Shown here: piece by piece, positions 1-64,000 of the stretch
Layout: each line of letters starts with the position of its first letter
How positions within the stretch are numbered: the stretch's first letter is position 1
DNA from: an uncultured Verrucomicrobiae bacterium
Lineage (GTDB): Bacteria > Verrucomicrobiota > Verrucomicrobiia > Chthoniobacterales > JAFAMB01
Length of the DNA stretch: 64,000 bases
Direction: 5' to 3'
NCBI GenBank assembly: GCA_963762565.1
Contig: CAVXLD010000009.1
Location: forward strand, 1-64,000
Position numbers and translations under genes: made by a program
The notes under the pieces: generated by a model
What the model was told of the DNA's origin: nothing
Databases searched by the model: none
What the model saw: only the letters and a program-made list of their open reading frames with translations

Positions 1-2
1 CC

Positions 3-1298
3 GCTTCCAACGTTGCCGGTCTGCTAGGAGCGCCCAAGCAAGAACGCAGACCTGCTTTGCTCGCCGGAGCAGCGGCGGGACTAGCCGCTGCCTTTAACAC
101 CCCGCTCTCCGCCATCACTTTCGTACTAGAAGAGATCACGGAGGACCTGAACAGCACCCGATACCTGGCGCCGGTTTTGATTGCCTCAGTCGCCTCCACG
201 TTCGTAGCTCATCTCTTCCTGGGGGATAACCCGTCCTTTGTGATTCCGGGCACAGCCCGATTTTCCTTGAAGGTTTACCTTTTTGTCGTGCCGGTCGCTG
301 CATTGGCCGGTTTGATCGGTGTGGTCTTTCAGAAAGGAGCTCTGATCTGGCGAGACCGCATCAAGCAATACCGGCGCATCCCTTTGGCGTTCAGACCAGC
401 GATCGGTGCTCTCATCAACTGGGTTTGCGGGACCGCAGTTTTTCTCGCCATCGCACGTGTCGGCGTCTTCGGCCTCGGCTATAACGATCTCCAAGATATG
501 TTGGGGGGCCGGATCACCGGGACCCAAGCGACAATCCTGGTGATCGCAAAACTGGCAGCCACGATTGCGGTCTACGCCTGGGGTGGGGCTGGAGGCATTT
601 TTTCACCGACCTTATTTTTCGGCGCAGCCGCGGGTTTGGCATTGAGCCAGTTCTTCTCGTTAGCCACCCATTTCCCGCCAAACGAGCAGCTCGCGCTAAC
701 GGTTGCTGGAATGAGCGCTTGTCTCGGCGCCGTGGTCCGTGCGCCCATCACATCGATCTTGATCGTGTTCGAGATGACCCACCAATTCGCGTTTGTACCT
801 CTATTGATGATTGGCGCATTGGTGAGCCAAGCGGTTAGCCGGGCCTTCTGCCAGACCAACTTCTACAGCGAGATCCTGGAACGCGATGGGATCGATCTGG
901 ATCACTATATTCCCACGAAATCCTGGGCCGCGCTTCAAAGACGGCCAATAGCAACGATTGCCGTTTTCACGCCGGTAATGGTCAACACCATTGCTCGGAA
1001 AGAGCTCGTTCCAATCCTGGAAGAACATCCTTATCGTTTCTTTCCGCTAGTGCTTGGAAACAGACTAGAAGGTTTGATCGCGAGAACCGCAGTGCTTGAA
1101 GGGTCTGAAGAAAACGTCGTCCCGCAACCCGCCAGCACCGTTTCGCCGAATACGCCCATCAAAGAAGCGGTAAATCGAATGGTAACAGAATCCGCGAATC
1201 TTCTAATAGTAGTAGCCGACCAAGACGGCCCTCCGATCGGAATCGTGACATTGCACGATGTACTGCGAGCGCAGGCTCAGATAACCGACCAGTTCTAA
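3..1298 (+). CDS. ClC family H+/Cl- antiporter/chloride channel with C-terminal CBS pair (5' truncated by window)
   Basis: AAAFNTPL, GGIFSPTLFFG, VRAPITSILIVFEMT motifs; CBS GIVTLHDVL; frame is open from window start. Confidence 0.9.
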   Translation, partial: ASNVAGLLGAPKQERRPALLAGAAAGLAAAFNTPLSAITFVLEEITEDLNSTRYLAPVLIASVASTFVAHLFLGDNPSFVIPGTARFSLKVYLFVVPVAALAGLIGVVFQKGALIWRDRIKQYRRIPLAFRPAIGALINWVCGTAVFLAIARVGVFGLGYNDLQDMLGGRITGTQATILVIAKLAATIAVYAWGGAGGIFSPTLFFGAAAGLALSQFFSLATHFPPNEQLALTVAGMSACLGAVVRAPITSILIVFEMTHQFAFVPLLMIGALVSQAVSRAFCQTNFYSEILERDGIDLDHYIPTKSWAALQRRPIATIAVFTPVMVNTIARKELVPILEEHPYRFFPLVLGNRLEGLIARTAVLEGSEENVVPQPASTVSPNTPIKEAVNRMVTESANLLIVVADQDGPPIGIVTLHDVLRAQAQITDQF

Positions 1299-1437
1299 CG
1301 CCGCTAACGCCGCCAACGCCGCCAACGCCGAGAGAGCCGAGAGCGCCGGCAACGCCGGGAACGGCAGGCAACTGCCGACAATGGCTCCCGTTCTCGGCGT
1401 TGACGGCGTTTTCATTGACGGCGCTGCCGGCGTTGTT
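1296..1437. repeat. 9-bp-period AACGCCGCC-like tandem repeat with a degenerate inverted arm (GGCGTT)
   Basis: taacgccgc taacgccgc caacgccgc caacgccga... followed by ggcgttgacggcgtt...ggcgttgttg. Confidence 0.7.
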
Positions 1438-1451
1438 GATCTTCAGGCACT

Positions 1452-2789
1452 ATGAGAGAGCCAGTCCCACACGATTTCGGGTCGGAGTTTCTTTGGGGAG
1501 CATCGACGGCGGCTTATCAGATCGAGGGCGCGGTGAGCGAGGATGGCCGGGCCCCTAGTATTTGGGATGTTTTCTGCCAGCAACCCGGCAAAATATTAAA
1601 TGGGGATACCGGCGCAATGGCCTGCGACCATTACCATTTGTACCGCCAAGACGTCGCCCTCATGAAAGATCTGGGGCAAGATGTGTACCGCTTCTCGGTT
1701 GCGTGGCCGCGGATCTTCCCCACCGGTAAGGGCAAATTGAACAGCGCCGGCCTGGATTTCTACCAACGGCTGGTTGACGAATTGGTAGCGAACGAAATCG
1801 ATCCTTGGCTCTGTTTCTATCATTGGGATTTGCCGCAAGCGCTACAAGAACTCGGCGGTTGGACGAAACGAGATACAGCCGAGTGGTATACAGACTATGC
1901 GATCGCGGTAGCGGAGAAACTCGGCGATCGCGTACGCCACTTCGTCATGCTCAATGAACCGATGGTTTCCTCTTTCCTGGGACATTTCCTCGGTGTGCAC
2001 GCTCCGGGAATGAAATCGAAGGAAGCATTCCTTTCCGCTGTCCACCATCTCAACCTGGCCGCCGGCCAAGGACTGACCGCGTTACGTACTCAAGGCGGTG
2101 ATTGGCAGCTCGGAACCGTAGTGAACATGGGTTTAGCACCGCAGGGAGTTGGGCTCGATCCGGAAGCAATTAAGTTGCATGACGAGATACTTTTTTGGCC
2201 CTTTCTCGATCCGCTGCTGTTGGGGCGTTATCCCGAATCGTTGGATCCACTGATTGCCCCTTACGTCCGAGCCGGAGACCTCCAATTAATGCAGCATCCA
2301 GTCGACTTTATTGGTGTTAATTACTATTTCCCGGAGCGGGTAGTCACAGACCCTAGAGCCACATTCGGCTTTGAAGAGATTCCGCCCCCGGACAAGGCTC
2401 CAAAGACCGCGATGGGCTGGGAGATTCGGCCGGCGAGCTTCACTGACACCTTGGTGGCCATCAAAAATCGCTACCAAAAACCCCCACCAATTTATATCAG
2501 TGAAAACGGCGCGGCATTCGTGGATACGGTAGAATCCGATGGTTCGATTAATGATCGCGAACGAACCGAATATATACAGGAACATCTCGCCGCCGTAGCC
2601 GACGCTCGGAACGCAGGCGTTGATATCCGCGGCTATTTCGTCTGGTCGCTCCTGGACAACTTCGAGTGGGCATACGGTTACGACCGAAGATTCGGTCTAG
2701 TGCACGTTGATTACCAAACTCAGCAGAGAACACCCAAGGCGTCGTATTATTGGTACCAGCAGTTTATTCGGGAGGCGAAGGCGAGCTGA
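1452..2789 (+). CDS. Glycoside hydrolase family 1 beta-glucosidase
   Basis: FLWGASTAAYQIEG, catalytic NEP and ISENG, WSLLDNFEW. Confidence 0.95.
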   Translation: MREPVPHDFGSEFLWGASTAAYQIEGAVSEDGRAPSIWDVFCQQPGKILNGDTGAMACDHYHLYRQDVALMKDLGQDVYRFSVAWPRIFPTGKGKLNSAGLDFYQRLVDELVANEIDPWLCFYHWDLPQALQELGGWTKRDTAEWYTDYAIAVAEKLGDRVRHFVMLNEPMVSSFLGHFLGVHAPGMKSKEAFLSAVHHLNLAAGQGLTALRTQGGDWQLGTVVNMGLAPQGVGLDPEAIKLHDEILFWPFLDPLLLGRYPESLDPLIAPYVRAGDLQLMQHPVDFIGVNYYFPERVVTDPRATFGFEEIPPPDKAPKTAMGWEIRPASFTDTLVAIKNRYQKPPPIYISENGAAFVDTVESDGSINDRERTEYIQEHLAAVADARNAGVDIRGYFVWSLLDNFEWAYGYDRRFGLVHVDYQTQQRTPKASYYWYQQFIREAKAS

Positions 2790-2809
2790 TGCTGGGCCGT
2801 GGGCTTGAA

Positions 2810-3080
2810 TTGGTGGGGCGAGGCTCCCGAAAGATCCCACCCCGTTACCAGCATCGAGCGTGATTCGGCGCCCTAGGTCAGTGCAAGGGCCGAAAACCTC
2901 GCCGAGCCGTGACTGTCATGCTCCACCCCACGCAGCAGCCATTCGGTAGGCTCACACTGTAAAAGGTGGCAGGTCAAGGGAACGGCTCGGCAGCACATCG
3001 GCCTAACGTTCCCACTGGGCATCGAGACAGGTTTAAGCCCTGGGCGGACCCCGGGTCTTTCGGGAGCCTCGCCCTACCAG
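2810..3080. repeat. REP/MITE-like family A: terminal IR TTGGTGGGGCGAGGCTCCCG / CGGGAGCCTCGCCCTACC with inner IR GCCGAGCCGT / ACGGCTCGGC
   Basis: Outer arms 2810-2830 and 3061-3080, inner arms 2901-2910 and 2982-2991; further copies at 18590, 30002-30250, 34746-34920, 39858, 56464. Confidence 0.85.
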
Positions 3081-3158
3081 TGTCGACTTCCACGCGCCCA
3101 CCCCCTCTTTTTTTCTTTCCGCGGAGCGAAAGTTCGACTAACTAGGCCGCAAACCGAA

Positions 3159-4467
3159 ATGACTGAAAGGAAGATCTCCGGACTCACCGCTACTAATATC
3201 GTCATTGCCAACATGATAGGAACCGGTGTGTTCGTCAGTCTCGGGTTCCAGGTAATCTCGATTCATTCCGGTTTTGCCATCATGGCGCTCTGGATAATCG
3301 GAGGGTTGCTCTCCTTATGCGGGGCTCTCTGTTATTCGGAATTGGCTGTGGCCCTCCCGCGTTTAGGCGGCGAATACAACTTTCTATCCCGGATCTACCA
3401 TCCCGCTCTCGGCTTCATGGCCGGCTGGATATCAGTTATCATCGGGTTTCCGGCGCCCATTGCGATATCAGCCATGGCCTTCGGAAACTATTTCCAAGGT
3501 ATCGTGCCCTCTGCGTCACCTTTGATTCTCTCTTTGGTGCTGGTATGGGGCGTGACCATTATCCTTCTGGTCGGGATTCGTACTGGTGAACGTTTTCAAA
3601 ATATCTCCACGATTTTGAAAATCGGACTCATTATTTTTTTGATCGGGGCGGGCGTTTTCTTTCAACAAAAACAGCCATTCCAGTTCGCACCTCAATCAAA
3701 CGAGTTGGCCACCATGTTGTCAGGTCCGTTTTCCGTGAGCCTCGTTTTTGTGATGTATTCTTACTCCGGCTGGAACGGCGCCTCTTATTTGACTGCTGAG
3801 GTGCGTAATCCTGAGCGGAACGTGCCATGGGCGCTCTTCATCGGCACCATTGTTGTGATGATCCTGTACGTTCTGTTGAACTGGGTCTTTCTCATTAGCG
3901 CGCCGGCGGCTGAAATCGTGGGTAAACCGATCGTTGCTTTGGTCTCGGGACAACACATTTTTGGGCAGATGGGAGGCGCGCTGGTTAGCGGCCTTATTGG
4001 CTTCGGCCTGATTGCGAACGTGAGCGCCATGAGCTGGATCGGTTCGCGAGTGACAAAGTCGATGGCCGATGACTTTTCGAGACTTGCTTTCTTCGGGCGG
4101 GTTAATCAACGCGGAACACCGTATATCGCGATGATTTTGCAGGCGATCGTCGTAACCGGATTCATACTTACCAACAGTTTTGAAGCGGTGCTGGTCTACA
4201 CCCAGTTCGCTCTGCTCCTTTCTTCATTCCTGGCCGTGCTCGGTCTTATCGTGTTGCGGTTCAGCCAACCAAATTTGCCACGGCCCTATCGCGTTTGGGG
4301 TTATCCCGTTACTCCTCTGATTTTTCTAGTGGTAACACTATGTCATGATGCTCTACGCGGTGCAGCAAAAAACGACCGCATCGTTGCTCGGGTTATTGAC
4401 CGCGCTTGTCGGTCTGGGGATTTACTTCCTGGTGCGGCCAGCGCAAGGATCGCTTTCCGCCCGTTAA
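3159..4467 (+). CDS. APC family amino acid permease (apparent +1 frameshift near 4341)
   Basis: IANMIGTGVF, GGEYNFL, SYSGWN, RPYRVWGYP; last TM helix MMLYAV...LGIYFLV continues in another frame to TAA at 4465-4467. Confidence 0.85.
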
Positions 4468-4503
4468 CCACTTGGTTCAGGGCACTCGATCACGCCGAAA
4501 ATT

Positions 4504-5709
4504 ATGATCCTGACACACACAAGGACCTGGTTACTTAGTTTATTACTTTTAATGGGGACGTGCCGAGGGCTGCATGCACAAACTCAGGAGCCGACTCCGG
4601 AAGCCCCGCCCGCCGACCAAGCGCCGACGCCGATACCGCAAGAGTCGTCCGTACCTCAAGCGTCCCCTGTCCCAACAGAAGCAATCGCAGTCCCTAGTAA
4701 TCCGATAACGGATGCTGCCCGTTTCTTGGCCGGCCTGCCGGTAGCCGACAATTCGACGTTGGTCAAACTAACGCACACTTCGAGTTGGCAAGCTCATAGC
4801 GCGGCCATGAACTCTGCTTTCGCGACCCTCGATCATCGGCAACTCAGCAACATTGGCATTTGGCGGTCCGATTTTCTGGGTCCGGTGTCGGCCGGCGCAA
4901 AAACTTGTGTCTATTACTTTGCCGGCCCCGATTTCCTTTACGCTGACGCGTTTTTCCCGGACTGCACAACCTACGTTCTTGTCGGGTTAGAGACGGTGGA
5001 TGCGATGCCGGATCTGCTCACAGTTCCATCGGCTGCCCTTCAAAATACCCTGGAGAATATCCAGATCTCACTGAACACAATTCTGCAGTTCAGCTTTTTC
5101 AAAACGAAAGACATGCGGGAAGATTTTGGCCGTGGAGAACTAAAGGGCGTTCTACCCATTCTATTCGTGTTTCTAGCTCGGACTGGAAAGGTGATCCAGT
5201 CGGTTGAATATGTCTCCCTTGACCGTGGCGGCCAGCTCATCAAGCCGGGCAGTTCGCCGCATGGAGTAAAAATCACGTTTGTTGATCCGGCCGTTGGCAC
5301 CCAAAAAGTGCTTTACTTCTTCAGCGCCGATCTTTCCGACGACGGCCTGAAGAGTAATCCTGCCGTGCTTCGATTCACTGAGCAGCAGGGGCAAGCTAAC
5401 TGCTTTGTGAAAGCTGCCTCCTATCTGATGTACGAGGGACGTTTCGACACCGTTCGCTCGTTTCTGTTGGGCGATAGCCTTACAATTCTGGAGGACGATT
5501 CCGGGATTCCGGTGAAGTACCTAGCCCAGGATAAATGGACTCTCAGATTTTTCGGCAGTTATACTGGGCCAATCAATCTGTTTAAACAATATTTCCAGCC
5601 GGACCTACGCCAGTACTACGAAGCCAGCTCGCCCAAAACCCTGACATTCAGCTTTGGTTACCAATGGAACCGGCACAACTCGACGCTGATCCTCGCGGTT
5701 AGGAAGTAG
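4504..5709 (+). CDS. Hypothetical secreted protein with Pro-rich N-terminal linker
   Basis: 401-aa ORF with signal peptide; no function recognised. Confidence 0.75.
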   Translation: MILTHTRTWLLSLLLLMGTCRGLHAQTQEPTPEAPPADQAPTPIPQESSVPQASPVPTEAIAVPSNPITDAARFLAGLPVADNSTLVKLTHTSSWQAHSAAMNSAFATLDHRQLSNIGIWRSDFLGPVSAGAKTCVYYFAGPDFLYADAFFPDCTTYVLVGLETVDAMPDLLTVPSAALQNTLENIQISLNTILQFSFFKTKDMREDFGRGELKGVLPILFVFLARTGKVIQSVEYVSLDRGGQLIKPGSSPHGVKITFVDPAVGTQKVLYFFSADLSDDGLKSNPAVLRFTEQQGQANCFVKAASYLMYEGRFDTVRSFLLGDSLTILEDDSGIPVKYLAQDKWTLRFFGSYTGPINLFKQYFQPDLRQYYEASSPKTLTFSFGYQWNRHNSTLILAVRK

Positions 5710-5715
5710 AAGGCC

Positions 5716-5933
5716 GGTAGGGCGAAAATCTCGGCACGCCCGGCGGAAACCATCTCGCTGAAATCGACCGCGCCGGATTTGAGCCGCGCCGTGCGGCCGC
5801 TACTTCCCTTTGGTTCGATAGGCCGGAGAACGATCACGCCCTGGACGATGCAAGGCGCACGCATGGCTCAAATCCGGCGCGGTTGATCCAGGAGGATGGT
5901 TTCCGTTGGACGCGCCGAGATTTTCGCCCTACC
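5716..5933. repeat. Nested inverted-repeat element with GGTAGGGCGA / TCGCCCTACC termini (related to family A)
   Basis: ggtagggcgaaaatctcggc...cggaaaccatc / gatggtttccg...gccgagattttcgccctacc; inner cgcgccggatttgagcc / ggctcaaatccggcgcg; lies between convergent genes. Confidence 0.85.
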
Positions 5934-5949
5934 GGCATTGGGTCCTTCG

Positions 5950-6330
5950 CTAGCGCGCCGCCCGTGTCACCTTCGCCACCAACTCATTCTGCAACTTCGC
6001 CATCTCGCGGAAGCCCTCCTCCGAATGGTCATCATACCCAGCGAGATGCAACAATCCGTGTGCAATATAAAGGCGGAGCTCGTGCAACAGATCGGTTCCA
6101 TACTCTGTCGCCTGTCTGGCAGCCGTTTCCACGCTGACCACAATCTCGCCATGCCGAAAGGTGATCACATCCGTGGGACCTGAAACCCCCATGAACTGCT
6201 GATGAATCTCAGAGATCTTCCGATCCGAGACGAGCACGACTAAAATTTCTTCCGGAAATTTTTCGCGTGAGACCTCTAACACGAGCGGCATTAGCTGCCG
6301 CGCAAAAGCAAGGAGATCGGTCACCGGCAC
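5950..6330 (-). CDS. ybeY: rRNA maturation endoribonuclease YbeY (true start probably further upstream)
   Basis: PTDVITF, HGLLHLAGYDD; phoH-HD-ybeY synteny. Confidence 0.92.
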   Translation of the reverse strand: MPVTDLLAFARQLMPLVLEVSREKFPEEILVVLVSDRKISEIHQQFMGVSGPTDVITFRHGEIVVSVETAARQATEYGTDLLHELRLYIAHGLLHLAGYDDHSEEGFREMAKLQNELVAKVTRAAR

Positions 6331-6692
6331 CTGGCACTTCCGCTGGCGATTCAGGAGAATGATCTGCGTCTGTAGCCGACAGAAGAGTCTCGGTCTCGTG
6401 ATCTTACCGCGCAGCGCGTTATCAGATCATAGTTCAGAGTTCGTAACTCTGGGTCACGCATGAGCGAGTGTACGCCCTCGAGAGCATGAGCGGCCGAAGA
6501 GATAGGCCGAGCGTTCTAGCATTTTCAGTTCGCACAGAGTCGGCCGCCAACTTCGGGTGCCTGCTTTCAGATCGGCACGTCTAACTGTGAAAGCCACCCC
6601 AGGGTTAAAACCCGGGGCTGTGATCCGATAGACTGCCACGCGGTCCTACAAGCGCGACGCGATTCGCCCCCACCGGACCACCAAAACGCCGC

Positions 6693-8291
6693 TTACGCCG
6701 CAGTCGCAGGAGGCAAGTTCCTCAGCCGGCGAGTTTCGTTTTCGACGCGCTCCTCGTCCTTAGGATACTTGATCCGGGTATGCAGCATGTTTTGAATCGT
6801 ATAACGGAACGTTTCGGAGATCGTCCTAATTTCTCGAAGGGTGAGATCACACTCGTCCAGCTGACCCTCCGCGATCCGCTTATTAACAATTTCGTTGATG
6901 AGCTGCTCGATCTTTTGCGGGGTCGGCTTATCCAAACTTCTGGAAGCGCTTTCCACCGAATCGGCCAAGCTGATAATCCCGCACTCCTTAAATTGTGGTT
7001 TCGGACCGCTATAGCGAAAACTTTCCTCACGAACTTCCGGGATATCTTCCACCCGCATGTTCATGATCTTGCCGCCTTCCCTAGCGTCTTGCTGTTGTTG
7101 CAGGGCCCGTTTGTAAAAATAACTCACGAGCGAGGTCCCGTGATGCTGCTGGATCACATCAACAATGCGCTGGTTCAAGCCGAATTTCAGCGCCAGGTCG
7201 ACTCCTTCTTTGACGTGGGCAATGATGATCAACGCGCTCATCGTTGGCGCCAGATCGTCATGTGGATTCTCGTCGCCAACAATATTCTCAGAAAAATAAT
7301 TCGGTTTTACCAGCTTGCCGATGTCGTGAAAATAGGCACAAGCGCGGCACATCGTGCCGTTCGCACCGATTCGGTTTGCCGCGGCTTCAGCCAAATCGGC
7401 AACCACATCGCTATGATGCCAGGTACCAGGTGCTTCCAAGCTCAACCGCAATAAGAGCGGATGGTTTCGGTCCGCCATCTCAATCCACGACATATCCGTG
7501 GTAATTTGAAAGAGCGTCTCGATGAGAGGCAGGGCGCCGCCCACTACCATCGCTGTGATGACGCTGGTAAAGATTGCCGCTGCTGACTGCTCGCCAAACC
7601 GGGCCCAATCCAATTGGTTCAATTGCAACCAAGGAATGGCAATGATGCCAAACGAAAGCGCCAGGACCCACGTCGCTAATCCGACATAAAGGCCAGCCCG
7701 TAACAAGCGGCTCCGGCGTCGTACCTGGATGGTGACAAAAACGGCGATAAAACCACTGATGAGCGACATCACCAGCAGAAAAGCGTCGACTCCCCGTAGA
7801 AGAAGGGAGCTCCAAAGACTGACGAAGACTGCAGCGTACAGGCCGTAGTTTTTCCCCAGTAGAACCGACAAGACCAGCGGGGCCAGCGCGTAAGGAATCA
7901 CCAACACCCCGAACTCAGGCGGTAACCCTCCACGAGGGTCGCTGCAGAACACCATGATCAGCTTGGCTGCACACAGGTGGAACAGCATCGCCCCGAAGAC
8001 CAACCCAACCCGGGAATTCTTCTGAAATGTCTCCGGAAAATTGATCCAGAGTTGCGCTACCGCCGTCAAAAAAACCAGGAAGCCGATCAGGAAAAATTTG
8101 GCGGGCTCCTGGTTCAAACTCGAAAAAATTAAGAGCGCCAGAACCAGAACAAAAAGTCCGAGGATACTCGTCTTGATCCAAGGATTCGTGTCGAGCTTAC
8201 GCATCCACTCCTTCTGCGTCGGCTTACGGCGTTGCTTAGAGCACGCTAATCCTTTCTTTATCAAGCGTTTACGATCAATTGAGCCAAACAT
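6693..8291 (-). CDS. 7TM-HD (HDIG) phosphohydrolase, PgpH-like
   Basis: TM bundle, APGTWHHS, HDIGK, IIIAHVKEG, QHHGT, YSGPKPQ, LADSVESASRSL. Confidence 0.9.
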   Translation of the reverse strand: MFGSIDRKRLIKKGLACSKQRRKPTQKEWMRKLDTNPWIKTSILGLFVLVLALLIFSSLNQEPAKFFLIGFLVFLTAVAQLWINFPETFQKNSRVGLVFGAMLFHLCAAKLIMVFCSDPRGGLPPEFGVLVIPYALAPLVLSVLLGKNYGLYAAVFVSLWSSLLLRGVDAFLLVMSLISGFIAVFVTIQVRRRSRLLRAGLYVGLATWVLALSFGIIAIPWLQLNQLDWARFGEQSAAAIFTSVITAMVVGGALPLIETLFQITTDMSWIEMADRNHPLLLRLSLEAPGTWHHSDVVADLAEAAANRIGANGTMCRACAYFHDIGKLVKPNYFSENIVGDENPHDDLAPTMSALIIIAHVKEGVDLALKFGLNQRIVDVIQQHHGTSLVSYFYKRALQQQQDAREGGKIMNMRVEDIPEVREESFRYSGPKPQFKECGIISLADSVESASRSLDKPTPQKIEQLINEIVNKRIAEGQLDECDLTLREIRTISETFRYTIQNMLHTRIKYPKDEERVENETRRLRNLPPATAA

Positions 8292-8317
8292 ACTTTGCGT
8301 CTCTTCCTTCGTTTCCC

Positions 8318-9310
8318 CTATCTAACTGGCCGTGACGGATCGTTCCTGGGCGCCTCCCGGTATGCCCGGTAAGCTTGAATAATCGATTGAACCAGGGGAT
8401 GTCGAACAACATCTCGCTCGGTAAATTCGACAAATTGTATGTCCGTTACGTGTTTGAGAGCGCGCATCGCCTCGATCAAGCCGGAAGCTTTGTTGGGCGG
8501 TAGATCAATCTGAGTGTAATCGCCAGTTACCACGCACTTGGACTCCATTCCCAACCGCGTCAGGAACATGAACATTTGCTCAGCCGTCGTATTCTGGGCT
8601 TCGTCCAAGATCACGAAGGCGTTATTGAGAGTGCGCCCGCGCATGTATGCTAGAGGCGCAATCTCGATGACGCCCCGATCCATGAATTTCTGAATCTCCT
8701 CACCAGAAATCATATCATACAACGCATCATACAAGGGACGCAAATAGGGAAAGATCTTTTCCTGGAGGTCTCCTGGGAGGAACCCAAGGGCCTCTCCGGC
8801 CTCGACCGCAGGGCGAGTCAAAATGACGCGCTTCACCAGCTCTCGCTTTAGGGCATCAACCGCCATCGCCATCGCTAGATACGTTTTTCCGGTGCCGGCT
8901 GGTCCTATCCCGAATACCAAATCTCTGGATTGAATGGCCTGGACATAAGCCAGCTGCTGCCCCGATTTTGGGCTGATGGGGGTGCGGCGATTCGCACTCA
9001 AAAGTTGGACGCCGGCCAAGTGACCTAGAGGCTGGCGCTGGTTGCCGCTCACCGAATCCAACGCGTACTGGAATTCGTGCCGCTGGATTTGCATTCCGCG
9101 TTGGCGAGCCTGCTCCAGTTGGTCGAAAACTTGGCGCGCTTTATTGATGTTGTCGCGTTCGCCTTCCAGGCGGAGCCAGCCGTCGCGGGTGGTTACTTTG
9201 ACACCAAGTTTTTCTTCCAGTGACTGCAATAGTCTTAGATCGTTCGCGTACAGATTCTGCAGCGCTCGCCCATTCTCAAACTGAAGCGTCTCAGATTCTA
9301 CCATGCACAA
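8318..9310 (-). CDS. phoH: PhoH-like ATPase (YbeZ type)
   Basis: GPAGTGKT, RPAVEAGEALGFLPG, YMRGRTL, DEAQN. Confidence 0.95.
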   Translation of the reverse strand: MCMVESETLQFENGRALQNLYANDLRLLQSLEEKLGVKVTTRDGWLRLEGERDNINKARQVFDQLEQARQRGMQIQRHEFQYALDSVSGNQRQPLGHLAGVQLLSANRRTPISPKSGQQLAYVQAIQSRDLVFGIGPAGTGKTYLAMAMAVDALKRELVKRVILTRPAVEAGEALGFLPGDLQEKIFPYLRPLYDALYDMISGEEIQKFMDRGVIEIAPLAYMRGRTLNNAFVILDEAQNTTAEQMFMFLTRLGMESKCVVTGDYTQIDLPPNKASGLIEAMRALKHVTDIQFVEFTERDVVRHPLVQSIIQAYRAYREAPRNDPSRPVR

Positions 9311-9437
9311 GCCAAGCCACCGTTTAGCTGAAGGGGGTCATATTGGGAAGCCAGGAAAACTGGTGCTGAATAAATAATAGCCAGTGTCAAGCGGGGTGTC
9401 GCGGGCAACTATCGTCCCCGGCAAAAGTCTCGCAAGT

Positions 9438-9902
9438 TTATTTGTAGCCGTAAACCATGGCCCAGTGGGTTCGCTCAACGGGCGAACTCAGAATCTCGAC
9501 GATGACGTAGTAAGTACCGGTGGCAGGAGCGACCAGATGGGCGCCGGCGAGCCGTCCGTGCTGCCAAGAATCATTTTCCACCAGTCTCCCGCGGCTGTCA
9601 TAGACGTGGATAGAGATCTTGGCCGAATCGATATCCGTTCCCGTACAGAACCAGTAGTCATTCCCCTTAAACAGAGTATGCGTTATGGCTTGCTCCTGTT
9701 TCACGCCAAGGTCGCCGCCCCATTGGTCATCGCGTACGAGATACCCTTGTTTCACATACGGGCTGATCGCTTCCGTCGCCCGCGCGATGGCTTCATCGAC
9801 CGTTGCCAGGCTTCTCCCGGTCAAGGCCAACAAACTGACTACAATAATCAATCGTCTGACCATCGCGCCCTTAAGCATTGGTATTGATGGCCTTAACCAC
9901 AT
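9438..9902 (-). CDS. Hypothetical secreted protein (likely start ATG near 9863)
   Basis: Signal-peptide-like N-terminus; co-directional with neighbours. Confidence 0.7.
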   Translation of the reverse strand: MWLRPSIPMLKGAMVRRLIIVVSLLALTGRSLATVDEAIARATEAISPYVKQGYLVRDDQWGGDLGVKQEQAITHTLFKGNDYWFCTGTDIDSAKISIHVYDSRGRLVENDSWQHGRLAGAHLVAPATGTYYVIVEILSSPVERTHWAMVYGYK

Positions 9903-10680
9903 CGCTGGTTATTTCGTGAATCCTCTTTATCGAGGCGGGCGTAATCTTCTGGCTAATCAACGGCGAGATCTCGTTAAGACTCTTTTGGACCTTGCCAACT
10001 AGTTGATTATTGCGGAGGCGTGACGGCATCCCGGCTAAGCGCTCCTGAAAATATTTTAATAGATCCGGTTGATTGAGTAGATCGGCTCCATCAGCGGAAT
10101 AACTTTTGCCCACGATAGACGTGAGTACTTCTGTGCCTCTTAGCCATCCCCCCAGGCTTACTAAGTGAGCCAGTTGGTCGTCCCGAAGCTCGATCATGGC
10201 ATTTTTCACATCGCTTAGTGCACCGTCCAACTCACGGCGAACGCCGATCCAGTCGCCATCATCGGCGTTCGTTAGAATAGCGTTAGTCCGGCTCAGTACC
10301 GTTTTCTCGACTCCAATGGCCCGAGCCAACTCCAACACATCTCGTCCGATCGCTTTGACGCGTTCTTTGTCGGCCGCCTCGACCGCAACAAAGCCTTCGG
10401 CGACCACCGAACCCAGCATGAGAGCAATCTGTGCTCGCGCACCCCTGCTGCTGATATTCGGAGAACGCATTTCACCTCGCCAGTCCGGCGTACCAAGTTT
10501 ATCCAACACGTTGAAGACTTCGCTCGGCAACGGAACCACTACGTCGTCCAATTTCGTGGCCGGAAAGCGATTGAGGTCGATCTGCCTGGGGGGAGCATCA
10601 GCAGCCGAAAAATGAGAGAAAGCAGTTAGTGTAACCGTCAGTAAAAATAGTTGGTTTCTTGTCCTCGTTCTCATAAACAT
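9871..10680 (-). CDS. Hypothetical secreted alpha-helical protein
   Basis: 269-aa ORF with signal peptide. Confidence 0.75.
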   Translation of the reverse strand: MFMRTRTRNQLFLLTVTLTAFSHFSAADAPPRQIDLNRFPATKLDDVVVPLPSEVFNVLDKLGTPDWRGEMRSPNISSRGARAQIALMLGSVVAEGFVAVEAADKERVKAIGRDVLELARAIGVEKTVLSRTNAILTNADDGDWIGVRRELDGALSDVKNAMIELRDDQLAHLVSLGGWLRGTEVLTSIVGKSYSADGADLLNQPDLLKYFQERLAGMPSRLRNNQLVGKVQKSLNEISPLISQKITPASIKRIHEITSDVVKAINTNA

Positions 10681-10805
10681 CGCCGGTCCGGACGCTTAAG
10701 GCCCCGCAAACGTCTTGGACTCCGCGTTAGCGTGCATGCCCCGTCACGCCGCGCCAAGCCTAAAACAAAATAAAATTTGGGCAAACAGGATTGACAAAAC
10801 AAAGG

Positions 10806-10916
10806 CCTCGCGCAGAGGGCGCAACGGACGCAAAGGTTAAGAAGGTTCTTTATCTTGCTTTTTCAACCAGATCCTCTCTTCTTTACCTCCGCGTCCGCTG
10901 CGACCTCTGCGCGAGG
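10806..10916. repeat. Intergenic imperfect palindrome with 9-bp periodic arms
   Basis: cctcgcgcagagggcgcaacggacgc / gcgtccgctgcgacctctgcgcgagg. Confidence 0.75.
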
Positions 10917-10958
10917 CCCCTTACTTCGTGTGGTTGTGGCTCCGCTATCACCTCATCT

Positions 10959-11969
10959 ATGCAACCCGAGAGATTTGACCAAATCGCCGCTGAATTCCCA
11001 AAAAAACGGTTGCTGGTGATCGGGGATGTCATGTTGGACGGATACGTCTGGGGTCGTGTGTCCAGGATCTCGCCCGAGGCGCCTGTGCCGGTCGTGGAGG
11101 TATTGCGCGAATCGTTCTTCCCCGGCGGCGCAGCGAACGTGGCCAGAAATGTCCGTGAATGCCAGGCCGAAGTCCATATTATGGGATTGGTCGGCAAAGA
11201 TTCAGCGGCCGACCGGCTCCGCTCTATCCTGGAAACGGGAGGCATTCGATTGGAAACACTGGCCGTTGAGCCCAAGTTCCAAACGATCGTCAAAACTCGG
11301 ATAATTGCCCGTCAACAACAGTTAGTTCGCGTCGATCACGAACGGCCTCATGCCGTCTCGCCTGCCAGTTTGGAGCGATGTCTGACCCAAATCAGAGAAA
11401 TGCTGCCCGACTTAGACGGCATCATTTTTGAGGACTACGGCAAAGGGTTCGTAGTTCAATCCTTCGTGGACCAAGTGACTCGACTCGCTCGGGCCGCCGG
11501 AAAGGTGATTACAGCCGATCCTAATTCGCGCAGCCCAATCGAGTGGAACCACTTGACCGCGGTGAAACCGAACCGAAGCGAAGCATTCGCCGCGGCAAAT
11601 GTTGCTTGGGACGAGCCTGAGAGCGACCCCCAGAAGGACCATAATCTTCTCGAGATCGGTAAGCGGCTGTTGGAGCGTTGGGAGCCAGATCAGCTTTTGA
11701 TTACGCTAGGTGAGCAAGGAATGATGCTCTTCACCAAGGGAGATCAGCCCCATCACATTCCACCGCGCGCCCGAGAAATCTTTGATCTGTCAGGCGCTGG
11801 AGACACGGCGATCGCTCTTTTCACCTTGGCGCTGGTCTCCGGGGCAACCCCATTGGAGGCCGCGGAAATTTCCAACCATGCCAGCGGAGTGGTTGTGGCC
11901 AAGTTAGGGACCGCAACGGTTACGCCGGCTGAGGTTCGCCAAAGCCTTACCTTCTCCCAGCCGCGTTGA
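10959..11969 (+). CDS. hldA: D-glycero-beta-D-manno-heptose-7-phosphate kinase (RfaE1/HldA)
   Basis: GDVMLD, RISPEAPVPVV, GGAANVA, DYGKG, GAGDT. Confidence 0.93.
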   Translation: MQPERFDQIAAEFPKKRLLVIGDVMLDGYVWGRVSRISPEAPVPVVEVLRESFFPGGAANVARNVRECQAEVHIMGLVGKDSAADRLRSILETGGIRLETLAVEPKFQTIVKTRIIARQQQLVRVDHERPHAVSPASLERCLTQIREMLPDLDGIIFEDYGKGFVVQSFVDQVTRLARAAGKVITADPNSRSPIEWNHLTAVKPNRSEAFAAANVAWDEPESDPQKDHNLLEIGKRLLERWEPDQLLITLGEQGMMLFTKGDQPHHIPPRAREIFDLSGAGDTAIALFTLALVSGATPLEAAEISNHASGVVVAKLGTATVTPAEVRQSLTFSQPR

Positions 11970-12517
11970 AACCGGGGCCGTACAGAGCGATCTTTTTAGA
12001 TCGGGATGGCACCTTGATGGCCGATCCGGGTTACCCCTCCAAACCAGAACAGGTTGAGGTGCTTGATGGAGTAAAAGAGGGCCTGGTTTCATTGCGTTCA
12101 GCCGGGTTCAAACTCGTGATTGTAACGAACCAGAGCGGCATCGGGCGTGACTTCTACACGGAAGCCGACTTTTGGACCGTAAATGCCAGGCTGGAAAAAA
12201 CGCTGCTCGGCGAACAGCAGTTCACCGCTACCTATTTTTGCCCGGACCATCCGGATAGAGCGTCCGATCGCCGGAAGCCGGCTCCCGGCATGTTGCTCGA
12301 AGCCGCCCAAGACTTGAATATAAACCTTCACGACAGTTTTATGATCGGAGACAAGGAGTCCGATATCGCAGCGGGGCTAAGGGCGGGGGTGAAGGCCGCG
12401 ATCTGGATCACGAAGGCGCCGAGCGCGAGGTTCGTAGACCGGACGGACGTGTGGATCGCGCCAGATTTCAAGTCAGCGGTTGAGTTGGTTTTCGGTTGTC
12501 CCGAAGGGACCGAATGA
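11966..12517 (+). CDS. gmhB: D-glycero-D-manno-heptose-1,7-bisphosphate 7-phosphatase (HAD IIIA)
   Basis: FLDRDGTL, TNQSGIGR, RKPAPGM, IGDKESD. Confidence 0.92.
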   Translation: MKPGPYRAIFLDRDGTLMADPGYPSKPEQVEVLDGVKEGLVSLRSAGFKLVIVTNQSGIGRDFYTEADFWTVNARLEKTLLGEQQFTATYFCPDHPDRASDRRKPAPGMLLEAAQDLNINLHDSFMIGDKESDIAAGLRAGVKAAIWITKAPSARFVDRTDVWIAPDFKSAVELVFGCPEGTE

Positions 12518-12609
12518 TCCCTTCGGGACAACATTTGTCATTCTTCGATTCCCATTTCTCCCACACCAAGCTTGTCTTTGCCGCCAGCGTCCATTACAAA
12601 TGCTGGTTC

Positions 12610-13362
12610 ATGAGCAGGGTCGCCGCTATCATCCCAGCACGCTGGGGGTCGACCCGCTTCCCCGGTAAAGCGCTGCATGGGATCGCCGGTAAACCTTTGA
12701 TCCAGCACGTCTGGCAACGCTGCCTCGAAGCAAACATTTTCGACCGGATCATTATCGCCACGGACGACATGAGGATTATGGAGACTGCGTTTCAGTTTGG
12801 GGCCGAGGTCGCATTGACTTCTCCGGAACATGCGAGTGGCACCGACCGGATCGCCGAGGTCGCAAAGAAATTGAAGCGAATCTCGATGTTCTTCAATGTC
12901 CAGGGAGACGAACCGCTCATCGACCCGCGATTGCTCCGAAAACTGGTAAAAAAGTTTCAGCGAAGCGAGAAATCCGACTTAATCACCGCGGCGTGCCCTA
13001 TCCATCCCAAGGAAGCTCCCAACGAGCACATCGTTAAGGTTGTGACCGACCGCTCCGGGAAGGCCCTTTTCTTTTCGCGAAGCCCTATTCCATTTCTCCG
13101 AAACGGCGCTCAGGCACAGTACCTCAAACATCTGGGGGTGTATGGATTTCGCCGGAAAGCACTATTTGAATTTGTACGCCTCAAACCCTCGCCACTCGAG
13201 ACGGCGGAACAGCTCGAGCAGTTGCGTGCATTGGAAAATGGGATGACAATTCGGGTCATTGTGTCGGAGGCAAACACGATCGACGTGAACACGCCAGAGG
13301 ACGCAAGAGCGGTTGAACAACAGATTTTAGGAGGAAATGGAGGAGCCCGACATTTGAGCTAA
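12610..13362 (+). CDS. kdsB: 3-deoxy-manno-octulosonate cytidylyltransferase
   Basis: IPARWGSTRFPGK, SGTDR, NVQGDEP, EQLEQLRALE. Confidence 0.95.
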   Translation: MSRVAAIIPARWGSTRFPGKALHGIAGKPLIQHVWQRCLEANIFDRIIIATDDMRIMETAFQFGAEVALTSPEHASGTDRIAEVAKKLKRISMFFNVQGDEPLIDPRLLRKLVKKFQRSEKSDLITAACPIHPKEAPNEHIVKVVTDRSGKALFFSRSPIPFLRNGAQAQYLKHLGVYGFRRKALFEFVRLKPSPLETAEQLEQLRALENGMTIRVIVSEANTIDVNTPEDARAVEQQILGGNGGARHLS

Positions 13363-13418
13363 GCCGGAGGCAACCGGCGATGGTGACGCCGCTCTGAAAG
13401 GGTCCTGTAGAAGATTAA

Positions 13419-15020
<1,602 letters not shown>

Positions 15021-15168
15021 ACGTCCTTAGGGAATGAGCTCCGCTCATCCGGGTTGGGGCCCATTCGTTAGAGGTCCTGCGCTGCCATAGGCGTCCAACC
15101 TACGGCCGAGCATCCCCTGCTGTCCCAACCGGGTTACGAAATAAACCAGACTACGTAGCCATTATCCC

Positions 15169-16351
15169 TTATGCGGTTTCTTCGAAAAGCTCCCGCCCTA
15201 TGAGCATTCGGCGGATCTCAGATGTGCCGCCGCCGATTTCGTAGGCCTTGGCATCGCGCAGAAAACGGCCGGTCGGGAAATCATTAACATAACCATTACC
15301 GCCCAGGGCCTGGATTCCTTGTAGCGCCATCCAGGTGGCTCGCTCCGCTGCGTACAGAATTGCACCCGCTGCATCCTTCCGTGCGGTCTTGCCACGGTCG
15401 CATGCTTTGGCCACCGCATAGACGTACGCACGGCAAGCATTCAGTCGTGGTATACATGTCGGCCAACTTCCCCTGCATTAATTCGAACTCACCGATCGGT
15501 CGGCCAAACTGTTGCCGATCGTGAACGTACGGAACAACGATGTCCATACAGGCTTGCATAATACCGAGCGGGCCACCAGCCAGTACCAGCCGCTCGTAGT
15601 CCAAGCCGCTCATCAAGACGCTGACCCCGCGGTTAACCGCACCCAACACGTTCTGTTCCGGGATCTCGCAGTCAGTAAACACAAGCTCACAAGTCGGCGA
15701 GCCCCGCATACCCAGCTTGTCGAGTTTTTGCGCCACCGTAAAACCTGGCATCCCTTTCTCCACTAGAAACGCGGTGATCCCTTTAGAACCAGCATTAGGA
15801 TCGGTCTTAGCATAGGCGACTAACACATCGGCCTCAGAGCCGTTTGTGATCCACATTTTGGTCCCATTCAGTACGTACCGGTCACCCTTTCGATCGGCCC
15901 GAGTTCGCAGACTCACTATATCGGAGCCCGCGCCCGGTTCGCTCATCGCTAGAGCTCCCACGTGTTCGCCGCTAATCAATCGCGGCAAATAACGGTCCTT
16001 TTGATCGACGCTACCGTTCCGCGCGATCTGGTTGATGCAGAGATTGGAATGGGCGCCGTAAGAAAGTCCGACCGAAGCCGAGCCGCGGCTCACCTCTTCC
16101 ATTGCCACCACGTGAGCCAAATAACCCATCTCCGTGCCGCCGTATTTCTCTTCCACGGTAATTCCATGGAGACCGAGCGCACCCATCTGAGGCCACAGAT
16201 CGCGAGGAAATTTGTCCTCACGGTCGATCGCTTCGGCTCGAGGTGCAATCTCGCGGTCGCTAAACTCACGCACGGTTTCGCGCAATTGCTCGATCTCAAA
16301 TCCAAGATCGAAATCGAGCGTCGGATAACTTGTTCTGGTCACGTTAGACAT
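15169..16351 (-). CDS. ivd: Isovaleryl-CoA dehydrogenase (apparent +1 frameshift near 15445)
   Basis: [29 protein letters not shown]-terminus ([18 protein letters not shown]) is in ORF 15169-15414. Confidence 0.88.
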
Positions 16352-16611
16352 GTGGAGATGGAGGAAGGCGAAGCTCGTAAATTACGGCGCGCCGGATGCA
16401 AACTCAAGCGGGCGGGAATGCTTGAGTTGCTGGGAACACCGCCCATACGGCAGTTGCTGCAACGGCCGCCCGGCGACCGATCCCGATAATCAATCGATCA
16501 GAATTCGGATTTCAACGATTGTTTGGCGAGGTGCATTCTGTCGAATTGCTGGAAATCCTTAGCTGTTGCATTTATAGAGATTTCTCCTGATACGGAGCCA
16601 TTCCCCTCCCC

Positions 16612-17361
16612 ATGAAAGTCCTGGTACCCATAAAACGAGTCGTCGATTTCACAGTTAAAGTGCGGGTTAAACCTGATGGGTCAGGGGTAGACCTGGACAA
16701 CGTAAAAATGTCGATGAACCCGTTCGACGAGATTGCGGTTGAAGAAGCGATTCGGCTAAAAGAACACGGCGTGGCCACCGAAGTCATCGTGGTGTCACTA
16801 GGAACTGCCGCGTGTCAGGAGACATTGCGAACCGCTCTCGCGATGGGATCAGATCGCGCTATTCTCGTGCAAACCGATACCGAGCTTGAGCCCTTGACCG
16901 TTGCCAAATTGCTAAAACAAGTCGTCCTGAAGGAAGAGCCGCAATTGTTGATTCTCGGGAAACAAGCAATTGACGATGATGCGAATCAAACCGGGCAGAT
17001 GTTGGCCGCTTTGCTCGACTGGCCACAAGCTACCTTCGCTTCCAAACTGGAGATAGCCGGCGGCAAAGCAACAGTGATCCGGGAGATTGATGGTGGTTTA
17101 GAAACATTGGAACTCCCCTTACCCGCAGTGATTACCACCGACCTGCGCCTGAATGAACCACGCTACACAACACTCCCCAATATCATCAAAGCGAAGAAAC
17201 GACCGCTCGACACCATTCCGGCAGCCGATCTCAAGACAGAAATGATGCCGCAACTAAAAACTCTAAAAGTCGAAGCTCCTCAACCGAGAAAGGCTGGTAT
17301 CCGGGTAAACAGCGTCGAAGAGCTCATCACCAAACTGCGAGACGAAGCAAAAGTCATCTAG
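16612..17361 (+). CDS. etfB: Electron transfer flavoprotein beta subunit
   Basis: [25 protein letters not shown]. Confidence 0.96.
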
Positions 17362-17396
17362 CGCTTCGCGCAGAACCAATAGCCAATGCGAAGCGC

Positions 17397-17475
17397 ATGA
17401 CAAATGACAGATGACAGATGACAGATGACAAATCGGTGTAACGGCACCTCACCAATCACCAATCACCTTTCACTT
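17397..17475. repeat. Heptamer tandem repeats (ATGACAG)x5 and (CACCAAT)x2
   Basis: atgacaa atgacag atgacag atgacag atgacaa; caccaat caccaat cacc. Confidence 0.85.
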
Positions 17476-17478
17476 CTC

Positions 17479-18435
17479 ATGTCCCTCCTTGTATTGGCTG
17501 AACACGATAACGCCGCTCTGAAGCCTGCTACTCGGAATACGGTAGCGGCCGCCAGAAAGATCAGCGAAAAAGCCGGTGATTCGGAAATTCACGTTTTGGT
17601 GATGGGACACCAAGCCGGTTCTGTTGCGGACGCCGCTGCGCGCATAGAAGGCGTAACCAAAGTTATCCTGGCAGACGCTGTCGAACTCGGCCCCCAGACA
17701 GCGGAGGTTTTGTCCGCTCAAGTGTTGTTGCAACTCCAAGCCGAGCGTTACTCACATGTGATGGCCCCGGCGACCACGTACGGGAAGAACCTGTTGCCCC
17801 GGGTCGCGGCCAAGCTGGACGTGCAACAAATTTCCGGCATAATCGATGTGCTTGGTCCCACCACTTTTGTACGCCCGATCTATGCTGGGAATGCTCTGGC
17901 AACGGTGGAATCAATAGCAGGGGCTATCATCGTTTTGACGGTGCTTTCGACCGGATTCGATGCCAGCCCGATCATTGAAACCAGCGTCCCCATCGAGCCG
18001 GCGAAAGAGCTGGCCAAGGAGACGGCCGGTGTCCGATTGGTCGGACGGCAGCTCGCCAGTAGTGACAAGCTCGAATTAACGGCGGCCCGAGTGGTGGTTT
18101 CAGGTGGGCGCGGCCTGCAAAAGGCAGAAAACTTCCAATTGCTTGAGGCTCTCGCGGCCAAGTTGAACGCGGCGGTGGGCGCCTCCCGAGCCGCCGTGGA
18201 CGCCGGTTTCGTGCCGAACGATTATCAGGTTGGCCAAACCGGTAAGATTGTAGCGCCGGAGCTTTATATTGCAGTCGGGATATCGGGAGCCATTCAGCAT
18301 CTTGCGGGAATGCGCGATTCGAAAGTGATCGTGGCAATCAACAAAGATCCAGACGCCCCAATTTTTCAGGTCGCCGATTACGGCCTGGTAGGAGATGCGC
18401 TCGAGATCCTGCCACAGTTAACGGCGCAGTTGTGA
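17479..18435 (+). CDS. etfA: Electron transfer flavoprotein alpha subunit
   Basis: RPIYAGN, SGGRG, QVGQTGK, GISGAIQHLAG. Confidence 0.96.
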   Translation: MSLLVLAEHDNAALKPATRNTVAAARKISEKAGDSEIHVLVMGHQAGSVADAAARIEGVTKVILADAVELGPQTAEVLSAQVLLQLQAERYSHVMAPATTYGKNLLPRVAAKLDVQQISGIIDVLGPTTFVRPIYAGNALATVESIAGAIIVLTVLSTGFDASPIIETSVPIEPAKELAKETAGVRLVGRQLASSDKLELTAARVVVSGGRGLQKAENFQLLEALAAKLNAAVGASRAAVDAGFVPNDYQVGQTGKIVAPELYIAVGISGAIQHLAGMRDSKVIVAINKDPDAPIFQVADYGLVGDALEILPQLTAQL

Positions 18436-18436
18436 G

Positions 18437-18556
18437 GGGAGGGCGCGCGTCCCCGTGCGCCGCGAAGACGTTCCGTATCCCCCCGCGTGTTTTACGCCGC
18501 GATGGCACACACAATCGGCTCCGCTGACAACGGATCGCGGGGACGCGATCCCTCCC
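18437..18556. repeat. REP-like family B: GGGAGGGCGCGCGTCCCCG...CGGGGACGCGATCCCTCCC
   Basis: Inverted arms; other copies at 26392-26551, 33262-33350, 43292-43475, 45438-45533. Confidence 0.85.
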
Positions 18557-18639
18557 AGCGCTCGACGTTGCGAACAGGTCTTGGTAAATCGGGAGCCTCG
18601 CCCTACCTTTAGTGATCCTACCTTTATTGAATCCCCCCT

Positions 18640-20723
18640 ATGCTGACTCTTCCCGAAAAGGCTCTCTTTCTCATTCTGGCCGTTGTCTCCATCTACTACA
18701 CCTACCGCGGGTTCCGTCAGATCATCGACGTCATTCGCAAAGGCCAGCCAGAGTATTATTCGAGGTTCAACCGGCCTCTGGAACGCATTCGAGAAGCGTT
18801 GGTCCGCACTATCAGCCAAATCACCGTCTTCAGGAACCGGCCAGTGGTCGGTTTCTTTCACAGTTTCATCTTCTACGGCTTCACTTTCTATGCGCTGGTT
18901 AATCTGGCTGATCTGATCGAAGGCTTTTTCTCACCCACCTGGTTCGCCTGGTTAGGAAATTCAGTGGTCGGAGACGTGTACCGATTGGGAGCTGACGTCT
19001 TTGGTTTTCTTGTGCTGATCGGAGTGATCTTTTTTGCGTGGCGTCGTTTTGTGAAAAAGGATGCCGCTCTGGAACACTTTAACCAATCGGTTTTACTTCA
19101 CCCGAATGTTCGCGCCGGTGGTATCCGGTTCGATAGCTTGATTGTAGCCGGCTTTATCTTTCTTCATGTCGGCTTCAGGCTCTTTGGAGCGGGATCATTG
19201 CTAGCCGCGGAAGGGCGAACGGATCATTGGCAACCAACGGCCTCGATCATCGCATTGGTTCTTGGCTCCAATCCCAACCGGGTCGTGGGATGGCATATCG
19301 GTTGGTGGATCTCACTCGGCTTGATCCTCGCTTTCCTACCCTACTTTGTCCGATCGAAACATATTCACATTTTTGCCGCACCGGTTCGCCTTGGGCTAGG
19401 CCGCCGCACTAAAACCGGTGAAAAAGTAGGGAGCGGCGTCCTGGATCCGATAAATTTTGAGGACGAGAACATCGAACAATTCGGAGTAGCCCAGTTGGAA
19501 CAGTTCCGACTCACCCAGTTGTTCGATCCCTACGCCTGCATTCAATGTAACCGTTGCACCAACGTGTGCCCGGCTCACGTGACCGGCAAAGCGCTGGCGC
19601 CGTCCGCGCTCGAGATTAACAAACGTTATGAACTGAACTCGATCCGCTCCAAGCTGGCGAGTCGGTGAATCCAGCCCTCGCCCGGTGATGGAATTCGCCA
19701 TGAACGAGAGCGCGCTCTGGGCTTGCACCGCTTGCGGCGCCTGTGTTCACGCCTGTCCAGTCGGTTGCGAACAGTTGACGGATATCATCGATCTGAGACG
19801 AGACGCGGTGCTGACCAAGGCCCAATTCCCTCAAGAGTTGAACACCACTTTCCGGAATTTGGAGCGCGCCGGGAACCCATGGGGTCTGGCCCAAGAGGCG
19901 CGAGAAGATTGGATAACGAGCGATCTGCAAATACCAAGGATCTCTCAAAACGCTGATTTCGAGGTGCTCTATTGGGTAGGCTGTGCCGGCGCCTACGATC
20001 CTGCCGCTCAAAAAGTCGCGCGCGCTTTTGCCACTATTCTCACGCATGCGAAAGTCAGTTTCGCGATCCTGGGTAAGAAAGAGAAATGCACGGGCGATCC
20101 CGCCCGGAGAGGTGGAAACGAGTATCTGTACTACAATTTGGCCACCGAGAACGTGGAAGTATTAAACTCGGTTCTGGTGAACAACGGCACTACCAAGCGG
20201 GTAGTGACCACTTGCCCTCATTGTTTCAACACCTTGGCAAATGACTATCCTCAACTAGGCGGCAACTATCGGGTCCTGCATCACACCCAGCTGATCGCAG
20301 AGTTAATTCAAGAAGGCCGGCTGCCGGAGATGATCCTGAGCGAGCGAGTCACTTATCATGATCCTTGTTATCTCGGCCGGCATAACGGGGTTTATGATGC
20401 TCCCCGCAGAGTTTTAGGCGGCGATGGGGCGCAGTCCTTGGTTGAGATGCCACGAAACCGCGAAAACAGCTTCTGTTGCGGCGCGGGTGGCGCCCAGTTC
20501 TGGAAAGAAGAAGAGCCGGGCACAATGCGGGTTACCGAGAACCGGTTCCAGGGAGGCTGAATCGACCGGCGCAAAAGTGGTGGCCGCAGGTTGCCCATTC
20601 TGCAAGTCGATGCTGAGCAGCAGTGAAAGCGCCGGAAAGACCGGTGCTCCAGCCGTTCTCGACATTGCTGAATTGGTCGTGGAAAATCTGCGTCGGACCA
20701 AGGAAAAGCTGGGGTTGTCGTGA
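18640..20723 (+). CDS. FadF/heterodisulfide-reductase-like membrane Fe-S oxidoreductase (two apparent +1 frameshifts near 19662 and 20552)
   Basis: TM N-terminus, CIQCNRCTNVCP, CTACGACVHACP, CCG domains (TYHDPCYLGR, CCGAGG, GCPFC) spread over three consecutive ORFs; follows etfBA. Confidence 0.85.
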
Positions 20724-21546
20724 TACTGAAACCGAAGCTCTCAACAGATCTCGACGGACCCGGCCACGATCTAAGCGCCTCGACATAGGAAAAACTACCC
20801 CTTGTATGTCGGAATGGCATCGGATCAACCGCGTGGCATTCGGCTGCCACTTATTCGATGGGATACCACATTCAAGATAGTCGCATGGCACAACATTTCG
20901 GCTTATTGCTGCAGAACAGTTCAAAGTTCGTTGCTTCTGACGGCAACGAATGGACCGCCCAGAAAATAACGCTTGTTACAATCTTGAATTGCTCGTGGAA
21001 GGCCGTCTCCGCTCCTAATGGTTAAACAGACGACAGATGTAAAGATTTACACTATGGTTGTCAAAAAACCATAATTGCAATATCAGCAAACAGCGGCTAG
21101 AGCCCTCGTCAATCTGTGCGCACTTACATCGACAAGATTTGTTTTGACAGGTGCGGAGATAGTCGCTTAAAGATGGCGAACTTGAAAAAAGATAGCCCTA
21201 AAGAACGACACTCACTGGTCGTACAAAGTATCTTTAGGGTCCAACAGGTTAGGACAGTTGGCAGAGATCGCGGCGCTGCCCAAATGCGGCAGCTTGCTCT
21301 GATCGTGCCCTAACAGAATGACGATATCGCGACAGCGAGATCCAGGAGTCATCTTCCCCAGGGCGTCCGGATATCAATGAGCATACGCAAATCAGCCAAA
21401 AAGATCTCCCCAAAACGCCTACACTAAACCAAATCGCACCTAGTCCACCTCCCGAAGCTCCCCGCTCTGAGCGATCGGTTGGTGACGTAGGACAGCGAGA
21501 CCCGTCTTGGAGTTGTACACTGGACGGCTACCGAAAGTCATTGCAA

Positions 21547-22209
21547 ATGGAGCAACGAGTTAATCGAAACGGTCAGCTGCAGAATGAGAGCGGGCGGGGA
21601 TGGTATTGTCTGCGTTCGCGACGAAAACAGGAACAGGTGGCGGCCGCGCATGTCCGCGTCTTAGGAGACTTGGAGGTATTCTGTCCAAGAATTCGGTTCC
21701 GGCGCCCGGCTAAAGGCGGAGCAATCTCGGTAACGGAAGCGTTGTTTCCTGGGTATTTTTTTGCGCGTTTTTCTATGCGGGAGATGCTCCTGCGCGTGCG
21801 AAGTGCACACGGCGTATTGAATATTGTGCGGTTCGGTGATTGGTATCCAGTGATAGCAGATAGTGTCATCGAGGAGTTGCGCGCGGAAACGCAGGATCAC
21901 GTGATAGGACACTCATTACCGCCTTTGATTCCCGGTGAGCGAGTTCGACTGGTGGCGGGCGCCCTCGCGGGTCTTGAGGCTACCATCACCGAAGTTTTGC
22001 CCGGGAATGAACGGGTACGACTCCTGTTGGAATTTCTCGGTCGCGAGACCGTGGCCGAAGCGAGGGCAGAACACCTAGTCCCCGGAGAGAAAATTGGTTC
22101 TTTGGTCGTCCGATTTGCTGCTCGTTTGCGTGCGGTCGAAGGGGGAACTCGACTGGGCGGACCTGGACTTACTGCTGGCCGACTCGTCACAAATCACGGC
22201 GCCTGTTAG
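21547..22209 (+). CDS. RfaH/NusG-family transcription antiterminator paralog 1
   Basis: WYCLRS, EALFPGYFFARF, VRFG; KOW GERVRLVAGALAGLEA...RVRLLLEFLGR. Confidence 0.9.
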   Translation: MEQRVNRNGQLQNESGRGWYCLRSRRKQEQVAAAHVRVLGDLEVFCPRIRFRRPAKGGAISVTEALFPGYFFARFSMREMLLRVRSAHGVLNIVRFGDWYPVIADSVIEELRAETQDHVIGHSLPPLIPGERVRLVAGALAGLEATITEVLPGNERVRLLLEFLGRETVAEARAEHLVPGEKIGSLVVRFAARLRAVEGGTRLGGPGLTAGRLVTNHGAC

Positions 22210-22318
22210 GTCGATAACTTCCTAATTCTGGTCGGTAATGTATGTCGGCCCCGGTGACGTGATTCACGTTCGACCGAGGTTTATCAGTTTTTGATGACCG
22301 AGAAATTGGAACAAAGCC

Positions 22319-24235
22319 TTGGCAACCGAATCACGGTGGTTCGCATCTCCTGAAATGCGCGTATTGGGAATCGGGGGCCTGGCCGGCGCAAAATCCTTTA
22401 GGCTCTCGTACTGGCCAAACTTGGATGAGCGGGAATATCCAATTTCGGTCGGACTTGATGCTGCGGCAGCACTGGTTATAGGGGGTGAGCTGGTCGTCGC
22501 TGCTAAAGAAGAATCCCTTACCCGTTCTCGGCAAACCAGCGACTTTCCAGAGAAGTCAATTGCATACTGTCTTTCAGCGAAGAAGCTGGGGCCTGACGAT
22601 ATTGATTTGCTAGTCCATTGTTTTGACTACTCAGACTATGAAGAGCTTTATCTAATCGATAAACGTTCGGCCGCGTTTTACCACAAAGTGTTGTCAAAAG
22701 AGGCTCTCTTGAGAGAGGTTAGGCGGCGGCTGCCCGGTTTCCCCCTCAATCGTGTCCGGCAGATTCCAAACCACCTGGCCCATGCGGCCGGGGCTTACCT
22801 GACCTCGGGATGGGATCAATGCTTGGTCGTGGTAATCGACGGCCAGGGTGATGGCCAAAGCACGACCGGCTATCACGCCTCAACTCAGGGGTTGACCGAG
22901 ATCAAAGAGATCGCGGCCTATGACTCAATCGCAGATTTCTATTCGCTGGTAAGTGTACATCTCGGCTTTAACTGGCACGGCGATGAGTGGCAGCTAATGG
23001 ACTTGGCTGCCCAGGGCGATGCCAGTCGTTTTCGCTTATTTTTCGAGCAGGCAGTTCAACTACGTCCGGATGGAACGATTCTTGTCGCGCCAATGCGGCT
23101 CAACCGAAGATCTCGTGACCGGGAGCACTACCTGGCGACGCGAAAATATCTTTTTGAGTATCTGGGCCCAAAGAGGCTGCCGAATGAGGAGATACAGCAG
23201 AGACACAAAGACGTGATGGCGGGATTACAAGAATGTCTGAATCGGGTGGTTCTGCATATCTGCAAATATTTGGCGCAGGCCACTCGTCAAAGCCGGATCG
23301 CTTTGGCCGGTCAAACGGCTTTGAATTGTTCTGCAAACAGCCACCTGCTCGAATCCGGAATCTTTGGTGAAGTTTATGTCCCAACCGCCGCAGGTGACGA
23401 AGGAGCGGCAATTGGGGCAGCGCTCTACGGGGCGTGGCAAGGCGAAGAAGCCACCAACAGTCGAATGCCAATCGTTCACGGTGCGCCCAATTATTCTGTC
23501 CATGAGCTTCACGCAGCCTATAAGGAATTTGCGACGCAGATTGTGGTAACGCCTTTTGGATCGTTGGAAGAAAAGTGTCAGAAGACAGCCGCACTGATCG
23601 CAGACAAATATATAGTGGCACGGGACGAGGGAAGGTTCGCATTCGGTTCGACTGTGTTCGGCAATCGCAGCATTTTGGCGGACCCGTCTGATCCGCAAAT
23701 GCGGGTACGTCTCGGAATGTTACTCAAAGAACCAACCGGCAGCAGGCCAACGGCAGCAGCAGTAACACTAGAGCAGGCAAAGCTTTGGTTTGACGTACCG
23801 GGTGGGATCGAACTAACCGGCTCCGTTATGGCTGTACCAGCAAGGCCGCTTGTTCGTAAAGATCTCGCTGGGGTGACCCAGGAAGATGGAACTGCGCGAA
23901 TCCAAGTTATCGATCGGCGAGATCATCCGGACCTTCATCGAATTCTAGTGGAGGTCGGTAAGTTAACCGGACGCGAGGTTGCGCTAACGACGAGCTTCAA
24001 TATCGCAGAGCGCCCCCTCGTCAACTCTCCCAGGCAGGCCCTGGAGGTGTTCGTTGAAACTGGGATCGAATATTTGATTTTTGAAAACGCCTTGATCCGG
24101 AAAAAGGCGCGAAGTCAGCCGCCACTTGTTAGAGACCTAAATGCCGCGTCTCAGGGAGCCACTGTGGCGAGATATGCACAAGGCATTAGCTTTGACGTAA
24201 CTCAGGGGCAATCGAATCACATCCGCCTCGGCTGA
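22319..24235 (+). CDS. NodU/CmcH/TobZ-family carbamoyltransferase-like protein with degenerate motifs
   Basis: DAAAAL, HLAHAA, DGQG, ALNC, AGDEG, GNRSILADP, DGTARIQ, TSFN. Confidence 0.85.
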   Translation: MATESRWFASPEMRVLGIGGLAGAKSFRLSYWPNLDEREYPISVGLDAAAALVIGGELVVAAKEESLTRSRQTSDFPEKSIAYCLSAKKLGPDDIDLLVHCFDYSDYEELYLIDKRSAAFYHKVLSKEALLREVRRRLPGFPLNRVRQIPNHLAHAAGAYLTSGWDQCLVVVIDGQGDGQSTTGYHASTQGLTEIKEIAAYDSIADFYSLVSVHLGFNWHGDEWQLMDLAAQGDASRFRLFFEQAVQLRPDGTILVAPMRLNRRSRDREHYLATRKYLFEYLGPKRLPNEEIQQRHKDVMAGLQECLNRVVLHICKYLAQATRQSRIALAGQTALNCSANSHLLESGIFGEVYVPTAAGDEGAAIGAALYGAWQGEEATNSRMPIVHGAPNYSVHELHAAYKEFATQIVVTPFGSLEEKCQKTAALIADKYIVARDEGRFAFGSTVFGNRSILADPSDPQMRVRLGMLLKEPTGSRPTAAAVTLEQAKLWFDVPGGIELTGSVMAVPARPLVRKDLAGVTQEDGTARIQVIDRRDHPDLHRILVEVGKLTGREVALTTSFNIAERPLVNSPRQALEVFVETGIEYLIFENALIRKKARSQPPLVRDLNAASQGATVARYAQGISFDVTQGQSNHIRLG

Positions 24236-24569
24236 GGCGGATCATGTGTGCCCTTCTCCCAGCCCGGAAAGGCTTTTCGGGCTGTCCACTCTAATTTCGT
24301 CGCTTCTGGGCTGGCCGGACTTAGCCAAAGCTAAGCCAGCGGTTTCTTTAACTCCGACGCCCATCGACATCGAGGATGCGGCCTGAAAATAGGCTCAGCT
24401 CCGCCGTCGCTGGTGCAGCTTAATAAGGCGCGCGCGCGCCGGTACGTCAGCCCTCGGAGATTCCATCGCTCCTCGTGCCCGGATCGGGGCCATTCAAACG
24501 CAAATTTTGCCGGTTCGCCTACGTTGGGGCATATTTCGTTTCACGATTCTACATTCCCCTCCCAGAGAC

Positions 24570-26360
24570 ATGACTACTTACGAAGCACCGCTCGATGAAA
24601 TGCAGTTCGTAATACGCGAACTTGCTGGCCTTGATACCCTGACCGCCCTGCCGGAGTGGCAAGATATCGACGCTGAAACGGTCAACGCAGTTCTACAGGA
24701 AGCCGGTCGCTTTGCCAGCGAGGTTCTCGCGCCGCTCAACCAGTCGGGTGACCAGAGAGGAGTTATTTGTAAAGATAACCACGTCATCACTGCCCCTGGC
24801 TTTCGCGAAGCTTACCAACAATATATAACCAGTGGATGGAACCGCTTGGGATTCGACGAGACATACGGCGGGCAATCTATGCCGAACCTGGTTGGCGCTG
24901 CGGTGCAAGAGATGTGGAAGTCCGCTAATTTGGCCTTTTCAGCCTGCTTTCAACTGACCCAGGGTGCAGCAGAGGCGATCTTGCAACGCAGCAACGAAGA
25001 GCAAAAAAAGAAATATCTGCCGCGCATGATTGAAGGCCGGTGGACTGGTACGATGAATCTGACTGAGCCACAGGCGGGCTCAGATCTAGCCGCAGTTAGA
25101 ACCCGAGCCGTCCGGCAAGAGGATGGTTCCTATCGGGTTTTTGGTCAGAAGATTTTCATTACTTACGGCGAACACGATCTTTCTGAGAACATCATTCATC
25201 TGGTGTTAGCACGTACACCGGACGCCCCGCCCGGAGTCAAAGGGATCTCGTTATTTGTCGTCCCAAAATTTCTGGTTAACGACGACGGCACTTTAGGGTC
25301 CCGCAATGATGCTTACTGCCTTTCCGTGGAACACAAGTTGGGCATTCACGGCAGTCCCACCTGTGTGTTGTCCTATGGTGACCAAGGAGGCGCTGTCGGT
25401 TATCTGATTGGCGAAGAAAATCGCGGCCTCGAATACATGTTCACCATGATGAACGTAGCCCGGATATCGGTCGGTCTGGAAGGGGTTGGCATTGGTGAAC
25501 GGGCCTATCAACAAGCGCGAGAATACGCCAGAACCCGTGTTCAAGGCCGCGATATTTCCGGCAGCGACGGATCGGTGCCCATCATCCGCCATCCGGATGT
25601 GCGACGGATGCTGCTCCTAATGAAAGCGCAGACGGAAGCGACTCGTGCCCTCGCCTATGTCGTAGTCGCCGCTCGCGATTTAGCGAGCCATCACCCAGAC
25701 GAGCAGACTCGCCAACGCAATCAAGCGTTTCTCGAGCTGATGACTCCGGTGGTAAAAGGTTGGAGCACAGAAACGGGCATCGAAATCGCGTCCCTGGGAA
25801 TTCAGATCCACGGAGGGATGGGTTATGTGGAGGAGACGGGCGCAGCCCAACACTGGCGCGACGCTAGGATCACAACGATCTACGAAGGGACGACCGGTAT
25901 CCAGGCAAATGATCTGATCGGTCGCAAGATTATCCGTGATCAAGGAAGAACGATCCGAATTGTTCTAGAAGAAATGCGGCAGTTTGCGGGCGAGCTAGAA
26001 GGTCCGGACGCTTCATTGCTCGCGATCAAAAATAGCCTAGTGCAAGGGATAGATTCACTTGCAGCCGCCACGGAGTATATCCTTACCAATTACCAAACCG
26101 GCGCGCGAAAGGTGATGTTCGGCGCCGTACCGTTCCTCAAGCTTTTTGGAATCGTAGCCGGTGGATGGCAATTGGCCCGAGGAGCAAAAATATCGGTAGC
26201 TCGCTTAGCCGAGGGGAAAGGTGATCCTGCGTTTTACAAGGCTAAGATTGCCACAGCGCGTTTCTATGCCGACCACCTGCTCGCGGCAGCACCCGGGCTA
26301 GCTTATACGGTGATCCACGGCGGTGAAGTAGACGGGCTGCTTTCGGATGATCAGGTGTGA
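24570..26360 (+). CDS. Acyl-CoA dehydrogenase (long, DmdC/FadE5-like)
   Basis: GTMNLTEPQAGSDL, GQKIFITYGEHD, EHKLGIHGSPT, HGGMG, IYEGTTGIQA. Confidence 0.93.
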   Translation: MTTYEAPLDEMQFVIRELAGLDTLTALPEWQDIDAETVNAVLQEAGRFASEVLAPLNQSGDQRGVICKDNHVITAPGFREAYQQYITSGWNRLGFDETYGGQSMPNLVGAAVQEMWKSANLAFSACFQLTQGAAEAILQRSNEEQKKKYLPRMIEGRWTGTMNLTEPQAGSDLAAVRTRAVRQEDGSYRVFGQKIFITYGEHDLSENIIHLVLARTPDAPPGVKGISLFVVPKFLVNDDGTLGSRNDAYCLSVEHKLGIHGSPTCVLSYGDQGGAVGYLIGEENRGLEYMFTMMNVARISVGLEGVGIGERAYQQAREYARTRVQGRDISGSDGSVPIIRHPDVRRMLLLMKAQTEATRALAYVVVAARDLASHHPDEQTRQRNQAFLELMTPVVKGWSTETGIEIASLGIQIHGGMGYVEETGAAQHWRDARITTIYEGTTGIQANDLIGRKIIRDQGRTIRIVLEEMRQFAGELEGPDASLLAIKNSLVQGIDSLAAATEYILTNYQTGARKVMFGAVPFLKLFGIVAGGWQLARGAKISVARLAEGKGDPAFYKAKIATARFYADHLLAAAPGLAYTVIHGGEVDGLLSDDQV

Positions 26361-26391
26361 TGGGTTGTTGGGCTTTGCGCGCCCCTGTTGT

Positions 26392-26551
26392 GGGAGGGCG
26401 CGCGTCCCCGCGCGCCTAAGACGTTGCGCGAGACTCATCCCAGCGCGAATGCGAACGGCAATTGTCTAATAGAGGCGGCTCCCGGGAATCGCCCAGCGGG
26501 TCGCACCGCTGGTAAGAACGTGAGACGGATCGCGAGGACCCGATCCCTCCC
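26392..26551. repeat. REP-like family B copy
   Basis: gggagggcgcgcgtccccgcgcgcc / ggatcgcgaggacccgatccctccc. Confidence 0.8.
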
Positions 26552-26553
26552 GC

Positions 26554-26784
26554 CTACTCCACGATCTGCAAAATAGCCTGGTGATCGGTTCGAGCGGCGG
26601 CTGCGGTTAAGAGATTCCGCATCGCCGTAATGGTATGACCGTTCCGCCCGATCACTTTGCCGACGTCGGAACGGCGCATCTCTACCTTAAAGATGAGCTT
26701 TTTCCCCTGTTCCTGCTTAGTCACCAGCACCTCATCGGGTGCATCCACCAAGTGCTGGATCACGTACTCGAGGAAATTTTCCAC
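26554..26784 (-). CDS. khpA: KH-domain RNA-binding protein KhpA
   Basis: DVGKVIGRNGHTI; follows rpsP. Confidence 0.9.
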   Translation of the reverse strand: MENFLEYVIQHLVDAPDEVLVTKQEQGKKLIFKVEMRRSDVGKVIGRNGHTITAMRNLLTAAAARTDHQAILQIVE

Positions 26785-26793
26785 AGTTGTTTT

Positions 26794-26870
26794 CGGCCTC
26801 GTCCCGCGGACGCGGGATCCGCACTAGTCCCGCACCTGCGGGACAAAGGCGGAAGCGAGGCCGCTCCACG
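26794..26870. repeat. REP family C copy with nested hairpin insertions
   Basis: cggcctcg[...gtcccgcacctgcgggacaaaggcgga]agcgaggccgctccacg. Confidence 0.7.
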
Positions 26871-27149
26871 CTAAGCTGCTGGCACTGCTGGGACTACTGG
26901 AACCGCGCTCTTCTTGCGAGCCTTCTTGATCATGCTTGCCACCGTCTCGCTGGGTTGAGCACCGTTCTTTACCCAATACTCCGCGCGATCAAGGTTGAGC
27001 TGAAAATTCTCACCCGTTTTCCGCGGATCGTAGTTGCCAATCACTTCAATGAATTTACCATCGCGCGGACTTCTTTTGTCCGCTACCACCACACGATAAA
27101 AGGGGCGATTCTTCGCACCTTCTCGCCTTAATCTGATCGAAACTGCCAT
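26871..27149 (-). CDS. rpsP: 30S ribosomal protein S16
   Basis: [11 protein letters not shown]...[29 protein letters not shown]. Confidence 0.97.
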
Positions 27150-27184
27150 ATTATCTTCCGCAGAAAAGCGTCCCAAGTTTCTGC

Positions 27185-28513
27185 TTATCTTCCAAACGTT
27201 CCGGCGCCGGGGACACGGGCCAACATCTTCTTCATCTTTCCGGCGTTTTTCATCAGTTTCCTCATCTGATCAAACTGCCGAAGAAGGGTATTTATTTCGG
27301 TGACTGTAGTGCCGCTGCCCCGCGCAATCCTTTGCCGCCGGCGTGCGTTCAGAATTTCCGGACGCTTCCTTTCGTCCTTTGTCATCGATAAAACGATGGC
27401 CTCTGTTCGCTTCAGCCGCTTACCGTCAACCGAAAAGCCTTTCAAGTTACTCATACCCGGCAGCATGCCAAGGATATTTTCCAGGGGCCCCATCTTGTTC
27501 AATAGCTGGAGCTGAGACAGGAAATCATTGAAATCAAAGGTCGCCGTCCGCAGTTTTTTCTCCAAGCGGGCGGCCTCTTCCTCGTCGATCGCCGCGGCCG
27601 CCTTTTCCACCAGGCTGACCACATCACCCATACCAAGGATACGCCCGGCCAGACGATCCGGATAAAATGGTTCAAACTGCTCAATTTTCTCGCCGAGACC
27701 GGCAAACTTGATCGGACGATGCGTCACCTCGCGCATGGAGAGCGCGGCGCCACCACGGGCGTCACCATCCAACTTGGTCAGAATCAACCCGGTTAGCCCA
27801 AGCGCCTCATGAAAATGAGTCGCCACATTTACCGCCTGTTGCCCCGTGGCCGCGTCACAGACCAAGAGGACCTCTTGTGGCTGCAGCAGATCCCGAAGTC
27901 TTTTTAGCTCCCCTACCAGCACCTCATCAATCTCCAGGCGTCCGGCGGTATCGTAAATCTGGACATTGCCGGATTGAGTTTCCGCCCACTTAACGGCTTG
28001 TCGGCCGGTTTGCAGGAGATCGGTCTGGCCGGGCTCAGGCCTAAAGAACGGGACACCGACTTGCTTCGCTAAAGTTGCCAACTGTTCAATAGCGGCCGGC
28101 CTTTGCAGGTCGCAGGCAAATAGCAGCGGCGCTTTTCCTTGTTTCTTGAGGAAATAGGCCAGTTTCGCTGCCGATGTCGTTTTACCGGCGCCATGTAACC
28201 CCACCATCATGATCCTAGCCGGCGGTTGCAGATCTAGAGGCGCATTGTCAGCCCCTAAGAGCTGGGTGAGCTCGTCATGGAATATCTTTACGATCTGCTG
28301 TCCCGGAGAGATGCTGCGCATCACTTCTTGCCCGAGCGACTTCTCCTTTACTCGAGCAATAAAATCCTTGGCGACCTGGAAATGAACATCCGCTTCTAAC
28401 AGGGCCAATCGCACCTGGCGCAACGCGTCGGTGATATTGGCCTCTGAAATCGACCCGTGACCGCGTAGGTCTTTAAAGACTTCCTGAAGACGATCGGAGA
28501 GTTGTGAAAACAC
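27185..28513 (-). CDS. ffh: Signal recognition particle protein Ffh
   Basis: [42 protein letters not shown]. Confidence 0.97.
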
Positions 28514-28571
28514 AGTCTTGGTTCAGTAAGGTTCTGCAGGGTAACAAAGGGAGTCCACCCTGCCTTTAATT

Positions 28572-28675
28572 ACACAATAAGAACACAAAGGCCACGAAGA
28601 CAGAATTTGGTGAGTCTAGCCCTCATTGCATTTCCCCGACAATAAAACCTTCGCGGCCTTTGTGATCTTGCTGTG
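28572..28675. repeat. Intergenic imperfect palindrome with 9-bp periodic arms
   Basis: cacaaaggccacgaag / cttcgcggcctttgtg. Confidence 0.65.
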
Positions 28676-28714
28676 GATAAAATCCGTGGAGGAGCGGACG
28701 GGACCGGGGATCCG

Positions 28715-29917
28715 TCAATTTGTCGCTACCGGGCCAGCTGCATCCAAGGTAAACATCCATTTAGTTTCTACCCTTTTTCCCTTTACCTTGGCGGATAGAA
28801 CCACGGTATAAGATTTTGGCTCCAATTTTTGGGTGAATACGTATGAAACGAGCTTGGTTTTCGGATCGTAGTTAGCGGGCACCAACCCAAAGCCGCTGAC
28901 TCGCATTTCAACGGAGCCGGCATCGACCTCACCCATGGTAGCGATATTCGCTTTTATCGTCGGCTTCGGATTGCTGATATGCGAATTGTCCATGGGCTCC
29001 GTCAGCATCGAAGCAGCCGCCAGTTGAGTCTCTTCAGCTCCTGGGGCTCCAATCTCGCCCCCGAAATCCAGAGCGGCCTTGAACACGGCAGGTTTAATTG
29101 AATCGACGGCGTACCGGCCAACTTGATCGCGCAATACGTTCTGTCCCATGTGCTGGCCATAGACTGTAAACTGGAGTTGGTACCCGGCGTCCATCGCGGT
29201 TTTCCGGACGACTTCGTTGTGAAATCCGTAAGGGAATGCAAAAGCAACGATCTTAATGGCAAGCTTATCTTCCAAGATCTGCTTGCAATCATAAACCTCA
29301 TGATGAAGCCACGTCGGATAATCCTGTCCTCGAGGAGCGTGCCGTAGATCTTTATGTGAAACCGTGTGAGCTTCGATATCAACACCGGCGTCCCGCAGTT
29401 CCTCAAGTTGGCCCCAGGACATCGATTTGCCCCCTCTATCGACGTAATCGGTGTAGATGAAAAGAGTGAACGGGTACCCGTATTCTTTTAAGATAGGCCA
29501 AGCCACGTAGTATTGAGAATTCCAGCCATCATCCAGGGTGATGACCGCGCTTTTCATCGGGATCGACTTCTCGTTGTTGAGCCAGGCAAGCACATCCTTC
29601 ATCGAGATCACCGAGATTCCGTTGTCCTTCAAGGCTTGCATTTGCGCTTTGAAATCAGTCGGCGTGGTAACCAGGTCTCTCGGTTTGTCCTCAAACCGGT
29701 GGTAGCAGAGCACGATAAACCGCGCGTTCTTATTTACCGCCGGCCTAGGAGTTGGCGTCGCACTGGCGACAGCAACCGAGGCGGTCGCGGATGGGCTAGC
29801 ACTGGGTTTAGGCGAACCCGTAACTAGCGCAGTGAGCTCCTGTGCTTTTTTGCACCCGCCCAAAAAAGCGGGAAGCAACGCTAACAACAAAAAGAAACGA
29901 CGTGGCATACAAATCAA
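28715..29917 (-). CDS. Lipoprotein polysaccharide deacetylase (NodB/CE4)
   Basis: Lipobox LGGC, VLCYH, ITLDDG, HTVSH, AFPYG. Confidence 0.9.
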   Translation of the reverse strand: MICMPRRFFLLLALLPAFLGGCKKAQELTALVTGSPKPSASPSATASVAVASATPTPRPAVNKNARFIVLCYHRFEDKPRDLVTTPTDFKAQMQALKDNGISVISMKDVLAWLNNEKSIPMKSAVITLDDGWNSQYYVAWPILKEYGYPFTLFIYTDYVDRGGKSMSWGQLEELRDAGVDIEAHTVSHKDLRHAPRGQDYPTWLHHEVYDCKQILEDKLAIKIVAFAFPYGFHNEVVRKTAMDAGYQLQFTVYGQHMGQNVLRDQVGRYAVDSIKPAVFKAALDFGGEIGAPGAEETQLAAASMLTEPMDNSHISNPKPTIKANIATMGEVDAGSVEMRVSGFGLVPANYDPKTKLVSYVFTQKLEPKSYTVVLSAKVKGKRVETKWMFTLDAAGPVATN

Positions 29918-30001
29918 GCTTTAGACTACCACGCGATTCCAGGTTGTGAAAACCAGATTCGCCGGACAATTTTGGGAGACGAGCGACTTATAGGCATGTC
30001 A

Positions 30002-30250
30002 GTGGGGCGATGCTCCCGAATGTCCGAAATGGGTTCGCGAGGCGTAGCGGCTTTATCTCTAGATATGATGCAACTGTACCGATGCGCTCGCCGAGCCGCG
30101 GCCCAGCGTGCGAATCTGTCGGCAGTCGACCCTCGCCATTATGGCACACGCTGGGTAACGGCTCGGCAAGCGCAACAGCGCAACACATCAGGTCTTTCAG
30201 GAAGTCGGCTACTCTGCGAGCCCTCTATGGACGATCGGGAGCCTCGCCCC
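30002..30250. repeat. Family A element whose right arm is interrupted by the IS110 element
   Basis: gtggggcgatgctcccga ... gccgagccg / acggctcggc ... cgggagcctcgcccc; the missing terminal (ct)accaa reappears at 31855-31861. Confidence 0.85.
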
Positions 30251-30359
30251 CCTATGGTGTTGTCAAGCTACCCAGCGTGTTTTTAGCGGTTTGTCATCTT
30301 TTGTAGAGCAACGTAGTTGCCAAAATTTTTAGTTCAGAGATCGAGCCGGTTTGCGACGG

Positions 30360-30545
30360 TTGGTACGTTTCCTCTTGTGGCTCATGTCTCCGAGCTCGAT
30401 TGGGACAAGGCAGCCTCCTATCCGGCCTGTCAGGGTTTGACAGCGCAAGATGCTCTATACGCATCGCTCAAGAGGAACGAGCGCGCCCAATCTACCAACG
30501 GGCTTTTAAAGCCCAGGGGCGAGCACGAGCGCGCGCCGTTCCAAA
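30360..30545 (-). ncRNA. Putative bridge RNA/seekRNA (boundaries approximate)
   Basis: Internal loop 30474-30542 with target-matching strands (30516-30523, 30492-30498); multibranched domain with junction match at 30415-30421. Confidence 0.75.
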
Positions 30546-30703
30546 GTCCAGAGTTAAAATGTTTAGTCTAGTGCTGTGTCAGCTTCTCCCTTAACCATGG
30601 GGCCTCTTTAGAGGCGCCAGCTTGCTCCTGTTTCCCCCGAACCGGGGTTTGGGGCAGAGCCCCAAGTTAAAACCCGAGTCTTCGGGTCACTTCTAAAATG
30701 GTT

Positions 30704-31810
30704 TTAGCCCTCGATCATGATGAGACCCAATTGCTGGGCAGTAATACGACCGGTTTGTAGCCGCCAGATATCGACGATCAGTTGCCGGCCGATGGCCACC
30801 ACGGCTTTTTTCTTCAGTCCTCGGTTAGAGCCCTCCAGTAGCTCACGCCATTTTTGCACCGCTTTATACTCGGGCTGGAAGAGGATCATCCGCCAGACCA
30901 TCTCGGTGATGATGCGCCGCAGAGCCGGTAGTCCCACTTTGGTGATTGCACCCAAGCGTTGGCTCTCTCCGCTGCTCCATTCACTGGGCACCATCCCGGC
31001 TAAGCAGCCGATCTTGCGTTCAGTTGAGTAAAGATTCCAATCCAGTACTTCAGCATTCAATTGCGCCAAGCTGGGAGCTCCCATCCCCTTTGGCCGTGGG
31101 CCTTGGTACTGCTTGGTTAGCTCTGCCTTGGCTTGCTCAATTTGCTGGTCTAGCTCGCGTAATATCCCAACCCAGCGACCAAGATGTTTTACAATCCAAG
31201 GAGCCACCCCCTTGCTTAAGTGCTCAAAAGCTTTGGGCCGCCACCAATTGCTCCAGCTCTGGTAGCCCTGGCTCAGCAAAAGGGAGTTGCCCATGACGCC
31301 GATGCGCTGGCGTTCTTGCACCAGCGCATCGTGCTGGCGACTTTCCACTCGAGCCTGCTCTTGAGCCTCCCTCGGTATTCTGACCAGTTGCAGCGCTTGC
31401 TCATTGCCATTGAGATAATTGCTCAGATCACTGGTTAAGGTTCGCGCATCAATTGAGTTGTTCTTGCCCCGCTTCCTCTTCTGCTCTCCGCTGCGGGGTG
31501 CACAGACCAGGCACTCAATCCCGCTTGCCTTTAACTGCCGATACAGCGAGTACCCCAGCGGCCCGGCTTCGTAGACCACCACCACTTCCTTGGCTTGCTC
31601 TCGCTGCTTCTCAACGTAAAGCAACAACGCTTCCTTGCTCCCGAATGTCTGGGCTACTCCCACAGCCCCGTTATCGATCTTGCGGGCCGCCTGATAGCTC
31701 TTTAGGTGCGCATCGACTCCCAGCACGATCCGGTTTGCCTTCGCTTCCTTTTGGCTGTTCTTTTCCTGGCTTACGGCGGTTGGTGCCGCCTTGAGTTTGT
31801 ATTCAATCAT
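30704..31810 (-). CDS. IS110-family transposase/bridge recombinase
   Basis: LGVDAH, VYEAGPLGYSLYR, KNNSIDA, AGMVPSEWSSG...GAITKVG, KKAVVAIGRQL. Confidence 0.93.
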   Translation of the reverse strand: MIEYKLKAAPTAVSQEKNSQKEAKANRIVLGVDAHLKSYQAARKIDNGAVGVAQTFGSKEALLLYVEKQREQAKEVVVVYEAGPLGYSLYRQLKASGIECLVCAPRSGEQKRKRGKNNSIDARTLTSDLSNYLNGNEQALQLVRIPREAQEQARVESRQHDALVQERQRIGVMGNSLLLSQGYQSWSNWWRPKAFEHLSKGVAPWIVKHLGRWVGILRELDQQIEQAKAELTKQYQGPRPKGMGAPSLAQLNAEVLDWNLYSTERKIGCLAGMVPSEWSSGESQRLGAITKVGLPALRRIITEMVWRMILFQPEYKAVQKWRELLEGSNRGLKKKAVVAIGRQLIVDIWRLQTGRITAQQLGLIMIEG

Positions 31811-31873
31811 TGTTTGTCAGGCTGCTGTTGATCCGGCAGCCTGACAACACAGCTCTACCAAGTGACAGCGCCG

Positions 31874-33184
31874 TCACGCCTTCCCCTCTTCTCCCAACCT
31901 GAGCTGCTGAAACGTTCGGTTGATATACCGGAAATGTTGTCCCAGAGAACAGAACCCGGCTAATTCTGCCTTTGGGATGACCGCCACGATTTCTGGAATT
32001 TTCTCCAGTTCGGTCAAGAAATCGTCGCTGCCCTGCCAGGTAGCCATCGAAGCTTTCTGCACGGCTTCGTAGGCGGCTTTCCGGTCCATCCCGCGCCGCG
32101 TAAGCTCAAGCAGAATTGCTTGACTGAAATAGAGCCCCTTCGTGATGGCCAAGTTCTGCTGCATGTGCTCGGGATAGACCACCAACCCGTCCACGATATC
32201 GGCCAACGTCAGCAACATGTAATCAAGCAAAATGCAGGAATCCGGTAGGATAATACGCTCGACACTACTGTGACTGATGTCTCGCTCGTGCCACAGAGCG
32301 ACATTCTCGAGTGCGGCTACGGTATTCCCTCGCAAAACACGCGCCAAACCACTAAGCCGTTCACTCGTAATCGGGTTCCGCTTATGCGGCATCGACGAGC
32401 TCCCTTTTTGCCCGGGTTTGAAAAACTCTTCTACCTCTAGAACCTCGGTCCGTTGCAGATGCCGGAATTCGGTTGCCCAACGATCAATGCTGGAAGCCAC
32501 TAGGCCGAGAGTGGTGGAAAATTCTGCATGCCGGTCTCTCTGAATCACCTGCGTCGACAGCAGATCCGGTTTCAGCCCCAATCGCCGGCAAACTTGCTCT
32601 TCGACTCGCGGGTCCAGATGGGCGTGCGTTCCAACCGCTCCACTTAGTTTTCCCACTGCAATCGTCTCTCGAGTCTGGCGCAATCGCTTCTGGGCCCGGT
32701 CGAATTCGTCGTACATCAGAGCCATTTTTAACCCGAACGTGATCGGCTCGGCGTGAATCCCGTGGCTCCGCCCGATCATGGGTGTGTATTTGTATTCCAG
32801 TGCCTTACGCGCGGCGGCTTGCCGGACCAACTCGACATCGGCGAGCAAGATATCGCACGATTTCACCAGCTGAATCGCCAGCGTGGTATCCAGAATGTCC
32901 GACGAGGTCAGACCCTGATGAATCCAACGCGCTGCCGGCCCGACATTGGAGGCAACATTTTCGAGGAACGCGATGACGTCATGTTGGGTGCGCTTTTCGA
33001 TCTCTTGGATCTCAGGCACCGAAAAACGGGCCTTGGCTCGGATTTCCTCGGCATCCGCTGAGGGAATGAGCCCTAGAGAAGCCATCTCTTCACAAGCGAG
33101 CACTTCGATCTCCAGCCAAATGGAAAACTTCCTCTCATCAGCCCATATTTCCCTCATCTCTTGACGGGAGTATCTCTCGATCAC
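31874..33184 (-). CDS. purB: Adenylosuccinate lyase
   Basis: MIERYSR, GRSHGIHAEP, GSSSMPHKRNP, WHERDISHSS. Confidence 0.97.
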   Translation of the reverse strand: MIERYSRQEMREIWADERKFSIWLEIEVLACEEMASLGLIPSADAEEIRAKARFSVPEIQEIEKRTQHDVIAFLENVASNVGPAARWIHQGLTSSDILDTTLAIQLVKSCDILLADVELVRQAAARKALEYKYTPMIGRSHGIHAEPITFGLKMALMYDEFDRAQKRLRQTRETIAVGKLSGAVGTHAHLDPRVEEQVCRRLGLKPDLLSTQVIQRDRHAEFSTTLGLVASSIDRWATEFRHLQRTEVLEVEEFFKPGQKGSSSMPHKRNPITSERLSGLARVLRGNTVAALENVALWHERDISHSSVERIILPDSCILLDYMLLTLADIVDGLVVYPEHMQQNLAITKGLYFSQAILLELTRRGMDRKAAYEAVQKASMATWQGSDDFLTELEKIPEIVAVIPKAELAGFCSLGQHFRYINRTFQQLRLGEEGKA

Positions 33185-33261
33185 GCCCAGAGATTACGGG
33201 AGGCACGCCGGAAGCAAAGCGATATTTTATTCGAGGAGATCAGGGAACGTGATCTTACAAA

Positions 33262-33400
33262 GGGAGGGCGCACTGCCTGTCCGACATAGCCTTATGCTTC
33301 CGATCGGTTTTTCTTCGAGCGGGGCGACGTCGGATCCCCGCGCGCCGCGAGGATGTGCCACGACCCCAAGGCGTATTTTCGTCCGCGATTAGAACACGCG
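33262..33400. repeat. Family B copy carrying a ~60-bp internal insertion; close inverted copy at 45394-45533
   Basis: gggagggcgcac[tgcctgtccgacatagcc...ggcgacgtcgga]tccccgcgcgccgcgagga. Confidence 0.85.
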
Positions 33401-34048
33401 CCCGGCTTTGGTAACGATCCCGCCGCCGCGACCCCTACCGGCCCACGCGACGAGGTTCTTGGACCGTGCGATCACCCCTTCTCCAGGGCAGGTCCGTGAT
33501 GCGGACAGAGCGAAGCGGTTCAGGCCACGGACTAAGTCATGTCATCCCTTTGGGAGAGGTCCGACACTTTCCTCCTCGAGAAAGTCCGTGACAGACACCT
33601 GCAAAGACAGCGGCCTCACGAGAGAAGCCGCCACAAAAGATTTTTGGTTTTTTTAATGCTTAGCGAACGCGGGCTCGAACTTTCCGGCCGTTGTTCATTA
33701 GCCGGACCTGGCCCGAAGCGAATAAATCAGCAACCGTTGCTACCGTCTCTTCGTTGGTTTTCGCGTATGCACTCACTACAGCAATCAAATCTCCCAGGCT
33801 AAGCGGCCGGGTCGTCACTTTGCGTCTCTTCATTTTTCTCCTTATCCTCTCACTTTCTCCGTTTTCACTGTGAGCCGGCCTGGTGAAGATTACCCCAAAA
33901 GGCCGGACCCCAAAACTACGTCCATCAAATTAGACGGGGCTGTGCCGCTTTTGTTTAAAATTTGTGAGTTATTTCGTCCTTTGGACGCAGGGGCGGGATT
34001 TCGGTTGCATTTATTCTCGGATTCGTCGAGACATCGGCCAATAAATCT

Positions 34049-34711
34049 ATGCAGTTGATTACCGGCCTAATCGACCTCCTTCTTCACTTGGACAAACATC
34101 TCGACGAACTTGCCGGCCAGTTCGGAGGTTGGACTTATCTGCTGCTATTCCTGATCGTTTTCGCCGAAAGCGGGATTATTCTGACCCCTTTTCTTCCGGG
34201 TGATGCCCTGCTTTTTGCTTTGGGCGCGTTAACCGCTACGACGACCCACTTCAGTCTGATTTTGATCCTGCTGCTTCTAACGATCGCTGCCCTGTCCGGT
34301 TACTTCTTCAACTACTGGGTGGGAGCGAGTCTCGGGAGGACGCTGTTTAAAGATCCCAACTCTAAGATCTTCCGCCGCAAATACTTGGATCAAACCCACG
34401 CGTTCTACGAACGTTACGGCGCCAAAACGATTCTTATTGCCCGTTATTTGCCGATCATCCGTACGTTCGCTCCTTTCGTTGCCGGGATGGCGGCGATGAC
34501 ATTCTCGAGATTTGTGATTTACACAGTGGTGGGCGGTGTTGTGTGGGTCCTAGTGGTGGTTTTGGCAGGCCACTTTTTCGGCGGGCTGCCCTACGTCCAA
34601 CACAATTTCTCCATTGTGATCCTAGCGATCATCATCGTCTCGTTGATCCCTACCGGCATCGAAATCTTACGGGGATATCTGGGCAGATCCAAAGCGGAAC
34701 CGGCGGAGTAG
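34049..34711 (+). CDS. dedA: DedA family membrane protein
   Basis: FAESG, PFLPGDALLF, ARYLPIIRTFAPFVAG. Confidence 0.93.
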   Translation: MQLITGLIDLLLHLDKHLDELAGQFGGWTYLLLFLIVFAESGIILTPFLPGDALLFALGALTATTTHFSLILILLLLTIAALSGYFFNYWVGASLGRTLFKDPNSKIFRRKYLDQTHAFYERYGAKTILIARYLPIIRTFAPFVAGMAAMTFSRFVIYTVVGGVVWVLVVVLAGHFFGGLPYVQHNFSIVILAIIIVSLIPTGIEILRGYLGRSKAEPAE

Positions 34712-34719
34712 AGCAAGAC

Positions 34720-35033
34720 GTGATTGGTGATTAGTGATTGGTGATTGGTGGGGGCTCCACCCCCAAACAATCAACGTGCAAGGCCCTGTAAACGCGCCGA
34801 GCTGTGGTCTACCGGGGGGCCACGGCTCGGCGTGTTTTTAGTCCCGTTAAATGGTTGGTCGAGAGATGCATTTTTTCCTTGATTAAGCTCTGGGTCGTTC
34901 GGGAGCCTCGCCCTACCAATCACCAATCACCAATCACCAATCACCAATCACCAATCACCAATCACCAATCACCAATCACCAATCACCTCACCAATCACCA
35001 ATCACCAATCACCAATCACCAATCACCAATCAC
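34720..35033. repeat. Family A element flanked by inverted heptamer arrays (ATTGGTG)x~4 and (CACCAAT)x~16
   Basis: gtgattggtgattagtgattggtgattggtgggggctcc ... gggagcctcgccctaccaat caccaat caccaat... Confidence 0.9.
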
Positions 35034-35099
35034 CTCTCACTTCTCCCCTCCCCCCTTCCCACTCTCCACTTTCCGGTCTATTCTCTCTTTCTACTCAAA

Positions 35100-38084
35100 A
35101 TGAATCCTGGTGCCCTCCTACAACAGGAAATTGAACATACGGGTCGCGAGATCTTTGCCTTAATCGATCAGAATCAGCGGGAAGCATCCGTTCTTCGGCG
35201 AAACGACTTTTACGGCCGGCTAATGGACTGGTGCATGCGGGACGAAAGTTTCAAAACTCAAATGTTCCGGTTCGTTGATGTGCTGCCCACGCTGACTTCA
35301 GCCGATGACGTGGTCAGGCATCTATCCGAATATCTTCGGGACTCAAAAGCAACCATCTCCGGATTACTCCGGGGTGCATTAAGCGTTGGCGCGGTTCTAC
35401 CTGCGGTGCCTGCAACCGTGATCAGGAAAAATGTAGCCGCAATGGCCAACATTTTCATTACCGGCAAGGATGGACAATCCTCCTTACGGAACCTTCGCCA
35501 AATTTGGAAAGAACAAGCGAGATTCACGGTAGATATTTTAGGCGAGACCGTCGTGAGCGACCGCGAGGCGGAACAATACGCGCAGCGTTACGGCCAATTG
35601 CTTGAGTTCCTGGCCGGCGCCACCGCCGATTGGCGAGTCGAAGGCCCGCTGGCGCCGACCGAACCGCCCCTGGTAAATGTGTCGGTAAAAATCTCAGCCC
35701 TTTGCGCGCGGATTCAGGCAACCGATCCAGACCGCAGCATCGAGATGATCTTGGCCCGGCTTCGTCCCATTATTACTCAGGCCAAAAGGTTGGGCGCTTT
35801 TATCAACCTCGACATGGAACATTATGGGTTGAAGCAGCTGACGATCGATCTTTTTAAAAAACTGCGCACCGACCCGGATTTTGTTGATTACCCACACCTG
35901 GGCCTCGTCATCCAATGCTATCTACGGGATTCTTTTGCTGATGCCGAGGATCTGCTCTCCTGGAATTCCAGCGTACGCAGACCTTTCACTATCCGGCTAG
36001 TGAAAGGCGCCTACTGGGACTACGAAAAAGTGATTGCCGCTCAACGCACCTGGGATGTGCCGGTCTTTGTTTCTAAACCGGAGACAGACGCTAATTACGA
36101 AAAAATTTCCCGCCTGCTTTTAGAAAATCGAGATCTCGTTTACCCGGCATTGGCCTCTCACAACGTCCGGAGTATCGCGCACGCCATGGTTTATGCTCGC
36201 AAGGTTGGCCTGAAACCCGGCGATTACGAGTTTCAGATGCTGTACGGGATGGCCAAGCCGATTCGCCGTGCCCTCGTCAGCCTTGGGCATCGCGTGCGCG
36301 AATATTGTCCGGTGGGCGAACTAGTTCCCGGAATGGCGTACCTCGTTCGCCGTCTGCTTGAAAACACGTCGAATGAAGGATTTCTGCGGGCAAAATTCAG
36401 TTCCAACGCTTCCATCTCTGCTTTGCTCGAGGACCCAAGCTCATTGATCGGGGATAACCAGCCTAACGGCCAGACCCGGCCTGCCTTAGCCCAACCTGCG
36501 TTCGTTAATGAGCCACCGGCCGATTTTGCGCTGAGCGATGCTCGCCAAAAAATGGACCTCGCTCTGCAACAAGTGCAGAAGCAATTCGGCAAACATTTCC
36601 CTCTCGTCATCAACGGTAAAAAGCTCAGCACCGACAGCGAGCTTCCTTCAGTGAATCCGGCCAAGCCGGACGAGGTCGTCGGTCGCAACGCTGCCGGGAA
36701 TTCCGTCAATGTTATGGATGCCGTGGCCGCCGCCCGGATAGCGTTCTCGCGCTGGAGCCAGACTCCTTTTGCGGAACGCGCTGGCATTATCCAAAGAGTC
36801 GCCGACCGGCTTCGCCAACGCCGGTACGAGCTGGCCGCCTGGGAAGTATTCGAGGTCGGTAAAACCTGGATGGAAGCTGACGCCGATGTGGTTGAGGCGA
36901 TCGATTTTTGTGAGTTCTACGCGGAAGAGGCGCGCCGGTTAGGGCGCGGTAGACTCACTCAGGATATCCCCGGCGAAGTCAGCATCGAGAATTACGTCCC
37001 CAGGGGCGTCGGCGCGATCATTGCCCCTTGGAATTTTCCGCTCGCCATTCTCTGCGGGATGACAGTGGCCGCTCTGGTAACCGGTAACACGGTCGTGATC
37101 AAACCAGCCGAACAATCGGGTGTCATCGGCGCTCTTTTCATGGAGGCATTGGAAGAGGCTGGCATCCCTCCGGGAGTCGCTAACCTGGTGAGTGGCACTG
37201 GCGAAGCAGTCGGTTCTTACCTGGTCGTTCATCCGGAGGTCGATTTCGTTGCATTTACCGGCTCGCGCGAAGTGGGAACCTCCATCTGGCAGCTCGCCGG
37301 CATCACTCATCCCGAACAAAGAAACTTGAAAAAAGTGATCTGCGAGATGGGCGGGAAAAACGCGCTCATTGTGGATACCGATGCCGACCTCGATGAAGCA
37401 GTGCTCGGCATCATCCATTCGGCGTTCGGCTTTCAAGGTCAGAAATGTTCCGCGCTTTCCCGGCTGATTTTGGTGGGAGAAGTCGGTGACCGGCTAATGC
37501 CGCGTCTCACAGAAGCAGCCGCCGCCTTGAAGATCGGCTATCCTGAAGATCCTTCCACAGATGTCGGGCCGGTTATCGACGCCGATGCTAAATCAAAGAT
37601 CGATCGGTACCGGGCCATCGGAAAGCAGAAACACAAAACCGCCTTCGAAGCCGTTATACCTGACCACTTAAAAGGCTATTTCGTTCCGCCCACGATTTTC
37701 GTCGATGTACCCATCGATGCGCAGATCGCTCAGGAAGAAATCTTCGGGCCGGTTTTATCGGTCCATCAAGCCCTCGATCTCACGGAGGCGATCGAAATGG
37801 CAAATTCGACCCCGTTTGCGTTGACCGGTGGACTTTATTCCCGTAGCCCGGAGAACATCGCGAAAGTGCGAGATAGTTTCCAAGTTGGGAATCTCTATAT
37901 TAACCGGTCCATCACTGGGGCTATCGTCGGCCGCCATCCGTTCGGCGGTTTTTATATGTCCGGCGGCGGCACGAAAGCTGGTGGACGCGACTATCTGCTC
38001 CATTTCACCTTCCCACGCGTAGTAACCGAAAATACGCTGCGCCGCGGGTTCGCGCCGGAGACTGCGGAGGTGAGAAGTGAGTAG
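35100..38084 (+). CDS. putA: Bifunctional proline dehydrogenase / P5C dehydrogenase
   Basis: FRFVDVLP, RLVKGAYWDYE, EFQMLYGM, YLVRRLLEN; PWNFP, FTGS, EMGGKN, GQKCSA, EEIFGP. Confidence 0.96.
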   Translation: MNPGALLQQEIEHTGREIFALIDQNQREASVLRRNDFYGRLMDWCMRDESFKTQMFRFVDVLPTLTSADDVVRHLSEYLRDSKATISGLLRGALSVGAVLPAVPATVIRKNVAAMANIFITGKDGQSSLRNLRQIWKEQARFTVDILGETVVSDREAEQYAQRYGQLLEFLAGATADWRVEGPLAPTEPPLVNVSVKISALCARIQATDPDRSIEMILARLRPIITQAKRLGAFINLDMEHYGLKQLTIDLFKKLRTDPDFVDYPHLGLVIQCYLRDSFADAEDLLSWNSSVRRPFTIRLVKGAYWDYEKVIAAQRTWDVPVFVSKPETDANYEKISRLLLENRDLVYPALASHNVRSIAHAMVYARKVGLKPGDYEFQMLYGMAKPIRRALVSLGHRVREYCPVGELVPGMAYLVRRLLENTSNEGFLRAKFSSNASISALLEDPSSLIGDNQPNGQTRPALAQPAFVNEPPADFALSDARQKMDLALQQVQKQFGKHFPLVINGKKLSTDSELPSVNPAKPDEVVGRNAAGNSVNVMDAVAAARIAFSRWSQTPFAERAGIIQRVADRLRQRRYELAAWEVFEVGKTWMEADADVVEAIDFCEFYAEEARRLGRGRLTQDIPGEVSIENYVPRGVGAIIAPWNFPLAILCGMTVAALVTGNTVVIKPAEQSGVIGALFMEALEEAGIPPGVANLVSGTGEAVGSYLVVHPEVDFVAFTGSREVGTSIWQLAGITHPEQRNLKKVICEMGGKNALIVDTDADLDEAVLGIIHSAFGFQGQKCSALSRLILVGEVGDRLMPRLTEAAAALKIGYPEDPSTDVGPVIDADAKSKIDRYRAIGKQKHKTAFEAVIPDHLKGYFVPPTIFVDVPIDAQIAQEEIFGPVLSVHQALDLTEAIEMANSTPFALTGGLYSRSPENIAKVRDSFQVGNLYINRSITGAIVGRHPFGGFYMSGGGTKAGGRDYLLHFTFPRVVTENTLRRGFAPETAEVRSE

Positions 38085-38317
38085 CGTTGTGACGAAATTC
38101 GCAAGGGCGGAGAGATGAACGCCAAAGCGGCTCCCCTCCAGGCGATGCGAATAAACAGACCTTTTCCGGGTGCCACCCCAAGCGGGAGCACAGCCCACAG
38201 AGACAGATGAATCAATGCCTGTTAACGATTGTGAAGCCAGGGATATTTCCTCCCTGGCTTGGCTTACTAGTCAACCGATTCTGCCTCACACGACAACGGC
38301 GTGAGCGATCCAAACCC

Positions 38318-39412
38318 TCAAACCACACTCCGCTTCTTCTTTCCGAGAGCGGATTTCACCAGCAACAATTCGCTGACGTTCTCCGGCGTGAAGAGACCAA
38401 CCAATCGCCCGGTGTTATCCAGGACCGGCAATGCGGTCACTCCAGCCTGTCTGACGAAGTCCAGAGCCCGGTCTAGACTGGTTTGGGGAAGAACGGTCGG
38501 CAGGCCCTTCACCATGACATCGATCACGGGCGTATCGACGCCGCTGTTGCGGAGGGCCACCAGCAGATCATGTTTGGTTAACAACCCGGCGAAACCACCA
38601 TTGTCATCCAGCACCGGGAATTCATGCTGAGACGTTCCCAACAAAACATCGATCGCCTGGTTTAACGTCGCCCGATGATCCAGCGTATCGAAACGAGTCA
38701 CCATCGCGCTCGAAACTGGTAAGCCGGCTGTGACCGAGCGCATCTGCACGATGGCCGCTTCACTTTCCGCCGCCATATAAATAAAGATGGCAATCAGAAT
38801 CAGGAGAAATTGACCGGTGAATGCGGCGAAGATGCCAAGTGCCAGGGCAATACCTTGCCCAATACCGGCTGCAAGCCTGGTCGCCCGCGCGTATTCCATT
38901 CGCGTAGCTAAAAGCGCGCGCAGCACCCGACCTCCATCCAAAGGGAACGCCGGGATCAGGTTGAACACCACCATGATGACGTTCGCCGAAAATAACATTT
39001 GGAGGAGACTAGGATCGGTAACGATCGCTATCAGATCTAAACCGCCCGTCGCGAGTAACACCCCGCCCAGAGCGATAATAATCACTACATTGACCAGCGG
39101 CCCCGCGATTGCCACCACCAATTCTTGCACGGGTTTCTCCGGCATTCTTTCCATGCGAGCAACGCCGCCGATCGGATACAAAGTGATATCAACCGTCGGA
39201 ATCCCGTATGCCTTCGCAGCCAGCGCGTGCCCCAGTTCGTGCAGCAAGACACAAAGGAAAATCAAGAGCCAAATCACAACGACGCTAACCCCCGACCCTG
39301 CTCCTACCGTGTGACCGGAAAAGTACGCCACAAATCCTAGAAGTAGGAAAAACGTAGCGTGGATCCGAACGTCGATCCCTGCTATGCGCGCAACTTTAAA
39401 CGACCATCTCAT
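38318..39412 (-). CDS. Site-2 protease (M50) with CBS domains
   Basis: HELGH, FNLIPAFPLDGGR, C-terminal CBS pair. Confidence 0.93.
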   Translation of the reverse strand: MRWSFKVARIAGIDVRIHATFFLLLGFVAYFSGHTVGAGSGVSVVVIWLLIFLCVLLHELGHALAAKAYGIPTVDITLYPIGGVARMERMPEKPVQELVVAIAGPLVNVVIIIALGGVLLATGGLDLIAIVTDPSLLQMLFSANVIMVVFNLIPAFPLDGGRVLRALLATRMEYARATRLAAGIGQGIALALGIFAAFTGQFLLILIAIFIYMAAESEAAIVQMRSVTAGLPVSSAMVTRFDTLDHRATLNQAIDVLLGTSQHEFPVLDDNGGFAGLLTKHDLLVALRNSGVDTPVIDVMVKGLPTVLPQTSLDRALDFVRQAGVTALPVLDNTGRLVGLFTPENVSELLLVKSALGKKKRSVV

Positions 39413-39452
39413 TGTTAGGTTGTAACCTTAACTTCTCCTATAAGTTGCTATA

Positions 39453-39734
39453 ATGCTAACCCGACTGAAGGTCCGCGTCACCCCGAACGCCCGAAAGAAT
39501 GCGGTCGTTTCGTGGACTGACGATGAGCTCCGGTTGAAAGTCAAAGCGCCCGCTATCGACGGCAAAGCCAATGCCGCCCTCATCGAATACCTTTCTGAAC
39601 TGACCGGTGCACCGCGTTCAAAAATCCAAGTTAGGTTCGGCGAGAAGGCGCGAACAAAGATCATGGAGATAGATGGGCTGACGCCAGACGAGGTCCGGGA
39701 CCGGATCAGGGCTGAGGCCAGCAGAGTGAACTAG
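39453..39734 (+). CDS. DUF167/YggU family protein
   Basis: VRVTPNA, APAIDGKANAALIEYL, GEKARTK. Confidence 0.9.
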   Translation: MLTRLKVRVTPNARKNAVVSWTDDELRLKVKAPAIDGKANAALIEYLSELTGAPRSKIQVRFGEKARTKIMEIDGLTPDEVRDRIRAEASRVN

Positions 39735-40055
39735 CCCCCGGAACGAGCTTATCTTTAATGATGGCACACGCTGGACCGGCGGCTCGGCGGCGCAGAGACA
39801 TAGAGTCGCGCACAGCACAAGATCGTTCTGACCTCCGCTAACGCGTTGGGTAGCACAGGAGCCTCGCCCCACCAATTTTTCGGCCTACGACACCAATCAC
39901 CCCATCGACGCGCTCTATGCTTGCTCGGGGCAGGCCTTTCACCTTTCACCGTTTTGCCCCCATCGCCCGCCCTCTCACGTCTCACCTCTCACTTCTCACG
40001 GTTTCAGGCCCCTTTGCGTCCCACCCAAAAAATGGTAGCTTCGGTGCTCTTCGAA

Positions 40056-42788
40056 ATGAACTACAAAGAGACTCTCAATCTGCCGAAAACCGATTTCCCG
40101 ATGAAGGCTAATCTCACTACGCGGGAACCGGAGATTTTGGCGAAATGGGAGTCAAACCAGCTCTACCAGAAGATCCAGGATAAAAGCAAAGACGCGCCGC
40201 TATTTGTTCTCCACGATGGGCCGCCGTTCGCAAATGGCGACGTCCATATGGGGACCGCGCTTAACAAAATCCTGAAAGATCTGATCGTGAAGAGCCGGGC
40301 CATGGCCGGGTACCGGGCGCCGTACGTACCGGGGTGGGACTGCCACGGCCTGCCGATCGAATTTAAGGTCGTAAAAGAATCGCAAGGACTTTCCCCTCTT
40401 GAAGTCCGGGAGCGTTCGGAGAAATACGCTCGCAAGTACATCGATATCCAACGCCAACAATTTCGGCGTCTAGGCGTCCTCGGTGATTGGGAACATCCCT
40501 ACCTGACACTCGATCCTGCTTATGAAGCCGAGATCCTCCGAGTATTCGCGCAGATCGTCGAGCGCGGCTTAGTCTATCAAAGCAAAAAGCCGGTTTATTG
40601 GAGCACCGGAGCCCAGACGGCTCTAGCTGAAGCGGAGGTAGAATATAAAGAACGCCGGGACCCGTCGATCTATGTCCAATTTGCGCTGACCAGCGGCCCT
40701 TTTGCCGGAAAAGCATCGGTGGCGATCTGGACAACCACACCTTGGACATTGGCAGCCAACGTCGTGGTGGCGGTGCATCCGAATATTACTTATCTGGTCC
40801 AGAAGTTTGAGCATCCGGAGACTCAAGAGAGCGTTACTCTGCTGTTGGCCCAGGAACTTATAGGTTCGTTTTCACAGAACACGGGATGGAAGGCGGTTGG
40901 AGACCCTTTGACAACGCTGACCGGCAGGCAGTTTGAAGGCTGGAAATATCGGCATCCGTTCCTGGATCGGGAAGGAACGGTTCTGACCGCCGAATTCGTG
41001 ACCTTAGATGCCGGTACCGGATGTGTGCATATCGCTCCCGGGCACGGTGAAGACGACTACCAGCTCGGAGTAAAACATCAGCTACCTGTGTTATCTCCGG
41101 TCGACGATTACGGGCGCTACACGGACGAGGTCGGGGTTGCGGAATGGGTCGGGAAATATGTCTTTGATGCCAACCGCGATGTAATCGAGTTGCTCAAGAC
41201 CCGAAAAGCGCTTTTAGGCGAGCAACACTACGACCACTCCTATCCTCATTGTTGGCGATCGAAAACGCCGGTCGTATTCCGTGCGGTCGAACAGTTTTTT
41301 ATCCGGGTCGACACTATCAAACCGGCTGCGCTGGCCGCCATCGACCAGGTGAAATGGGTGCCAAGCTGGGGACGTAATCGTATCTACGCAACGGTAGAGT
41401 CGAGACCGGATTGGTGTATCTCGAGACAACGGAGCTGGGGTGTACCGTTACCCGTATTCTATCAAGAAGGTAAACCGGTGTTGAATTCTATCTGGATCCG
41501 GCGATTTGCAGATCTTGTGGCCAAGAAAGGCACCAATGTCTGGTATGCTCTCAACAACGAAGAATTGGCTAGGGAACTGGACTTACCTTTTGGATTAACC
41601 CGGCGAAATGACACGCTGGATGTCTGGATCGATTCCGGGGTTAGTCATGAAGCGGTCCTAAAGAGCCGGCCCGATCTTCGCTGGCCAGCTGATGTCTACA
41701 TCGAGGCCACAGACCAACATCGCGGCTGGTTTCAATCTTCACTGATCACCAGCGTCGCTCTTTACGATAAGGCGCCGTATCGAGAGGTTTTGACTCATGC
41801 GTTCGTAGTCGACGTCGATAGCCGGCAAAAGCTATCCAAGTCTCAGCAGGGCGCTTACGCCAAGCCGACGGAAGCGGAATATTTTGTTAAGAAATATGGC
41901 GCTGACCTGGTGCGTCTTTGGGTCGCAAGTGTCAATTTCGCGGATGAAGTGCCTTTTGGTGAAAAGCTGTTTGAACAGCTGACGGATACCTATCGCCGGA
42001 TCCGTAACACACTGCGCATTCTGTTAGGAAACCTTCACGATTTCGATCCCAATGCCGCAGGCAAAATCGAATTAACTTTAGTCGATCGCTGGATGGTTAG
42101 CCGGCTCGAAGAATTGGTCAGGTTATGTCGCGAAGCCTATGAACGTTACGAGTTTCATAAGGTCCACTATCTGGTTAATCAGTTTTGCTCGGTTGAGCTC
42201 AGCAGCCTTTATATCGATATCACGAAGGATCGCATGTATTGCGATGCGCCCAATGGACCGCGGCGGCGAGCGACTCAATCGGTGATGTACCGCGTGTTCG
42301 ACCGGCTTACTCGGTTGCTGGCGCCGATCCTTGTTTTCACCGCAGATGAAGCCTGGAGCTATTTCCACAAAGAAAACTCGATTCACCTCGAACAGTTCCC
42401 CGAGGCGGATTCTGCGCAGATCGATACGGAAGCGGTTCAGGATGTGGAAGCGCTTTTGCGAGCGCGCAATGTGGTATCTCACGCCTTAGAAACCGCGCGG
42501 CAACAGAAGCTCATCGGAAATAATCTCGAGGCGAATGTGCAATTGACTTTGCCCGCCGAAGATCGGGTCCATCGTTTGCATCTGGACGAGGTAGAGGAGT
42601 TTTTGATTCTGAGCCATCTCGATCTGTCGGCAGGAGAAGGTGAACCTGTGGCCACGGCCACCCGGACCGATCGACAACGGTGTGAACGTTGTTGGCGTCA
42701 TCGCGCCATGGTGGGCGCCATCGCCGAACATCCAACCCTCTGTGACCGGTGCGCGGAAGTAGTTGATGAAATAACCGTTCAGAAATGA
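40056..42788 (+). CDS. ileS: Isoleucine--tRNA ligase
   Basis: YKETLNLPKTDFPM, HDGPPFANG-HMG, WDCHGLP, DWCISRQR, KLSKS, CERCW. Confidence 0.97.
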   Translation: MNYKETLNLPKTDFPMKANLTTREPEILAKWESNQLYQKIQDKSKDAPLFVLHDGPPFANGDVHMGTALNKILKDLIVKSRAMAGYRAPYVPGWDCHGLPIEFKVVKESQGLSPLEVRERSEKYARKYIDIQRQQFRRLGVLGDWEHPYLTLDPAYEAEILRVFAQIVERGLVYQSKKPVYWSTGAQTALAEAEVEYKERRDPSIYVQFALTSGPFAGKASVAIWTTTPWTLAANVVVAVHPNITYLVQKFEHPETQESVTLLLAQELIGSFSQNTGWKAVGDPLTTLTGRQFEGWKYRHPFLDREGTVLTAEFVTLDAGTGCVHIAPGHGEDDYQLGVKHQLPVLSPVDDYGRYTDEVGVAEWVGKYVFDANRDVIELLKTRKALLGEQHYDHSYPHCWRSKTPVVFRAVEQFFIRVDTIKPAALAAIDQVKWVPSWGRNRIYATVESRPDWCISRQRSWGVPLPVFYQEGKPVLNSIWIRRFADLVAKKGTNVWYALNNEELARELDLPFGLTRRNDTLDVWIDSGVSHEAVLKSRPDLRWPADVYIEATDQHRGWFQSSLITSVALYDKAPYREVLTHAFVVDVDSRQKLSKSQQGAYAKPTEAEYFVKKYGADLVRLWVASVNFADEVPFGEKLFEQLTDTYRRIRNTLRILLGNLHDFDPNAAGKIELTLVDRWMVSRLEELVRLCREAYERYEFHKVHYLVNQFCSVELSSLYIDITKDRMYCDAPNGPRRRATQSVMYRVFDRLTRLLAPILVFTADEAWSYFHKENSIHLEQFPEADSAQIDTEAVQDVEALLRARNVVSHALETARQQKLIGNNLEANVQLTLPAEDRVHRLHLDEVEEFLILSHLDLSAGEGEPVATATRTDRQRCERCWRHRAMVGAIAEHPTLCDRCAEVVDEITVQK

Positions 42789-43288
42789 AGTTCCTGGTTC
42801 TGGTTACTTTGCCCCTGATCTTGATCGATCAGTTAACCAAGTGGCTTATCCAAACCCATATTCCTTATGGAGGCGTGGTCCCAATTATCCCGGGCTTTTT
42901 CAGCCTGGTTTATGTCAGCAATACCGGAGCCGCGTTCAGTATCTTTCAAGGGAACAACTTTTTCTTTATCGCGTTAGCCTTGGTTGCCTTGCTCGCGGTC
43001 CTGTTTTGGTTAATTCGGGACCAATTTAATCCCAAGAAAGAGCACCGGATGAGCGTGGTGACCAAAATTGCTTGCAGCCTCTTTGCCGCCGGGATCGTTG
43101 GTAACTTGTTAGATCGCGTTTTGAAAGGGTCAGTGGTCGATTTTCTCGATTTCTACATCAAAAGCTACTCCTGGCCTTCTTTTAATGTGGCAGATAGCTG
43201 TATCTGTATTGCCGCCGCGCTCTTGGTTTTGATGTCTTTTCGCAAGCCACAGCCTGGATCGCTAGCTGGATCGTCAAAATCCGGATAG
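42785..43288 (+). CDS. lspA: Signal peptidase II
   Basis: DQLTK, NTGAAFS, GNLLDR, VVDF, FNVAD; follows ileS. Confidence 0.96.
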   Translation: MKFLVLVTLPLILIDQLTKWLIQTHIPYGGVVPIIPGFFSLVYVSNTGAAFSIFQGNNFFFIALALVALLAVLFWLIRDQFNPKKEHRMSVVTKIACSLFAAGIVGNLLDRVLKGSVVDFLDFYIKSYSWPSFNVADSCICIAAALLVLMSFRKPQPGSLAGSSKSG

Positions 43289-43291
43289 GCC

Positions 43292-43475
43292 GGGAGGGAT
43301 CGCAGCCTGTCCGACATAGCCTTCCATCGTGGGGTCTTTTCTTCTCAGCTCTGGCGACGTCGGATCCCCGCGATCCGTTTGTTTGCGGAGCCGAGGACGT
43401 TCTATAATGGTGGGCGAAAATACACCCTTTGGTTGAAACACGTCCTCGCGGCGCGCTGGGGACGCGCGCCCTCCC
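43292..43475. repeat. Family B copy with internal insertion at 43305-43364
   Basis: gggagggatcgc[agcctgtccgacatagcc...ggcgacgtcgga]tccccgcgatcc ... ggggacgcgcgccctccc. Confidence 0.85.
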
Positions 43476-43482
43476 CAATTGC

Positions 43483-44844
43483 CTACCCCTCCAACGCCTC
43501 TATCTTCGCCGCTGGAATTGACGGCTCTAGCGTCTGCAAAAGCTTCAGCGCCCCTGATCGGTCCTTAATCTCGCCATCCAATTGTGCGGTCTGGACCGCT
43601 TCTAAGATTTCGCCGAACCGGGGGCTTGGTTTGAGTCCAAGCGCGATCAAGTCACGTCCGGTCAGCAACGGCGGCGGAATGATCGGTTCGTTCTCAAACT
43701 CTTTCTGTTTGTTCACCAGCAGATCGTATGTCTGCAAATCTCCGTGGCTCCCAAGGCAGTCGACCCGGTGTAATTCCAACTCTAAAGGAAAATTCTGGCG
43801 TCCCATGAAGCGGCGCAGCTTCGCCGGCCGCATATTCGGCGTGTCCTTGAATACCATGTGATGGCGGATCGCCTCGACCACCGTTTCGATCTCCTCATTC
43901 GAAAAACGAAGCCGGGTCATGATTTCCACGGCCATATCTGCTCCGACCTGGTCATGACCGTTGAATCGAATCCGCTGGTCGACCTCATCAAAACTGTAGG
44001 TAACAGGTTTTCCAATGTCATGCAGAAGGACTGACAGGGCTAGCAACGGGGAAGCATCGGCCGGCAAAAGACTCAGCATCAACCGGGTATGGACATAGAC
44101 ATCTCCTTCCGGATGAAATTGTGGTGGTTGCTCACAACCATGCGTCCGGTTCACCTCCGGTAGGATGTTTTGCAAGAGCCCGCTTTGATCAAGCAGATCG
44201 AGTCCGCGAACCCGATGGGAATCGGCCATGATCTTCACCAACTCATCCCGGATCCGTTCCTGGCTTACGGTTTTAATCTGGTGCGCGTTTTCTGTGACCG
44301 CTTTCCAAGTAGCTGGTTCGATTTCGAAGTCGAGCGCAGCAGCAAAACGGACCGCGCGCAAAAGGCGAAGATGATCCTCAGAAAACCGTTCCTTGGGTTC
44401 TCCGATCGCCCGTATCAGCCGGCGCTCCAGATCCGATCTGCCGCCCACAAAATCAACGACTTGATCTTCGACCGGATCATAGAACATGCCGTTAATCGTA
44501 AAATCACGGCGTCTAGCATCTTCTCCCGGAGAAGAAAAAGTGACTGAGACTGGGCGTCGTCCATCGAGATAGACGCCATCGGAGCGAAAGGTTGCGACTT
44601 CAAACTCGAATCCTTCGTCCAACACCCGAACCACCCCGAATTTGGCTCCGACTGCCACTGTCCGAGCAAACAGCTTTTGTACCTCATCGGGCTTCGCGTC
44701 GGTGGCGATATCGATATCTTTCGGCTGTTTCCGCAGGAGCGCGTCCCGGACACTGCCGCCCGCGAAGTAAGCCAGAAAGCCGCTCTCCCGAAGGCGACGT
44801 ACCAGTTTCGTCGCCGCCCGCGAAAGCGAATCAGACAAAAGCAT
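43483..44844 (-). CDS. CCA tRNA nucleotidyltransferase/poly(A) polymerase family with HD domain
   Basis: GGSVRD, DIDIAT, RRDFTIN, EDHLRLLRAVRF, HDIGK. Confidence 0.92.
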   Translation of the reverse strand: MLLSDSLSRAATKLVRRLRESGFLAYFAGGSVRDALLRKQPKDIDIATDAKPDEVQKLFARTVAVGAKFGVVRVLDEGFEFEVATFRSDGVYLDGRRPVSVTFSSPGEDARRRDFTINGMFYDPVEDQVVDFVGGRSDLERRLIRAIGEPKERFSEDHLRLLRAVRFAAALDFEIEPATWKAVTENAHQIKTVSQERIRDELVKIMADSHRVRGLDLLDQSGLLQNILPEVNRTHGCEQPPQFHPEGDVYVHTRLMLSLLPADASPLLALSVLLHDIGKPVTYSFDEVDQRIRFNGHDQVGADMAVEIMTRLRFSNEEIETVVEAIRHHMVFKDTPNMRPAKLRRFMGRQNFPLELELHRVDCLGSHGDLQTYDLLVNKQKEFENEPIIPPPLLTGRDLIALGLKPSPRFGEILEAVQTAQLDGEIKDRSGALKLLQTLEPSIPAAKIEALEG

Positions 44845-45002
44845 CAATCAGGGTCGACAAGTGAGGAACTCTCGTCAAGCACGACCATGTCCGCCTGGGC
44901 TGCTTCTTTGGCCGACGCGGCCGGCAGTTGCAACTCCATATAGGCGTGCAACAAAGCGGTTTCCCGCTGTTCTTCGTTCAAATGAAACGTTTGGCTCTCC
45001 AA
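44844..45002 (-). CDS. Small 52-aa hypothetical protein (not in ORF track)
   Basis: GGAGGATAAGGAG before TTG; MESQTFHLNEEQRETALLHAYMELQLPAASAKEAAQADMVVLDESSSLVDPD*; TGATG overlap with the CCA gene start. Confidence 0.65.
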   Translation of the reverse strand: MESQTFHLNEEQRETALLHAYMELQLPAASAKEAAQADMVVLDESSSLVDPD

Positions 45003-45050
45003 CTCCTTATCCTCCGTTCTAATTACTCCGCCAGAGCCCTACGGTTTCAG

Positions 45051-45080
45051 AAAAACCCACCGCGAACTCGGCGGTGGGTT
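45051..45080 (-). terminator. Intrinsic terminator of a putative attenuator
   Basis: Minus strand: cccaccgc-cgagttc-gcggtggg followed by TTTTT. Confidence 0.75.
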
Positions 45081-45108
45081 AAAAATCTAACGTTCGATTT
45101 TCGTCTCC

Positions 45109-45186
45109 CTACCGCCTGGCCAAGGCAAGCCAGCCAGCACGCATCTTGACGCAAATTTTGGCACGATCGCACCACTGATTAGCCAT
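45109..45186 (-). promoter_or_regulatory. Putative 25-aa leader peptide MANQWCDRAKICVKMRAGWLALARR
   Basis: Stop region GGCGGTAGG is complementary to the 5' arm CCCACCGCC of the downstream terminator. Confidence 0.55.
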
Positions 45187-45301
45187 ATATTTTGTCGGGG
45201 GTGTGGTGAGGTACACGAACATCTCCCGACTAATACGATCCGAAGGCCTTACTCGCAAACAGAAATTCAGGTTACAAAATTGTTACGATTGTGGCGAAGG
45301 C

Positions 45302-45385
45302 GCACTACTCCAGCACTCCAATACTCCAGTACTCCATCACTCCGCGCGACCGGATTCGAGGACGAGGACGAGAACAAGAACGAAG
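45302..45385. repeat. 8-bp (TACTCCAG-like) and 6-bp (GAGGAC-like) tandem repeats
   Basis: tactccag cactccaa tactccag tactccat cactccg; gaggac gaggac gagaac aagaac; similar block at 46201-46240. Confidence 0.75.
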
Positions 45386-45729
45386 CGTTCAGCACGCGTT
45401 GTAATCGGGGACAAAAATACGCCCTTCGGATGTGGCACGTCCTCGCGGCGCGCGGGGATCCGACGTCGCCCCGCTCGAAGAAAAAACCGATCGGATGCAT
45501 AAGGCTATGTCGGACAGGCAGCACGCCCTCCCCGATTTGGACCCTGTGACCCCGCGGGGTTGGAACTGCGTTCAGCCGATGTAATATCAAATATTCGGAT
45601 TGCCCTTCGCAGTAGTACGACGTAGCATCGCGAGGTTGTTCGAACGGCGGCGCAATATTCTCACTGCGAAGTGCAGCGTGGGAACACTTTCTAGCCATGG
45701 AAAACTCTTCAACAGCGAGGTTACAGCAG

Positions 45730-45975
45730 ATGCCAAAACGGACCACCAGTGTCCGTCTTGAGAACCTAGAACGGCTCGAACGAGTGGTTCGAGAATTTGG
45801 ATTTAAGGATCGCAGCCACTTTTTCCAATTGTGTACCGATGCCTTGATACGAGCCCATTCCGAAAGCCAACAACTCGATTGGCCTCCACGTTTCGCGACG
45901 CGTAAAGAGCTGGAGCTGCGAGAAAGAGAGCTACCGCGAATGGATCATCCTGAGCCGGCGCAGCTTCCGCATTGA
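45730..45975 (+). CDS. Small ribbon-helix-helix-like protein
   Basis: KRTTSVRL strand, LERLERVVREFG helix, DRSHFF helix pattern. Confidence 0.55.
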   Translation: MPKRTTSVRLENLERLERVVREFGFKDRSHFFQLCTDALIRAHSESQQLDWPPRFATRKELELRERELPRMDHPEPAQLPH

Positions 45976-46279
45976 ATTTCTCGGCGCTGATTTTGAACAG
46001 GAGGCAACAGAGCTAACAGAGGCCTTTCCCTCTGTTCCCTCCGTTTCTTCCTGTTCAAAACATCTTCTTGCGGTCCTAAATCAATTCCGTAGGGACCGAT
46101 TTTTTCGGCGGCTTCGATGGTCTTAACGAGTGACACAAAAACTGTGCGTTCGCTCCTTCAGCATCTCCAATTCGCCAAGGCGGATGCTTTTCGGACTTGG
46201 CAGTACTCCAACACTCTCCGCGTGCCCGGATTCGAGGACAGCCTGTCCGACGAAGCCCATGGCCTATGTTGTCAACCGC

Positions 46280-46407
46280 TCGTTGGTCAACCTATCACGG
46301 TCGGTAATGGAGCTTCCCGAATGGCGATCGCACCCGACGGTGACTATGCCTACGTTCCGAATGGCACCGACAACACGGTCTCAGTGATCAATATACAACC
46401 CCAATAA
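46280..46407 (+). pseudogene. C-terminal fragment of a YVTN/YncE beta-propeller gene
   Basis: ITVGNGASRMAIAPDGDYAYVPNGTDNTVSVI = one YVTN repeat; upstream sequence is repeat DNA. Confidence 0.6.
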
Positions 46408-46560
46408 GGGGCGGTGTTTTGACGAGTCGTGACGAAAGGACTCGAAAATCATTTTTTGAACAGGAGGTAACGGAGATAACAGAGAGGTTCTCCCTCTGTT
46501 TCCTCTGTTCGCACCTGTTTAAGTGCCTTCCCTCGTCTCGGAACTATTTTCGCAAAGGAC

Positions 46561-46591
46561 CGATTATTTTCGGCGGCCCCGATGGTCTTAA
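46561..46591 (+). promoter_or_regulatory. Putative SigG-type ECF promoter CGATTA-N18-GTCTTAA (second copy at 46097-46126)
   Basis: Motif is duplicated; lies about 50 bp upstream of the SDR gene and next to a SnoaL-ECF gene. Confidence 0.55.
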
Positions 46592-46638
46592 CAAGTGACG
46601 CACAACCGTGGGTTAACAACCCTCAATAAAGGTCGCAA

Positions 46639-47448
46639 ATGCTTCTAAAAGACAAAATTGCTGTCGTATACGGCGCCGGCGGCGGTGTCGGCAGCGCCAT
46701 CGCTCGGAAATTCGCGCTTGAAGGTGCGCATGTCTATCTGACAGGGCGCAGGCTCGCTCCAATTAAGAACATCGCTGCTGAGATTTTCTCATCAGGAGCT
46801 ATAGCGAAAGCGGCGGAGCTGGATGCGCTGGACGAGAAAGCAATCGAGGCCCACCTGGACTCTGTCGTTGCTGAGACAGACAAAATCGATATCTCGTTCA
46901 ACGCGGTCGGTGTTCCTGCCAGTCTCGTAGCCGAGAAAGGCATGCAGGGTCTTCCGCTGACAGATATTCCGCTCGAAAGCTTTACGGTACCGATCACGAC
47001 TTATACTCGCACCAACTTTCTCACCGCACGCGCAGCGGTACGGCGAATGGTTCAAAGACAGACCCAGGGCGTCATCCTGATGCATACGCCGGAACCTGCG
47101 CGGATGGGTGTCCCGCTACTAGGAGGAATGGCGCCGGCCTGGGCCGCCATGGAAGCTCTCTGCCGAGATTTCTCCGCGGAATTTGCTTCACACGGCATCC
47201 GGGCGGTCTGTCTCAGGACGACCGGGCTACCGGAAACAAAAACCATCGAAATCGTTTTCGGAATCCACGCCAAAGTACTCGGCGTTGATTGGGAACAGGC
47301 CCGAAATTTCATGGAGAGCACAACTCACCCTCGCCGCTCGTCAACCTTAGAAGAACTTACTAATATGGCTGCGTTCTTAGCTTCTGATTTTGCTAAAGGG
47401 ATGACGGGAACGGTAGCCAATCTGACGCTCGGTAAAGCAGCCGACTAA
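46639..47448 (+). CDS. Short-chain dehydrogenase/reductase
   Basis: YGAGGGVG Rossmann motif, IDISFNAVG, GIRAVCL; canonical YxxxK absent. Confidence 0.88.
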   Translation: MLLKDKIAVVYGAGGGVGSAIARKFALEGAHVYLTGRRLAPIKNIAAEIFSSGAIAKAAELDALDEKAIEAHLDSVVAETDKIDISFNAVGVPASLVAEKGMQGLPLTDIPLESFTVPITTYTRTNFLTARAAVRRMVQRQTQGVILMHTPEPARMGVPLLGGMAPAWAAMEALCRDFSAEFASHGIRAVCLRTTGLPETKTIEIVFGIHAKVLGVDWEQARNFMESTTHPRRSSTLEELTNMAAFLASDFAKGMTGTVANLTLGKAAD

Positions 47449-47462
47449 ACCTCGCGTTGCCA

Positions 47463-47737
47463 AGTGTCCTGTCCCATAAATAACGTGGCTTTCGCCGTCG
47501 GTCAGTTGGCTGTTTTTCAAGGCGCGAGCGAAGCGCCCATATCTGGTTCATACGGGTCGAGCGAGCAACGCGGAAAAACAGCCAACTGGCCACGGCCCGG
47601 AGGGTTGCGATGAAAATGGGCCGGCGGCTACGTTGCTCGTCGGTTACGTATCAATCTATATATGCGCCCTCCTCGCGTCTTGCCGGCGGCCCATTTTGAT
47701 CGCAACGAAAGCCACGTTATTTATGGGACAGGACACT
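47463..47737. mobile_element. MITE, 275 bp, with perfect ~32-bp terminal inverted repeats
   Basis: agtgtcctgtcccataaataacgtggctttcg / cgaaagccacgttatttatgggacaggacact; no transposase. Confidence 0.88.
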
Positions 47738-47753
47738 AAGTCTGTATGAGTAA

Positions 47754-48842
47754 ATGAGAGCATCCGCCCACAAATCAGGCCTCGCCGAACCAGATTCATC
47801 TTCCCCGCCCCGGGATAAGGAAAGTTTTCAGGTAATCGTTGAATGGCATCGCCGAGAAATCATGCTGCATTGCTACCGGATGGTCGGATCGTTACATGAT
47901 GCCGAAGACCTCACCCAGGAGACATTCCTGCGGGCCTGGCAAAGTATCGACCGCTTCGAAGGGCGTGCCTCCCTCAAAAATTGGCTTTATCGGATCGCAA
48001 CCAGCGTTTGTCTGACTGCGATCTCTAAGAGTGCAAAGGCGCGCCGTGTTTTGCCGGAAGAAATTAATGGGCCGGCTACAAAAATGCCAAGCGGTTCGGC
48101 GACGGATGAGGTTCCGTGGGTCGAGCCGTATCCCGATTCGGCGCTGGAAAATTTAGCGGATACATCGCCAGGACCAGCAGTGCGCTACGAGATGCGCGAA
48201 GCGGTTCGTTTAGCTTTCGTAGTTGCGACCCAGCGTCTTCCCGCACGGCAACGCGCAGTTCTGCTGTTGCGGGACGTGCTGGGGTGGTCGGCCAGTGAAA
48301 CTGCCCAGGCGTTGGAGATAACGCTGGCATCGGCCAATAGCGCCTTGCAACGGGCTCGCCTGACGCTTGGAAAGAATCTTTCCAACGAGGAAATAGCGGA
48401 TCAGTCAACCGGTGATCCCTGCCGGCAGGCAATCGCCGAACGCTATGCAGCCGCCTGGGAAAACGCTGACCTTGACGGTCTCACCGGACTACTAGCGAAG
48501 GACGCGAAACTGAACATGCCGCCACGGATCGAGTGGTACCTGGGGCGGGCCCGCATCCGCGCGTTTTTGGCGTATGCGTTCGACTGGGTCTGGAGTTCAC
48601 ACCGTCAGGGTTCGTTCCGAATGGTACCCACCGCGGCGAACGGACAAGTCGCCTTTGGCACTTATGTCCGTGATCCCGAAGAACCCAAATATCATGCCCA
48701 TGCGCTCCAAGTCTTAACGTTTAAGCAGGAGCAGATCAGTCAGCTGACTTTGTTTGTGGACGCACAGTTCTTTCCAAAGTTCGGATTGCCAATCGAACTG
48801 CAATCCAAAGGAAAATCAAAAGTGTCCAGCTTGTCGGTCTGA
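47754..48842 (+). CDS. ECF sigma factor with C-terminal SnoaL-like domain (SigG-like)
   Basis: HCYRMVGSLHDAEDLTQETFLRAW, WLYRIAT, WVEPYPD, LLRDVLGWS, ANGQVAFG. Confidence 0.92.
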   Translation: MRASAHKSGLAEPDSSSPPRDKESFQVIVEWHRREIMLHCYRMVGSLHDAEDLTQETFLRAWQSIDRFEGRASLKNWLYRIATSVCLTAISKSAKARRVLPEEINGPATKMPSGSATDEVPWVEPYPDSALENLADTSPGPAVRYEMREAVRLAFVVATQRLPARQRAVLLLRDVLGWSASETAQALEITLASANSALQRARLTLGKNLSNEEIADQSTGDPCRQAIAERYAAAWENADLDGLTGLLAKDAKLNMPPRIEWYLGRARIRAFLAYAFDWVWSSHRQGSFRMVPTAANGQVAFGTYVRDPEEPKYHAHALQVLTFKQEQISQLTLFVDAQFFPKFGLPIELQSKGKSKVSSLSV

Positions 48843-48861
48843 ATACATCCAGGATTGAGAA

Positions 48862-49251
48862 ATGGAGCCAGCCTGCCGAGCCTCATCTCCTTACCTGCTG
48901 GTGTTCCACGACTGCTTGCAGGGTGACCGGTCAAAAACTTCGCCACGAGAGATCGGGACGGTTCTAGCTAAATGGATTGAATGGCATGATTGTCTCGACG
49001 CGCAGGGCAAGATTCTTTTCCGCGGCGCGATTGGGCCGGAAGCTCGACGAGTCCAAGGCCCGCTCGGGGCCAACAGGTACCGGGTTGAAGCGGACAAACG
49101 TAATCCAATTGTCGGCTACCTATTAGTAGATGCTGTCAATTTCGATGAGGCTACCGAAATCGCCGCTGGCTGCCCTGGGCTAGAATATGACTTCGCCGTC
49201 GAAGTCTGCAAACCGTTCGCTGCGGATGTAACTGAAACACACAGAGGATGA
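48862..49251 (+). CDS. YciI-like protein
   Basis: IVGYLLVDAVNFDEATEIAAGCP...VEV. Confidence 0.75.
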   Translation: MEPACRASSPYLLVFHDCLQGDRSKTSPREIGTVLAKWIEWHDCLDAQGKILFRGAIGPEARRVQGPLGANRYRVEADKRNPIVGYLLVDAVNFDEATEIAAGCPGLEYDFAVEVCKPFAADVTETHRG

Positions 49252-49356
49252 TTTGCTCGAAATAGTGATCTTCTACTATTCTGTTCAAGATTAGTATTTG
49301 GCTTGAAATCGGCGCCTTACGACCGTCAAGGTCCATCAAAGAAGTCACGCACTGTG

Positions 49357-50022
49357 TCACCCATCCGTACCATTCCTGGACGCCGGCGGCGGGCTAAAGG
49401 GATCAAGCACACTAGGCCGGGTCGGCGCTTCCAAATTGGAAATGCGAGCGGCCATTCTAAGTACCCCCCAACCGACGCCCTCGGCCAACACCACGTTGTC
49501 TACCTCCGTCTCGGCGAAACTCTCTCGCCCGAGAAATTCTAACAACAACCGAACCCGCTCGTGCCCGGGCACAACATGCGTAACCACCGCTTCGATTCCG
49601 GCCAAGGGTCCCTTTAACAATCGCACCCGCTCGCCAGGCACCAAAGCCCGCACTAACTGGCCCACCGCCCCGTCATCTCCGGTCTCCGCCCGCAGCTCCT
49701 CGATTATGTTATCCGCTATCTCTGGATACCATTCGCCAAAACGCACCAAGCACGACACACCGTGTGCGCTACGCACTTGCGGCAGCATCTCTTTCAATGA
49801 AAAACGCGCGAAGAAATACCCAGGAAACAGGGCTTCGGTCACCCAAATCCATCCGTCCTTGCCAGGGCGTCGAAAGCGGATCCGCGGGCAAAAAACTGAG
49901 GTATCTCCTAATACCTTCACGTGGGCGGCAGCAACCTGTTCGAGCTTCCTTCTTGAGCGCAGGCAATACCACGCCGCGCCGTCTCCCAGCTGCTGCCTCG
50001 CCCCGTTAACTCTTTCCTGCAT
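49357..50022 (-). CDS. RfaH/NusG-family paralog 2
   Basis: WYCLRSRRK, TEALFPGYFFARF, RVRLLLEFLGR; closely similar to paralog 1. Confidence 0.9.
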   Translation of the reverse strand: MQERVNGARQQLGDGAAWYCLRSRRKLEQVAAAHVKVLGDTSVFCPRIRFRRPGKDGWIWVTEALFPGYFFARFSLKEMLPQVRSAHGVSCLVRFGEWYPEIADNIIEELRAETGDDGAVGQLVRALVPGERVRLLKGPLAGIEAVVTHVVPGHERVRLLLEFLGRESFAETEVDNVVLAEGVGWGVLRMAARISNLEAPTRPSVLDPFSPPPASRNGTDG

Positions 50023-50319
50023 AAGCGATATTCTGAGTTAGCTTGATAGACAAAGAGGTGTACCAGTCAGGTGTTAGTTTAGGTAGTCAGGAATTGACCT
50101 GAATGGAAGCTCAGGTGCTTTATTCCGCCAAGGAACCCGACAGGCAAGCCTAGAAGTGTTAACGTTAGCATATTGATTCGAATTGATGGAACCTTAACCT
50201 GCATATGGTAATTATAATGGTTACTGCAAATCAGCTTGCTGCCGCGGAGCCGCTGGTATTGGAGAATTCCCTATTTGCGCCCTTCCGCAATTAGACCTTC
50301 TGAGTAGCCGACTAGTGCT

Positions 50320-50931
50320 TTAGAGATGACACTCACACTTTTGCGCCATGCGGACCAGTTCCGGAACGGAACCAGCCTTCATCTTTTGCATGACTCCCTT
50401 GCGATGGATTTTGACGGTGAATTCACTGGTCCCCAATATATCCGCAATCTGTTTGTTCATGAGGCCTGCGACGACATGCTTCAACACTTCTCGTTCCCTT
50501 TGGGTTAGACGCTCGTATCGAGCGCAACATTCTTGTATCTCGGCGCCTTCTTTTCGATTTTCCCGGTCAAGTTTGATGGCCACAGCAATGGCATCGAGCA
50601 AGACCTGATCTCGGAAAGGCTTGGTGAGAAATTCTACGGCCCCGGCCTTCATCGCCTGCACGGACATGGGAATGTCGCCGTGACCGGTAATGTAAATGAT
50701 CGGGAGCCCGCTCCCGTTCAACTCACGCTGAAGCTCTAGCCCACTCAATCCTGGCAGACGAACATCAAGCACCAGAGCGGCGGGGACATCTGGCCGCTTA
50801 AATTCCAAGAATTCTTCGGCTGATGAAAATACGTTCGCGCGCATTCCGATGGAACGGAAGAGGCGCGACAGGGCTTCCCTCATGGAAACATCGTCGTCGA
50901 TTGCAAAAACGATGGGCTCTGCTTTATCCAC
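50320..50931 (-). CDS. FixJ/NodW-type response regulator (REC-LuxR)
   Basis: IDDD, LDVRLPG, TGHGDIPMSVQAMKAGAVEFLTKP, NKQIA...TVKIHR; GTG start overlaps the kinase stop. Confidence 0.93.
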   Translation of the reverse strand: MDKAEPIVFAIDDDVSMREALSRLFRSIGMRANVFSSAEEFLEFKRPDVPAALVLDVRLPGLSGLELQRELNGSGLPIIYITGHGDIPMSVQAMKAGAVEFLTKPFRDQVLLDAIAVAIKLDRENRKEGAEIQECCARYERLTQREREVLKHVVAGLMNKQIADILGTSEFTVKIHRKGVMQKMKAGSVPELVRMAQKCECHL

Positions 50932-52120
50932 CGCGTCGCTCCCGATCGAATGGCAGCGTAAAGCAAAAGGTACTGCCGCGTTCTCCCTTAGCTGCCCAAA
51001 GCCGGCCGCCATGCGCCTCTATAATTGAACGCGAAATAGTGAGTCCCATTCCTATACCATTCGTTTTCGTGGTAAAAAACGGTTCGAATATCCGGTTAGA
51101 ATGTTTAGGATCGATGCCGGCGCCAGAGTCGGCTACTTGCACCAGTAAATTACCTAAAACCTGCGTTTCCGTCCGAATCCATAGAACGCGGGAATATTGG
51201 CTCACCTCGAGCATTGCTTCGATCGCATTCATTAGCAGGTTCAACATGACCTGCTGCAATTGCACCCGGTCGGCCATCACCAGCGGCGGTTCTTGCTGGA
51301 GCTTGAGCCGCAATAGGACACCGCTTCGCTCAACTTTGTCATTCGTCCAGGCAACGACTTCCTGAACAACGCTGTTGATGTCCAGGCGCTCACGCAGGCC
51401 TTCTCCAGGTCCAACCAGTTTACGGGTACGCACCAAGACGTCACTGGCCCGGGTACCGTCTCGGATGATTGCCTCGACGGCTTGGCGAGCTTCCTCTATA
51501 TTTGGCGGGGTGCCTTCAAGCCAGCGTAAGCAGGCATCCCCATTGACCACAATACTGCCGAGCGGCTGATTAACCTCGTGCGCGATTGAGGCAGCCAACT
51601 CTCCCATCGTAGTAATTCTGGCAATTCGAGCTAACTCATTTTGCGACCGCAGTAACCCTTCCTGGGCCGCACGCCGCTCTGCGATTTCAGATTGGAGCCG
51701 CAGATACGCTTGGTTCAGATCGGCAGTTCTTTCTCTGACCTTGGCATCGAGCTCGTCACGCGCTTGCCGGAGCGAGCTCTTTACTTTTCTTTGGTCGCTA
51801 TTCAACCAACTAATAAACAAAGCGGTGGCACTGAAGGCCAACATGTCCGGGATCTCGTCCGGACTGATTCCCAAGGAATAGAAGGGCGGAATGAAATAAT
51901 AATCGAGTGCTAGCCAGGACAGAAGCGCTGACAACAGACCAGGCCAGAGTCCGCCGTACCAGCTGGAAATCATGACCGCGCAAAAGAAAAAGGTAAGTGA
52001 GTGCTTGAGGGCGGAACCCAGGCAAAGCGTGATCAGTACTGCCAGCCACACCGTTACAATCGCAACAAAGTAACTAGAAAAATATTGCCCCCACACCACT
52101 TTCCCACTGGATGTGAACAT
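50924..52120 (-). CDS. Membrane sensor histidine kinase (DUF4118-like TM, HisKA, HATPase)
   Basis: GELAASIAHEVNQPL, NLLMNAIEA, DSGAG, FFTTK, GMGL. Confidence 0.93.
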   Translation of the reverse strand: MFTSSGKVVWGQYFSSYFVAIVTVWLAVLITLCLGSALKHSLTFFFCAVMISSWYGGLWPGLLSALLSWLALDYYFIPPFYSLGISPDEIPDMLAFSATALFISWLNSDQRKVKSSLRQARDELDAKVRERTADLNQAYLRLQSEIAERRAAQEGLLRSQNELARIARITTMGELAASIAHEVNQPLGSIVVNGDACLRWLEGTPPNIEEARQAVEAIIRDGTRASDVLVRTRKLVGPGEGLRERLDINSVVQEVVAWTNDKVERSGVLLRLKLQQEPPLVMADRVQLQQVMLNLLMNAIEAMLEVSQYSRVLWIRTETQVLGNLLVQVADSGAGIDPKHSNRIFEPFFTTKTNGIGMGLTISRSIIEAHGGRLWAAKGERGSTFCFTLPFDRERRGG

Positions 52121-52636
52121 ATTACAGATCTTAAATCTTTCATTCCATCCTGGGAGACTTCCCTGAGCGAATTCGACAAACTGATCGAACGTTAATCCGC
52201 GCCGTTCGGCCTAGGCGGCCTGTTGGCGAGAGCACCTTTCCATCATTCCTTCTGAAAAGCTGCTCGGCGCAACCTATCGTTCAATGGAGCTTTTGCAACT
52301 TCAAGAGACTCGTTCAATTCAAATTGATTTAGAAATCCTCGCCTAGGATTGAGGGAGCGGCAAAACCCGGAAGCCTTCCCCGAGCTTATGCTATCAGGTC
52401 GCGCCTATATAGCGGTAATAGTAGTGCCAGTAATTATAAAATTCCCTAAAGATTTTAGTCTTGTTGCGGCCGAAAGCCGTATTAGACGGTATCCAGTATC
52501 CACCTTCCGAAGATTTGGCAACGAAGTTTCTTCAACGCTTCGTGGCTCGGCGTGCTTCAAATTCCATCAGGCCGTTTCGGAATCGATGCTCGTTCGTTCT
52601 CCCTTGCGTGTCACTCCCCGGATCGTATCATCTGGA

Positions 52637-53161
52637 ATGCGAACGCCAACCCGGCACGCGCTGTTGACAGCGCTTCTGTTTGGTGGAGTCGTTTTAACGG
52701 GCAAGGCTGATAACCCGATCTCAAGCGAACTCCAGAATAAATCCGGCGCACCAGAAGTCTATCGAGTGGAGAACCAACACGCGGCGATGCACAAAGCGGT
52801 GGATCAAGCTCGCAAAACGGTTGGTGAATTTATCAAGGCCGTACAGCATCCCGCTACGGGACAGACGGACTTTGAGGTCAAGAAGCCCTTTGTCCAGGGT
52901 AACGAAGTCGAACACATTTGGTTGTCCGATGTCGAGTTTGTGGGCGGGCGATTCAAAGGCAAAGTGGATAACGCACCGATGAAGATCCACGGATTGAAGA
53001 TGGGGCAAGTGGTGTCGGTTAATCCTGACGAAATTTCGGATTGGGCTTACGTCGATAACGGCAAGTTAGTCGGTGGCTATACCATCCGGGTGCATTATAA
53101 CGAACTCTCACCGGCCGAGAAGAAGGAGTTCCAGCAGCAAGCCGACTTCAAAATTGAGTGA
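52637..53161 (+). CDS. DUF2314 (YegJ-like) secreted protein
   Basis: AVDQARKT, EHIWL, GKVDNAP, ISDW, LVGGYT; signal peptide from ATG 52637. Confidence 0.8.
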   Translation: MRTPTRHALLTALLFGGVVLTGKADNPISSELQNKSGAPEVYRVENQHAAMHKAVDQARKTVGEFIKAVQHPATGQTDFEVKKPFVQGNEVEHIWLSDVEFVGGRFKGKVDNAPMKIHGLKMGQVVSVNPDEISDWAYVDNGKLVGGYTIRVHYNELSPAEKKEFQQQADFKIE

Positions 53162-53185
53162 GCGACAGCAGCACTCGCAAATCAA

Positions 53186-53488
53186 ATGAAAGCGATCAAG
53201 AGAATCCTGCTGCTTGGCCTTGCTAGCACGGCTTTATTATTTGCCGGATGCGAGGGTGCTTCCGTGACCGGTTCTTATGTGGGCGGTGGTTATGTGGGCG
53301 GTCCTTATGTTGGCCCCTATTACGGCGGTTGGGGGCCGTACGGCGGTGGTGACTTTATCTTCGGCGGAACCCACTACTACCACAGCTACGGCTACCACCA
53401 TTTCTACGGCCATAGCTTTAGCGTTCATCATTTTGGTGGCGGCGGGTTTCATGGGGGCGGACATGGTGGAGGTGGCGGTCACCGCTAA
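53186..53488 (+). CDS. Gly/Tyr/His-rich small lipoprotein
   Basis: Lipobox FAGC; low-complexity tail. Confidence 0.7.
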   Translation: MKAIKRILLLGLASTALLFAGCEGASVTGSYVGGGYVGGPYVGPYYGGWGPYGGGDFIFGGTHYYHSYGYHHFYGHSFSVHHFGGGGFHGGGHGGGGGHR

Positions 53489-53550
53489 GACCGTGGAGCG
53501 CTGCCTTCCCGCGGCCGCGGGACAAGGCCGATTCGGTCGGAACCGTGGAA

Positions 53551-53624
53551 CGCGCTCGGCGGGACTCGAACCCACGACCCAGGGATTAGAAATCCCTTGC
53601 TCTATCCAGCTGAGCTACGAGCGC
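53551..53624 (-). tRNA. tRNA-Arg (UCU); CCA not encoded
   Basis: GCGCTCG acceptor stem, TAGCTCAGCTGGATAGAGC D arm, TCT anticodon, GGTTCGAGTCC T arm. Confidence 0.95.
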
Positions 53625-53753
53625 TAATGCACCGGATTGAAGGATGGGAAGGTTAACCTAGGATAGCGCAAGGTCAATCGGGGAAGTCCAGGACCGCGCC
53701 GGGACAGCTTCGAAATCCCACTCGGGCTCGCGGCGGGTCAGCTGAGCAGTCCG

Positions 53754-54179
53754 TTAACCTTCGCATGTAGACCCATCCGGTCTGAACCCGGTAATTTCTC
53801 TTCGCTTGCCTCCGACCACCGGTAGTGACATCAGAAGAATATTGAGCTGGGAATCGTGCTGCACCAGCCTCACTTCTGAATTATCGCCATCCAGAATTCC
53901 TGTGAGAATGATCATCTGCGGATTCTTATATCCAACTCTTTCGACTCTGATTTTCACGGCCGAGCCGAAGGACGCCAGCATTACGGCAACTTCTCTTTCC
54001 GGTGGTAATGTCGCTTTGTAATCGTTGAGCTCATTCAGCAGCTTTTCGCAGGTGGCTTCCGCACGCTCGGAAGTTGAGACAATGGATATTGGCTTCAGAT
54101 CGCTAATCTGCTCGGCCAGAGGCGGCGGTTTGCTCCAGTCCTGCGTCCGTCGTTTGTGCTTCAAAACAATGTTTGTCAT
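53754..54179 (-). CDS. Hypothetical protein (DUF6173-like)
   Basis: EVAVMLASFG, GYKNPQMIILTG, LVQHDSQLNILL. Confidence 0.7.
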   Translation of the reverse strand: MTNIVLKHKRRTQDWSKPPPLAEQISDLKPISIVSTSERAEATCEKLLNELNDYKATLPPEREVAVMLASFGSAVKIRVERVGYKNPQMIILTGILDGDNSEVRLVQHDSQLNILLMSLPVVGGKRREITGFRPDGSTCEG

Positions 54180-54380
54180 GGTCGGGGAACTAAAAACGCT
54201 GCGGTGGTTTATCGGGGCCTGTCTCCATCTTTTATTGTGACGCTAGGCAGGACCAGAGACAACGTTGTTTTTAGAGTGTGGAACCAAGGATGACTCAACA
54301 ATTTCGGCTGACCGAGCCCCTTGGGCTCTCACTTGAGACCTATCCTTGAACCTTTTGCTCGTTTTAGCTAAACCGCGCCA

Positions 54381-54644
54381 ATGAGCACCACCGACCTGGC
54401 CGAATTGGAAACTCGTTTACGCCGGCTTGAACTGCAAAATCGCGCCCTGATTTTGCTGGTTCTCGGGTTTGCCGGTATCGGGTCGATCGCCGCGACTAAC
54501 CGGCCATCCCGTATCGCCGCCGACGAGATCCTCACCTCCCACTTAATCATCGTCGATAACCGCGGCAAAGTTTTAACCGAGACACAAGGTGTTAACGGAA
54601 AAATCAATATCAGTAGATACGCCGAGCAGGAATTTTACTACTAA
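54381..54644 (+). CDS. Hypothetical single-TM protein
   Basis: Coiled-coil LETRLRRLE plus TM helix. Confidence 0.6.
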   Translation: MSTTDLAELETRLRRLELQNRALILLVLGFAGIGSIAATNRPSRIAADEILTSHLIIVDNRGKVLTETQGVNGKINISRYAEQEFYY

Positions 54645-54823
54645 CAGGTACTAACCAGGCACAGGCTATCGAGCTTCTAGGTAGAAGTGTTCTTTTGTTT
54701 GATCGGAATCGAGCTGGAACCCGGAGTTAGTCATTTTCCGAGAGGCGGTACGGCCGGCCTCCCTCGCTTGTAAACAGCTCAGATTTGAATTACTAAAGTG
54801 ACGTGGAGAATGGATTCGCACGG

Positions 54824-55003
54824 ATGTTCCTCCTCCCCCTGATCGGGGCAGTATTTTTGTTCTCCGCCTGTACCAGCTACGAAGACTCAACGCACCACGG
54901 TTCCCGGACACAAGACGGCTGGTACGGAGGACAAGATGCCTATCAAAAGACCGGACAACCATCAATGCTCTCGGGCTGGCGGCCAGAATATGATGGGGAT
55001 TAA
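54824..55003 (+). CDS. Small lipoprotein
   Basis: Hydrophobic segment and lipobox FSAC. Confidence 0.55.
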   Translation: MFLLPLIGAVFLFSACTSYEDSTHHGSRTQDGWYGGQDAYQKTGQPSMLSGWRPEYDGD

Positions 55004-55112
55004 GGGCGCGGCCTGCACGGAGCGGAATGTGAAAAGTGAAAGGTGAAAAGAAAAGCCACGCGCAGCCTCTCACTTCTCACGGAGCAAGCTGCACTGCGGT
55101 GCCTACGGCTAT

Positions 55113-55143
55113 CGGCCTCGCAAGCGAGGCAGCGCTCCACGGC
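55113..55143. repeat. REP family C (CGGCCTCGCAAGCGAGGCAGCGCTCCACGGC)
   Basis: Identical to 57290-57320; inverted copy at 57133-57168; partial at 53491. Confidence 0.85.
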
Positions 55144-55245
55144 GCGCTCGTCCTTGAGTTTTCGCGCACCTGCCCCACATTACCCCCTTCCACGATGGAA
55201 ATAGGGCAATTACAAGACGTAACACAAACTAGGGGAGGAAAATTC

Positions 55246-56319
55246 ATGACGAAAACAGTTAAGCTTTTTATTCCGGGGCCGGTTGAAGTGTCGCCGAAGA
55301 CTTTCGCGGCGATGACGGCGCCCATGATCGGGCATCGCAGCGGGGATTTTAAGAATCTGTACCGCGAGATTCATCCGCGTCTGCAAACGCTTTTTCAGAC
55401 CAGTAAACAAGTCTATCTATCGACCTCTTCAGCCTGGGGGATCATGGAGGGAGCTATCCGGAACCTGGTCAATAAAGGGGTGCTCAACTGCATGTGCGGG
55501 GCGTTCTCCGATAAATGGTACGATGTGAGCCGGCGTTGCGGGAAAGAAGCATCTGCTCTGCAGGTCGAATGGGGACAACCGATTGATCCAGCGGCGGTGG
55601 ATCAGGCGTTAGCGACCGGGAAATTCGATGCTTTGACCCTCATCCACAACGAGACTTCGACCGGGGTAATGAACCCGTTGGCTGAGATCAGCGAGGTAGT
55701 TAAGAAATATCCGGATGTGGTTTTCATTTTGGATACGGTTTCCTCGTTTTCCGCGATGCCGATTCCTACAGAAGAGCTGGGGATCGATATGATTATCACC
55801 GGCAGCCAGAAAGCGTTGGCTCTACCACCCGGGTTCGCACTCTTTGCTTGCTCGGATAAAGCGATGGAACGGGCCGCCCAGGTCTCGGGACGTGGCTATT
55901 ATTTCGATCTCTTAGAGTTCAAAAAGAACGGGGAAGAATTCATGACCCCGAGTACTCCGAGCATCGCGCATATCTTCGGGCTTCGTTCCAAGCTGGAAGA
56001 TATCTTTGATGAAGGTTTAGAGAACCGGTTCCGGCGGCATCGCGAGACCAATGCGATCGTTCATGAATGGGTAAAAGAGAACGGTTTTGAGTTCTTCGCC
56101 AAGGAGGGTTTTCGCTCGGTGACTTTAACCTGCGTACGCAATAATCAGGAGATCGATGTCCCGCAGTTTACCAAAAAATTAAGGGATGAATTCGGTTTCC
56201 AGATCGATGGCGGTTACGGGAAGATCAAAGGGAAGAGTTTCCGGGTTTCGAATATGGGGGATGAGACGGTGGAGACGGTCAAACCGCTGCTCGAGGCGAT
56301 GACGCGCTGTTTGCCGTAA
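55246..56319 (+). CDS. Class V aminotransferase (alanine-glyoxylate/serine-pyruvate type)
   Basis: LFIPGP, HNETSTG, DTVSS, GSQKALALPPG. Confidence 0.92.
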   Translation: MTKTVKLFIPGPVEVSPKTFAAMTAPMIGHRSGDFKNLYREIHPRLQTLFQTSKQVYLSTSSAWGIMEGAIRNLVNKGVLNCMCGAFSDKWYDVSRRCGKEASALQVEWGQPIDPAAVDQALATGKFDALTLIHNETSTGVMNPLAEISEVVKKYPDVVFILDTVSSFSAMPIPTEELGIDMIITGSQKALALPPGFALFACSDKAMERAAQVSGRGYYFDLLEFKKNGEEFMTPSTPSIAHIFGLRSKLEDIFDEGLENRFRRHRETNAIVHEWVKENGFEFFAKEGFRSVTLTCVRNNQEIDVPQFTKKLRDEFGFQIDGGYGKIKGKSFRVSNMGDETVETVKPLLEAMTRCLP

Positions 56320-56327
56320 GGCAATAT

Positions 56328-56575
56328 CGTCCTCGTGCTCGTGCTCGTCCTCGTGCTTGAAGATTTTGGTCACGCGCTGGGCCACGGCTCGGCGCGCTTT
56401 TCGGTCTAGGCAGGTGGCGTCGCAGGTCCGATTCGGGGCCCCTGGCGATGCCAAGGGTTATTTCGGGAGCCTCGCCCCACCAACCAAGGGGCGGGCGAGC
56501 CTTTTTTAAGTTCAAAAGCGTCACGCGCGAACACATCCTTTCGAGGACGAGGACGACGACGAAGGACGAGTACGA
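56328..56575. repeat. Family A half-element flanked by inverted hexamer arrays (CTCGTG/CTCGTC ... GAGGAC/GACGAC)
   Basis: cgtcctcgtgctcgtgctcgtcctcg ... acggctcggc ... cgggagcctcgccccaccaa ... gaggacgaggacgacgacgaaggacgag. Confidence 0.8.
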
Positions 56576-56631
56576 TTCCTTGACCCGCGCGATTGACACC
56601 CAGACCCAACATTATCTAGACTTCGGCCACG

Positions 56632-57126
56632 ATGAAACTTCGTGTGGCCTTCTGTGCCCTCTCGCTTCTTCTGGCGCCTCTGGCCCTGGCGAAGGAAAGG
56701 ATGCTGGTCGAAGACCCAGACAATGTTGTGGTTGGGCGATATGCGATTACCGAATCCCAGAGAGCCGAAGCTCAACAAACTGCAGAAGCGTTTCTCGCGA
56801 GCGATAAGCTGGCCCAGGTACAAAAAGCTTATGCAATCCGCTATCTGGCGGTGGACGCAGCGCTAACACCGGATCAGAGCAGCAAAGAGCCACAGTCAAT
56901 GGCGGTCGCGGAAAAGCGCTTTAACCGTTACGGGGTGGACGTCGATCCAAATCAACCAACTCACGCGGTCGTAATCTATGACACCATGTGCCATCGCGTC
57001 ATTCACGGCCGGCTTTACACGGTGACATGGCTCCCGGAAAAATATCTCTACCAGCGCATGGATAGCTACGTCGTCATGTATATCGGCTCCTGGGGCGGCG
57101 AGGGGAAAGAGTCGCTGCGGAAGTAG
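56632..57126 (+). CDS. Hypothetical secreted protein
   Basis: Signal peptide ending ALA. Confidence 0.7.
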   Translation: MKLRVAFCALSLLLAPLALAKERMLVEDPDNVVVGRYAITESQRAEAQQTAEAFLASDKLAQVQKAYAIRYLAVDAALTPDQSSKEPQSMAVAEKRFNRYGVDVDPNQPTHAVVIYDTMCHRVIHGRLYTVTWLPEKYLYQRMDSYVVMYIGSWGGEGKESLRK

Positions 57127-57131
57127 GAGTT

Positions 57132-57321
57132 AGCCGTGGAGCGCTGCCTCGCTTGCGAGGCCGTGGTGCGCAAGGGGATAAAGTAACGCGCACGAAAGTT
57201 CTGCCTGCGCTCTATCGTTCATACCTTCATTCCTAGTAACAGAGCGTTGCCCGACTATAGGACTGAACGCTGCCATCCGTTGTTCACCACGGCCTCGCAA
57301 GCGAGGCAGCGCTCCACGGCT
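57132..57321. repeat. Inverted pair of family C REPs
   Basis: agccgtggagcgctgcctcgcttgcgaggccgtggtg / caccacggcctcgcaagcgaggcagcgctccacggct. Confidence 0.9.
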
Positions 57322-57416
57322 TGAGCCATTCAGCAAGGATTGACAGTGGCGCAAGCCGCTTGGCTGGCTACTCTCTTGCTTAGAAGATAGCGGCACGGCA
57401 TAGAGCGCAGACAGAC

Positions 57417-58292
57417 ATGGGCTTGCAAGACGATGTTCCCCTAGTTACCACGGCCTCGCTACCTGTCGCGCCCGTAGGCCTTGCGAAGGCGGAAGCGAGG
57501 CAGCGCTCCACGGCTCCGGCCGGCCCTCGCAATGAAACCGAGGAGCATTGGCTCCTTAAGAAACTCGCTCTTGGGTGGGCTTATCAGCGCGGATTTAACT
57601 GTATTTCCTTCGAGGTTCGGGCGCCTCGCTCCCCTTATCGGGTTGACGTAGCTGGGTATCGGCCGGCTCACGACCAGGAGTCCCCAGTCGTCGCGTTGTT
57701 CGAATGCAAACAGAATCGGCCGGATCTGGATCGCGATTCGGCCCAGACTGCAGCGATCGAGGTTGAGCTTCGTGGATCACAAGAGCGCAGACAAAATCTT
57801 GAGCGCCTGTTAGCCGTCCACTTCCCTACCGCCCGGACTCCGAGCTCGCTTTTCCCGGAGTGGGACCCGTTCGATCCCGAAAGATTGCCGCACTCCGGCT
57901 ATCGGCGGCTCATCCGAAGAATCATGGCGCTACAGCGGAAGTTGGAGGGAAACACGAAATTTGAACGGGTAACCCGGTATCGATTGGCCAATCTCCATTT
58001 TCTGGTGGCGCCAGCCGGATTGGTGAAATCGGAACGAGTACCTCCAGGCTGGGGGCTATTGGAACTGCGCAACAATGAGCAACTTGAACTCCTGATTCAG
58101 CCACGCTTTTACTCGATCACTAACGGGCTCGATTGGCTGGAACGAATTTGTAAGAACAGCACGGTTCGGTGGCTAAAGACGGTTGGGGCCCTCGCAGCGG
58201 AGACAAACGAACCCAACAATCCAACTTTAGGAAACGCGACCAGCGATCAACGTCCCTCGCCTCTGACACCCCTTTCCCTCCTTCGCCTTTGA
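57417..58292 (+). CDS. PD-(D/E)xK nuclease-fold hypothetical protein (MmcB-like motifs)
   Basis: FEV...RVDVAG...FECKQNRPDL; FLVAPAGLV...PPGWGLL. Confidence 0.7.
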   Translation: MGLQDDVPLVTTASLPVAPVGLAKAEARQRSTAPAGPRNETEEHWLLKKLALGWAYQRGFNCISFEVRAPRSPYRVDVAGYRPAHDQESPVVALFECKQNRPDLDRDSAQTAAIEVELRGSQERRQNLERLLAVHFPTARTPSSLFPEWDPFDPERLPHSGYRRLIRRIMALQRKLEGNTKFERVTRYRLANLHFLVAPAGLVKSERVPPGWGLLELRNNEQLELLIQPRFYSITNGLDWLERICKNSTVRWLKTVGALAAETNEPNNPTLGNATSDQRPSPLTPLSLLRL

Positions 58293-58311
58293 TTTTTCGG
58301 GACGGGCGATT

Positions 58312-61300
58312 CTACTGACACTTCGAAAGTGTAAATTGAAATGTTGCGCCGGGACCGTCATTCGATTCTGCCCAGAGGCGCCCGCCGTGATTTTCCACAA
58401 TAGAACGACTGATTGATAGACCCATGCCAAGGCCGCCAGGCTTGGTGGTTTGGAAAGCATCAAAGATTCGTTCGACATGTAACGGATCTAAGCCAATCCC
58501 TGAGTCGCGGACCGCAACCCGGATTTCGTCTCCTTCGCCGCGTTGAGTCGTGATTAGCAGATTTCGGGCATGATTCTCCACGGTGGCCATCGCTTCGATG
58601 GCGTTCAGAATCAGATTCACAACCACCTGCTGTAGTTGCACTCTGTCGCCCATCACTGGAGGAAGGTCGGCGGCCAGTTCCGTTCGTAGTACCAGATTGT
58701 TTCTACGCGCTTCACCCTGCGTGAGGGTGACAACTTCTTCAATCGCCTCGTTTAGATCCAACCGGTCCTTTGCCGTGCCGACCTTTTTAAAGAGGGATCG
58801 CATCCGCGAGATGACATCGCCGGCTCGCGTTCCATCGCGAATGATGCGGCGGATGGCTTCACCGACTTCGGAGAGGTTGGGCGGATCTCCGGTCAGCCAG
58901 CGCAGGCTCGCGTTCGCATTGGTTAGCATACCGGCAAGCGGTTGGTTAACTTCGTGAGCAATCGAGGCGGCCAACTCTCCCAGCGCTGTCACCCGAGTGA
59001 CATGAGCCAGTTCTGTCTGCGCCTCCGCCAAATGGGCCTGGCTCCGCCGAAGTGCCTCCTCGGCGCGCTTTTGTTCACTCAAGTCGAGCACAAAAGCGAC
59101 ACCCTCGTCCTGACCTTCTTCGAAGACGGCGGAGCCAACTAGAACGGGCACCCGGCTGCCATCGTTTCGGAAGTATTCTTTCTCGTACGGTTGAACAATC
59201 CCAGTCACTTTTATTTGTGCTACGGCCCGTTCAGTAACGTCGCGCCATTCCGTCGGAGTGAGGCTCCTCCAGCTCAGCCGCCCGGCAACAAGATCTTCAC
59301 GGTTGAAGTTCACCATGTGGAGAAACGCTTGGTTGGCTTCAATAATCTGGCCTTCAAGGTTCCAGATGAAGATCCCCATTATGTTCGCGTCGACCAGACG
59401 CCGAATCTTCGCTTCGCGTTTCTCCAGATCGTGATAAAGACGCGTATTCTCAAGCGAGATCGCGGCTTGCGAAGCAAGGAGTTTCAGCACCGCGATCCGC
59501 GTTGGGGTGAACACGTGCGGAGTCAGGTTATTTTCGAGGTAGAGCACGCCAATCAGTTTGGCTTGGTTAATCAAAGGCAAACAGAGAATGGAACGGGCGT
59601 GCTGCTGACGAATGTAGGTATCCCTAGAAAACGGAGGCTGCGCTGAAGCATCGTCGAGAATCACACTCGCCTGGGTTCGCACAACATAGTGGACGATGGA
59701 CTCTGGCACCGCAGCCTGAGCGAGGGACGCCTGTCCCAAACGCACGATGATCGTCTCGCCGCTGGTGGTGGCTTCCGCCTCAATCCGCTGCTCAACACCT
59801 CGCGGAAGAAGCAACAGACCTCGCTCAGCACCCGCGTGCTCGAGCGCTGTACGCATGAGTGTATCGATCAGTTTCTCCAAGACAATCTCGCCGGATACTG
59901 CTTGCGAGACTTTGATAACGGTAGCCAGATCCAGGTGTTCAACCGGGGTCCCAATTGTGCTCGCCGGACCGGGTACCGGCTCTTCCCCTCTTAGCTGCGG
60001 ATACAGTTCGTCGAGCTGCCGCACCTTACCGAGGGCTCCCCAACGACCATAACAGTACCGGGCATCCCGCAAATAGGTATGCGCGATCTTCGCAAGTCCG
60101 CGTGTGGCATAAAAGCGGGCTGCCAGCTCGTTGGCGAGCGCCTCATTGTGTACGAAGCCATTTTCAAATGCAGACCGTATTGCCTGTTCGTAAAGATGTT
60201 CAGCCTCTAATGGTCGACCTTGGACGCGCTCGATCTCTGCGCCCACTAGAGCGACACGGTTCTCGAAATTCTCGGGGCAGTTCTCCTCCCATATTTGCAG
60301 TTGTCTATCGTGAGCAGCCAGAGCGTCAAGGTGCTGCCGTTGCTGGTCGGGAAATGCGGAATCGCAGGAAGCCGCATGAGCAAGCGCACTATAGAAGTGA
60401 TACTCCGCCGTCTCAAAGATTGACGGCGCTGCCCAGAGGAGCCGTTGTGCTTTTGAAGATGCGTCGAGGGCCGTATCGTAGTCCCCGGCAAAGAAGCGTG
60501 CTTGCAGCTTTCGGATCCAGTACCAGAGCTGGGGCAGCGTAGCTGCCGGAACGCTGGCAAAATGCCGCTCGATATCGGCCTCGTCATCGAAGGAGCCAAA
60601 CTTTTTGGTCAAACCCCTCAGGGTCCGGATTAGCGCGAGTTGCGGACCGATGACGCCAATGAAATAGGCGAATCGAGCCCTGCCGGCAAATTCAAGGCCA
60701 TTCTCGGCTACGCGTTGTGCCTCCACCAGGGGATGTCCAGTCGCAAGAGAGTTCGCCGTGAGGTGTTCGAAGGTGACCGCAACAGCGAAAAGGTCGCCGA
60801 CCTTATACGCTGCATCAAAAGCTCGCTGGGTGAACTCGCGACTGACTCGGAGATGTTTCGTCCAGGGCATAACGAATTGCCCAAACCACATGTAGGTTCT
60901 GGCCTGGAAACGCTGCAACTCGCCTTTTTCGACCAGTTCGTAACCCAGCCGGCCGAAACGAAACCCAGCCTTGTAGTTGCCGAAGTGCACCCCAGCTATC
61001 GCCCCAAACCACACATAAGCAACGCAAGAGCCGTCGCTGTGCCCTTGCTCGAGGCTCAGATTTACCGCCCGGCAGACGGTTAGCGAAAGAAGGTTCGGAT
61101 CCGTAAACATCGCGGGCGGCAAGAGCTTGATCAAAACATCCATTGTCCCAAGGGAAGTCGGATCGTCCATCAATGGCAATCCAATGAGCCCCTCGACCGT
61201 ACGCGTGCCAAGCCGTGCCCAAATTTGCTGATACTCCTGCCGGGCCTCCTCCTCTGTGGGATGGGACGACCATTCGATGCCTAGATAGCGAAGGTAATCG

Positions 61301-63945
61301 AGAGAGACAGCGATCGCCCGACTGCTCTCATTTAGGCTCGTGTACAAATCGATGAGCAAGGATGTGACCGTCGCCAAGTCGACGGCATTTGATGCCCGGG
61401 ATGAAAGCGCGGTCAAACGCTGCTCCGCAGCCGCTGTTTGGCCAGTCAGGAACTCGCATTCGGCCCGGAGCAACACCAGCGGGAAGATGAGGTGATACTT
61501 GCTATCCCAACAGTCGCCAGACAACAGTTCGGCTCCGGTAGCAAGGTAGTTCAACGCTGAGACGTAAGCCGTAGAAGCTCTGGCTCGCTTGCCCGCGATG
61601 AGGTTTAGCTCGGCGAGTCGCTCGCGCTCGTCTCGTGAGGTGATCAAGGCCGCACCGCGATTTAGCTGGTTGACGATTTCGAAGACGGCTTCTTCCCTCT
61701 TTTCTGGAGTAAAGTGTTCCCACAGCAGCCTTCCTACTCGCAGATGACTCTCGGCACGCGAATGTTCACTAATTAGTGAATAAGCTGCTTCATGGATGCG
61801 ATCGTGAATAAACTTATAGGCGCCCTCCTGACGGGTGATGAACTCCAGACGAATCGCTTCCCATAGATCGGAGTGGACTTGGTCCTCTGATGTTCCGTGC
61901 ACAATGGAAACCGTGGTGATTTCTGCGCTGTTTCCCAAGCAGGCAAGTTCCTGCACTGCTTTCTGGGTCTGGATTGGCAGACGGTTCAACTTTCCGACCA
62001 TGAGCTCCACCACATTATCAGTGTAACCCTTGGCGTGAATGCGATTCAGATCCCAAACCCATCGCGCAGCGTTGTGATCGAAGGCGAGTAGCTGTTCCTC
62101 GACCAACGCATAGATAAACTGGATAACGAAGAATGGGTTACCAGCAGTCTTTTCGTGCACTAGTTGGGCCAGCGGGATAGCGCGTTCTGGTTCGCACTGA
62201 AGCGAATCCGCAATCAACTGTCCCAAATCTTCGCAGGCCAATGGCGCCAGGACGATTTCGTGCACCAGCGCTCCGGTTAGGCGAATCGCCTCCAGCCTGC
62301 GCCATAGGGGGTGGGTGGAATCGACTTCATTGTCTCTATATGCACCGATTAACATTAAATGGTGCACATCTGGCTGGGTCGATAAATCCTCCAGGAAATC
62401 CAGTGTTGCCGCGTCGAGCCATTGTAGATCATCGAGGAACAAGGCCAAGGGATGTTCCGGCCGCGCGAATACGCCGATAAATCGGCGCAATACGAGTTGG
62501 AAACGGCCTTGCGTAGCCTGTGGCGGAAGGTCAGGCACGGGAGGCTGTTCTCCTATAATGAGCTTCAATTCAGGAACCAGATCCACGATGAGCTTTGCAT
62601 TCGGCTCGAGCGCTGCGCAAAAGGCGTCGCGCCAGATTTGCAGCTCGGATTCGCTCTTACTCAAAAGCGGACGGATAAGGTCGTTAAAGGCTTGAGCTAG
62701 AGTAGCGTAAGGGACATCGCGCTTGTACTGGTCGAACTTGCCGAACGCGAAGAGCCCACGCGGCGGAACGAGCGCCTTGTGCAACTCGTGTACTACCGAG
62801 GACTTGCCGATACCGGAATAGCCGGATACGAGCACCAGATTCGTTTTACCGGTGGTGACGACCTGATCAAAGGCATCCAGAAGCGTTTTGATCTCTCGAT
62901 CACGACCGTACAGTTTTTCCGGCGTATGGAGCCGATCTGAAATGTCGTCCTTGCCGAGGGAGAACGAGTTAATGCGTCTATGAGCTTCCCACTCGGTCAG
63001 GCATTTTCTCAGGTCAGCCACCAACCCGGCCGCCGTCTGGTAGCGGTCCTCGGCCGTTTTCGAGAGCAGTTTCAAAATGATGGCTGAGACGATCTCTGGC
63101 GCATCCTGCCGCCACTGACGAAGCGGAATTGGATGTCGCGCGATATGGCAGTGAACCCATTCCATCGGATCGGAAGCGATGAAGGGAAGACTCCCAGTCA
63201 GCATTTGGTAAAACGTGACGCCGAGCGAATAGAGATCGCTCCGGGAATCAATGGAACGATTCATTCGCCCGGTCTGCTCGGGCGCCATGTAGGGGAGTGT
63301 CCCGGCGATAAACTCGGGAGGTTCGGGAGCCTGACGCTCTCGTCGAAGCCGCGACGCAACTAACAAGCCCGTCAGCCAGCACTGGCCGGTGACAGGGTTG
63401 ACCAGAACATTGGCTGGCTTGATGTCTTTGTGGATAATGCCGCGGTGATGCAAGTGCCCAATGGCCATCGAAAGGCCGATAGCCATACGCAACCAAAACG
63501 CTAAATCCACTGGCTGACTGAGCGATTGATCAAGAGGCGCGCCACCGGGATCCTCCAATACAAGTACCGGCCGGTCCCAGTGGCGAGCAATTCCAATTGG
63601 CCGGGCAGCCCATTTCGGGTCAAGCTCTTCCCTCAGAGAATATGCGTGCTCCAGCCATTTCAGAATTTCCGGTGCAGCATACTCCGCCATAGGCGCAAGC
63701 ACGAGAACCCGACTAAGTCCCGCATCCGCGGGACTTAGTCGCGGCTCTTGACTGACGTCAGCCTTACCCAAGATTGAGGGCCCGCTGTAGCCTGCGACGG
63801 CGGCCTGAGATCCCTCGTCATTACTCCGTCCGCGATAAAGGATAAAGTCTTCTTCCTTCCGCAGCGACTCGAACGCATATCGCGATAGGTCAATCACAAG
63901 CCAGCTCCAGCTAACCACAATACACAGTTCGTGCCGAGCTACCAA
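58312..63945 (-). CDS. Hybrid Ser/Thr kinase-AAA ATPase-GAF-PAS-histidine kinase (start uncertain)
   Basis: HKDIKPAN, YMAPEQTGRMNR, GYSGIGKS, LDDLQW, LYLENN, AHEVNQPL, GMGLSIS. Confidence 0.93.
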   Translation of the reverse strand: MVARHELCIVVSWSWLVIDLSRYAFESLRKEEDFILYRGRSNDEGSQAAVAGYSGPSILGKADVSQEPRLSPADAGLSRVLVLAPMAEYAAPEILKWLEHAYSLREELDPKWAARPIGIARHWDRPVLVLEDPGGAPLDQSLSQPVDLAFWLRMAIGLSMAIGHLHHRGIIHKDIKPANVLVNPVTGQCWLTGLLVASRLRRERQAPEPPEFIAGTLPYMAPEQTGRMNRSIDSRSDLYSLGVTFYQMLTGSLPFIASDPMEWVHCHIARHPIPLRQWRQDAPEIVSAIILKLLSKTAEDRYQTAAGLVADLRKCLTEWEAHRRINSFSLGKDDISDRLHTPEKLYGRDREIKTLLDAFDQVVTTGKTNLVLVSGYSGIGKSSVVHELHKALVPPRGLFAFGKFDQYKRDVPYATLAQAFNDLIRPLLSKSESELQIWRDAFCAALEPNAKLIVDLVPELKLIIGEQPPVPDLPPQATQGRFQLVLRRFIGVFARPEHPLALFLDDLQWLDAATLDFLEDLSTQPDVHHLMLIGAYRDNEVDSTHPLWRRLEAIRLTGALVHEIVLAPLACEDLGQLIADSLQCEPERAIPLAQLVHEKTAGNPFFVIQFIYALVEEQLLAFDHNAARWVWDLNRIHAKGYTDNVVELMVGKLNRLPIQTQKAVQELACLGNSAEITTVSIVHGTSEDQVHSDLWEAIRLEFITRQEGAYKFIHDRIHEAAYSLISEHSRAESHLRVGRLLWEHFTPEKREEAVFEIVNQLNRGAALITSRDERERLAELNLIAGKRARASTAYVSALNYLATGAELLSGDCWDSKYHLIFPLVLLRAECEFLTGQTAAAEQRLTALSSRASNAVDLATVTSLLIDLYTSLNESSRAIAVSLDYLRYLGIEWSSHPTEEEARQEYQQIWARLGTRTVEGLIGLPLMDDPTSLGTMDVLIKLLPPAMFTDPNLLSLTVCRAVNLSLEQGHSDGSCVAYVWFGAIAGVHFGNYKAGFRFGRLGYELVEKGELQRFQARTYMWFGQFVMPWTKHLRVSREFTQRAFDAAYKVGDLFAVAVTFEHLTANSLATGHPLVEAQRVAENGLEFAGRARFAYFIGVIGPQLALIRTLRGLTKKFGSFDDEADIERHFASVPAATLPQLWYWIRKLQARFFAGDYDTALDASSKAQRLLWAAPSIFETAEYHFYSALAHAASCDSAFPDQQRQHLDALAAHDRQLQIWEENCPENFENRVALVGAEIERVQGRPLEAEHLYEQAIRSAFENGFVHNEALANELAARFYATRGLAKIAHTYLRDARYCYGRWGALGKVRQLDELYPQLRGEEPVPGPASTIGTPVEHLDLATVIKVSQAVSGEIVLEKLIDTLMRTALEHAGAERGLLLLPRGVEQRIEAEATTSGETIIVRLGQASLAQAAVPESIVHYVVRTQASVILDDASAQPPFSRDTYIRQQHARSILCLPLINQAKLIGVLYLENNLTPHVFTPTRIAVLKLLASQAAISLENTRLYHDLEKREAKIRRLVDANIMGIFIWNLEGQIIEANQAFLHMVNFNREDLVAGRLSWRSLTPTEWRDVTERAVAQIKVTGIVQPYEKEYFRNDGSRVPVLVGSAVFEEGQDEGVAFVLDLSEQKRAEEALRRSQAHLAEAQTELAHVTRVTALGELAASIAHEVNQPLAGMLTNANASLRWLTGDPPNLSEVGEAIRRIIRDGTRAGDVISRMRSLFKKVGTAKDRLDLNEAIEEVVTLTQGEARRNNLVLRTELAADLPPVMGDRVQLQQVVVNLILNAIEAMATVENHARNLLITTQRGEGDEIRVAVRDSGIGLDPLHVERIFDAFQTTKPGGLGMGLSISRSIVENHGGRLWAESNDGPGATFQFTLSKCQ

Positions 63946-64000
63946 AAGGCGGTTGGTGCGTGTGTCGGGGTAGCCGCTGGCTTAGTGGATAGATGGCCAC

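Follow-up and report, generated by a model that had tools for sequence, protein, structure and literature searches.

RNA-guided targeting by insertion sequences of the IS1111 type, including the REP-targeting ISPa11, has been in print since 2024 (PMC11187229; PMC11208160), and bridge RNAs have been predicted for 93% of the IS1111 elements in ISfinder (PMC11208160). The criteria given for IS1111 by Siddiquee et al. (2024) are a left extension of 7 bp (or 6) and a right extension of 3 bp (PMC11187229), and the subterminal inverted repeats are described as about 11–13 bp long, or 7–17 bp in Durrant et al. (PMC11187229; PMC11208160). As described, ISEc11, ISPa11, ISKpn4 and ISPst6 combine a DEDD-type recombinase carrying a Ser/Thr-Gly motif with subterminal inverted repeats, a long downstream non-coding region and a stem-loop of 70–100 nt in which two short guides overlap at the insertion point, the complement of the top strand coming first; the flanks of the resident copy match those guides (PMC11187229). 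IS621 and ISCro4 (Durrant et al., 2024; Hiraizumi et al., 2024) also have a 2-bp core and an internal RNA loop that recognises both target strands, but their RNA lies in the left end, upstream of the gene (PMC11208160, PMC11208158), and a simple second internal loop serves the donor. A right-end RNA with a multi-loop donor layout is described for many IS1111 orthologues by Durrant et al. (PMC11208160). Finally, ISPpu9 of Pseudomonas putida, an IS110-family element found in repetitive extragenic palindromic sequences, has a small-RNA gene downstream of its transposase, and this small RNA is reported to be dispensable and a separately mobile module (Pares-Guillen et al., 2025; PMC12288879).

Here we describe an element from a 64,000-nt stretch of soil Verrucomicrobiota DNA (the window) that is very probably an IS110-family insertion sequence of the IS1111 type, guided into a host repeat by an RNA encoded downstream of its gene. 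It has in common with ISEc11, ISPa11, ISKpn4 and ISPst6 each of the traits listed above, and with ISPa11 (compared by target only) a repeated extragenic target, the listed ISPa11 target GTAGGGCGaATAACCGC sharing GTAGGGCGAA with the target of the window family. It differs from the IS1111 seekRNA elements in the length of its protein (368 aa, against 330–350 aa; PMC11187229), in the Asn that its family carries at the third DEDD position, in its Verrucomicrobiota host and, for this copy, in a left extension that is 4 nt short. The likeness to IS621 and ISCro4 extends to the predicted fold (the best PDB matches, E ~2e-7), the 2-bp core (in plus orientation the same CT as in IS621), the internal loop and, for IS621, the REP-like natural target; unlike theirs, the RNA of the window element lies in the right end, and its candidate donor nucleotides stand in a multi-loop. 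In contrast to ISPpu9, the guides covary with the target and there are no separate copies of the RNA in the window.

Element Boundaries and Insertion Site

The element is 1,604 bp long (30251–31854, minus strand) and interrupts one copy of the repeat GGAGCCTCGCCCYACCAA. It lies between the stop codon of a neighboring gene, which from the translation we take to be adenylosuccinate-lyase-like, and the next gene. The features of the locus, from the left end of the element to the host repeat, are as follows.

31857–31861, minus strand: left half of the target, reading TTGGT along the element and ACCAA on the plus strand, which completes GGAGCCTCGCCCYACCAA once the element is removed and equals the first 5 nt of the 3′ guide
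31855–31856, minus strand: 2-bp core, left copy, reading AG along the element and CT on the plus strand
31811–31854, minus strand: left end, 44 nt, comprising an internal hairpin and GTGTTGTCAGGCT, the subterminal inverted repeat; the AGCT at its outer edge (31851–31854) is atypical
30704–31810, minus strand: recombinase gene, 368 aa, intact, with RuvC-like domain, coiled coil and Tnp domain (open reading frame, Pfam, NCBIfam, family alignment, AlphaFold model)
30251–30703, minus strand: right end, the 453-nt 3′ non-coding region encoding the candidate guide RNA
30635–30663, minus strand: two conserved G+C-rich hairpins just 3′ of the stop codon, GGGGCUCUGCCCC and CCCCGGUUCGGGG
30474–30542, minus strand: predicted target-binding stem-loop (equivalent to a short seekRNA or to the target-binding loop of a bridge RNA), built of two stacked stems with an internal loop and capped by an apical hairpin at 30500–30514 (single-sequence and consensus folds)
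30516–30523, minus strand: 5′ guide CUCGCCCC, complementary to the top strand GG+GGCGAG (right core and right target half, 30243–30250), 8/8 Watson-Crick
30492–30498, minus strand: 3′ guide UUGGUAG, equal to left target half plus core, which pairs with the bottom strand CTACCAA (31855–31861), 7/7
30371–30475, minus strand: predicted second RNA domain, a multi-loop closed by CCUCUUG (30475–30469) and CAAGAGG (30377–30371), with three hairpins inside (consensus fold)
30308–30320, plus strand: conserved hairpin near the right end, followed on the plus strand by a T run, a terminator-like site
30251–30269, minus strand: right-end terminus, with the subterminal inverted repeat at 30257–30269 and a 3-nt AGG extension (element orientation, 30251–30253)
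30241–30250, minus strand: right core copy (GG in element orientation, 30249–30250) and right target half GGCGAGGC
29995–30250, no strand assigned: host repeat unit, which together with ACCAA (31857–31861) makes up a palindromic unit of ~270 bp

Read on the plus strand, with a slash at the element boundary, the left junction is ...GGGAGCCTCGCC-CC/CCTATGGTGTTGTCAAGCT and the right junction ...CAGCCTGACAACACAGCT/CT-ACCAAGTG; deleting 30251–31854 and one 2-bp core rebuilds GGGAGCCTCGCC-CY-ACCAA, and comparison with the uninterrupted repeat gives an overlap of 2 bp. The preliminary description had held that removal of the element and one core leaves the end of the repeat, and had named subterminal inverted repeats and a long 3′ non-coding region as traits of IS1111-group elements; direct reading of both junctions bears out the first claim, and the ends of the element show both traits. 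The left end is 44 nt long against the 453 nt of the 3′ non-coding region, and the inverted repeats GTGTTGTCAGGCT (31838–31850) and GTGTTGTCAAGCT (30257–30269) agree over 13 bp with one mismatch. The relatives have longer subterminal inverted repeats, beginning ATGGTG, and if aligned to the family left end the right-hand repeat of the window copy spans 30254–30269. The cores that flank the occupied site are unlike, AG on the left and GG on the right. In each of the six relatives that are complete and canonical at the left end, AG stands at both junctions. Within the 64,000-nt window we found neither a second copy of the element nor a free-standing copy of the RNA; a protein cluster identical to the recombinase occurs on 8 contigs.

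The repeat itself is abundant. There are 6 further intact occurrences of GGAGCCTCGCCCYACCAA in the window, where GAGCCTCGCCCYACCAA with up to 3 mismatches matches 8 times (0.36 expected; 8 was reached in 0 of 100 shuffles) and a shorter repeat pattern 9 times (0.77 expected). The termini of the ~270-bp palindromic unit are inverted copies of the target repeat, and a second unit of this type lies at 2805–3085 (BLAST of both units); the predicted folding energies of the two are -147 and -154 kcal/mol. A scan of 29500–32500 against Rfam with E up to 1 gave two chance-level matches and no family for the RNA region. The hairpin match at 30065–30191 is below threshold and mirrors the long repeat hairpin, where the match to a plant microRNA model falls; this match and one to a Yersinia sRNA model (17 bits against a gathering score of 100) were rejected as chance.

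The Atypical Left End

In the relatives the terminal extensions are 7 bp on the left (AG+ATGCC) and 3 bp on the right (AGG). The right extension of the window copy is that of the family, but on the left it falls 4 nt short and differs in sequence, reading AG/AGCT-GTGTTG where the family reads AG/ATGCCATG-GTGTTG; in place of AGCT, ATGCCATG stands in every one of the 10 relatives whose left end is canonical and readable. L006 and L013, at 83% protein identity the closest relatives, are among these ten, and the rest of their left end is near-identical to that of the window copy.

Two stretches that flank hairpin 2 within the multi-loop, AUAGGAG (30421–30415) and GCAUCU (30453–30448), are candidate donor-binding nucleotides. 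The first equals the right-end terminus ATAGG plus the core AG, and the second complements AG+ATGC, which is the left end of the family and not that of the window copy; the predicted fold also engages the GCAUC of this second stretch in hairpin 1. Judging from these two short matches, the second RNA domain probably recognises the termini of the element itself. All relatives have identical ends, so that donor guides have no covariation to display, and an exhaustive search of RNA words against target and donor sequences (G-U allowed) was too noisy below 7 nt for donor guides. A compensating change specific to the window RNA that would suit its unusual left end was also sought, and no convincing complement to AGAGCTGTG was found in it.

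The short and different outermost left end means that the window copy may now be unable to move. It is a serious possibility, if one that we hold with some reserve, that the family is RNA-guided and mobile and that this copy, its left terminus altered, is a fossil that can neither excise nor serve as donor. The contrast between AG/ATGCCATGGTGTTGTCA in 10 of 10 relatives and the AG/AGCTGTGTTGTCA of the window, 4 nt shorter, argues for it, as does the fit of the candidate donor guide to the family end, and decayed copies do occur in the family: the left end of L003 is truncated and its guide mutated, L007 is without RNA and right end, and L015 is a remnant. Against this, the gene of the window copy is full-length and keeps all family-invariant residues, its RNA and right end are intact and both guide-flank matches are perfect; the identical protein cluster on 8 contigs suggests that the lineage may have several copies, each with the left end seen here, and how IS1111 elements read their own ends is, in the account of Siddiquee et al., not settled (PMC11187229). 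The earlier reading of the locus as a divergent RNA-guided recombinase whose guides and target can be identified on the spot is supported; that this particular copy still works is less certain, with a left end unlike those of 10/10 relatives.

The Recombinase and Its Placement

The recombinase belongs to the IS110 family. It scores 46.4 bits against Pfam PF02371 (cut-off 21.3), 28.3 bits against PF01548, slightly below the cut-off of 29, and 134.7 bits (E 4e-39, 337 of 343 profile positions) against the NCBIfam model NF033542, "IS110 family RNA-guided transposase," again slightly below its cut-off of 140. With both of these curated profiles just short of their cut-offs, elements of this kind may escape annotation, and their RNAs with them. 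The AlphaFold model has a mean pLDDT of 72.9, and its ten best Foldseek matches are chains of the IS621 and ISCro4 synaptic complexes (E 1.7e-7 to 1.4e-6, TM 0.38–0.48), proteins with which the recombinase has 13–16% sequence identity; these were found by the fold search only, PDB sequence searches with the protein and with a 32-sequence family profile having returned no useful chain. In the plasmid collection 897 records match, all below 60% identity; among the matches listed the identity is at most 33% and the labels are "IS110 family transposase" or absent, which does not discriminate between IS1111 and IS110.

The predicted active-site residues are D33, E81, N118, D121 and S280-G281. The nucleophile motif of the Tnp domain, G272-M-V-P275-S-E-W-S-S280-G281, fits the GL-P----S(t)G that Siddiquee et al. 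give for IS1111 (PMC11187229); across the 32-sequence alignment, in which the window protein is one row, G281 never varies, and at position 280 at least 90% of the family have Thr. D33, E81 and D121 are invariant as well, but the full D-E-D-D tetrad is not present: Asn replaces the third Asp. Both N117 and N118 are found in 32 of 32 family members, here in the context KNNSIDA; in 4 of 4 annotated IS110-family proteins this stretch reads KTDxxDA. The spacing from N118 to D121 (3 residues) is that from D102 to D105 in IS621, where mutation of D102 is reported to abolish activity and the third, IS110-specific Asp to hold the serine loop of the partner subunit (PMC11208160; PMC11208158). The window protein keeps every residue that is invariant in the alignment to which it itself contributes a row.

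Placement in the IS1111 type is supported, on the sequence data, by the layout of the element, the inverted repeats, the order of the guides and their agreement with published descriptions. It is unlikely that the element belongs instead to the IS110 group proper, in a branch with a downstream non-coding region to which the details of IS1111 seekRNAs do not apply. That some IS110-type elements do have a 3′ non-coding region and that 368 aa falls outside the 330–350 aa of IS1111 and within the 345–385 aa of the ISEc21 cluster (PMC11187229) would suit such a placement, and the best annotated plasmid relatives are merely 27–33% identical and labelled just "IS110 family." The subterminal inverted repeats of at least 13 bp, the 7-bp and 3-bp extensions of the relatives, the short left and long right ends, the Thr-Gly or Ser-Gly motif and the IS1111 order of the guides all speak against it. 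We therefore regard the element as a further ortholog of a known kind, since its geometry and guide order fit the published IS1111-type seekRNA and bridge RNA.

The Candidate Guide RNA and Its Target

Thirteen related loci have a downstream region, and in 12 of them the 3′ non-coding region is conserved from stop codon to terminus; the RNA is missing from L007, and L015 keeps it beside an unrecognisable right end. The two G+C-rich hairpins at 30635–30663 occur in all aligned relatives (the first is 5 nt short in L007). At the other end, the hairpin at 30308–30320, whose stem is kept and whose loop varies among relatives, would with its T run stop antisense transcription entering the element. 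A promoter scan of the element found no sigma-70-like promoter on either strand, and inspection of the reconstructed end junction gave no convincing -10 hexamer.

In the predicted target-binding stem-loop the lower stem is formed by GCGCGCUC and GGGCGCGC (8 bp including one G-U), and the two strands of the internal loop read GUG-CUCGCCCC-U and G-UUGGUAG-AUU. The preliminary description had drawn a stem, an internal loop and an apical hairpin, with CTCGCCCC (30523 to 30516) and TTGGTAG (30498 to 30492) either side of the hairpin (30514 to 30500). The layout and the word positions hold, and the lower stem is longer than it was drawn. In the consensus fold the paired share of cells is 97.4%, and it drops to 37–50% if the partners are slid; helix 2 is 98.7% paired, and in two of its pairs both partners have changed (A-U in 7 rows and G-C in 4 rows; G-C to A-U). 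Two-sided changes occur in 3 of 56 RNA pairs, structural covariation being thin because most pairs never vary. The loops of hairpins 1 and 3 in the window RNA are unlike those of the relatives.

The two guides match both flanks of the element at 15 of 15 nt. In the RNA the complement of the top strand stands 5′ of the complement of the bottom strand and the guides overlap at the core, which supports the earlier claim of an IS110 bridge-RNA target-binding-loop layout with guides for opposite strands. Jointly they specify TTGGT-RG-GGCGAG, the end of the repeat. They disagree at the first core position, A in the 3′ guide and G in the 5′ guide, in agreement with the flanking AG and GG; as a result, each of the 6 intact free repeats mismatches exactly once, at that position, and the degenerate repeat copy at 29999 mismatches more (3′ guide 4/7). 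In 100,000 dinucleotide-preserving shuffles of the 453-nt region the first word appeared in 986 and the second in 1,445, and both in order within 60 nt in none. A 9-nt perfect match of GCGCUGUCA (30446 to 30438) to TGACAGCGC in the left flank, outside the repeat, was treated as chance because the RNA word is conserved in relatives with other flanks.

Covariation of guide and target across orthologs, which the preliminary description had proposed as a check, was found at the 12 loci that have a guide and a right flank (the window copy counted, the relatives from Verrucomicrobiota MAGs). Of the 96 positions compared between 5′ guide and right flank, 92 form Watson-Crick pairs and 3 form G-U pairs, and the sole mismatch belongs to L003, a decayed copy; there are five guide variants (CUCGCCCC, UUCGCCCU, CACGCCCU, CUCGCCCU and CCCACUCU), each opposite its own flank variant, and 12 of 5,040 class permutations equal the observed fit. 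Many of the loci share a recent ancestor and the same repeat, so that the independent guide-flank changes number about 4 or 5 rather than 12. On the left the match is limited to 5 nt in 6 relatives; at L011, which lies in a different, non-repeat site and has both guides altered, guide GGAAG and left flank GGAAG have changed together. The sites of L001, L008 and L011 share just the 8–10 nt matched by the guides and not the rest of the repeat.

These observations leave very little room for the view that the downstream RNA is a passenger or regulatory sRNA, as Ssr9 is in ISPpu9, and that the recombinase itself recognises the repeat: either side of a hairpin, the RNA has the two halves of the insertion site, each on the opposite strand to the other, they change with the flanks in five variants, and the sites of L001, L008 and L011 have the guide-matched nucleotides alone in common. 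We reject the idea that the matches are chance or a captured fragment of the repeat, since, short as the words are (8 and 7 nt) and rich as the genome is in the repeat, 0 of 100,000 shuffles had both in order, the words are conserved and covary with the flanks in other genomes, and their opposite orientations relative to the repeat mean that they are not a copy of it.

Discussion

From the observed anatomy, complementarity, conservation and flank covariation, and by analogy with ISEc11, ISPa11 and IS621, we infer that the candidate RNA would be transcribed, would be bound by the recombinase and would direct recombination. This RNA, structured and some 70 to 180 nt long, would be encoded downstream of the recombinase gene, and the internal loop of its first domain would display the two guides either side of the apical hairpin, the 5′ guide CUCGCCCC pairing with the top strand of core and right half and the 3′ guide UUGGUAG with the bottom strand of left half and core. 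By the same analogy, the complex of recombinase and RNA would then take the circular form of the element to the target, where strands would be exchanged beside the 2-bp core via a serine-linked intermediate.

Three things are new here: the family-wide Asn at the third DEDD position, a left end in the window copy that is unlike that of 10 of 10 relatives, and the unlike cores AG and GG. One might go further and see in the Verrucomicrobiota clade a distinct subfamily that works with Asn for the third Asp and tolerates, or even exploits, a degenerate first core position, in which case A and G in the guides and AG and GG at the junctions could be the record of a recombination between donor and target with unlike cores; we think this improbable.

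Among the papers listed in the literature search, none links Verrucomicrobiota to IS110 or bridge RNAs. At this locus the guide-target code of an IS1111-type element can be read from raw sequence alone and is seen to apply in that phylum too, and the targeted repeat is a marker for more insertion sites. To the compact RNA-guided recombinases available the family adds a set of divergent, naturally retargeted orthologs that carry five guide variants, and it draws attention to a conserved Asp-to-Asn change at a residue reported to be essential in IS621. Should the clade after all prove to be a distinct subfamily, the rule of identical cores that is assumed for bridge recombinases would be relaxed in it, and the family would offer an orthogonal, compact scaffold for engineering.

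Element and insertion site

Read directly from the window, the element spans 1,604 bp (30251-31854) in minus-strand reading and lies about 20 nt beyond the stop codon of the same-strand upstream gene. Its parts are:

Left end, 44 nt, minus strand
Recombinase open reading frame, 31810 to 30704, minus strand, 368 aa
Right end, non-coding, 453 nt, minus strand
Subterminal inverted repeat, 31838-31850 and 30257-30269, 13 bp with one mismatch

With the element and one 2-bp core removed, the rejoined flanks read GGGAGCCTCGCC-CY-ACCAA, the target repeat in which the preliminary description had placed the insertion. This is a genuine repeat family: GAGCCTCGCCCYACCAA occurs eight times in the window at up to three mismatches (0.36 expected), and a shorter pattern nine times (0.77 expected). 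Two pairs of copies (2810/3064 and 29999/30239) face each other with ~235 bp between partners, and the remaining four copies in the window are solitary. The facing pairs are the ends of ~270-bp palindromic units that fold as long hairpins, so that the element lies in the right terminus of one unit:

Palindromic unit, 2805-3085, predicted hairpin of -147 kcal/mol
Palindromic unit, 29995-30250 (+31857-31861), predicted hairpin of -154 kcal/mol

Both units are MITE-like or BIME-like, have inverted target-repeat copies as termini and share interior CTCGCCGAGCCG and CGGCTCGGC motifs. A tandem array of the 7-nt unit ACCAATC (34915-35034; 17.4 copies, 96% matches) extends straight from the ACCAA end of a free target-repeat copy (34903-34919).

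Target-binding stem-loop

The predicted minus-strand transcript from 30542 to 30474 folds as two stems, an internal loop and an apical hairpin:

Basal stem, within 30542 to 30474, minus strand, GGAACG with CGUUCC
Second stem, within 30542 to 30474, minus strand, 8 bp, GCGCGCUC with GGGCGCGC
Apical hairpin, 30514 to 30500, minus strand
5' loop strand CUCGCCCC, 30523 to 30516, minus strand, complements GG+GGCGAG of the element's top strand
3' loop strand UUGGUAG, 30498 to 30492, minus strand, same as TTGGT+AG (left target half plus core)

GG+GGCGAG joins the right core to the right target half; UUGGUAG, being identical to TTGGT+AG, pairs with the bottom strand. Guides and flanks of the window copy agree at 15 of 15 nt, and shuffling the region 100,000 times with dinucleotides preserved never gave both guide words in order within 60 nt. 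The target-binding loop layout proposed for this RNA is borne out.

Guides and flanks in relatives

One scan of a genome collection with the family alignment gave 16 loci (L001-L016), 15 from Verrucomicrobiota or Chthoniobacterales MAGs and one from a bin labelled Solirubrobacterales. Downstream sequence is present at 13, and 12 of these have the same RNA; L007 has lost its RNA along with its right end. Of the cells at the 56 pairs of the consensus fold, 97.4% are paired, against 37-50% in slid controls. Only three of the 56 pairs change on both sides, all within the target-binding stem-loop, so that support for the structure comes mainly from conservation and energy. Covariation between guide and flank is the stronger evidence.

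Table. 5' guides and right flanks of the window copy and related loci
Window copy: guide CUCGCCCC; flank GGGGCGAG
L002, L004, L005, L008, L016: guide UUCGCCCU; flank AGGGCGAA
L001: guide CACGCCCU; flank AGGGCGTG
L009: guide CUCGCCCU; flank AGGGCGAG
L011: guide CCCACUCU; flank AGGGTGGG; one G-U
L012, L014: guide UUCGCCCU; flank AGGGCGAG; one G-U
L003 (decayed copy): guide UUCGACCU; flank AGGGCGAA; one mismatch

In total, 92 of 96 positions are Watson-Crick, with three G-U and one mismatch. Permuting the seven guide-flank classes gave an equally good fit in only 12 of 5,040 arrangements. The loci are mutually related, and the independent changes number about 4 or 5. The anticipated guide-target covariation is present. 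On the left side, guide GGUAG lies opposite GGTAG in five relatives, and in L011 guide and flank are both GGAAG. The sites of L001, L008 and L011 share the guide-matched bases and lack the remainder of the repeat, which argues for recognition of a short sequence rather than of repeat structure.

L011 (2402-3999) is naturally retargeted, with both guides changed (CCCACUCU, GGAAG) and a site, GGGAAG|GGTGGG, that is not the usual repeat; it shares one MAG with L007. L005 (CAVSAY010000013.1, 277-6374) is almost identical to the L002-L004 copies of a Verrucomicrobiae MAG and lies at the extreme end of a 473-kb contig whose bin is Solirubrobacterales (Actinomycetota); this points to transfer, a chimera at the contig end or a mistake in binning.

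Recombinase and group assignment

The Tnp domain is clear by Pfam and the DEDD domain falls slightly below the Pfam cut-off; the NCBIfam model "IS110 family RNA-guided transposase" aligns end to end (E 4e-39), also slightly below cut-off. PDB sequence searches gave no match for the recombinase. All ten top PDB matches of an AlphaFold model built from 32 relatives (mean pLDDT 72.9) are chains from ISCro4 or IS621 synaptic complexes (E 1.7e-7 to 1.4e-6; TM 0.38-0.48; identity 13-16%). The family is abundant in metagenomes (494 proteins at E <=0.001; identity 66-100% among the 120 listed), the identical protein occurs on eight contigs there, and plasmid-borne IS110-family proteins among the matches listed are at most ~33% identical to the family.

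The recombinase has the Ser/Thr-Gly motif (G272..P275....S280-G281). Of the four DEDD residues it keeps D33, E81 and D121, and the third position is Asn (N118): residues 116-122 read KNNSIDA throughout the family versus KTDxxDA in four annotated IS110-family proteins, and N117 and N118 are unchanged in 32 of 32 aligned members. The IS621 counterpart of N118, D102, is described as IS110-specific and essential, hydrogen-bonding the glycine beside the catalytic serine, with activity lost on mutation (PMC11208160; PMC11208158). Asn in its place could retain this bond.

The relatives' junctions read ...GGT-AG|ATGCC-ATGGTGTTGTCA (left) and ...TGACACACACCAT-AGG|AG-GGCGAA (right), with extensions beyond the inverted repeat of 7 bp left and 3 bp right (one core counted with the element), figures identical to those that Siddiquee et al. 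report for IS1111 elements (PMC11187229). There, IS1111 seekRNAs place the top-strand complement first, as in the window element, and the IS110 type has the reverse order. Published descriptions of the IS1111 group (PMC11187229; PMC11208160) also agree with the element in the short left end and long right end, the RNA downstream of the gene, the guide order and the Thr/Ser-Gly motif; the 368-aa recombinase exceeds the length there stated (330-350 aa). Judged on these published layout features, the element appears to fit the IS1111 group. The RNA-guided recombinase reading is upheld.

Second RNA domain and other hairpins

On the 3' side of the target stem-loop, the predicted fold continues into a multi-loop of three hairpins, closed by the stem CCUCUUG/CAAGAGG (30475-30469 with 30377-30371). 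AUAGGAG (30421-30415), single-stranded in the fold and 3' of hairpin 2, has the sequence of the right-end terminus ATAGG followed by the core AG; GCAUCU (30453-30448), 5' of hairpin 2, complements AG+ATGC, the core plus the family left end. This guide-hairpin-guide order resembles the target loop, and the two words are candidate donor-binding nucleotides. The donor-end reading is only a lead, because the matches span just 6-7 nt, the ends are invariant among relatives (so nothing can co-vary) and a pairing of GCAUC with GAUGC is predicted in hairpin 1 as well.

A 9-nt perfect match between the hairpin-2 arm GCGCUGUCA (30438-30446) and the left flank TGACAGCGC (31862-31870), outside the repeat, was rejected as a guide: the RNA word is kept in relatives with different flanks, so that the match probably arose by chance.

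Every relative, the remnant L015 among them, keeps a pair of G+C-rich hairpins that immediately follow the stop codon of the recombinase (30635-30663) and that could serve for processing or protein binding. Close to the right end, another conserved hairpin (30308-30320) resembles an intrinsic terminator on the plus strand only, antisense to the element, and might block outside transcription from entering it.

Oddities of the window copy

The outermost left end reads AGCT (31851-31854) versus ATGCCATG in all ten relatives whose left end is canonical and can be read (L002, L004-L007, L010-L014), including the closest, L006 and L013 (83% identity), whose remaining left end is nearly the same. The variant shortens the left end by 4 nt, and no simple deletion accounts for it; the window copy may be crippled by it, or its immediate lineage may use another left end.

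The window cores are AG (left) and GG (right), versus AG on both sides in six of six complete relatives, and the RNA reads likewise (3' guide AG, 5' guide GG). The guides match the occupied site perfectly, which matters if the rule given for ISEc11, that a resident copy's flanks must match the RNA for excision (Siddiquee et al., PMC11187229), holds here. All six free intact repeat copies in the window have exactly one guide mismatch, at the first core position, and the degenerate copy at 29999 has more; that copy aside, the Y position is T in three copies and C in three. We infer that recombination between donor and target with unlike cores, then replication, would give the AG/GG pattern.

Discussion

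Systems of this kind were described in 2024, when Durrant et al. predicted bridge RNAs for 93% of the IS1111 elements in ISfinder (PMC11208160). A literature search combining Verrucomicrobia with IS110 or bridge RNA gave no mention of the phylum in the 12 papers listed, out of 66 that contained two or more of the three terms. A review table (PMC13604230) gives Pseudomonas aeruginosa ISPa11 the target GTAGGGCGaATAACCGC, which has the decamer GTAGGGCGAA in common with the family target GGTAGGGCGAA (window 30243-30250 with 31855-31861); the overlap could be accidental or stem from a common origin of the guides. What the system offers is a clean natural covariation series, an Asn active-site variant and two unexplained features of the window copy.

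Follow-up and report, generated by a model that had tools for sequence, protein, structure and literature searches.

The locus described here raises two questions: how an insertion element comes to lie at the same point of the same repeat in every copy, and which strands are passed on when it moves. The window (the whole stretch of DNA that was analysed, 64,000 nucleotides from an uncultured Verrucomicrobiae bacterium) contains an insertion element at 30251-31856, including a CT at 31855-31856. The element encodes a 368-aa recombinase on the - strand (30704-31810), with D33, E81, N118 and D121 (DEND) and S280-G281. Its boundaries were taken from an empty allele of the locus: a contig of run X3 joined 30250 to 31857 with a CC core and without the CT, so that the target core is CC and the CT at 31855-31856 is part of the element. 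This is a single empty allele and run X3 may come from the same study as the window; runs X1-X4 belong to one study, possibly the window's source, and are not counted as independent support. The genome (6.1 Mb, 94% complete) contained four copies of the element, with at most 3 substitutions between them over the 1594 nt between the repeats. A REP end was the insertion point of all four, with position and orientation identical. This is very probably a recently active insertion sequence of the IS1111 type that moves by bridge-RNA-guided recombination, and we have high confidence that it works like an IS1111-group bridge recombinase.

The anatomy of the element, its copies and the empty allele were read directly from the DNA, as were guide-flank covariation, residue identity and purifying selection. 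The left target half CTCGCC and the target core CC lie at 30243-30250 (+ strand), and the element's own donor core CT and the right target half ACCAA at 31855-31861 (+ strand); both segments are the same in 4/4 copies. An earlier sequence-only reading had placed the element at 30251-31854 between duplicated 2-bp cores and had suggested checking further copies for CTCGCC/ACCAA junctions. The start and the junctions (4/4 copies) agreed with this. The end lies instead at 31856, and the core is not duplicated, the target supplying CC and the element CT. An unduplicated core was rejected as a novelty in itself, since PMC11187229 already assigns one copy to the element.

The right end opens with the right donor half CCTAT (30251-30255, + strand), which is complementary to the right donor guide and whose first 3 nt form the 3-bp terminal extension of that end. 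The 19-nt right subterminal inverted repeat (30254-30272) contains TTGACA on the - strand at 30261-30266. The left subterminal inverted repeat (31835-31850) has 16 nt in the window copy and 19 nt in intact copies. In the three intact copies the repeats had 19-nt arms with 17 complementary positions, and the ends extended 7 bp (left) and 3 bp (right) beyond them. The window copy is 4 nt short: its left-end remnant AGCT (31851-31854, + strand) stands in place of 8 nt. The longer left end was found in the other three genome copies and in contigs of runs X1 and X3 at the window's locus, so the short end, previously taken at face value, is probably an assembly error; a real variant is unlikely, though a private deletion may have produced it. 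The short end would abolish the junction -10 along with the matches to donor and handshake. GGGCCC upstream of three copies was considered as part of the element and rejected, because the empty inverted partner of the C1 copy has the same flank. In the window 453 nt of non-coding sequence follow the gene and 46 nt precede it; both the long 3' non-coding region and the subterminal repeats are those of the IS1111-type architecture proposed before.

Two further hairpins were recorded in the element. A perfect 12-bp hairpin (31814-31847) closely precedes the start codon within the left end and overlaps the left repeat; relatives have a different hairpin in the same place. It may damp translation from read-through transcripts. 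A GC-rich hairpin (30644-30663, - strand) lies between the stop codon and the bridge RNA; it occurs four times in the genome and is kept in many close orthologs. It was also present in other soil contigs, there preceding unrelated sequence.

On the - strand of the 3' non-coding region, a target-binding loop (30474-30542) consists of an outer stem, an internal loop and an apical hairpin. Across 34 ortholog RNAs 98.6% of cells in its stems were paired, with two-sided changes at 5 pairs; the structure was derived from the same alignment as this count, which favours pairing. Two-sided changes in the outer stem were as numerous in 0 of 500 shuffles. The left target guide, CTCGCC-CC (CTCGCCCC in the RNA string), lies at 30516-30523 (- strand). 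The right target guide, TTGGT-AG (30492-30498), forms one segment (30490-30498, - strand) with the target-loop handshake AT (30490-30491). When the 431-nt region was resampled 200,000 times under a Markov model, both guide words occurred together in a fraction of 9.5e-5 (about 1 in 10,000). Rfam returned only two sub-threshold hits. In the single-sequence MFE structure the two target guides were partly paired to each other; the open loop was seen in the ortholog consensus, in which the target loop is a self-contained 69-nt hairpin. The RNA string (30542-30474) and both guide positions had been given correctly by the sequence-only reading, and its proposed bridge-RNA layout was upheld by ortholog pairing and by guide-flank matches. 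Its suggestion that the region be folded was also borne out, in that the region was more stable than shuffles (z -2.9 over 447 nt; z -2.7 over 206 nt).

Neither the donor loop nor the handshake bases appear in that reading. After the target loop come, in order, the left donor guide, a hairpin and the right donor guide, with CT as the core. The left donor guide GCAT-CT (30448-30453, - strand) is identical, in the three intact copies, to the core preceded by the final 4 nt of the left donor half; it was assigned by this match, the donors being nearly invariant and leaving no covariation signal, and is the weaker assignment. The apical hairpin of the donor-binding loop (30425-30446, - strand) was present in the MFE structure, varied among orthologs and was absent from the consensus fold; RNAalifold on the orthologs did not recover the donor loop. 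The right donor guide ATAGG-AG (30415-30421) is followed by the donor-loop handshake GC (30413-30414), together 30413-30421 on the - strand. The target-loop handshake, AT or GT, faced donor AT in 22/22 parsed loci, one of them a misparse, and the donor-loop handshake G faces target C. Handshake pairs thus number 0 before exchange and 3 after it. When the ends were joined, right to left, the joint read TTGACA, 16 nt and a TG-extended -10 matching 3/6, and the spacing was 16-17 in 29/30 clade loci. A consensus promoter was not found in the linear element. The promoter formed at the circle junction is putative and its -10 weak. An end-to-end joint was not seen in contigs of three DNA runs (contigs drop rare forms). 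In a small share of one RNA run (X20), coverage fell on the neighbouring gene only and not on the element.

Junction cores were read, target side before donor side, at 96 distinct loci in which both ends could be parsed. They were CC/CT in 53, CT/CT in 36, CT/CC in 1, CC/CC in 1 and other in 5. The core in the left guide tracked that of the target, with CC on both in 6 loci and CT on both in 25. The bias of 53 to 1 fits copy-out and insertion of the top strand; unbiased staggered exchange of two strands over a 2-nt overlap would be expected to give about equal numbers of CC/CT and CT/CC. Copy-out and insertion by the top strand have been reported for CazIS110 (bioRxiv 10.1101/2025.10.25.684509), and those reported for CazIS110-1 predict the CC/CT pattern seen here; the evidence there is biochemical, and here it is a census of natural junctions. 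Single-strand excision of a top-strand type is described for IS621 (bioRxiv 2026.08.31.748434). We put a little short of an even chance on the proposal that a distinct DEND branch, mostly with a Thr nucleophile, joins sites of unlike core by transfer of the top strand only.

The same asymmetry could arise without top-strand-only transfer, if both strands were exchanged after cuts at matching positions in bottom and top strand, if mismatch repair were strand-biased, or if crossover fell one base into the core. The same junction bias would follow from flush cutting or from biased repair, final junction sequences cannot separate the two-strand and top-strand routes, and the structural papers favour two-strand exchange, with IS621 cryo-EM supporting a Holliday-junction route (PMC11208158, PMC13626964). 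The pattern at empty sites in five relatives was also weak (15 vs 1 matches, with 14 vs 26 in reversed-pattern controls). Against these readings, the donor guides read CT, and crossover after the first core base is excluded at the window's locus by the CC empty allele. Taken together they are a serious but less likely account. If top-strand-only transfer is correct, the 53-to-1 bias would be evidence from genomes that IS1111 elements transpose by top-strand copy-out, and matched donor and target cores would be dispensable for the enzymes; genome-editing designs currently match the cores of paired sites (bioRxiv 2025.05.14.653916). Unlike donor and target cores are a natural strand marker for the top-strand versus two-strand question.

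RNA expression, circles, catalysis and strand use were inferred from work on IS621, ISEc11 and CazIS110, and movement by top-strand transfer would then proceed as follows. The top strand would be copied out as a circle with the right end joined to the left end. The circle junction would make a promoter (TTGACA, 16 nt, weak TG-extended -10) and a donor site (left half GGCAT, core CT, right half CCTAT). A transcript running through the gene into the 3' region would give an RNA of about 140 nt, target loop first and donor loop second. The target loop would pair with a GTRG-type REP end and the donor loop with the circle junction. S280 would cut the top strands 3' of each core, and the gain from 0 to 3 handshake pairs after exchange would favour insertion. 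The target CC would be kept at one junction and the donor CT at the other, with the bottom strand filled in from the top. Throughout, the enzyme would act with Asn where the third catalytic Asp normally stands.

The part given here to the donor loop was set against the seekRNA model, in which the target loop alone works, the donor loop can be dispensed with, and the protein reads the ends by way of the subterminal repeats. An 82-nt RNA is enough for movement of ISEc11 (PMC11187229), target-loop-only RNA makes up 90% of CazIS110 transcripts (bioRxiv 10.1101/2025.10.25.684509), and the target loop here folds as a hairpin of its own. Excision and integration of CazIS110 nevertheless need the full-length RNA (same preprint). 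At the present element the variable fifth base of the right donor guide equalled the element end in 101/101 distinct RNAs (84 G, 15 C, 2 A), in parses that required the shared ATAG on both sides. That the guide follows the end through three states argues for its use, and we regard a dispensable donor loop as improbable.

The recombinase matched both IS110 domains, the N-terminal RuvC-like and the C-terminal Tnp domain. It scored 46.4 bits with PF02371, over the cut-off. With PF01548 (E 1.8e-6, 28.3 vs 29 bits) it fell just under the cut-off, as it did with NF033542 (134.7 vs 140). Its AlphaFold model had a pLDDT of 84.5, with low confidence over the Ser loop (275-291), and the best Foldseek matches were IS621 (E 7e-12) and ISCro4. 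HMM alignment to IS621 placed N118 on D102 and S280-G281 on S241-G242, the first stretch being low-scoring alone. The third catalytic Asp of the strict DEDD tetrad is Asn (N118), and the recombinase was accordingly filed as a DEND variant rather than a canonical member. N118 was kept in 120 of 121 close proteins (query counted twice); position 280 was Thr in 115 and Ser in 6 of them. In a FastTree tree of 152 sequences the 59 Asn-bearing tips formed one clade (support 1.0). Ser at 280 arises at five separate places in the tree, and in the loci checked its AGC/AGT codons are one step from ACC/ACT. The site was covered by 102 of 150 representatives at 50% identity; Asn was present in 12/12 of those with at least 44% identity and in 2/90 below this. 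Ratios of dN/dS were 0.17-0.34 in 10 pairs, which is purifying selection, and near-identical DEND copies occupied different guide-matched sites in two other genomes. The relatives came from assemblies of Verrucomicrobiota or Chthoniobacterales.

In IS621, D102A abolishes recombination, so Asn at this position could impair the enzyme; the role ascribed to D102 is a hydrogen bond to the Ser loop and not metal binding, which makes Asn there plausible (both PMC11208158). It was considered whether the DEND enzyme is inactive and a DEDD relative mobilises its copies in trans, given the loss of IS621 activity and four other Transposase_20 hits in the genome, one in a 445-aa frame (G000:C3:85012-85266). 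Those hits were too distant to appear in tblastn, and a motif scan of the 445-aa frame found neither K-T/N-D/N-x-x-D nor G-x-x-P...S/T-G. The conservation of N118, the single well-supported clade, the dN/dS values and the guide-matched copies in other genomes also weigh against an inactive enzyme, which we consider very improbable. Asn at a position where IS621 needs Asp tests whether the residue is structural rather than catalytic. In the open-access literature text there was no mention of IS110 DEND, phosphothreonine or D102N; sequence logos and an IS622 mutational scan (bioRxiv 2025.05.14.653916) may show Asn. The Thr nucleophile was discarded as a novelty: SG or TG at the nucleophile position of IS1111 elements has already been described (PMC11187229), and the window's protein has Ser.

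Some observations on more distant relatives were also made. P0132 and P0194 (30-35% identity) had Asn at the D102 position and Thr at the S241 position, and Asn representatives covering both sites had Thr in 4/4. A large DEDD group (L057-L063, L073-L076, L059, L060 and many other relatives at 34-42%) inserts directly beside GGTTAG on the coding strand, with flanks that we take to resemble integron attC ends. One genome contains L057, L058, L061, L062 and L063 as copies, and the three pairs compared were identical; these copies have Thr-Thr-Gly in the loop and no Ser.

By the descriptions in PMC11187229, the IS1111 elements ISPa11, ISEc11 and ISKpn4 share with the present element subterminal inverted repeats that leave extensions of 7 bp on the left and 3 bp on the right, a long 3' non-coding region with target guides and the lack of target duplication; they also have a junction promoter, which is putative here, and ISPa11 likewise has a REP target. 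The element differs in its repeats (19 bp, usually 11-13), in the Asn at the third catalytic residue and in the placing of its relatives in Verrucomicrobiota assemblies. IS621 and ISCro4/IS622 (PMC11208160, PMC11208158; PDB 8WT6, 9T56) have the same fold and Ser-Gly loop, likewise four guides with a 2-nt core, an AU handshake facing donor AT and a REP target. Identity to IS621 and ISCro4 is about 16%, the RNA here lies downstream of the gene, and D102 is replaced by N118. The IS621 handshake AU has one pair before exchange and three after (PMC13626964, PMC11208158), compared with 0 and then 3 here. The target core CC and donor core CT differ from each other here, whereas the second T is said to be almost invariant in relatives of IS621 (PMC11208158).

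The sequence-only reading had called this a divergent RNA-guided recombinase. Guidance by RNA is supported by covariation. Novelty is lower than that reading suggested, bridge RNAs having been predicted for 93% of the IS1111 elements catalogued (PMC11208160) and REP targeting by ISPa11 being published; large-scale mining of IS1111 bridge RNAs is under way (bioRxiv 2026.10.21.760802). The core finding is therefore ordinary for the field, since bridge RNAs and REP targeting of IS1111 are already known, and it contains no new mechanism. The DEND clade and the junction census go beyond the known systems and are of moderate interest.

The REP-like target had been proposed correctly: CTCGCC-CY-ACCAA occurred at 327 sites in the genome (208 CC, 119 CT), and 4/4 copies were inserted in it. 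A preference for CC targets within the genome was not significant (4/4 against 208/327 available, about 0.16). On the coding strand the repeat end reads GTAG or GTGG. Of 504 repeat ends, 340 were joined in 170 inverted pairs with the tag outside, at spacings mostly of about 200 or 250-280 nt. An inverted partner REP lay 198-240 nt beyond the right end in each of the four copies. In the window this is a degenerate end at 30006-30017 (- strand, 1-mismatch match), the inverted mate of the targeted REP. The inner palindrome of the dimer lies at 30083-30174, with 28-nt arms (30083-30110 and 30147-30174) that are 86% complementary. The roughly 170 inverted dimers with inner palindrome (window 30006-30250 and genome-wide) are presumably a REPIN- or MITE-like family. 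GTAG-tagged REP dimers (PMC3733652), in which the verrucomicrobium O. terrae is rich, have the same GTAG/GTGG end, inverted pairs and outside tag; reported spacings are 20-100 nt, shorter than those found here. A link to RAYTs was not found: twelve Y1 transposase hits were found in the present genome, and the 10 loci checked included one distant REP end and none closely flanked by REPs. A tandem array of heptamers (TCACCAA units) was noted at 34906-35041 directly after a REP end, and similar tails followed other REP ends.

For covariation across orthologs, as the sequence-only reading had suggested, 187 loci with a protein match were collected, some being the same place fetched twice. These gave 39 distinct loci with at least 44% identity and a parsable RNA, 36 of them with the right end. 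The left target guide was exact to its own flank in 26/36 loci and within one mismatch in 31/36; in the remaining 5/36 it was out of register. Over 22 unique pairs with 16 distinct guides, left guide and flank matched at a mean of 7.0/8 (null 4.87, maximum 5.91, 20,000 permutations); right guide and flank, over 20 pairs, matched at 3.5/5 (null 2.58, maximum 3.35). The loci are kin and the permutation values overstate significance. In the right guide the three core-adjacent bases matched in 18-20/20 pairs, against 5/20 and 8/20 for the two bases furthest from the core. Target guides thus followed their own flanks, as the donor base followed the element end. Direct recognition of the REP hairpin by the protein, with the RNA match a chance or captured REP fragment, draws on the abundance of REPs (327 sites) and can be set aside as scarcely credible, being contradicted by 16 different left guides, each ortholog matching its own flank, and by the 9.5e-5 chance of both guide words.

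Guidance by the RNA is therefore retained, and natural retargeting suggests that the element may be reprogrammable. The ortholog is well specified and ready for a plasmid assay: all four guides and the two handshakes are assigned, one empty allele is known, and the left guide has 16 natural variants. Among the relatives, the subclade L146, L028 and L147 seems to have a left guide read one base further on than elsewhere. The bridge-RNA region of L019 (G032:C560) looks rearranged, a portion of its donor-loop segment lying inverted ahead of the target loop. L015, L016, L018 and L028 share an extra 3' segment, absent from the window's element, with a palindromic GGGCCCC centre.
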